DNA of 24,000 nt from Deltaproteobacteria bacterium (GTDB taxonomy: Bacteria > Desulfobacterota > Desulfobulbia > Desulfobulbales > Desulfobulbaceae): contig JAJRTB010000219.1 in assembly GCA_024278495.1 (NCBI GenBank), forward strand, positions 3,286-27,285, read 5' to 3'. The notes under the pieces are model-generated. The model made no database searches. It was not told the origin of the DNA and was given only the letters and a program-made list of their open reading frames with translations. Below are positions 1-24,000 of the stretch, one piece after another; the first letter of the stretch is position 1; the number at the start of each line of letters is the position of its first letter. The position numbers and the translations under genes were made by a program.

Positions 1-1
1 G

Positions 2-3000
2 GCCCGGGATATCCCCCTCTTTACCGATATCGACGTTCTGGTCTATCCCAGTTTCGAGATCCCGCCCTACACGCCCCTATCCGCTGACCCGGCAACGGTT
101 GCCCAGCGTCTGTCCACCCTGCATCGGCTGCGAAACGAGACAGGTCCGGCCGTTGTCCTCGCCTCCACCGAAGCGGCCATGCGCAAGGTCCTGCCGGCAT
201 CCGTGCTTGACAACCACTGCGAACTGGTCATGGCGGGCGAAGAGACCGACCGGGACGAACTTATCAACCACCTGAGCCGATCCGGGTACCAGCAGTGCGC
301 CATGGTCCAGCATGAAGGCGACCTGGCGGTCAGGGGCGGCATTATCGACGTCTATGCTCCTTCCACGGACAGAACCGCAAACGGCCCCCTGCGCCTGGAT
401 TTCTTTGGTGACACTATCGAGTCGATCAGATTTTTTGACCCGGTGAGCCAGCGTTCTCTGGGCGAACTCGACGAGGCCGTTCTGCTGCCCGCTTCCGACA
501 TCCTTTTTCCGCGCTCCGCTCACCTGCAGGCCTGGCAGGAGTACCTGGAGGAAACCGCCCGGAAACTTGCATGGCCCGAAGAAGAGGCTGACTTCTGCAT
601 CACCAGGTTGCGGGACAACGTCAGGTACGCCGGGGCTGAATTCCACCTGCCCCTGGTCTACGAGCATGACACGCCGCTCCAGACCCTGTTCTCCTACCTG
701 CCGGACCAGACCCGGACGGTCATTCTTGAACCAGCAGACATCCACAACAAGGCGGAACTGGTCTGGGAGCGGATTCAGGCCAACTACCGGGAAGGTCTGG
801 ACAGCGGCAAGGCTGTCCTGCCGCCGGAGCGGCTCTTTCTTCCCCCTGATTGCCTGACGACCATTGCCGGATCAACTGTTCACCTCAGAACCCTGCCGGA
901 TCCGGACCGGCAGCGCGAGCAGATCAGCATCACGACCGGGGACCATGCCCTGTTGCGCCAGGAGATTGATCTGGCGCGGAAAAAACGAAACAGCCTCGCC
1001 CCCCTTGTTGATCGCCTGCAAGACTGGCAACGCAAGGGAGAGCCCACGATCATTGCCTGCCGGTCCATGCGCCAGGTAAACCACCTGCGCGACATGCTGA
1101 AAGGCTACCAGGTAACGCCGGTTTCTGGTGAGACACCACTGGATCTGAACCATCTTGCCCGGACTGACGCCCTGTGCCTGGTTGAACATCCACTCAGCCG
1201 AGGTTTTGACCTGCCGGAACTCAAAATCCATATTCTCTCGGCCACGGAACTGTTCGGCGACAAACGACTCGGGCCGGCCAAGAGGAAACAGAGGAAAGGC
1301 AGGGACCTGGAGCCCCTGGCCATTGATGAGCTGAATCCCGGTGATACGGTGGTCCACCGGGATCACGGAATCGGTCTGTTCCGGGGCCTCATGAACATGG
1401 AATTTGCCGGCCGCCGGGGCGACTTCATGCAGATCGAGTACCAGGGCGGCGACAAACTGTACGTGCCAGCGGACCGGTTGCACTGGATCAACCGCTACCA
1501 GGGATTGACCGATCATGAGCCCACGCTTGACCGCTTGGGCTCAAGCAAGTGGCGCAGCACCAAAAACAAGGTTACCGAGGCGGTCTGGAAAGTGGCCCAG
1601 GAACTTCTGGATATCTACGCCCGGCGCGAATTGCGCGAGGGGCACCGCTTCTCTCCCGCGGGTGAGCTGTACCATGAGCTGGAACAGTCCTTTCCCTATG
1701 ACGAGACCAGCGGCCAGCTCAAGGCCATCGACAACGTGCTCGACGACCTGACCGGTACCCGTCCCATGGACCGGCTGATCTGCGGAGATGTCGGCTACGG
1801 CAAGACCGAGGTGGCGGCCAGGGCCGCCTTCAAGGTCATCGAGGACGGATTCCAGGTGGCTGTCCTGGTGCCGACAACGGTCCTGGCGGAACAGCACGCC
1901 GCCACCTTTCGGGAACGCTTCGCCTCCTTTCCGGTCCGGGTGGCATCCATCAACCGGTTCCGCACCCTGTCCCGGCAACGGGAAATCCTCAAGGACCTGG
2001 CCGCCGGACGCATCGACCTGATCATCGGCACCCACCGGCTGCTGTCAAAGGACATAGTATTCCATAAACTTGGCCTGTTGATCATTGACGAGGAGCACCG
2101 CTTCGGGGTCAGTCATAAAGAAAAAATCAAAAAACTTCGGGCCGACGTGGATGTCCTGACCCTGACGGCCACACCGATACCGCGGACCCTGCAGATGTCG
2201 CTGCTCGGAATCCGGGACCTGTCGATCATCTCCACACCGCCGCGCAAGCGCCGCTCCGTCAAGACATTTCTGGCCCGCAACGAGGACCTGGTCATCCGGG
2301 AAGCCGTGGTCCGGGAACTGGAGCGGGGCGGCCAGGTTTTTTTCGTCCACAACCGGGTCCGCTCCATTGGCGGGATAGCCAGAACAATCAACAGGCTGGT
2401 TCCCCAGGCCCGGGTAGCCGTGGCCCATGGTCAGATGCCGGGACCGGAACTTGAAAAGATCATGGTCCGGTTCATCAACCACGAGATCGACGTGCTGGTC
2501 TGCACCACCATTATTGAGTCGGGCCTTGATATCCCCAACGCCAACACTATTATCATCAACCGGGCCCATCAGCTCGGCCTGGCGGATATTTACCAGCTGC
2601 GCGGCCGGGTCGGTCGCTCAAGCAGGCAGTCCTATGCCTACCTGCTGGTCCCGTCGCTGGATGATCTCACCAAAGACGCCCGCAGACGGCTCCAGGCCCT
2701 GATGGACTGCAACGAGCTGGGCAGCGGCTTCAAGCTGGCCATGAATGATCTGCAGATCCGCGGCGGCGGCAACCTGCTGGGCGTTTCCCAGTCCGGTCAT
2801 ATCGCGGCGGTGGGCTATGACCTCTACCTGGAACTGCTCCAGTCCACGGTAGCGGAACTCAAGGCCAGGGCGGAGGGAGGTGACCCGGACCTGAGACCTG
2901 AGCTGGATCCCGAAATCAACCTCCAGGTCAACGCCTTTCTTCCGGAAGACTATATTGGTGATCCTGCCCAGCGCTACCACATGTACCGGCGCATAGCCGC

Positions 3001-3391
3001 TGCGGGCAGCCGCACCCGGGAAGAACTCGCAGACCTGCGGGACGAACTGGCGGACCGGTTCGGTCCCCTGCCGCCCGAGGCTGAAACCCTGCTGGAGCTA
3101 GTCGGTCTCAAGATCCCCCTGCGTGACCTGGGGGTTGCCAGGCTTGAGCAGACACCAAACGCCCTGATCTATACTTTTATCCAGGATCCGCCGATTGAAC
3201 CCTCGGCCATCCTTGCGCTGATCAACCGAAAACCTGGGAAAGGAACACCACCCGTCCGCCTGACCACGGACAACCGTCTGATCGTACCGTACCAGCCGGG
3301 GGATCACCTGTTCGCGACAATCAACGCCACCCTGAAAGACCTGACCCCTGCCCGGGAACCCGGAAACGTTTCCGCCAACCCAAGGAAGTAA
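2..3391 (+). CDS. mfd: Transcription-repair coupling factor Mfd (5' end truncated by the window edge)
   Basis: The frame of ORF 179..3391 stays open back to nt 2 and reads ...YPSFEIPPYTPLSADPATVAQRLSTLHRL, which is typical of the Mfd N-terminal region. Superfamily-2 helicase motifs are present: GDVGYGKTEV (Walker A), DEEHRFGV (DEEH box), QLRGRVGRS (motif VI). A CarD/TRCF-type RNA-polymerase-interacting segment is also present (GDTVVHRDHGIG...YQGGDKLYVP). Stop is TAA at 3389-3391. Confidence 0.95.
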   Translation, partial: ARDIPLFTDIDVLVYPSFEIPPYTPLSADPATVAQRLSTLHRLRNETGPAVVLASTEAAMRKVLPASVLDNHCELVMAGEETDRDELINHLSRSGYQQCAMVQHEGDLAVRGGIIDVYAPSTDRTANGPLRLDFFGDTIESIRFFDPVSQRSLGELDEAVLLPASDILFPRSAHLQAWQEYLEETARKLAWPEEEADFCITRLRDNVRYAGAEFHLPLVYEHDTPLQTLFSYLPDQTRTVILEPADIHNKAELVWERIQANYREGLDSGKAVLPPERLFLPPDCLTTIAGSTVHLRTLPDPDRQREQISITTGDHALLRQEIDLARKKRNSLAPLVDRLQDWQRKGEPTIIACRSMRQVNHLRDMLKGYQVTPVSGETPLDLNHLARTDALCLVEHPLSRGFDLPELKIHILSATELFGDKRLGPAKRKQRKGRDLEPLAIDELNPGDTVVHRDHGIGLFRGLMNMEFAGRRGDFMQIEYQGGDKLYVPADRLHWINRYQGLTDHEPTLDRLGSSKWRSTKNKVTEAVWKVAQELLDIYARRELREGHRFSPAGELYHELEQSFPYDETSGQLKAIDNVLDDLTGTRPMDRLICGDVGYGKTEVAARAAFKVIEDGFQVAVLVPTTVLAEQHAATFRERFASFPVRVASINRFRTLSRQREILKDLAAGRIDLIIGTHRLLSKDIVFHKLGLLIIDEEHRFGVSHKEKIKKLRADVDVLTLTATPIPRTLQMSLLGIRDLSIISTPPRKRRSVKTFLARNEDLVIREAVVRELERGGQVFFVHNRVRSIGGIARTINRLVPQARVAVAHGQMPGPELEKIMVRFINHEIDVLVCTTIIESGLDIPNANTIIINRAHQLGLADIYQLRGRVGRSSRQSYAYLLVPSLDDLTKDARRRLQALMDCNELGSGFKLAMNDLQIRGGGNLLGVSQSGHIAAVGYDLYLELLQSTVAELKARAEGGDPDLRPELDPEINLQVNAFLPEDYIGDPAQRYHMYRRIAAAGSRTREELADLRDELADRFGPLPPEAETLLELVGLKIPLRDLGVARLEQTPNALIYTFIQDPPIEPSAILALINRKPGKGTPPVRLTTDNRLIVPYQPGDHLFATINATLKDLTPAREPGNVSANPRK

Positions 3392-3395
3392 AACA

Positions 3396-4106
3396 ATGGC
3401 CACGTGGATCAGACCCTGCTTTTCCTGGAACCAGGTGGACACGGTCCTCCTGGACATGGACGGCACCCTGCTGGACAAGCATTTTGACGACTATTTCTGG
3501 GAACAGTATGTCCCGGAGCACTACAGCCTCAAACACGACATCCCGGTGGAGGAAGCAAAGAGGACGCTCCTTGAACGCTACGGCAGGGTGGAAAACACCC
3601 TCAACTGGACCGACCTGGATTACTGGACCGACCAGCTGGGCCTGGACATACCTGAACTGAAGATGCGGATCAGCCATCTTATCGATGTCCACCCGTATGT
3701 GCCGAATTTTCTGCGCTTCTGCCGAAACCTGAAAAAAGAGGTCGTTCTGGTGACCAATGCCCATCCCAAAACCCTGGCCATCAAACTGGAAAAAACCGGT
3801 ATTGAGGGAATGTTTGACCGGATAATCTGCGCCGATGAAATCGGTCTGGCCAAGGAAGAAGCGGAATTCTGGAACCGGATCGAGCGGAAAATCGGCTTTG
3901 ACAAGACCAGAACCATGCTGGCCGATGATACCGAAAAGGTCCTGCGCACTGCCGAGGGATACGGCATGGGGTACCTGGTCTATGTGGCACGGCCCAGCAG
4001 CAGGCGACCAGCCAGTTTTTCTGACCAATTCCCCTCCATTGAATACTTCTCAGAACTGTTACCCGACCTCAACGCCTCACCGAACATCCCACGCCGACAA
4101 CCATGA
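3396..4106 (+). CDS. HAD-superfamily hydrolase, YrfG-like (GMP/IMP nucleotidase family)
   Basis: The HAD motif I is present (DTVLLDMDGTLLD). From memory the sequence is collinear with E. coli YrfG (WxxVDTVLLDMDGTLLD..FDxYFW...LNWxxLDYWxxQLGLDI...LVTNAHP). An AAGGAAG ribosome-binding site lies just upstream of ATG 3396, which sits 4 nt after the mfd stop. Confidence 0.8.
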   Translation: MATWIRPCFSWNQVDTVLLDMDGTLLDKHFDDYFWEQYVPEHYSLKHDIPVEEAKRTLLERYGRVENTLNWTDLDYWTDQLGLDIPELKMRISHLIDVHPYVPNFLRFCRNLKKEVVLVTNAHPKTLAIKLEKTGIEGMFDRIICADEIGLAKEEAEFWNRIERKIGFDKTRTMLADDTEKVLRTAEGYGMGYLVYVARPSSRRPASFSDQFPSIEYFSELLPDLNASPNIPRRQP

Positions 4107-4190
4107 TGGCACCGCAACGAAATTCGCAAAAAATTGCGGCAAATCATCAGGTTACAAGACGGAGCCATCGGATTCGCAGTTTTTGTCGAT

Positions 4191-4278
4191 TTCGTAAAAA
4201 GTCACGAAACCGACGGTTCAGCGTTGTAACTGGTTGAATCATCATAGTACTCAGCCAGTATTTTCGACTTTTTACGAA
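4191..4278. repeat. 13-bp perfect inverted repeat (TTCGTAAAAAGTC ... GACTTTTTACGAA) flanking a 62-nt AT-rich spacer
   Basis: Read directly: 4191-4203 is the exact reverse complement of 4266-4278. It lies in the AT-rich gap between the convergent HAD-hydrolase and GGDEF genes. Confidence 0.7.
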
Positions 4279-4372
4279 TTCATCAGTTTTTGACAAACCT
4301 GACAAGCCCGGCAACCGAGACAAGATGGACGCGGGAACGACACAGACGATACGGGAAATGGCACGTGATCAG

Positions 4373-5527
4373 TTACCGCGAAACAGATTCCCAGACAACC
4401 CGGTTACGGCCAAGCCGTTTGGCATGGTAGAGTCGCTGGTCCGCCGCCTCGAGCAGGTGGTTCTCGTCCACCACTTTGAGCTCTCCAGCCGCCACAACAC
4501 CGATGGAAACGGTAACCGGGATCATCTGCTCCTCAAAGACAAAGGGGGTCACCTCGATCCGACGCCTGATCCGTTCGCTGAACTCATGACCTTCAAAGAT
4601 ATCACCCAGACCTGTCCCGTAGAATTCTTCCCCGCCAAAACGGCCGATTTCATCGGAACGCCGCTTCACGTCATTAAGCACCTGCCCAAGAGTCGCCAGA
4701 ACATAATCCCCGGCCCGGTGCCCGAAGGTATCATTGACCCCTTTGAAGTGATCGATATCCAAAAGGAGGAAAAAGAAATCATCGATCTGGTTACGATCGT
4801 ACTCAGCTATTTTCAATTCAAGGCTGCGCCCCATGATAATACGGTTGGGCAGATTGGTCAGCTGGTCAAAATAGCCGATCTGTTCCAATAAATCCTTGTG
4901 CACCATCTCGTTGGTCACGTCGGTGAGATAGCCAAAAGAAATCGACACCTGGTCTTCGGCAAAGGTCTCGATACGGGCCCGATCCTTGAACCATACCTGA
5001 GCCAGATTACCGGCCAGGGCGATCTTATAGTCGGCCTCCATGTTCCCCTTCTGCGCGACCTCGGCCCGCAGGCCCGAACGACTACCAGACAGCTCCCGAC
5101 TGCTGCGCACGGTTTCGCTTATACCGGCCTCCACCTCGGTCCGGTGGAACAGCCGGTGGTCAACCACTGCCTCCCGAAACTGAACAGCCAGATCACCGAC
5201 AGAGCAGCCAAAGAGCTGGATAAACTCCCGGCCGGCAAACTCGTACCACATGATGTTATCCTGGTGGCGCCAGGCCGTAATGTACGGAATACCCGGCACA
5301 CCAGTCTCATCAAAGGCACGGAAGGCACGGATCAGCTCCGCAACTCTCTCACGCAGGGCCACGCTGTACTTTCCGGCCAGGATCCGACCCTGGTAGTCGA
5401 TCAGACCATATTTTTCCCGCAGATCATCCATATCTCTTCCAGATAAATATATAAAAGAACAGAAAACTCCCGCCAACGCACGGAAAAAATCGTGCCTGAT
5501 CATGGGGTAATTCCCCTGCGTTTTCAT
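4373..5527 (-). CDS. Diguanylate cyclase (GGDEF domain) with an N-terminal PAS-like sensory region
   Basis: The C-terminal GGDEF domain has an intact active site (RFGGEEF) and an RxxD inhibitory site (RRSD) five residues upstream. The typical DxLTxLPNR and LDIDHFKxxND motifs are present. The start is ambiguous between ATG 5527 and the internal MIRHDFF. Confidence 0.85.
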   Translation of the reverse strand: MKTQGNYPMIRHDFFRALAGVFCSFIYLSGRDMDDLREKYGLIDYQGRILAGKYSVALRERVAELIRAFRAFDETGVPGIPYITAWRHQDNIMWYEFAGREFIQLFGCSVGDLAVQFREAVVDHRLFHRTEVEAGISETVRSSRELSGSRSGLRAEVAQKGNMEADYKIALAGNLAQVWFKDRARIETFAEDQVSISFGYLTDVTNEMVHKDLLEQIGYFDQLTNLPNRIIMGRSLELKIAEYDRNQIDDFFFLLLDIDHFKGVNDTFGHRAGDYVLATLGQVLNDVKRRSDEIGRFGGEEFYGTGLGDIFEGHEFSERIRRRIEVTPFVFEEQMIPVTVSIGVVAAGELKVVDENHLLEAADQRLYHAKRLGRNRVVWESVSR

Positions 5528-5651
5528 TATCTCGGAATTGTATCCTGGCGCAGGTGCCGCAGATTCGTGCAGGCGTTATTGGCCGCTATAGCCGACTATG
5601 CGGGCAGGAGCGCCTGTGCGAAGATGCGGCGCCTGTGACGGGTTCCTGAAT

Positions 5652-5683
5652 CTGCACCACGGGTGAACGCTCACGGATCCAGG
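5652..5683 (+). repeat. Intergenic repeat module B, copy 1
   Basis: CTGCACCACGGGTGAACGCTCACGGATCCAGG. The last 22 nt (5662-5683) are identical to 23413-23434, and 29 of 32 nt match 23403-23434. Confidence 0.85.
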
Positions 5684-5715
5684 GGGTTACAAAAAATCGC
5701 GACCGGGCAATCGGG

Positions 5716-6831
5716 TCAGTCCGGCCCGGCTGACTCTCCTTGCAGGGCGGGAATCGGCAGGTCAAGGGGAACCAGCACCTCTCTGTGCATCTGCTGCAGG
5801 ACATGCTCAGCCCCCTCGTGGTCAAGACGCTCCGTCAGGTCGCGGATCTTCCCGGCCAGATCCCGCATCCGGCTTCGGCATTCCTGCCGGGCCTGTTCGA
5901 TCAGGCGCCAGTCACGTTGTTCAAGAAAGCGGTCAAACGCTTCGCCGATCTCGGGAAACAAAACCCGACGCAGGCCTGCCAGGAAGCCGATGTAGAACCC
6001 GAGCGAGCCTTCTTTCTGCTCCCTGACCATAGAGCTGACCAGCCCGGAGGGGTGGGTGTCTGCCAGAACGTCCTTTACCGCCCTGGTCACAAACTCAACG
6101 GCGGAATCGGGAAACGCGGCGACAACCCGTCGCAGAGTTGCGCTGTCCAGGGTCTGCTGGCGCATCTCGCCTATTTCGTGATGGACGAACATGGGGATCT
6201 CACCGTCGACTATGATGTCAAGCCTGTCGCGCAATCGCTCCTGGTCAAGCACACCATCGCGCAGAACCCCGTAGTGATCCAGGGCGTGCCGCACCGCCAC
6301 TCTGGATGCGGCGCGGTGTTCCTGTATCTGGTCCCAGAAAAAAAAGCGCAGCGGATCCCGGCGGATGATTATGACCCCGTCCCGGAGCATGGCAAAGGGG
6401 CTTGAAAGCTCCCTGGCCGACTCCCGGCCCAGGAGAAACACCGGGCACCCCTCGACCAGCTCCTGCTTCAGTATCTCGGCCAGAAAGAATATTGATTTTA
6501 AAGAACGGCCATAGCCGGCCCCGTACATCAGCCCGGCATTCCCCAGCCCCTGATTGATCCGCTCCTGGTCAAACGGTTCGACTTCCGTCCCGTTCAACAC
6601 CAGGGGGGCAAACGGTTCCTCCGCCATGGCCTGCCAGAACTTCTCTTTCCGGTCAATCCAGGCCAGCAGGTCCGCGGATTCAGGTTCCTGCCAGGGTTCC
6701 AGGGAGTTCTCCCACTTATAAAGATTGCGGAGCTTGAGAACCAGGGCACAGATGGAATAGATGCCGTTGTCCCGGGCATCGGAAATATCACAGTTGTGCC
6801 GGATTGTTTCCAGGACTGTTTTTTCGACCAT
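5716..6831 (-). CDS. Conserved hypothetical protein (no family recognised from sequence alone)
   Basis: A long ORF with coding-like composition. I place the start at ATG 6831 (MVEKTVLETIRHN...) because a GGAGG Shine-Dalgarno lies 6 nt upstream on the minus strand (plus-strand cctcc at 6838-6842). The ORF-track start at 6939 lacks a ribosome-binding site and runs into repeat module A. Confidence 0.7.
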   Translation of the reverse strand: MVEKTVLETIRHNCDISDARDNGIYSICALVLKLRNLYKWENSLEPWQEPESADLLAWIDRKEKFWQAMAEEPFAPLVLNGTEVEPFDQERINQGLGNAGLMYGAGYGRSLKSIFFLAEILKQELVEGCPVFLLGRESARELSSPFAMLRDGVIIIRRDPLRFFFWDQIQEHRAASRVAVRHALDHYGVLRDGVLDQERLRDRLDIIVDGEIPMFVHHEIGEMRQQTLDSATLRRVVAAFPDSAVEFVTRAVKDVLADTHPSGLVSSMVREQKEGSLGFYIGFLAGLRRVLFPEIGEAFDRFLEQRDWRLIEQARQECRSRMRDLAGKIRDLTERLDHEGAEHVLQQMHREVLVPLDLPIPALQGESAGPD

Positions 6832-6928
6832 CTTTCGCCTCCGGCAAAAATTATGCGTCAACAACTCCACCTGTTTCGGCCCGGGCCGGGGTAAAAACGT
6901 CATATTATTGAATATACCAGATCGTACG

Positions 6929-6990
6929 TAACTCGTCACAGGGTTTGTAACTCTGCGATTTTACCTATCCATAATCTGCAAGTAATCAGG
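6929..6990 (+). repeat. Intergenic repeat module A, copy 1
   Basis: TAACTCGTCACAGGGTTTGTAACTCTGCGATTTTACCTATCCATAATCTGCAAGTAATCAGG aligns without gaps to 23279-23340, with 55 of 62 positions identical. Confidence 0.85.
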
Positions 6991-7175
6991 GGCGCCGCAT
7001 TTTTTTATTTTATTGATTATTGCCAACCTGTTACAGGTAGAAAAACTCCATGTGGCACTACTCGCAAGGACCTTTATGCCCCACTGTATTCATTGCATTC
7101 TTTTTGCGCTTTACGTCAAAACCGAATTTCAAAGGTTTTTAATAATGATTTGCACAAAGTCGGGTTAAAAAAAAG

Positions 7176-7204
7176 TGGAAATTCCCTGTCAGCTTTCATA
7201 AAAT
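7176..7204 (+). promoter_or_regulatory. Candidate sigma70 promoter for the ELWxxDGT repeat gene
   Basis: TGGAAA, then 17 nt, then TAAAAT, within the AT-rich 390-nt gap upstream of ATG 7333. This is one of several possible matches, so support is weak. Confidence 0.25.
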
Positions 7205-7332
7205 ATACAAGAGTAAAAACGTGCCGATTTACTGCCTCAAAAAAGAACTCAATAAAACCGGATCTCTTCTCTCTGTAACACAATGATCTGCTGTCCCGAC
7301 GCATATCAGCGCGTATAACAAAGGAGGATGTC

Positions 7333-9903
7333 ATGAACAGCCGCTGGAAAACTTTTTTTATTTGTACAGTCTCCTGGATTTTGCTTACTCAGGCATCAGG
7401 TGTTGTCGCGGCCGAACCGAAGCTGGTAAAAGATATTAATACGAAACTGCGTGGTGGTAACATTTATGAAGTGACAACAATAGGAACCGTTACCTACTTT
7501 GTCGCTGATGATATCGACCACGGCAGTGAACTCTGGAAGTATGAAGGTGGAACGGCATCTCTGGTAAAGGATATCTTTCCCGGCCCTTCAGGAAGCTCCC
7601 CCTACTCTCTGACCGCGGTAAACGACACGCTCTACTTCCTGGCTGATGACGGGACCAGCGGTTATGAACTCTGGATGAGTGACGGCACGGCGGCAGGAAC
7701 CGCTCTGGTGAAAGACATCTGGCCAGGCAGCACGACCAGCAACCCAGGCAGCCTGACCGCGGTGGGCGCCACGCTCTACTTCACGGCAAATGACGGAACC
7801 AGCGGTTATGAACTCTGGATGAGTGACGGCACGGCGGCAGGAACCGCTCTGGTGAAAAACATTTCGCCCGGCAGCGGCAACAGCGCCCCAAGCTACCTGA
7901 CCGCGGTGGGCGCCACGGTCTACTTCACGGCAAATGACGGGAACAGCGGCACGGAGCTCTGGAAAAGCGACGGCACGGCGGCAGGAACCGTTCTGGTGAA
8001 AGACATCCGGACCGGCAACAGCAGTACCCCACGCTACCTGACCGCGGTGGGCGACACGCTCTACTTCACAGCAAATGACGGGAACAGCGGCATTGAACTC
8101 TGGAAAAGCGACGGCACGGCGGCAGGAACCGTTCTGGTGAAAGACATCCGGACCGGCAGCACCAACACCCGTCCAACCTCACTGACCGCGGTGGGCTCCA
8201 CGCTCTACTTCAGGGCTGATGACGGGAACAGCGGCGCTGAACTCTGGAAGAGTGACGGCACGGCGGCAGGAACCGTTCTGGTGAAAGACATCTGGACCGG
8301 TCCCAGCGGCAGCTCCCCGGCCTCCCTGACCGCGGTGGGCAACACGCTCTACTTCACGGCATATGACGGAACCAGCGGCGTTGAGCTCTGGATGAGTGAC
8401 GGCACTGCGACAGGAACCGTCAGGGTGAAAGACATATGGCCCGGCAACAGCAGCAGCTCACCACGCTACCTGACCGCGGTGGGCAACACGCTCTACTTCA
8501 CGGCTGATGACGGGACCAGCGGCCGTGAACTCTGGATGAGTGACGGCACTGCGGCAGGAACCGTCAGGGTGAAAGACATATGGCCCGGTCTCAGCGGCAG
8601 CTCCCCTAGCTCTCTGGCCGCAGCAGGCGCCACGCTCTACTTCACGGCCTACAACACCACTACCGGCTCTCAACTCTGGAAAAGTGATGGTAGTGTGGAC
8701 ACGGTCAGACTGACAGACATTTATTACGGAACAGCATCAGGCGCCCAGTCTTTAGGCGTAATTATCAACGGTATCGTCTATTTCACGGCTGATGACGGGA
8801 CCAGCGGCCGTGAACTCTGGAAGAGTGACGGCACTGCGGCAGGAACCGTTCTGCTGAAAGACATCCGGCCCGGCAATGACAGCAGCTCCCCATACTCTCT
8901 GACCGCAGTGGGCGACACACTCTACTTCAGGGCCAATGACGGCACCAACGGTTATGAACTCTGGAAGAGTGACGGCACTGCAGCAGGAACCGTTCTGGTG
9001 AAAGATATCCAGCCCGGTCCTGGCGACAGCTCCCCATACTCTCTGACCGCAATAGGCGCCACGCTCTACTTCAGGGCCAATGACGGAACCAGCGGCGCTG
9101 AGCTCTGGATGAGTGACGGCACTGCGGCAGGAACCGTTCTGGTGAAAGACATATGGCCCGGTCCTGGCGGCAGCTCCCCGGGCTACCTGCCCGCAATGGG
9201 GGCCACACTCTACTTCACGGCCAATGACGGAACCAGTGGTACTGAGCTCTGGATGACTGACGGCACTGCGGCAGGAACCGTTCTGGTGAAAGACATATGG
9301 CCAGGTCCTGGCTTCAGCTTCCCACGCTACCTGACCGCAATGGGCGCCACGCTCTACTTCAGAGCCAATGACGGCACCAACGGCGCTGAGCTCTGGATGA
9401 CGGACGGCACTGCGGAAGGAACCGCTCTGGTGAAAGACATCCGGACCGGTCTCAAGGACAGCTCCCCAAGCTACCTGACCGCGGTGGGCGCCACGCTCTA
9501 CTTCACGGCTGATGACGGAACCAGCGGTTATGAACTCTGGAAAAGCGACGGCACTGCGGAAGGAACCGTTCTGGTGAAAGACATCCGGACCGGCAGCGGC
9601 AACAGCTCCCCAGGCAAACTGACCGCGGTGGGCGATACGCTCTACTTCAGGGCCAATGACGGCACCAACGGCACTGAGCTCTGGATGAGCGACGGCACTG
9701 GAGCAGGAACCGCTCTGGTAAAAGACATCTATCCGGGCAATGAAAGCAGTTGGCCCAGTGATCTTGTTTATGATGATGATAATGAAACGCTCTATTTCAC
9801 TGCTGTCGATTCCGTATATGACAGAGAATTGTGGGCCTGCCAGGTTGGCGCTTTTCCCTGGACCATGTTTGTGCCGGCAATAACCGGCATGGGCAGCAGA
9901 TAA
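7333..9903 (+). CDS. Secreted ELWxxDGT-repeat protein (17 tandem ~48-aa repeats, probably beta-propeller-like)
   Basis: An AGGAGG ribosome-binding site lies 5 nt upstream of ATG 7333. The N-terminal signal peptide is MNSRWKTFFICTVSWILLTQASGVVA|AEP. It is followed by 17 copies of the unit ELW(K/M)SDGTAAGTxLVKDIxPGxxxSxPxxLTAVGxTLYFxAxDGxSGx. From memory this matches the ELWxxDGT repeat family. Confidence 0.9.
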   Translation: MNSRWKTFFICTVSWILLTQASGVVAAEPKLVKDINTKLRGGNIYEVTTIGTVTYFVADDIDHGSELWKYEGGTASLVKDIFPGPSGSSPYSLTAVNDTLYFLADDGTSGYELWMSDGTAAGTALVKDIWPGSTTSNPGSLTAVGATLYFTANDGTSGYELWMSDGTAAGTALVKNISPGSGNSAPSYLTAVGATVYFTANDGNSGTELWKSDGTAAGTVLVKDIRTGNSSTPRYLTAVGDTLYFTANDGNSGIELWKSDGTAAGTVLVKDIRTGSTNTRPTSLTAVGSTLYFRADDGNSGAELWKSDGTAAGTVLVKDIWTGPSGSSPASLTAVGNTLYFTAYDGTSGVELWMSDGTATGTVRVKDIWPGNSSSSPRYLTAVGNTLYFTADDGTSGRELWMSDGTAAGTVRVKDIWPGLSGSSPSSLAAAGATLYFTAYNTTTGSQLWKSDGSVDTVRLTDIYYGTASGAQSLGVIINGIVYFTADDGTSGRELWKSDGTAAGTVLLKDIRPGNDSSSPYSLTAVGDTLYFRANDGTNGYELWKSDGTAAGTVLVKDIQPGPGDSSPYSLTAIGATLYFRANDGTSGAELWMSDGTAAGTVLVKDIWPGPGGSSPGYLPAMGATLYFTANDGTSGTELWMTDGTAAGTVLVKDIWPGPGFSFPRYLTAMGATLYFRANDGTNGAELWMTDGTAEGTALVKDIRTGLKDSSPSYLTAVGATLYFTADDGTSGYELWKSDGTAEGTVLVKDIRTGSGNSSPGKLTAVGDTLYFRANDGTNGTELWMSDGTGAGTALVKDIYPGNESSWPSDLVYDDDNETLYFTAVDSVYDRELWACQVGAFPWTMFVPAITGMGSR
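7423..9835 (+). repeat. In-frame tandem DNA repeats, 144-bp period, inside the ELWxxDGT gene
   Basis: The period was read directly. For example, 7654-7713 is identical to 7798-7857 (60 nt, offset 144). Many other units share long identical runs such as GAACTCTGGA(A/T)GAGTGACGGCAC(G/T)GCGGCAGGAACCGTTCTGGTGAAAGACAT. Confidence 0.9.
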
Positions 9904-10175
9904 TCTTTTCCCCGGGCATGGAACGAAAGAGGGGTCAAATCTTTATCCTTGACAGGCGGAATATCTACGGCCGGGAATTTCCAGGGCGAACGGCGTTCGT
10001 CACCACTTTTTTCTGTTTCCCTGCAACCTGGGCCAGATTTCTTCCGTGCCTTGCGGCTGGCCGGATGTTTCAAGGTTCCCGGAGAACGGATGCCGCCGCC
10101 GGTGACACAGTCCGCATTCTTCAACAACCGGGCACCTCGCCATCATTATTCCATTATTGAATTTCATGTGCTACT

Positions 10176-10757
10176 ATGGGAGTCACCTATCATCCCGGAG
10201 AATTCAATTCAATGCCTGGACAAGCAAGCGGTACCGGTCAAGTCCCCCGTGATCTGACCGTTGTTGGTGATTTTGTAAAATACTTTGTCATCCTCTATAT
10301 TCCCTTTGTCATCATTGGGATAATTATAGGTTTGATCTTCAAGTCATTTTTCACAGCCGCTCTTGTCAACCCCATTATTTACGCGGGCGGCATCGCCGTC
10401 ATCATCATTGTCATCAAGCACGACGTCAACGACATCCTCGCTCTTGCAGGCCGGGCAAAGGATCAGCAGCTTGCCCTGCATATCAGATACGGTCAAGCCC
10501 TTCAAAAAACAAGTATCCTGATGGCTGCCGGTAAGTATGACGAGGCCCTGAGGTCCGTCAATGCCGTGTTGAAAAAAGAACCGGAATATGCCAATGCCCT
10601 GAATCTCAAGGGCCAGATCCAGCTGGAAGGCTTCGGCAGGTATGCGGCGGCCCGCTCCTGTTTTGAAAAGGTCATGGATCTGGCCGAACCGGAATCGGAA
10701 GATTACCGGCTGGCCGAATCTCTGGCAATGGCGGCATACAAGGCAGAAGAAAGATGA
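10176..10757 (+). CDS. Small membrane protein with a C-terminal TPR-like domain
   Basis: Two hydrophobic helices are present (FVILYIPFVIIGIIIGLIF and VNPIIYAGGIAVIIIVI). A TPR-like segment follows (AAGKYDEALRSVNAVLKKEPEYANALNLKGQIQLEGFGRYAAARSCFEKVMDL). The start is uncertain: the ORF-track ATG 10176 has no ribosome-binding site, whereas ATG 10212 is preceded by GGAG. Confidence 0.6.
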   Translation: MGVTYHPGEFNSMPGQASGTGQVPRDLTVVGDFVKYFVILYIPFVIIGIIIGLIFKSFFTAALVNPIIYAGGIAVIIIVIKHDVNDILALAGRAKDQQLALHIRYGQALQKTSILMAAGKYDEALRSVNAVLKKEPEYANALNLKGQIQLEGFGRYAAARSCFEKVMDLAEPESEDYRLAESLAMAAYKAEER

Positions 10758-10815
10758 AGTACGGCCGTCGCCGGAAAAAAACACAGCGGTACCAACCACC
10801 AACAAGGTGCGCCCG

Positions 10816-11838
10816 ATGAACAAACAGCCGCAACTCCCGTCCCGGCCGGACCGCCGGCGGTTCCTGCAGATGATCGGCATTGCCGGCGGTGTCGGCGTAC
10901 TCTGGCACCTCGGTCTCGGGTCGGCCGACCCGAGAATACACACCGTCCGCCAAAGCAGGGTCCTGATGGGTACCCAGATCAACCTGATCGTCTTTGGGCC
11001 GGATCCGGTGGAATGCGATCAAGCCGTGCAGGCCACCTTTGCCCGGATGGATGAGCTGACGACCAGGCTGAGCAGACACAACCAGACAAGCGAGCTGGCC
11101 AGGCTCAACACCCGGGGCAGGCTTGTCAGGCCGGGCCGGGATCTCTGCCGGGTACTGGAGCTGGCCGAGCGGATCAGCCGTCTCTCGGAAGGCGCCTTTG
11201 ACGTCACCATCCTGCCCCTGCAGGAACTCTATGCCCGGGCCGCGGCCCGGAACACCCTGCCGGACAGGGACCGGATCGCCGCAACTCTGCGCCTGGTTGA
11301 TCATACCATGATCCACTTCGACGAGACCGCTGTAACGCTGGCGAAAAAGGGCATGGCCATCACCCTGGACGGCATTGCCAAGGGATATATTGTTGACCAG
11401 GGGATCGCCGCTCTGCGTCAACGAAACTTTCCCAATGTCTACGTTGAGGCCGGCGGCGATCTGCGGGTCGCCGGCGTCAAGCCCGGCAACAGGCCGTGGC
11501 GTATAGGCATCCGCAATCCCCGGCCGGACAAAGCCAATGAACTGGTCACGATTGCCATGGCCGACCGGGCCGTGGCCACCTCGGGTGACTACATGCAGCC
11601 CTTCAGCGCTGATCTGCGCAACCACCATATCATCGATCCCCGCACCGGTCATTCACCGCCCGAGCTGGCCAGCGCCACGGTCACGGCACCCACCGTCGCC
11701 CTGGCCGACGGTCTGGCGACCGCTGCCATGGTGCTGGGACCGCGCCGGGCCATTGCCATGCTGGAGGCCCTGCCCGACTGTGAAGGGTTCTTTATCGGCA
11801 AGGACCTGCGCCGCTACCAAACCCGTGGCTTCAGCTGA
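10816..11838 (+). CDS. apbE: FAD:protein FMN transferase (ApbE/Ftp family) with a Tat signal
   Basis: ApbE family motifs are present (AFDVTI, LDGIAKGY, VEAGGDL, ATSGDY, HIIDPRTG, ALADGLATA). I place the start at ATG 10816 (MNKQPQLPSRPDRRRFLQMIG), which gives a twin-arginine signal. The longer ORF-track start at 10642 overlaps the TPR gene in another frame. The gene lies directly upstream of nqrA. Confidence 0.9.
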   Translation: MNKQPQLPSRPDRRRFLQMIGIAGGVGVLWHLGLGSADPRIHTVRQSRVLMGTQINLIVFGPDPVECDQAVQATFARMDELTTRLSRHNQTSELARLNTRGRLVRPGRDLCRVLELAERISRLSEGAFDVTILPLQELYARAAARNTLPDRDRIAATLRLVDHTMIHFDETAVTLAKKGMAITLDGIAKGYIVDQGIAALRQRNFPNVYVEAGGDLRVAGVKPGNRPWRIGIRNPRPDKANELVTIAMADRAVATSGDYMQPFSADLRNHHIIDPRTGHSPPELASATVTAPTVALADGLATAAMVLGPRRAIAMLEALPDCEGFFIGKDLRRYQTRGFS

Positions 11839-11839
11839 T

Positions 11840-13195
11840 ATGCAGTGTCTTCGCCTTTCCAGGGGACTGGATATCCCCCTTGCCGGGGAACCCGACCAGG
11901 TCGTTAAGCCCGGCCCGGCCATCCGGCACGTCGCTCTGATCGGCGACGACTATCCTGGCCTGAAACCCACCCTGCTGGTCCGTGTGGGTGAAACGGTCCG
12001 GCTGGGCCAGCCCCTGTTCACGGACAAAAAGAACCCCACCGTTTTTTTTACGGCCCCGGCCGGCGGCACCGTCAAGGAGATCAACCGGGGCGCGAAAAGG
12101 AAATTTGAATCCCTGGTCATTGCCCTGGAGGAGCATGAACCCGTTACCTTCCCCGTCCCGGCCGACCGGAACGTTGCCGGGCTGCCGCCGGAGGAGATCA
12201 AAAAAAACCTGCAGGAATCGGGCCTCTGGTGCGGATTCCGCACCAGGCCGTTCGGCCGGATCCCGGCGGCGGCCGACCTGCCGGCATCGCTCTTTATCAC
12301 GGCCGTCGACACCCGGCCCCTGGCTGGTGATCCCCAAATCATCCTTGCCCGCCGGCGGGACGATTTCAACCTGGGCCTGCGGGTCCTGCGCCGTTTCCCG
12401 GCCGTTCCGCTCTATTTCTGCACCTCGGACGACTTTGACCCGGAAGGTTTTGAACTCGATGGCGTGCACCACGTCGGTTTCCGCGGCCCGCATCCGGCCG
12501 GACTGCCGTCCACCCACATCCATTTCCTTGACCCGGTCCATGCCGGCAAGCAGGTCTGGCACATCTGCTGCCAGGATGTTATCGGAATCGGCCATCTGTT
12601 CCGGACCGGTCAACTGCCGACCGAAAAAACCATTGCCCTGGCCGGACCGGGCATCAGCAACCCCGCCCTGGTCCGGACCCGGATCGGCGCCGACCTGACC
12701 GAACTCTGCGCTGAACGGCTGACCGGGGCCCCTTCCCGGCGAATCCTGTCCGGCTCCGTGCTGGACGGGCGACGGGCCGCCGGACCGCTCGCCTACCTGG
12801 GCCGCTATCACAACCAGGTCAGCGTGATCCCGGAAGGCACCAGCCGTGGTTTCCTGAACTGGCTGCGGCCCGGCCGGGACCGCTTTTCCGTCACCGGTCT
12901 TTTCCTCTCCTCCCTGCTGCCGCAAACCGGGAAATTCGTTATGTCCAGCGCAACCTGGGGCGGGCAGCGGGCAATTTTCCCGCTCGGCACCTATGAGAAG
13001 GTGATGCCCCTTGATATCATTGCCACCCCCCTGCTGAAAAGCCTGGCGGTACAGGACATTGAAAAGGCGGAACTGCTGGGCTGCCTGGAGCTGATAGAAG
13101 AAGATCTTGCTCTGTGCTCCTTTGTCTGCCCCGGCAAAAACAACTACGGCCCCATGCTGCGCGAGATCCTGACAACGATTGAACGAGAAGGCTGA
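11840..13195 (+). CDS. nqrA: Na+-translocating NADH:quinone oxidoreductase subunit A
   Basis: The start [18 protein letters not shown] is the NqrA-type N-terminus (xxKxGLDxPxxG). ATG 11840 lies 1 nt after the apbE stop. At 452 aa the length fits NqrA. The ORF-track extension back to 11537 overlaps apbE. Confidence 0.9.
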
Positions 13196-13209
13196 AGCCG
13201 ACGGACCCC

Positions 13210-14418
13210 ATGCGATTTCTCCACGGATTGTTCAAGAAAACAGAACCTCTCTTCACCGGAGACGGCCTGCTGGCCCGCTGGTACCCCCTGTTCGAGGCAG
13301 CGGATTCTTTTCTCTTTGACAGCGGCCGGACAACCGGGACGGCCCCGCATGTCCGCGACGCGGTCAACATGAAGCGCATCATGATCACGGTGGTCATTGC
13401 CCTGCTCCCCTGCATTGGCATGGCTGTCTGGAATACCGGCTACCAGGCCAACCTGGCCCTCCGGGCCCTGGGCGCCTCAGTGCCGGCCGGCTGGCGGGGC
13501 GCAATCATGGCGCCCATAGGCTGCGATCCGGCCAGCCTGTGGGCCAACCTGGTCCACGGCAGTCTCTATTTTCTGCCCATTTACCTGGTGACCATGCTGG
13601 TCGGAGGATTCTGGGAATGTCTGTTCAGCATTGGGCGCCGGCATGAAATTTCTGAAGCATTTCTGGTGACCGGCCTCCTCTTTCCCCTCACCCTGCCGCC
13701 CGGCGTGCCGCTCTGGCAGGTCGCGGTGGGCATCAGTTTCGGAGTCGTCTTTGCCAAGGAGGTGTTCGGCGGAGTCGGCCGCAACTTCATGAATCCGGCC
13801 CTGGTCGCCCGGGCCTTTCTCTACTTTGCCTACCCGGCCCGGATGAGCGGCGACCTGGTGTGGACGGCCGTGGACGGTTTTACCCGGGCCACGCCCCTGG
13901 CCGTCATATCCGCCGCCCGACCGGACAAAGTCATGGACGCGCTTTCCATCACCTGGAGCCAGGCCTTTCTGGGTACCATTCCCGGTTCCATGGGCGAGAC
14001 CTCTGCCCTGGCCTGCCTCCTGGGCGCGGCGATTCTGCTCGGTACCAGCATTGCTTCCTGGCGGATCATGGCCTCCATGCTGTTTGGCGGTTTTGGCGCC
14101 GCCCTGCTCTTTTTCCTGAGCACCAGTCCCACCAACCCCATGTTCGCCGTGCCGCCGCACTGGCACCTGGTCCTCGGCGGTTTTGCCTTCGGCCTGGTCT
14201 TCATGGCAACCGATCCGGTCACGGCGGCCGCCACCCGGGTCGGCCAGTGGCTGTACGGCCTGTTCATCGGCGCCCTGGCCATCATCATCAGGGTGCTCAA
14301 CCCCGCCTTCCCCGAGGGGGTGATGCTGGCGATCCTGCTGGGCAACGTGGTGGCGCCGTTTATCGACTACTTTGTCATCCAGGCAAACATCAAACGAAGG
14401 ATGGTGCGTCATGGCTGA
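13210..14418 (+). CDS. nqrB: Na+-NQR subunit B
   Basis: A polytopic membrane protein, collinear from memory with Vibrio NqrB ([43 protein letters not shown]). The FMN-attachment motif reads DGFTRAT rather than DGxSGAT. Confidence 0.9.
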
Positions 14419-15193
14419 ACATTCCGCCGCCAAACCGTTTTATTCCGTCCTGGTGCTGGCCTTTGTCTGTTCGGCCCTGGTCTCCGGCGCGGCAGTGGGA
14501 CTGCGCCCCTATCAGGAGGCCAACCGCCGGGCCGACCAGAAGAAAAACATCCTGCGGGCCGCGGGACTCTATCGGCCCGACACACCGGTCGAAGCTCTTT
14601 TCGCCGATATCGAGACCAGAATTATCGACCTGCAAACCGGCGCCTGGCTGACCCGGGGACCTGACCCGGAGACCTATGATCAGCTCCAGGCCGCCCTCAG
14701 CAACGACCAGGGCCGTCCGCTTGCCAAACAAGACGATATTGCCGGTCTGCGACGCCTGGAAAAATACGCCCTGGTCTACCTGGTGCGCCGGGGCAACAAA
14801 ACCGGGCAGATCATCCTGCCGGTCCGGGGCAAGGGCTTATGGTCAACCATGTACGGCTACGTTGCCCTTGACGCCGACCTGCGGACAATCCGTGGCATCA
14901 GCTTTTACGAACACGGGGAAACGCCGGGCCTGGGCGGCGAAATAGAGAACCCCAGGTGGCAGGCCGCCTGGCAGGGCAAAAAGATGTACTCGCCGACCGG
15001 CACTGTTTCGCTCCGGATCGTCAAAGGCAAGGCTGCCGCAACCGGGGATGCGGCCATGTACCAGGTGGACGGTCTGTCCGGGGCCACAATGACGGCCCGG
15101 GGCGTTGAAAACCTCATGCGTTTCTGGTTCGGCGAGCACGGCTTCAAGCCCTTCTTTGACCGTCGGCGCCAACAGGGAGGAATCGATGGCTGA
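14411..15193 (+). CDS. nqrC: Na+-NQR subunit C
   Basis: The start is at ATG 14411 in the overlap ATGGCTGA with the nqrB stop. There is an N-terminal membrane anchor. The covalent-FMN motif [14 protein letters not shown] is present, along with ETPGLG. Confidence 0.9.
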
Positions 15194-15809
15194 ATCCAAC
15201 CGCGACCTGCTGACCCGCTCCATTCTTCAGCGCAATCCCATCGCCCTGCTGGTGCTGGGCATCTGCTCGGCCCTGGCCGTCACCTCGCAGATGACCACCG
15301 CCCTGGTGATGGCGATCTGCGTTACCCTGGTAACGGCCCTGTCCGGCTTTACCATCAGCGTGGTCCGTTTTCAGATTCCCAACAGCGTCCGGGTCGGCAT
15401 CCAGATAACGGTCATCGCCACCCTGGTCATTCTGATCGACCAGTTCCTGCGCGCCTTCTATTTTGACCTGTCCAGGCAACTCTCCATCTATGTCGGCCTG
15501 ATCATAACCAACTGCATCATCATGGGACGGGCCGAAGGGTTTGCCATGAGCAACCCGCCCATCCCCAGTTTCATCGACGGTATAGGCAACGGTCTCGGAT
15601 ACGGCCTGGTGCTGCTGTTTGTCGCCTTTTTTCGTGAGCTGCTGGGATCCGGCACCCTGTTCGGCGTCGAGATCCTGCCGCTTGCCACCGAGGGCGGCTG
15701 GTACCCGCGCAACGGCATCTTTATCCTTCCGGTCAGCGCCTTTTTCCTGATTGCCCTGCTTATCTGGCTGCTGCGCACGCTGGATCCGGCCCAACAGGAG
15801 AAAGAATGA
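15186..15809 (+). CDS. nqrD: Na+-NQR subunit D
   Basis: The start is at ATG 15186, again in an ATGGCTGA overlap with the nqrC stop. It is collinear with NqrD/RnfE ([28 protein letters not shown]), including the two conserved Cys. Confidence 0.9.
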
Positions 15810-15861
15810 TGAACGCCCCACCCCTGACCGCAGCCCGGCAACGCAACGAACGGTGATACCT

Positions 15862-16464
15862 ATGGGTCATTATCTGGATATTATCTACCGGTCGATTTTC
15901 CTTGAAAACCTGCCCCTGAGCTTCTTTCTGGGCATGTGTACCTTCCTGGCCATTTCCAGAAAGGTCAAAACCGCCATCGGTCTCGGCCTGGCCGTTCTTG
16001 TCCTCATGATCATTACCGTGCCCATCAACAACCTGATCCTCAACATCCTGCTCAAGCCCGGAGCCCTGGCCTGGGCCGGTCAACACGAGCTGGACCTGAC
16101 CTTTCTCGGCCTGCTGACCTATATCGGCGTCATTGCCGCCGTGGTGCAGGTCCTGGAGATGTTCCTGGACCGGTTTTCGCCTGCCCTGTACAATACCCTG
16201 GGCATCTTTCTGCCCCTGCTCACGGTGAACTGCGCCATTTTTGGCGCCACCCTGTTCATGGTGGAGCGCGATTATACCTTTGCGGAAAGCGTCGCCTACG
16301 GTTTCGGAGCCGGAGCCGGTTTTTTCCTGGCCGTTGTTCTGCTGGCCGGAATCCGTGAGAAACTTGAATACGCCGATCCCCCCGCGGGCCTGCGGGGCCT
16401 GGGCTTGACGTTTATAAGCGCCGGTCTGATAGCCCTGGCCTTCATGGGGCTGGCCGGGCTGTAA
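15862..16464 (+). CDS. nqrE: Na+-NQR subunit E
   Basis: The start is at ATG 15862 ([32 protein letters not shown]). It is collinear with NqrE/RnfA, including the conserved Cys in GMCTF and VNCAIFG. Length is 200 aa. Confidence 0.9.
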
Positions 16465-16539
16465 CCGTCGGGAACAGACGGACTGCCGCGCACCGAAAAC
16501 AGAATGATGACCACCGGTCCGGACACTCGATAAACAGAT

Positions 16540-17763
16540 ATGAATGAAATCATTTTCGGCATTCTCTGCTATCTCATCCTCCAGCTGATCCTGGTCAGCC
16601 TGATCGTGCTGGCCCGGAAATCCCTGGTGCCCGGCGGTAGCATCTCCATCCTCATCAACGGGGACAGGGAACTGACCGTCTCACCCGGCGGCAAACTGCT
16701 CACCTCCCTGGCTGAACAGGAAATCTACCTCTCCTCGGCCTGCGGCGGCGGGGGCACCTGCGGCCAATGCAGGGTCGTGGTTGAGGAAGGCGGCGGAGCC
16801 ATCCTGCCCACCGAACGATCGCTGATCAATATCTTTGAGGCCCGGGCCGGGGTACGGTTGGCCTGCCAGGTCCCGGTCAGGCACGACCTCAAAATCCGGA
16901 TCCCGCCGGAGATGCTCGAAACCCGGAAATGGCAATGCCGGGTCCGCTCCAACAACAACGTGGCCACCTTTATCAAGGAACTCGTGCTGGAACTGCCGCC
17001 CGGCGAAGAGCTCAATTTCAGGCCGGGCGGATTTATCCAGATCGAGGTGCCGCCCCACGCGCTTTCCTACGCCAGTTTTGATATAGATGAGCGGTTCCTG
17101 GCCGACTGGAAAAAATTCAAGATGTTCCAGTACACATCCCACGTCCACACCCCAGTTACCAGGGCCTACTCCATGGCCAACTACCCGGGCGAGAAGGGCA
17201 TCATCAAGCTCAACGTCAGGATTGCCAGTCCGCCGCCCCGGGGACCGGCAGGCATTCCGCCCGGCAAGGTCTCTTCCTACATCTTCAATCTCAAGCCTGG
17301 CGACACAGTGACCATTTCCGGACCGTTTGGTGATTTTTTCATCGAAGACAGCAATTCGGAAATGCTCTACATCGGCGGCGGAGCCGGCATGGCGCCCCTG
17401 CGCAGTCACATCTTCGAGCTCTTCAAGGGCCGCAGGACAAAACGAAAGGTATCCTTCTGGTACGGCGCCCGCAGCCTCCGGGAAATTTTTTACGCCGGGG
17501 AGTTTGAGGAACTGGCCCGGAACCATGAAAATTTTTCATTTCATGTTGCCCTGTCCGAACCCCAACCCGAGGACGACTGGCAGGGACTGACCGGCTTCAT
17601 CCACCAGGTTCTCTTTGACAACTATCTGCGGGATCATCCGGCTCCGGAAGACATCAACTACTACATGTGCGGTCCGCCCATGATGACCAGGGCGGTGCTG
17701 GACATGCTTGATACCCTCGGGGTAGAGCCTGAAAACATCCACTTTGACGATTTCGGCGGCTGA
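16540..17763 (+). CDS. nqrF: Na+-NQR subunit F (2Fe-2S ferredoxin plus FAD/NADH domain)
   Basis: It has an N-terminal TM helix, the 2Fe-2S motif [15 protein letters not shown]...ACQ, the FAD motif RAYSMANYP, the NAD-binding motif GGGAGMAP, and the C-terminus YMCGPPMM...FDDFGG. From memory it is near full-length collinear with Vibrio NqrF. Confidence 0.95.
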
Positions 17764-17767
17764 CGCC

Positions 17768-17797
17768 CTGTTCCGGGGAATCCCTGCGCCGGAACAG
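17768..17797 (+). other. Perfect 9-bp stem hairpin between nqrF and the NqrM-like ORF (no U-tract)
   Basis: CTGTTCCGG (17768-17776) is the exact reverse complement of CCGGAACAG (17789-17797), with a 12-nt loop. The following sequence is GC-rich, so this is not a classical intrinsic terminator. Confidence 0.6.
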
Positions 17798-17840
17798 ATC
17801 CGCCCGCGTCCACAGGTCCCACCCAGACCCAGGAGACAAA

Positions 17841-18086
17841 ATGCGGCTTTTCATCCTTACTCTGCTTATTACCCTGGGAGTCATGCTCCTGTTCGTCTGG
17901 TTCTTCTCCTTGTGCCGCCGTAAGCTCCGGGGAACGCGGCACGGGTTGAGCGGCATGTGCCGTAAAACAGGCGGTTCCGTCTGTGCCGCCTGTCGGAAGA
18001 CGACGGCCAAGGGCGGGCCCGCTCCGGAGCGGACTGCCGGACAGGCCGAACAACATGTCACGGCGGAGGATGACGCCGAGGCCTGA
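17841..18086 (+). CDS. Small Cys-rich single-pass membrane protein, possible NqrM-like Na+-NQR maturation factor
   Basis: An AGGAG ribosome-binding site lies 5 nt upstream of ATG 17841. The N-terminal TM helix is LFILTLLITLGVMLLFVWFF. Four Cys follow (C25, C40, C48, C51, the last two as CAAC). Its position immediately after nqrF matches the general design of NqrM (DUF539), a small TM protein with 4 Cys. The Cys spacing differs from the Vibrio NqrM I remember. Confidence 0.45.
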   Translation: MRLFILTLLITLGVMLLFVWFFSLCRRKLRGTRHGLSGMCRKTGGSVCAACRKTTAKGGPAPERTAGQAEQHVTAEDDAEA

Positions 18087-18128
18087 ACGACCAAACAAGA
18101 ACTGTCATGTACCGGTCCTGAAGAGAAC

Positions 18129-18169
18129 TTGACAACGCCTCGCCCATCGCCTATCGTAGAGTAACGATA
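18129..18169 (+). promoter_or_regulatory. Candidate sigma70 promoter with an overlapping palindromic operator upstream of arsR
   Basis: TTGACA (18129-18134), then 17 nt, then TATCGT (18152-18157). The -10 hexamer is the left arm of the inverted repeat TATCGT-agagta-ACGATA (18152-18169). The AGAGG ribosome-binding site and ATG 18180 follow. Confidence 0.45.
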
Positions 18170-18179
18170 AAGAGGAACC

Positions 18180-18524
18180 ATGTATATTGAACCCGCGACC
18201 ACCACGGCGGCCGGTCCCGAAAAGACAACGCCCGGAGAGCTGGCAGGTCTGTGCAAGGCCCTGGGACATCCGGCCCGTATACAAATCCTGTACCACCTGC
18301 TCAGGGAGGACCGCTGTATCTGCGGCCGGATCGTCGAGGTCATGCCCCTGGCCCAGTCCACGGTCAGTCAGCACCTGAAGATACTCAAGGAAGCCGGCCT
18401 GGTCCAGGGCGAGGTCGAGGGGCCCAGCACCTGTTACTGCGTCAACCGGAAGACACTGGCCCGTCTCTGCGTCGCCATGTCCGACCTGTTGCACTGCGAG
18501 GGAAAAGATGAAAATAATCCATGA
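18180..18524 (+). CDS. arsR: ArsR/SmtB-family metalloregulatory transcription factor
   Basis: The winged-helix signature [14 protein letters not shown]...[30 protein letters not shown] is present. The CIC pair sits where the ArsR CVC metalloid-binding site lies in helix alpha3. Further Cys occur near the C-terminus (CYC, LCVAM, HCEG). Confidence 0.9.
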
Positions 18525-19701
18525 ACAGCCGGAGCCGATACCGCTCCAACCGGCCGGCCAGTTCGGCTCGCCTCTTCCCGTCATCCCGGCCGACAGCGCT
18601 GATGACGCGCCCTGCTGAGGCCCCAGGCCCGATCCCAGGTCAGGGGTCCATGATCTGCCCGGTTACACGGTCAATCCCTTTGTCGATTCCTTTGTCGAAA
18701 CACCGGCGGGAGCGGTGCCCCGGGTCCGCACGACCTTAAGCCTGCGTGACCGCCTGGGTACCGTCAGGGCCCGCATCGGTATTGCCCGAAACCGGTACAA
18801 GATACATCCCGGTCTCTACTGCGTGGGCAATCCCGCGCCCGAATCACCGGTCCTGGTGACCGCCAACTACAAACTCAGTTTCGATGCCCTGCGCAAGGAA
18901 CTCAACGGGATCGACGCCTGGATCCTGGTGGCCGACACCCGGGGCATCAATGTCTGGTGTTCTGCCGGTAAAAAAACGTTTTCCCACGATGAAGTGGCCC
19001 TGCAGGTCAAGAGAGCGCGACTGGCCGAGATCGTCTCGCACCGGGAGCTGATCCTGCCCCAGCTTGCCGCGCCCGGCATAGCTGCCCACAAACTGAAAAA
19101 GGCCTGCGGTTTCAGGGGAATCTACGGCCCTGTACAGGCCCGGGACATTCCCCGTTTCCTGCACAACGACCGGCGGATCGGGGACGGTATGCGGGCCGTT
19201 ACCTTTACCTTCCGGGAGCGACTGGTCCTGGTCCCGGTGGAGATCGCCCTGGTCTGGAAACTTTTTCTGCTCGTGGTCATCGGGATGTTCGCCCTCTCGG
19301 GAATCGGCCCGGATCTCTTCTCGTGGCAGACAGCCCTGTCCAGGGGGATGCTGGCCGCCGGGGCCACGACCCTGGCCGTCCTCGCAGGCGCCCTGCTGAC
19401 CCCCGTCCTCCTGCCCTGGATTCCGGGCCGCCAGTTCTGGTTCAAGGGAGCCCTGGCCGGAGGATTTGCCGGTCTGCTCTATACCCTGACCGCCGCCGGA
19501 GAGACATCCCTCCCCGACCGGGCGGCCCTGCTGCTCTGGATCACGGCGGCCGCATCCTACATGGCCATGAACTTCACCGGCGCCACCCCCTTTACCTCGC
19601 TGTCCGGAGTCAAATACGAGATGCAGCGGGGCCTGGCCTTTCAGTGCATCGTCTCGGCCGTCGCCCTCATTCTCTGGCTGGCAGCCCCCTTTACCGGTTA
19701 A
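18508..19701 (+). CDS. hgcA: HgcA, the mercury-methylation corrinoid protein; the frame contains an in-frame TGA at 18616-18618 (candidate Sec, or a disruption)
   Basis: - Diagnostic cap-helix motif [13 protein letters not shown] (NVWCSAGK at 18949-18972).
- Flanking HgcA-typical segments are present: [57 protein letters not shown].
- Five C-terminal TM helices.
- The conserved N-terminal ...[22 protein letters not shown] is encoded upstream of the ORF-track GTG 18715, so that start is too short.
- Frame 1 has no ATG/GTG/TTG between 18619 and 18714, and is open from ATG 18508 (GAGGG ribosome-binding site) apart from the TGA.
- The minimal uninterrupted ORF is 18715..19701. Confidence 0.8.
18619..18648 (+). 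other. Hairpin immediately 3' of the in-frame TGA in hgcA (SECIS-like candidate)
   Basis: Hand-folded structure:
- 18619-18624 GGCCCC pairs with 18643-18648 GGGGTC (6 bp, one G-U).
- An A/A mismatch at 18625/18642.
- 18626-18629 GGCC pairs with 18638-18641 GGTC (4 bp, one G-U).
- The 8-nt loop is CGATCCCA (18630-18637), with G at loop position 2. Confidence 0.4.
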
Positions 19702-19731
19702 ACAAAACTTGCGGAGAGGAAACCAGGGAAT

Positions 19732-20024
19732 ATGAAAAGCTTCAGATATATCGACAACACCGCCATCCTCAGGCTGGACAGGGAGGCCTGCATCGGCTGC
19801 GGCAACTGCGTCACGGTCTGCCCGCACCGAATCTTTACCCTGGAGGCCAAAAGGCCGCAATCATTGATTACGACGCCTGCATGGAATGCGGCGCCTGCGC
19901 CCGCAACTGTCCGGCCGAGGCCATCTTTGTCAATCCGGACGACGGCTGCGGCTGTGCCGCCTACATTATCAACAGCTGGATATCAAAGCTGCGGGGCAAA
20001 CAGGTCAACGTCTGCAGCTGCTGA
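19732..20024 (+). pseudogene. hgcB: HgcB-like 2x[4Fe-4S] ferredoxin, split by a 1-nt frame change near 19843-19850 (pseudogene, assembly error or recoding)
   Basis: Frame 1 from ATG 19732 gives MKSFRYIDNTAILRLDREACIGCGNCVTVCPHRIFTLE, the first CxxCxxCxxxCP cluster. The collinear continuation is in frame 3: GQKAAIIDYDACMECGACARNCPAEAIFVNPDDGCGCAAYIINSWISKLRGKQVNVCSC, ending at TGA 20022-20024. Adding one G to CTGGAGGCC (19840-19848) would restore a 97-aa HgcB-sized protein. Confidence 0.75.
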
Positions 20025-20084
20025 CCCATTATCCAACGTGAACGTATCCCCCAGCCGAGCACTACGATACCGAACCAGGCCGCA

Positions 20085-20111
20085 AGTCAGATCCGTCTGA
20101 TTTGTTTTTTT
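20085..20111 (+). terminator. Rho-independent terminator after hgcB
   Basis: The stem AGTCAGA (20085-20091) pairs with TCTGATT (20096-20102), giving 7 bp including one G-U. The loop is TCCG. It is followed by TG and a run of 7 T (20105-20111). Confidence 0.6.
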
Positions 20112-20137
20112 ACGAATCCGACATACGAGAGAATGGC

Positions 20138-20590
20138 ATGAAATCTATCCCGAAACTCTTTCTTTTCAGCTTCTTTTTCCTTACCCTGACCTTTTCCGGA
20201 ACCATGGCTCAACAGGAGGAACGGTTTGTCAAACAGCTCAAGCTGTCCACCGGTGAAACAGTCGTTGTAACGGAGGGAGCATTTGAGGCGAGAAGCCTTG
20301 GCAGCTACAGCGTCCGGCTTTACGAGGCCAACAGCGACTCTCCCACAGATTTTTTTATCTGCGGCCTGGTCGCTTCCCGGGACGGCGGCGTTGAGAAGGT
20401 CATCACCCGCGACATTACCGGCGACGGAGTTGAGGAAATTATTGTTATTATTCGCTCGGCCGGCACCGGGGGATACCTGTCCGCCGATGCCCTGCAGTAT
20501 AATGACAGGCAGATCAGGATAATGCGCCGGGTCGCGGACCTGGCAAAAAACGCCGATCCGGTTGCGGCCCTGACAGAAGTCTCCAAATAG
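20138..20590 (+). CDS. Small secreted protein, possibly PliI-like (periplasmic inhibitor of I-type lysozyme); function tentative
   Basis: I place the start at ATG 20138, which gives the signal peptide MKSIPKLFLFSFFFLTLTFSGTMA|QQ. From memory the segment GETVVVTEGAFEARSLGSYSVRLY...DITGDGVEEIIVIIRSAGTGGY resembles the PliI family, with an FG-GAP-like DxDGDG stretch. The TTG start at 20102 in the ORF track is unlikely. Confidence 0.55.
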   Translation: MKSIPKLFLFSFFFLTLTFSGTMAQQEERFVKQLKLSTGETVVVTEGAFEARSLGSYSVRLYEANSDSPTDFFICGLVASRDGGVEKVITRDITGDGVEEIIVIIRSAGTGGYLSADALQYNDRQIRIMRRVADLAKNADPVAALTEVSK

Positions 20591-20658
20591 CACCTGCCCG
20601 GGAAGAACCCCTCCTTTCCGGTGAGGCCCCTTCCACTCCCGGACAGAGCCCCTTCTCT

Positions 20659-21855
20659 TCAGCCTTCATTTGTCACGGATTCACGGGTATTGTCTACCCT
20701 GTGGCCGGTGCGGATAAGGTGGGCGGCGGTCATGGTCAGGATCAGAACCACGACGCCGACATTGATAAATGACCAGGTCAGTCCCAGATAATCCATACTG
20801 AGCCCCGCGCCCAGGGCGCCGAGAAATATACCGCTGCTCATGGCCAGGCTGAAGACACCCATCATGGTTCCCTGGCCGTAATACCTGCCGTCCTGGGTGG
20901 CCAGGGCTCCGAGAACCGGCCAGATGACCGCCTCGCCCGTGCCGAGCAGCACAAAGAGGATAAGGAGCCCTGTAAAACTCCCGGCCAGGGGCACCAGGCA
21001 GATAACCCCGCTGACCAGCAGGCACCCGGAGCGCAGGAGCAGAACCTTGTCGTACCGATCCGCCATCCTGCCGCACGGGGTCTGCAGGAGAGCGTTGACC
21101 AGGGTCCGGCAGGCGATCACCATGCCTATCTGCAAAGCAGTGGCCGCGAACCACTGGTTCATGAGCAGAGGCAGAAAGGCCATGGTCGGCACCATGATAA
21201 TCATGGTGGCCATCCTGGCCAGCAGAATACCGCCGCTCCTTCTGCTGGAGACCATTCTGACCAGGGCGTTGAAAACGCCGTGGGGCGGCTGCCGGCGCGT
21301 CCCGCTTTCCATCACCGGCATCTTGACGAACACCAGCAGCATGGCCGTGCAGCTTAAAAGCGCCATGGCGTGAAAGGCGGATGCCATGCCCCAGAGATCC
21401 GTAAAGAAACCGCCGAAAAGCGGACCACCGCCGATCCCGAGAAAAATGGCGATATTGAGCATGCCCATGTAGCGACCTTCCTGCCCCAGGGGCGCCATGT
21501 CACCGACATAGGCCATGGCCACCGGCACGATCATGGCCGATCCCACCCCGTGAAAGGCCCGGATCAGAATCAGGCCGGAAACTGTCCCGGCTTCGGGCAA
21601 CAGCATCCCCACAAGGGCGTAGACCAGGAGACCCGTCACCAGGAACCATTTTCGGCCCCAGCGGTCCGACACTCCTCCGACAATGGGTTGCAGGATGCCG
21701 CGGCTGATTGAAAAGGCGGCGATAATCAGCCCCAGGGTAAAGCCGCTTGCCCCCAGGCTGACGGCAAAAACCGGCATGACCGGTATGATAATACCGACGC
21801 CGAACAGGGCCGTCATGACCGAGAGGAGCAAAATGGCGAGGATCTGCCGATTCAT
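20659..21855 (-). CDS. MFS transporter
   Basis: About 12 hydrophobic segments. The MFS motif A is present (GGVSDRWGRKWF). I place the start at ATG 21855 (MNRQILAILLLSVM...). The ORF-track extension to 22074 is Arg/Ser-rich, non-protein-like, and overlaps the 3' end of yceH. Confidence 0.85.
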   Translation of the reverse strand: MNRQILAILLLSVMTALFGVGIIIPVMPVFAVSLGASGFTLGLIIAAFSISRGILQPIVGGVSDRWGRKWFLVTGLLVYALVGMLLPEAGTVSGLILIRAFHGVGSAMIVPVAMAYVGDMAPLGQEGRYMGMLNIAIFLGIGGGPLFGGFFTDLWGMASAFHAMALLSCTAMLLVFVKMPVMESGTRRQPPHGVFNALVRMVSSRRSGGILLARMATMIIMVPTMAFLPLLMNQWFAATALQIGMVIACRTLVNALLQTPCGRMADRYDKVLLLRSGCLLVSGVICLVPLAGSFTGLLILFVLLGTGEAVIWPVLGALATQDGRYYGQGTMMGVFSLAMSSGIFLGALGAGLSMDYLGLTWSFINVGVVVLILTMTAAHLIRTGHRVDNTRESVTNEG

Positions 21856-21982
21856 GTCCGCCCGTCCACCGGTCCGACAGGCAGGCCTCTGAAGGCCCTG
21901 TTGACAGATGTCTCCATGAACAGCCGGAATCCGCCTTTCCCGGACAACCGCATGAGCGCTCCGGCCGGCGTGAGATGAAGGT

Positions 21983-22642
21983 TCACTCGAACTGCTGCCT
22001 GAAATCGAAGAAGGCCTGCCGCAGCTCGGCCAGTTCCCGGCGGATCGTCTGCAGTTCCTCTTCCAGGGCCGCAATCCTTGCGCTGCGTGAGATCATCGTG
22101 TCCGCCCCGGTATCATCCGATGGGGCGCCCCGCCGGAGTAGATCCTCAACAGCAGGAGGCTCTGCAAGCAGGTGACAAAACCTGCGCTCTTTTTGACCGG
22201 GTTGTCTCGCCATTTGCCTGGCCAGGTCCATTTCCTCAAGGCTCTGCATGGTCTCCGCCACCTCGTCGAGATCGCTGAAAGAGTACATTCTCACTGACCG
22301 GGATCGAAGCTGCCCCATGGTCTGGGGCCCACGGAGCAGAAGAAGACAGAGTACGGCCAGTTCGCGGGTCACGAGATTAAAGGTCTTGCCAAGCAGATGT
22401 CCGTACCTGGGAACCCGGGCCGCGTCGCTCTGGTAGACAAGGTGATTGGCCTTGAGTTCATCGAGAACATGGTGGACCGTATCCTCGTCATAGCTCACGA
22501 CCGGCTCCCGGTTTGACTTCTGGTTACAGGCGTTGAGCAAGGCCTTAAGCGACAGGGGGTAATATTCAGGGGTGGCCATCTCCTTTTCCAGCAGACAACC
22601 CAGGACCCGTATCTCTTCAGGGGTCAGGTCAAGATCAGCCAT
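21983..22642 (-). CDS. yceH: YceH-family protein (DUF480)
   Basis: It is collinear with E. coli YceH as I remember it: LTPEEIRVLGCLLEKEMATPEYYPLSLKALLNACNQKSNREPVVSY...LLLRGPQTMGQLRSRSVRMYSFSDL...QPGQKERRFCHLL, plus a C-terminal coiled coil. An AAGGAG ribosome-binding site lies 7 nt upstream of ATG 22642. The ORF-track extension to 22990 is rejected. Confidence 0.85.
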   Translation of the reverse strand: MADLDLTPEEIRVLGCLLEKEMATPEYYPLSLKALLNACNQKSNREPVVSYDEDTVHHVLDELKANHLVYQSDAARVPRYGHLLGKTFNLVTRELAVLCLLLLRGPQTMGQLRSRSVRMYSFSDLDEVAETMQSLEEMDLARQMARQPGQKERRFCHLLAEPPAVEDLLRRGAPSDDTGADTMISRSARIAALEEELQTIRRELAELRQAFFDFRQQFE

Positions 22643-22678
22643 TTCATTTCTCCTTGCAATGCCTATCCGTCCAAAAAA

Positions 22679-22708
22679 ATTGCGCCAGGAACAGGTTGTG
22701 GTATAGAA
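22679..22708 (+). promoter_or_regulatory. Candidate sigma70 promoter for the nitroreductase gene
   Basis: TTGCGC (22679-22684), then 16 nt ending in TGG (an extended -10 TGn), then TATAGA (22701-22706). TAGAAT with an 18-nt spacer is an alternative reading. A GAGGA ribosome-binding site precedes ATG 22743. Confidence 0.4.
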
Positions 22709-22742
22709 TACACCTGAATGTATACCGCAAAACGAGGAAATC

Positions 22743-23261
22743 ATGAACCCGAAACTCAATTTTATCTTCAGTCGACGCAGTATCCGGAAATTCACAGACA
22801 AGGATGTTCCGGAAGAGATGATCCGGGACCTGCTGGAAGCGGCTATGGCCGCGCCATCAGCGGTTGCCGGGGACCCGTGGCATTTTATCGTTCTTCGTGA
22901 GCGAACCGGAATCAACGCCCTGGCCGATGTCCTGCCCCACGGCCGGATGCTGCGCCAGGCCACTGCCGCCTTTGTGGTCTGCGGCGACATCGACCGGGCA
23001 CATGACCGGCAGGAATCCTACATGCTGCAGGACCTGAGCGCCGCGGTTGAAAACATCCTGCTGGCCGCAAACGTCCTGGGACTTGGCAGTTGCTGGCTGG
23101 GCATCCATCCCCGGACCGGGCGGATGAGTGATATCCGCGATCTCTTTGACCTGCCGCCAAACATCATTCCCATGTGCGGCATCGCCCTGGGCTGGCCCCG
23201 GGAAAGACCTGAAAGCCGCACCCGGTTTGATCCGGACAAGGTGCACTACGAACAGTGGTAA
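22743..23261 (+). CDS. Nitroreductase-family FMN oxidoreductase
   Basis: The N-terminal nitroreductase signature is present (RRSIRKFTDKDVPEEMIRDLLEAAMAAPSA). The rest is collinear (PWHFIVL, LQDLSAAVENILLAANVLGLGSCWLG, IALGWP). Confidence 0.85.
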   Translation: MNPKLNFIFSRRSIRKFTDKDVPEEMIRDLLEAAMAAPSAVAGDPWHFIVLRERTGINALADVLPHGRMLRQATAAFVVCGDIDRAHDRQESYMLQDLSAAVENILLAANVLGLGSCWLGIHPRTGRMSDIRDLFDLPPNIIPMCGIALGWPRERPESRTRFDPDKVHYEQW

Positions 23262-23278
23262 CCAGGGGGCCCGCAACC

Positions 23279-23340
23279 TAACTCGTCACAGGGTTTGAAA
23301 CTCTGCGATTTTACCTGCCCATAATTTGCAAGTGGCCAGG
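23279..23340 (+). repeat. Intergenic repeat module A, copy 2
   Basis: 55 of 62 positions are identical to 6929-6990, in the same orientation. It starts 18 nt after the nitroreductase stop. Confidence 0.85.
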
Positions 23341-23402
23341 CCAGCACGCAGGATCAGATCACTGACAAAACGGTTCACCCAATGCTGCGGGCGGGACGCC
23401 CC

Positions 23403-23434
23403 CTCCACCGCAGGTGAACGCTCACGGATCCAGG
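23403..23434 (+). repeat. Intergenic repeat module B, copy 2
   Basis: 29 of 32 positions are identical to 5652-5683, in the same orientation, with a 22-nt exact core GGTGAACGCTCACGGATCCAGG. It ends 16 nt upstream of the -35 hexamer at 23451. Confidence 0.85.
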
Positions 23435-23450
23435 TAAATACCAGAAAAAT

Positions 23451-23479
23451 TTGACACCTACAGGGTAGGACTATACAAT
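23451..23479 (+). promoter_or_regulatory. Strong sigma70-type promoter for the Cache-domain sensor gene
   Basis: TTGACA (23451-23456), then exactly 17 nt, then TACAAT (23474-23479). It lies 27-57 nt upstream of the two candidate start codons. Confidence 0.6.
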
Positions 23480-23505
23480 GGCGTAGACTTTTGCTTCAAA
23501 ATAAG

Positions 23506-24000
23506 ATGACTTCGCCGGGAATAACAGGTCAACGTATGCGACAGCTTTCCATCCGCTGGAAATTTATCCTCAACAGTTTCGGCATAATGTTGACGACAGT
23601 TCTGCTTATCGGTTTTGTCCTCACCTTTTCTCTGCAGGACTATCTGGCCCGGGAAGCCAAAGAACTCCACCGCTCCGAACTTGACTCAACACGCCGGCAC
23701 CTGAAAAACTACGTTGATATCGCCATCAGCCTCATTGAGGAATCAGCAGGGGCAGCACAAAGAGGGGAGATAACGCTTGCCCGGGCCAAGCAAACCGCCA
23801 TGGACAAAATCAGACGCCTCAGGTACGATTCCGGCGTCGGCTATTTCTGGATAAACGATACCGGCCGCCCCTTTCCCAGAATGATCATGCACCCCACCGT
23901 CCCCGACCTGGACGGCCGGGTGCTGGACGACCCCAGGTTTAACTGCGTCCAGGGCACCAATAAAAACCTTTTTGTCGCCATGGTTGAGGCAACTGAAAAG
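23506..24000 (+). CDS. Membrane sensor protein with a periplasmic single-Cache (sCache_2-like) domain; 3' end beyond the window
   Basis: This open frame runs to the window end and is not in the ORF track. It reads (MTSPGITGQR)MRQLSIRWKFILNSFGIMLTTVLLIGFVLTF (TM helix), then ...AKQTAMDKIRRLRYDSGVGYFWINDTGRPFPRMIMHPTVPDLDGRVLDD. The YFWIND...MHP motif is typical of Cache_2 sensor domains of chemoreceptors and kinases. The start is ATG 23506 or ATG 23536. Confidence 0.75.
   Translation, partial: MTSPGITGQRMRQLSIRWKFILNSFGIMLTTVLLIGFVLTFSLQDYLAREAKELHRSELDSTRRHLKNYVDIAISLIEESAGAAQRGEITLARAKQTAMDKIRRLRYDSGVGYFWINDTGRPFPRMIMHPTVPDLDGRVLDDPRFNCVQGTNKNLFVAMVEATEK

Follow-up and report, generated by a model that had tools for sequence, protein, structure and literature searches.

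The arsR–hgcA–hgcB locus

The window (the whole 24,000-nt stretch of DNA that was analysed) carries an arsR-family metalloregulator gene followed by hgcA and hgcB, a gene order that is the same in L049, a scaffold with 95% DNA identity to the window. The features of this unit are as follows, all on the forward (+) strand:

18129–18157, +, sigma-70-like promoter match upstream of arsR (TTGACA-17-TATCGT; 10 of 12 consensus matches, 0.4 expected in shuffles)
18180–18524, +, arsR-family metalloregulator gene (NF033788, 73 bits against a cutoff of 55); its TGA stop, 18522–18524, lies 17 nt inside hgcA
18498–18502, +, GAGGG Shine–Dalgarno sequence, 5 nt before ATG 18508; read directly and kept in L049
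18508–19701, +, complete hgcA reading frame of 397 codons, one of them Sec37, closed by TAA 19699–19701
18613–18618, +, TGC-TGA, the Cys36-Sec37 (CU) dipeptide of a PCUGP motif; TGA invariant in 32 of 32 aligned Sec-type sequences
18619–18648, +, longer hairpin, whose 3′ arm GGGGUC is also that of the next feature, making the two alternative folds; confined to the window and L049
18631–18648, +, SECIS-like hairpin GAUCCC-AGGUCA-GGGGUC, with a 6 bp stem and a 6-nt apical loop, AGGUCA, at 18637–18642
18715–18717, +, GTG, the first in-frame start after the TGA; a spurious start within conserved HgcA sequence
19732–20024, +, hgcB ferredoxin gene, present as two overlapping ORFs, the N-terminal part in the frame of 19732 and the C-terminal part in the frame ending with TGA 20022–20024
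20082–20112, +, intrinsic-terminator-like hairpin (10-bp stem, then TTTTTTT) after hgcB, at the end of the arsR–hgcA–hgcB unit

Judged by its sequence, the promoter match is likely to be the promoter of the operon. Directly downstream of hgcA, hgcB is split by a 1-nt deletion at approximately 19850 (GCCA-AAAGG in the window versus GCCAGAAAGG in L049) which is private to the window; no relative in which the gene was found has a disrupted copy, and its repaired product, at 108 bits, clears the NF040864 cutoff of 99. The terminal TGA of hgcB comes after CxC or CC in nearly all relatives. A programmed frameshift was considered and rejected, given the single intact frame in L049 and other relatives and a site that is not a canonical slippery heptamer. 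Should the deletion be genuine, this organism may have an inactive pathway. We also rejected the terminal TGA of hgcB as a codon for a C-terminal Sec, as the sequence beyond it is not conserved and the next stop lies at widely differing distances.

The hgcA reading frame and its start

Translation of the window showed that frame 1 is interrupted only once between ATG 18508 and the TAA, by TGA 18616–18618, which directly follows a Cys codon (TGC 18613–18615 in the window; TGC or TGT across the Sec-type sequences) so that the peptide around the site reads ..DDAPC-U-GPRPDP... The start of hgcA overlaps the end of arsR by 17 nt, and according to the ORF list there is no ATG, GTG or TTG in frame 1 from 18619 to GTG 18715, that is, for 32 codons after the TGA. 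The first-pass annotation of this DNA had described the frame, the lone TGA with its preceding Cys codon, the Shine–Dalgarno sequence, the arsR overlap and the gap in start codons in these terms, and all were confirmed when the window was re-read.

Among database relatives of HgcA, the annotated starts are spread over approximately 30 conserved residues (VQELPGY.., LPGY.., MDGF.., VGPVPR..). Such scattering of starts within conserved residues is the signature of shortened gene calls and marks GTG 18715 as spurious. By alignment, both the start Met and the MK..LQP..DDAPCU peptide are kept in relatives. The true gene is 18508–19701 with Sec at codon 37, and the 328-codon ORF that begins at GTG 18715 is a truncation artefact.

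In a profile search, the read-through protein scored 425.3 bits against HgcA family NF040863, passing the curated equivalog cutoff of 275; the model covers residues 70–395, and the N-terminal extension therefore lies outside it. The cap-helix motif N(V/I)WC(A/S)(A/G)GK with its invariant Cys is present, and positions 148, V149, W150, C151, G154 and K155 (read-through numbering) are invariant columns of the alignment (A2). With a single in-frame UGA, an N-terminal extension, PCUGP and 397 codons, the gene agrees with the published definition of CU-type HgcA, for which a length of 363–400 aa is given.

Conservation of the TGA and its flanking peptide

A TGA is found at exactly the same codon in 32 Desulfobulbales-type relatives with 52–96% HgcA identity, comprising 31 species-level genomes and L049 (loci L001–L027, L029, L038, L044 and L049). 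The CU site also occurs in two further lineages, represented by L037 (Desulfomonilaceae) and L039 (Actinobacteria), bringing the related TGA loci to 34; this shared position is far beyond chance. The peptide is kept on both sides of the TGA (..DDAPC-U-GPK(T/P)(D/E)PR(S/A)G.H..PGY), with some variation in the residue before CU in a wider sample, where VCUGP, ACUGP, LCUGP and SCUGP occur besides PCUGP.

Other HgcA homologues have PCCGP at this position, with Cys found in seven loci and in many database proteins. In these Cys-type homologues the sequence is DDAPCCGPKPGPPSSP..PGY, spaced as in the Sec type, and this identical spacing aligns the TGA with the invariant second Cys of PCCGP. Alignment of the UGA with Cys in homologues, UGA-containing orthologues in other organisms and peptide conservation across the UGA, which are among the general criteria for a selenoprotein, were thus all found at this site.

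Between the window and L049, all seven substitutions in 18508–18654 are synonymous in frame 1 (five upstream of the TGA and two downstream); of their 14 readings in the two remaining frames, 13 would be nonsynonymous. Beyond the extension hgcA is intact and shows 30 synonymous versus 16 nonsynonymous changes, and codons +1 to +5 after the TGA, which lie outside the hairpin described below, vary at wobble positions only. From these patterns of substitution, coding selection is seen to act on both sides of the TGA. Elsewhere in the window UGA is an ordinary stop, as had been stated previously, with both arsR and hgcB ending in TGA; any recoding would consequently have to be local.

A candidate SECIS hairpin downstream of the TGA

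The hairpin at 18631–18648 begins its stem 12 nt and its loop 18 nt after the UGA, with a predicted stability of −9.1 kcal/mol for the window sequence. All 32 Sec-type sequences carry it at the same place (mean −9.8 kcal/mol over 23 nt), whereas the same region of Cys-type genes has a mean of −4.3 kcal/mol and no shared hairpin. Codon choice within it is restricted: Pro+6 is always CCC (32/32, against a background of 30%), Arg+7 takes AGG or CGG (32/32, background of 43%) and Gly+9 takes GGG (30/31, background of 19%), while neighbouring Gly and Pro codons vary freely. The real sequences were more stable than their synonymous recodings in all 32 cases, with a mean z of −2.05; for the window sequence alone z was −0.87, which is not significant.

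Published constraints for bacterial SECIS elements (bSECIS) are a loop of 3–9 nt, a stem of at least 4 bp, a G in the first two loop positions, a distance of 16–37 nt from the UGA and an MFE of −7.5 or lower, and the hairpin falls within every one of these. Formal covariation, assessed with RNAalifold and by pair counting in two registers, was not significant and did not exceed shuffle controls; this weak signal can be attributed to the invariance of the core C-G pairs and to the outer stem shifting register between AGG and CGG types. Evidence for the hairpin was therefore drawn from synonymous-codon invariance and the synonymous-recoding control instead of covariation. No Rfam family matched the element: the window gave nothing at the gathering threshold, and the single lncRNA match in 18480–18760 (E = 3.6) carries no meaning. 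Synonymous-codon invariance supports 18631–18648 as a candidate SECIS.

A different hairpin, starting directly 3′ of the TGA, had been drawn in the first-pass annotation. This longer fold at 18619–18648 has 10 bp with interruptions and an 8-nt loop, CGAUCCCA, and the stretch 18610–18670 folds at −20.8 kcal/mol. Against dinucleotide shuffles, however, this GC-rich stretch gave z = +0.45, with 126 of 200 shuffles folding at least as well, and relatives carry AAA/AAG-ACN at this place and so are unable to form the longer hairpin. As drawn, it is thus not above chance. It was rejected as a SECIS on these grounds, on its absence from relatives other than L049 and on the position of its loop, 11 nt from the UGA versus a minimum of 16 nt. 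The proposal of a hairpin after the TGA therefore stands for the conserved structure further downstream but not for the one originally drawn.

Alternative readings of the UGA

The alternative that survives best, although we regard it as improbable, is that of two cistrons, in which translation of a conserved 36-codon uORF (18508–18618) stops at the UGA and that of HgcA begins anew downstream, through re-initiation or at a non-canonical start codon, the hairpin being a regulatory or coupling element instead of a SECIS. The use of UGA as a normal stop elsewhere in the window would be in keeping with this, as would conservation just after the TGA that is partly at the RNA level. ARAGORN detected no tRNA-Sec, either in the window or in the 49 loci, a point that may be counted on the same side, although this result was expected and is uninformative; likewise, no Sec-machinery proteins were found among the scanned ORFs of the window (those outside the nqr region), which contains no tRNA. 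A separate HgcA cistron is, however, difficult to reconcile with the 32 codons that lack an in-frame ATG, GTG or TTG, particularly as conserved HgcA sequence (PGY..FV..F..T..G.VPRV) begins well before GTG 18715 and candidate downstream starts in relatives are scattered and unconserved. Further, the wobble-only variation of codons +1 to +5 follows frame 1 outside the hairpin, and Cys-type homologues carry the same peptide as one uninterrupted protein with Cys at the site.

Less probable still is read-through of the UGA without Sec, for example by a near-cognate Trp or Cys tRNA and stimulated by the hairpin, such that the tail is real and the residue is not Sec. The synonymous and wobble-only variation makes it clear that the tail is translated, Sec insertion being a further step that we infer, and the weak formal covariation of the hairpin leaves some room for such a reading. 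Against it, the site aligns with Cys in homologues as a classic Sec/Cys pair and the hairpin fits bSECIS geometry, with a G-containing GGUC-type loop. The literature also places Thermodesulfobacteriota among the most selenoprotein-rich lineages, and all 20 published species with CU-type HgcA encode Sec machinery.

A nonsense mutation of a CC pair (TGC/TGT to TGA) that has made hgcA a pseudogene in this organism had also been put forward, and could draw on the CC of Cys-type homologues and on the frameshifted hgcB of the window, which could suggest operon decay; the presence of the same TGA in 34 related loci across several families, the exclusively synonymous substitutions in the extension by comparison with L049 and the otherwise intact hgcA refute it in practice. 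The probability is equally negligible that a 1-nt deletion or sequencing error has put a true start at ATG 18650 (MDLPGYTV...) out of frame, even with an apparent 1-nt deletion elsewhere in the window (in hgcB), as L049 is without any indel in 18490–18730 and so lacks an added base that would bring this ATG into frame, ..PRSG.H(D/E).PGY lies in one frame with the TGA in all relatives, and ATG 18650 is merely the His-Asp/Glu codons CAT-GAN read out of frame and is gone where His is CAC (L004, L005, L011, L012, L019 and L038). Comparison of orthologues, which had been proposed as a check, thus favoured Sec: no relative begins at the equivalent of 18650, the peptide ahead of the TGA is conserved, and the codon itself is TGA in 34 loci and encodes Cys in others. 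Two further proposed checks, for an added base (by comparison with L049) and for a conserved hairpin, pointed the same way.

Relationship to known systems

We consider the hgcA of the window to encode a selenoprotein of the previously described CU type, with a probability of approximately 0.88. The earlier proposal of an N-terminal Cys-Sec tail on this protein is upheld by the 34 TGA loci, the Cys of homologues and the conserved hairpin, although its claim to novelty is not, as the same CU motif in an N-terminal extension was described by Haft & Gwadz (bioRxiv 10.1101/2022.07.06.499078; J Bacteriol 2023, 205:e00259-22). These authors found most HgcA proteins to be PCUGP selenoproteins with a new N-terminal extension, including those of the founders ND132 (..DDAPCUGPRPDPRAGVFEKPGY..) and Geobacter and of a further 18, each in a genome that encodes Sec machinery; HgcA (NF040863) also appears among the CU selenoproteins in a 2026 review. 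The window shares with this described type the same pentapeptide, the same site in an extension upstream of the formerly annotated start and the same arsR–hgcA–hgcB setting, and the flanks in ND132 are near-identical to its own. Nothing essential differs; the copy in the window adjoins a frameshifted hgcB, and given the publication of CU-type HgcA in 2022/2023 the gene is one more example. The accessible text of the preprint states that server-based SECIS searches failed and reports no hairpin for HgcA; to that extent, the candidate hairpin defined here by sequence comparison (CCC-NGGNCN-GGG) goes beyond it, as do the residues other than Pro that precede CU in the wider sample.

Cys-type HgcA proteins with a PCCGP extension (P0082, P0085, P0093 and P0105; approximately 372–414 aa) have a homologous tail with the same dicysteine-to-PGY spacing and a DDAP-C-x-GP context. 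In the AlphaFold model of P0105, used here as a proxy, residues 1–30, among them the CC pair, lack secondary structure and fall below a pLDDT of 50, and a similarly unstructured tail is proposed for the Sec type. The Cys-type proteins differ in having Cys (TGC) instead of Sec, GPKPGPPSSP downstream instead of GPK(T/P)(D/E)PR(S/A)G, and no CCC-NGGNCN-GGG hairpin; many also have a second CC motif further upstream that is absent from Sec-type tails.

The bacterial SECIS, typified by E. coli fdhF (consensus model, bSECIS, of Zhang & Gladyshev, summarized in PMC13188914), is likewise a coding-region hairpin immediately 3′ of the UGA, and the 18-nt UGA-to-loop distance and the MFE of −9.1 kcal/mol of the window hairpin agree with its constraints. 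The latter differs in its very short stem, a conserved core that is GC-only (three to four invariant C-G pairs) and the lack of an assignable bulged U. The minimal fdhF element also sits some 11 nt past its UGA, with GGUC in the loop.

Vicinal Cys-Sec or Cys-Cys tails are likewise known as thiol/selenol pairs on a flexible terminus, as in HgcA on a protein dealing with Hg or organometallics, in SaoL/SaoB/SaoC of the SAO system, MerT-family selenoproteins, the C-terminal CC of HgcB and MerA, and the GCUG of thioredoxin reductase, a parallel also drawn by Haft & Gwadz (J Bacteriol 2023, 205:e00259-22). Those pairs are C-terminal, whereas that of HgcA is N-terminal on a corrinoid methyltransferase, and the likeness would be one of functional analogy only and not of homology.

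Proposed function of the Cys-Sec tail

In the selenoprotein reading, translation would begin at ATG 18508, overlapping the end of arsR, and would not terminate at UGA 18616, where the hairpin 12 nt downstream (loop AGGUCA) would recruit SelB with Sec-tRNA(Sec) for the insertion of selenocysteine. The predicted product is a 397-residue HgcA of which the first ~50 residues would form a Pro-rich unstructured tail with Cys36-Sec37, ahead of the corrinoid-binding and membrane domains. This pair could serve as a soft, low-pKa bidentate ligand that captures Hg(II) or the CH3Hg+ product and, acting with the cysteines at the C-terminus of HgcB, transfers it to or from the methyl-corrinoid; such a hand-off of Hg is its most likely role. 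Actual Sec insertion and SelB binding at this UGA are probable given the conserved features described above, and we found no experimental demonstration of selenium in any HgcA in the literature. ND132 HgcAB produced recombinantly in E. coli is active in Hg methylation. This protein was presumably made from the annotated short start, in which case the tail is not strictly required for catalysis.

For the window itself, the value of these findings lies in correct annotation (hgcA at 18508–19701 instead of 18715–19701, and hgcB broken as sequenced), and the knowledge of the field is unchanged. More generally, the gene calls behind most database HgcA entries among these relatives start at arbitrary codons and so lack the true N-terminus. 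Methylmercury, the product of HgcA, is a neurotoxin of worldwide concern, and a native Cys-Sec tail would bear on the mechanism by which Hg(II) reaches the methyl-corrinoid and on the long-observed interplay between selenium and mercury methylation. A broader and more speculative proposal, which we advance tentatively and consider rather doubtful as a whole, is that the native HgcA of most methylators is Sec-tailed (a reading that is already implied by Haft & Gwadz), that the Cys-Sec pair governs Hg(II) acquisition or MeHg release, and that a putative HgcA-specific SECIS (CCC-NGGNCN-GGG, 12 nt after the UGA) accompanies it. If such a SECIS dictates the otherwise unexplained DPR(S/A)G peptide, a switch from Sec to Cys would free the tail to become PPSS. 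If the proposal is true, existing biochemistry, done with short recombinant HgcA that lacks the tail, would have overlooked a key step, and selenium supply would directly tune methylmercury production.

The hgcA reading frame and its in-frame TGA

The genes arsR, hgcA and hgcB form one unit, which is bounded by a promoter-like site and a terminator:

18129-18157, + strand, promoter-like site, upstream end of the unit
18180-18524, + strand, arsR, stop codon TGA (ORF listing)
18498-18502, + strand, Shine-Dalgarno GAGGG, 5 nt before ATG 18508 (direct reading)
18508-19701, + strand, hgcA read-through frame (frame 1), closing at TAA 19699-19701
18631-18648, + strand, conserved hairpin GAUCCC-AGGUCA-GGGGUC
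19732-20024, + strand, hgcB, in two frames with a break at ~19850
20082-20105, + strand, terminator, downstream end of the unit

Re-reading of the DNA, ORFs and translation bore out the positions in the first-pass annotation (arsR stop, GAGGG, ATG 18508, TGA, TGC, GTG 18715 and ATG 18650). By the window DNA and ORF listing, the hgcA start ATG 18508 overlaps arsR by 17 nt. The read-through frame totals 397 codons and its sole interruption is TGA 18616-18618, immediately 3' of TGC 18613-18615; the first in-frame start codon beyond this is GTG 18715, and ATG 18650 is not in the hgcA frame. Read-through HgcA scored 425 bits on NCBIfam NF040863 (HgcA; cutoff 275), with the N-terminal extension falling outside this model because it spans residues 70-395 only. 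At the cap-helix motif (HgcA residue 152; window 18148-18151), the window shares NVWCSAGK with its closest relatives (P0001, P0002 and P0007), compared with NVWCAAGK in nearly all remaining aligned sequences.

Conservation of the TGA among HgcA relatives

When a TGA is conserved, lies between conserved coding flanks and has Cys as its counterpart in homologues, it bears the standard comparative hallmark of a selenocysteine (Sec) codon. A protein search returned two classes of relatives. The closest (Desulfobulbaceae and allies) are annotated at 292-351 amino acids, with starts spread across ~30 conserved residues (VQELPGYT.., VHEIPGYR.., LPGYS.., MDGFVETPAG.., VGPVPR..); starts strewn over conserved sequence are the usual mark of truncated gene calls. 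The more distant relatives, mostly of 409-414 amino acids, carry an N-terminal extension (..PLQP..IP....DDAPCCGPKPGPPSSPYERPGY..), and the window TGA pairs without gaps with the second Cys of their invariant PCCGP.

DNA of 48 HgcA loci from species-representative genomes was translated upstream of the matches. The TGA lay at exactly the same codon in all of L001-L027, L029, L038 and L044, whose HgcA cores have 52-72% identity to the window (Desulfobulbaceae, Desulfocapsaceae, Electrothrix, Desulfopila, Desulfoprunum, Dissulfuribacterales and others). The consensus of these Sec-type (Cys-Sec, CU) tails is ..(D/T/G)(A/G)(P/V)C-U-GPK(T/P)(D/E)PR(S/A)G.H(E/D).(P/A)GY.., with a conserved initiator Met and a peptide containing LQP ahead of it; L028 and L030-L035 have CC, not CU (Cys-type). 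The proposal of Sec at TGA 18616-18618 is thus supported by a conserved TGA, conserved coding flanks and Cys in homologues.

A CU site was also present in L037 (Desulfomonilaceae, SCUPPP) and L039 (Actinobacteria, LCUGPP), and across the wider sample the residue before CU is not always Pro, with V, A, L and S also found. The contexts of these two sites differ (SCUPPPSQ, ~3900-4000; LCUGPPVTP, ~60-160) and each has its own hairpin beginning ~11-15 nt after the UGA, a pattern that points either to separate origins of the SECIS or to an ancient one that has since diverged. In public databases the Sec-type HgcA proteins of this clade (P0002-P0081, L001-L044) are annotated without their true N-terminus, and many entries are named 'hypothetical protein' or 'CO dehydrogenase/acetyl-CoA synthase delta subunit'. 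Most Cys-type tails have, in addition to PCCGP, a second CC (..CCG..) that lies ~25 residues further upstream (alignment columns ~24-25; P0082, P0085, P0093, P0099 and others), which is missing from Sec-type tails, the window's included.

Alternatives to selenocysteine

Metagenomic scaffold L049, which has 95% DNA identity to the window, was aligned to it base by base. The two differ at seven positions in the hgcA extension, of which five precede the TGA and two follow it. Read in frame 1, every one of these changes is synonymous, compared with 13/14 nonsynonymous outcomes in the other two frames. A peptide ending at the TGA with HgcA translated separately is unlikely, given that the 32 codons 3' of the TGA contain no in-frame start codon and that codons +1 to +5, outside any hairpin, differ at wobble positions only (Gly GGC/GGT/GGA/GGG, Pro CCN, Lys AAA/AAG). 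A private nonsense mutation of a CC pair is excluded, as L049 shares the TGA and the extension differences are all silent. Also excluded is a 1-nt deletion displacing a true start at ATG 18650: there is no indel between window and L049 in 18490-18730, and this ATG is merely CAT-GAT read out of frame, absent from relatives that use CAC for that His.

A conserved hairpin downstream of the UGA

The 10-bp interrupted hairpin first proposed as the SECIS element (18619-18648) does fold, but its energy is ordinary for its composition (z = +0.45), its loop starts 11 nt after the UGA, and relatives other than L049 are unable to form it, having AAA/AAG-ACN in place of the window's AGG-CCC. It was therefore rejected as a SECIS. 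The conserved SECIS-like hairpin is a different, smaller one sharing its 3' arm (18631-18648), present at a fixed position in 32/32 Sec-type sequences (mean -9.8 kcal/mol over 23 nt); the seven Cys-type genes have no common structure there (mean -4.3).

The core of this hairpin is fixed through synonymous codon choice. All 32 Sec-type sequences use CCC for Pro+6 and either AGG or CGG for Arg+7, choices that make up 30% of Pro and 43% of Arg codons in the rest of these genes; GGG encodes Gly+9 in 30/31, against 19% of Gly codons elsewhere. Codons nearer the UGA are freer, with GGG for Gly+1 in 1/32 and CCC for Pro+2 in 9/32. Compared with versions recoded at random by synonymous codons, all 32 real sequences were more stable (mean z -2.05), although the window hairpin taken singly does not stand out (z -0.87). 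A published bacterial SECIS model (PMC13188914) asks for a loop of 3-9 nt with G among its first two positions, a stem of 4-16 bp, a distance of 16-37 nt to the UGA and an MFE of -7.5 kcal/mol or lower; the window hairpin lies within all four of its constraints (stem 6 bp, loop AGGUCA, spacing 18 nt, MFE -9.1 kcal/mol). Two window/L049 differences within the stem (U·G to C·G, G·C to G·U) keep pairing in both. Formal covariation was not significant, because the core pairs are invariant and the outer stem register differs between AGG and CGG types, and Rfam held no family matching the hairpin. Where Cys-type tails have GPPSS, Sec-type tails have DPR(S/A)G, a difference that apparently stems from the RNA element encoded in this stretch.

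hgcB and the wider window

A 1-nt deletion at ~19850 (GCCAGAAAGG in L049, GCCA-AAAGG in the window) breaks hgcB, so that the product as sequenced loses the second 4Fe-4S motif and the C-terminal cysteines. The repaired 97-amino-acid HgcB passes NF040864 and hgcB is unbroken in all relatives where found; the deletion reflects either an error in sequencing or a mutation that inactivated the gene recently. Should it be genuine, this operon may make no methylmercury in this organism. Despite the break, hgcA is still under purifying selection, as shown by 30 synonymous and 16 nonsynonymous substitutions relative to L049. In nearly all relatives (L001-L044; window 20022-20024) hgcB ends in C-x-C or CC and then TGA (CSC-TGA, CGC-TGA, CNC-TGA, SCC-TGA); this TGA looks a plain stop since the downstream sequence is unconserved and the next stop lies at widely differing distances. 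As UGA is the normal stop of both arsR and hgcB, any recoding would be local.

Scanned ORFs elsewhere encode mfd-type helicase domains, a HAD hydrolase, DUF6866, TPR repeats, PliI, an MFS transporter and DUF480, with no Sec-machinery gene among those scanned within the 24-kb window and no tRNA of any kind in it (ARAGORN). The + strand ORF run at ~10640-17760 is presumably the nqr operon, judging from one translated ORF. Between its NqrF-like gene (16540-17763) and arsR, an 81-amino-acid ORF (17841-18086, +) has one hydrophobic N-terminal helix and several Cys, a product we take to resemble the small Nqr maturation protein NqrM.

Relation to published work and possible function of the tail

The Cys-Sec tail, put forward in the first-pass annotation as undescribed, was already known. 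The accessible text of Haft & Gwadz (bioRxiv 10.1101/2022.07.06.499078; journal version J Bacteriol 2023, per a citing paper's reference list) gives an ND132 extension, MAPPDVPARDDAPCUGPRPDPRAGVFEKPGY.., to which the window's is nearly identical; it places the CU motif in an N-terminal extension of most HgcA proteins and describes PCUGP as kept in 20/20 proteins examined, Sec machinery in all of their species, and PGAP updated to match. The second CC of Cys-type tails recalls the 'Cys packing' of non-Sec forms reported there. A 2026 review also lists HgcA (NF040863) among CU selenoproteins, so our finding independently repeats what had already been published. The same accessible text states that server-based SECIS searches failed and reports no HgcA SECIS hairpin. 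What is added here is a family-wide SECIS hairpin for HgcA, with two small points, the variable residue before CU and the contrast between the two tail types.

Comparative sequence evidence strongly supports SelB/SECIS-directed Sec at hgcA codon 37, where the UGA would be recoded through SelB and the SECIS. In the AlphaFold model of Cys-type homologue P0105, used as a proxy, residues 1-30 (CC pair included) lack secondary structure and score below 50 in pLDDT, which fits a flexible tail. By analogy with the dicysteine tails of HgcB and MerA and the CU motifs of SAO systems, the Cys-Sec pair may serve as a soft, bidentate site for Hg(II)/CH3Hg+, and the tail could deliver the metal to the methyl-corrinoid or take it up from there. 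ND132 HgcAB is active when produced in E. coli and, we infer, was expressed from the annotated short start, in which case the tail would be accessory to catalysis rather than essential.
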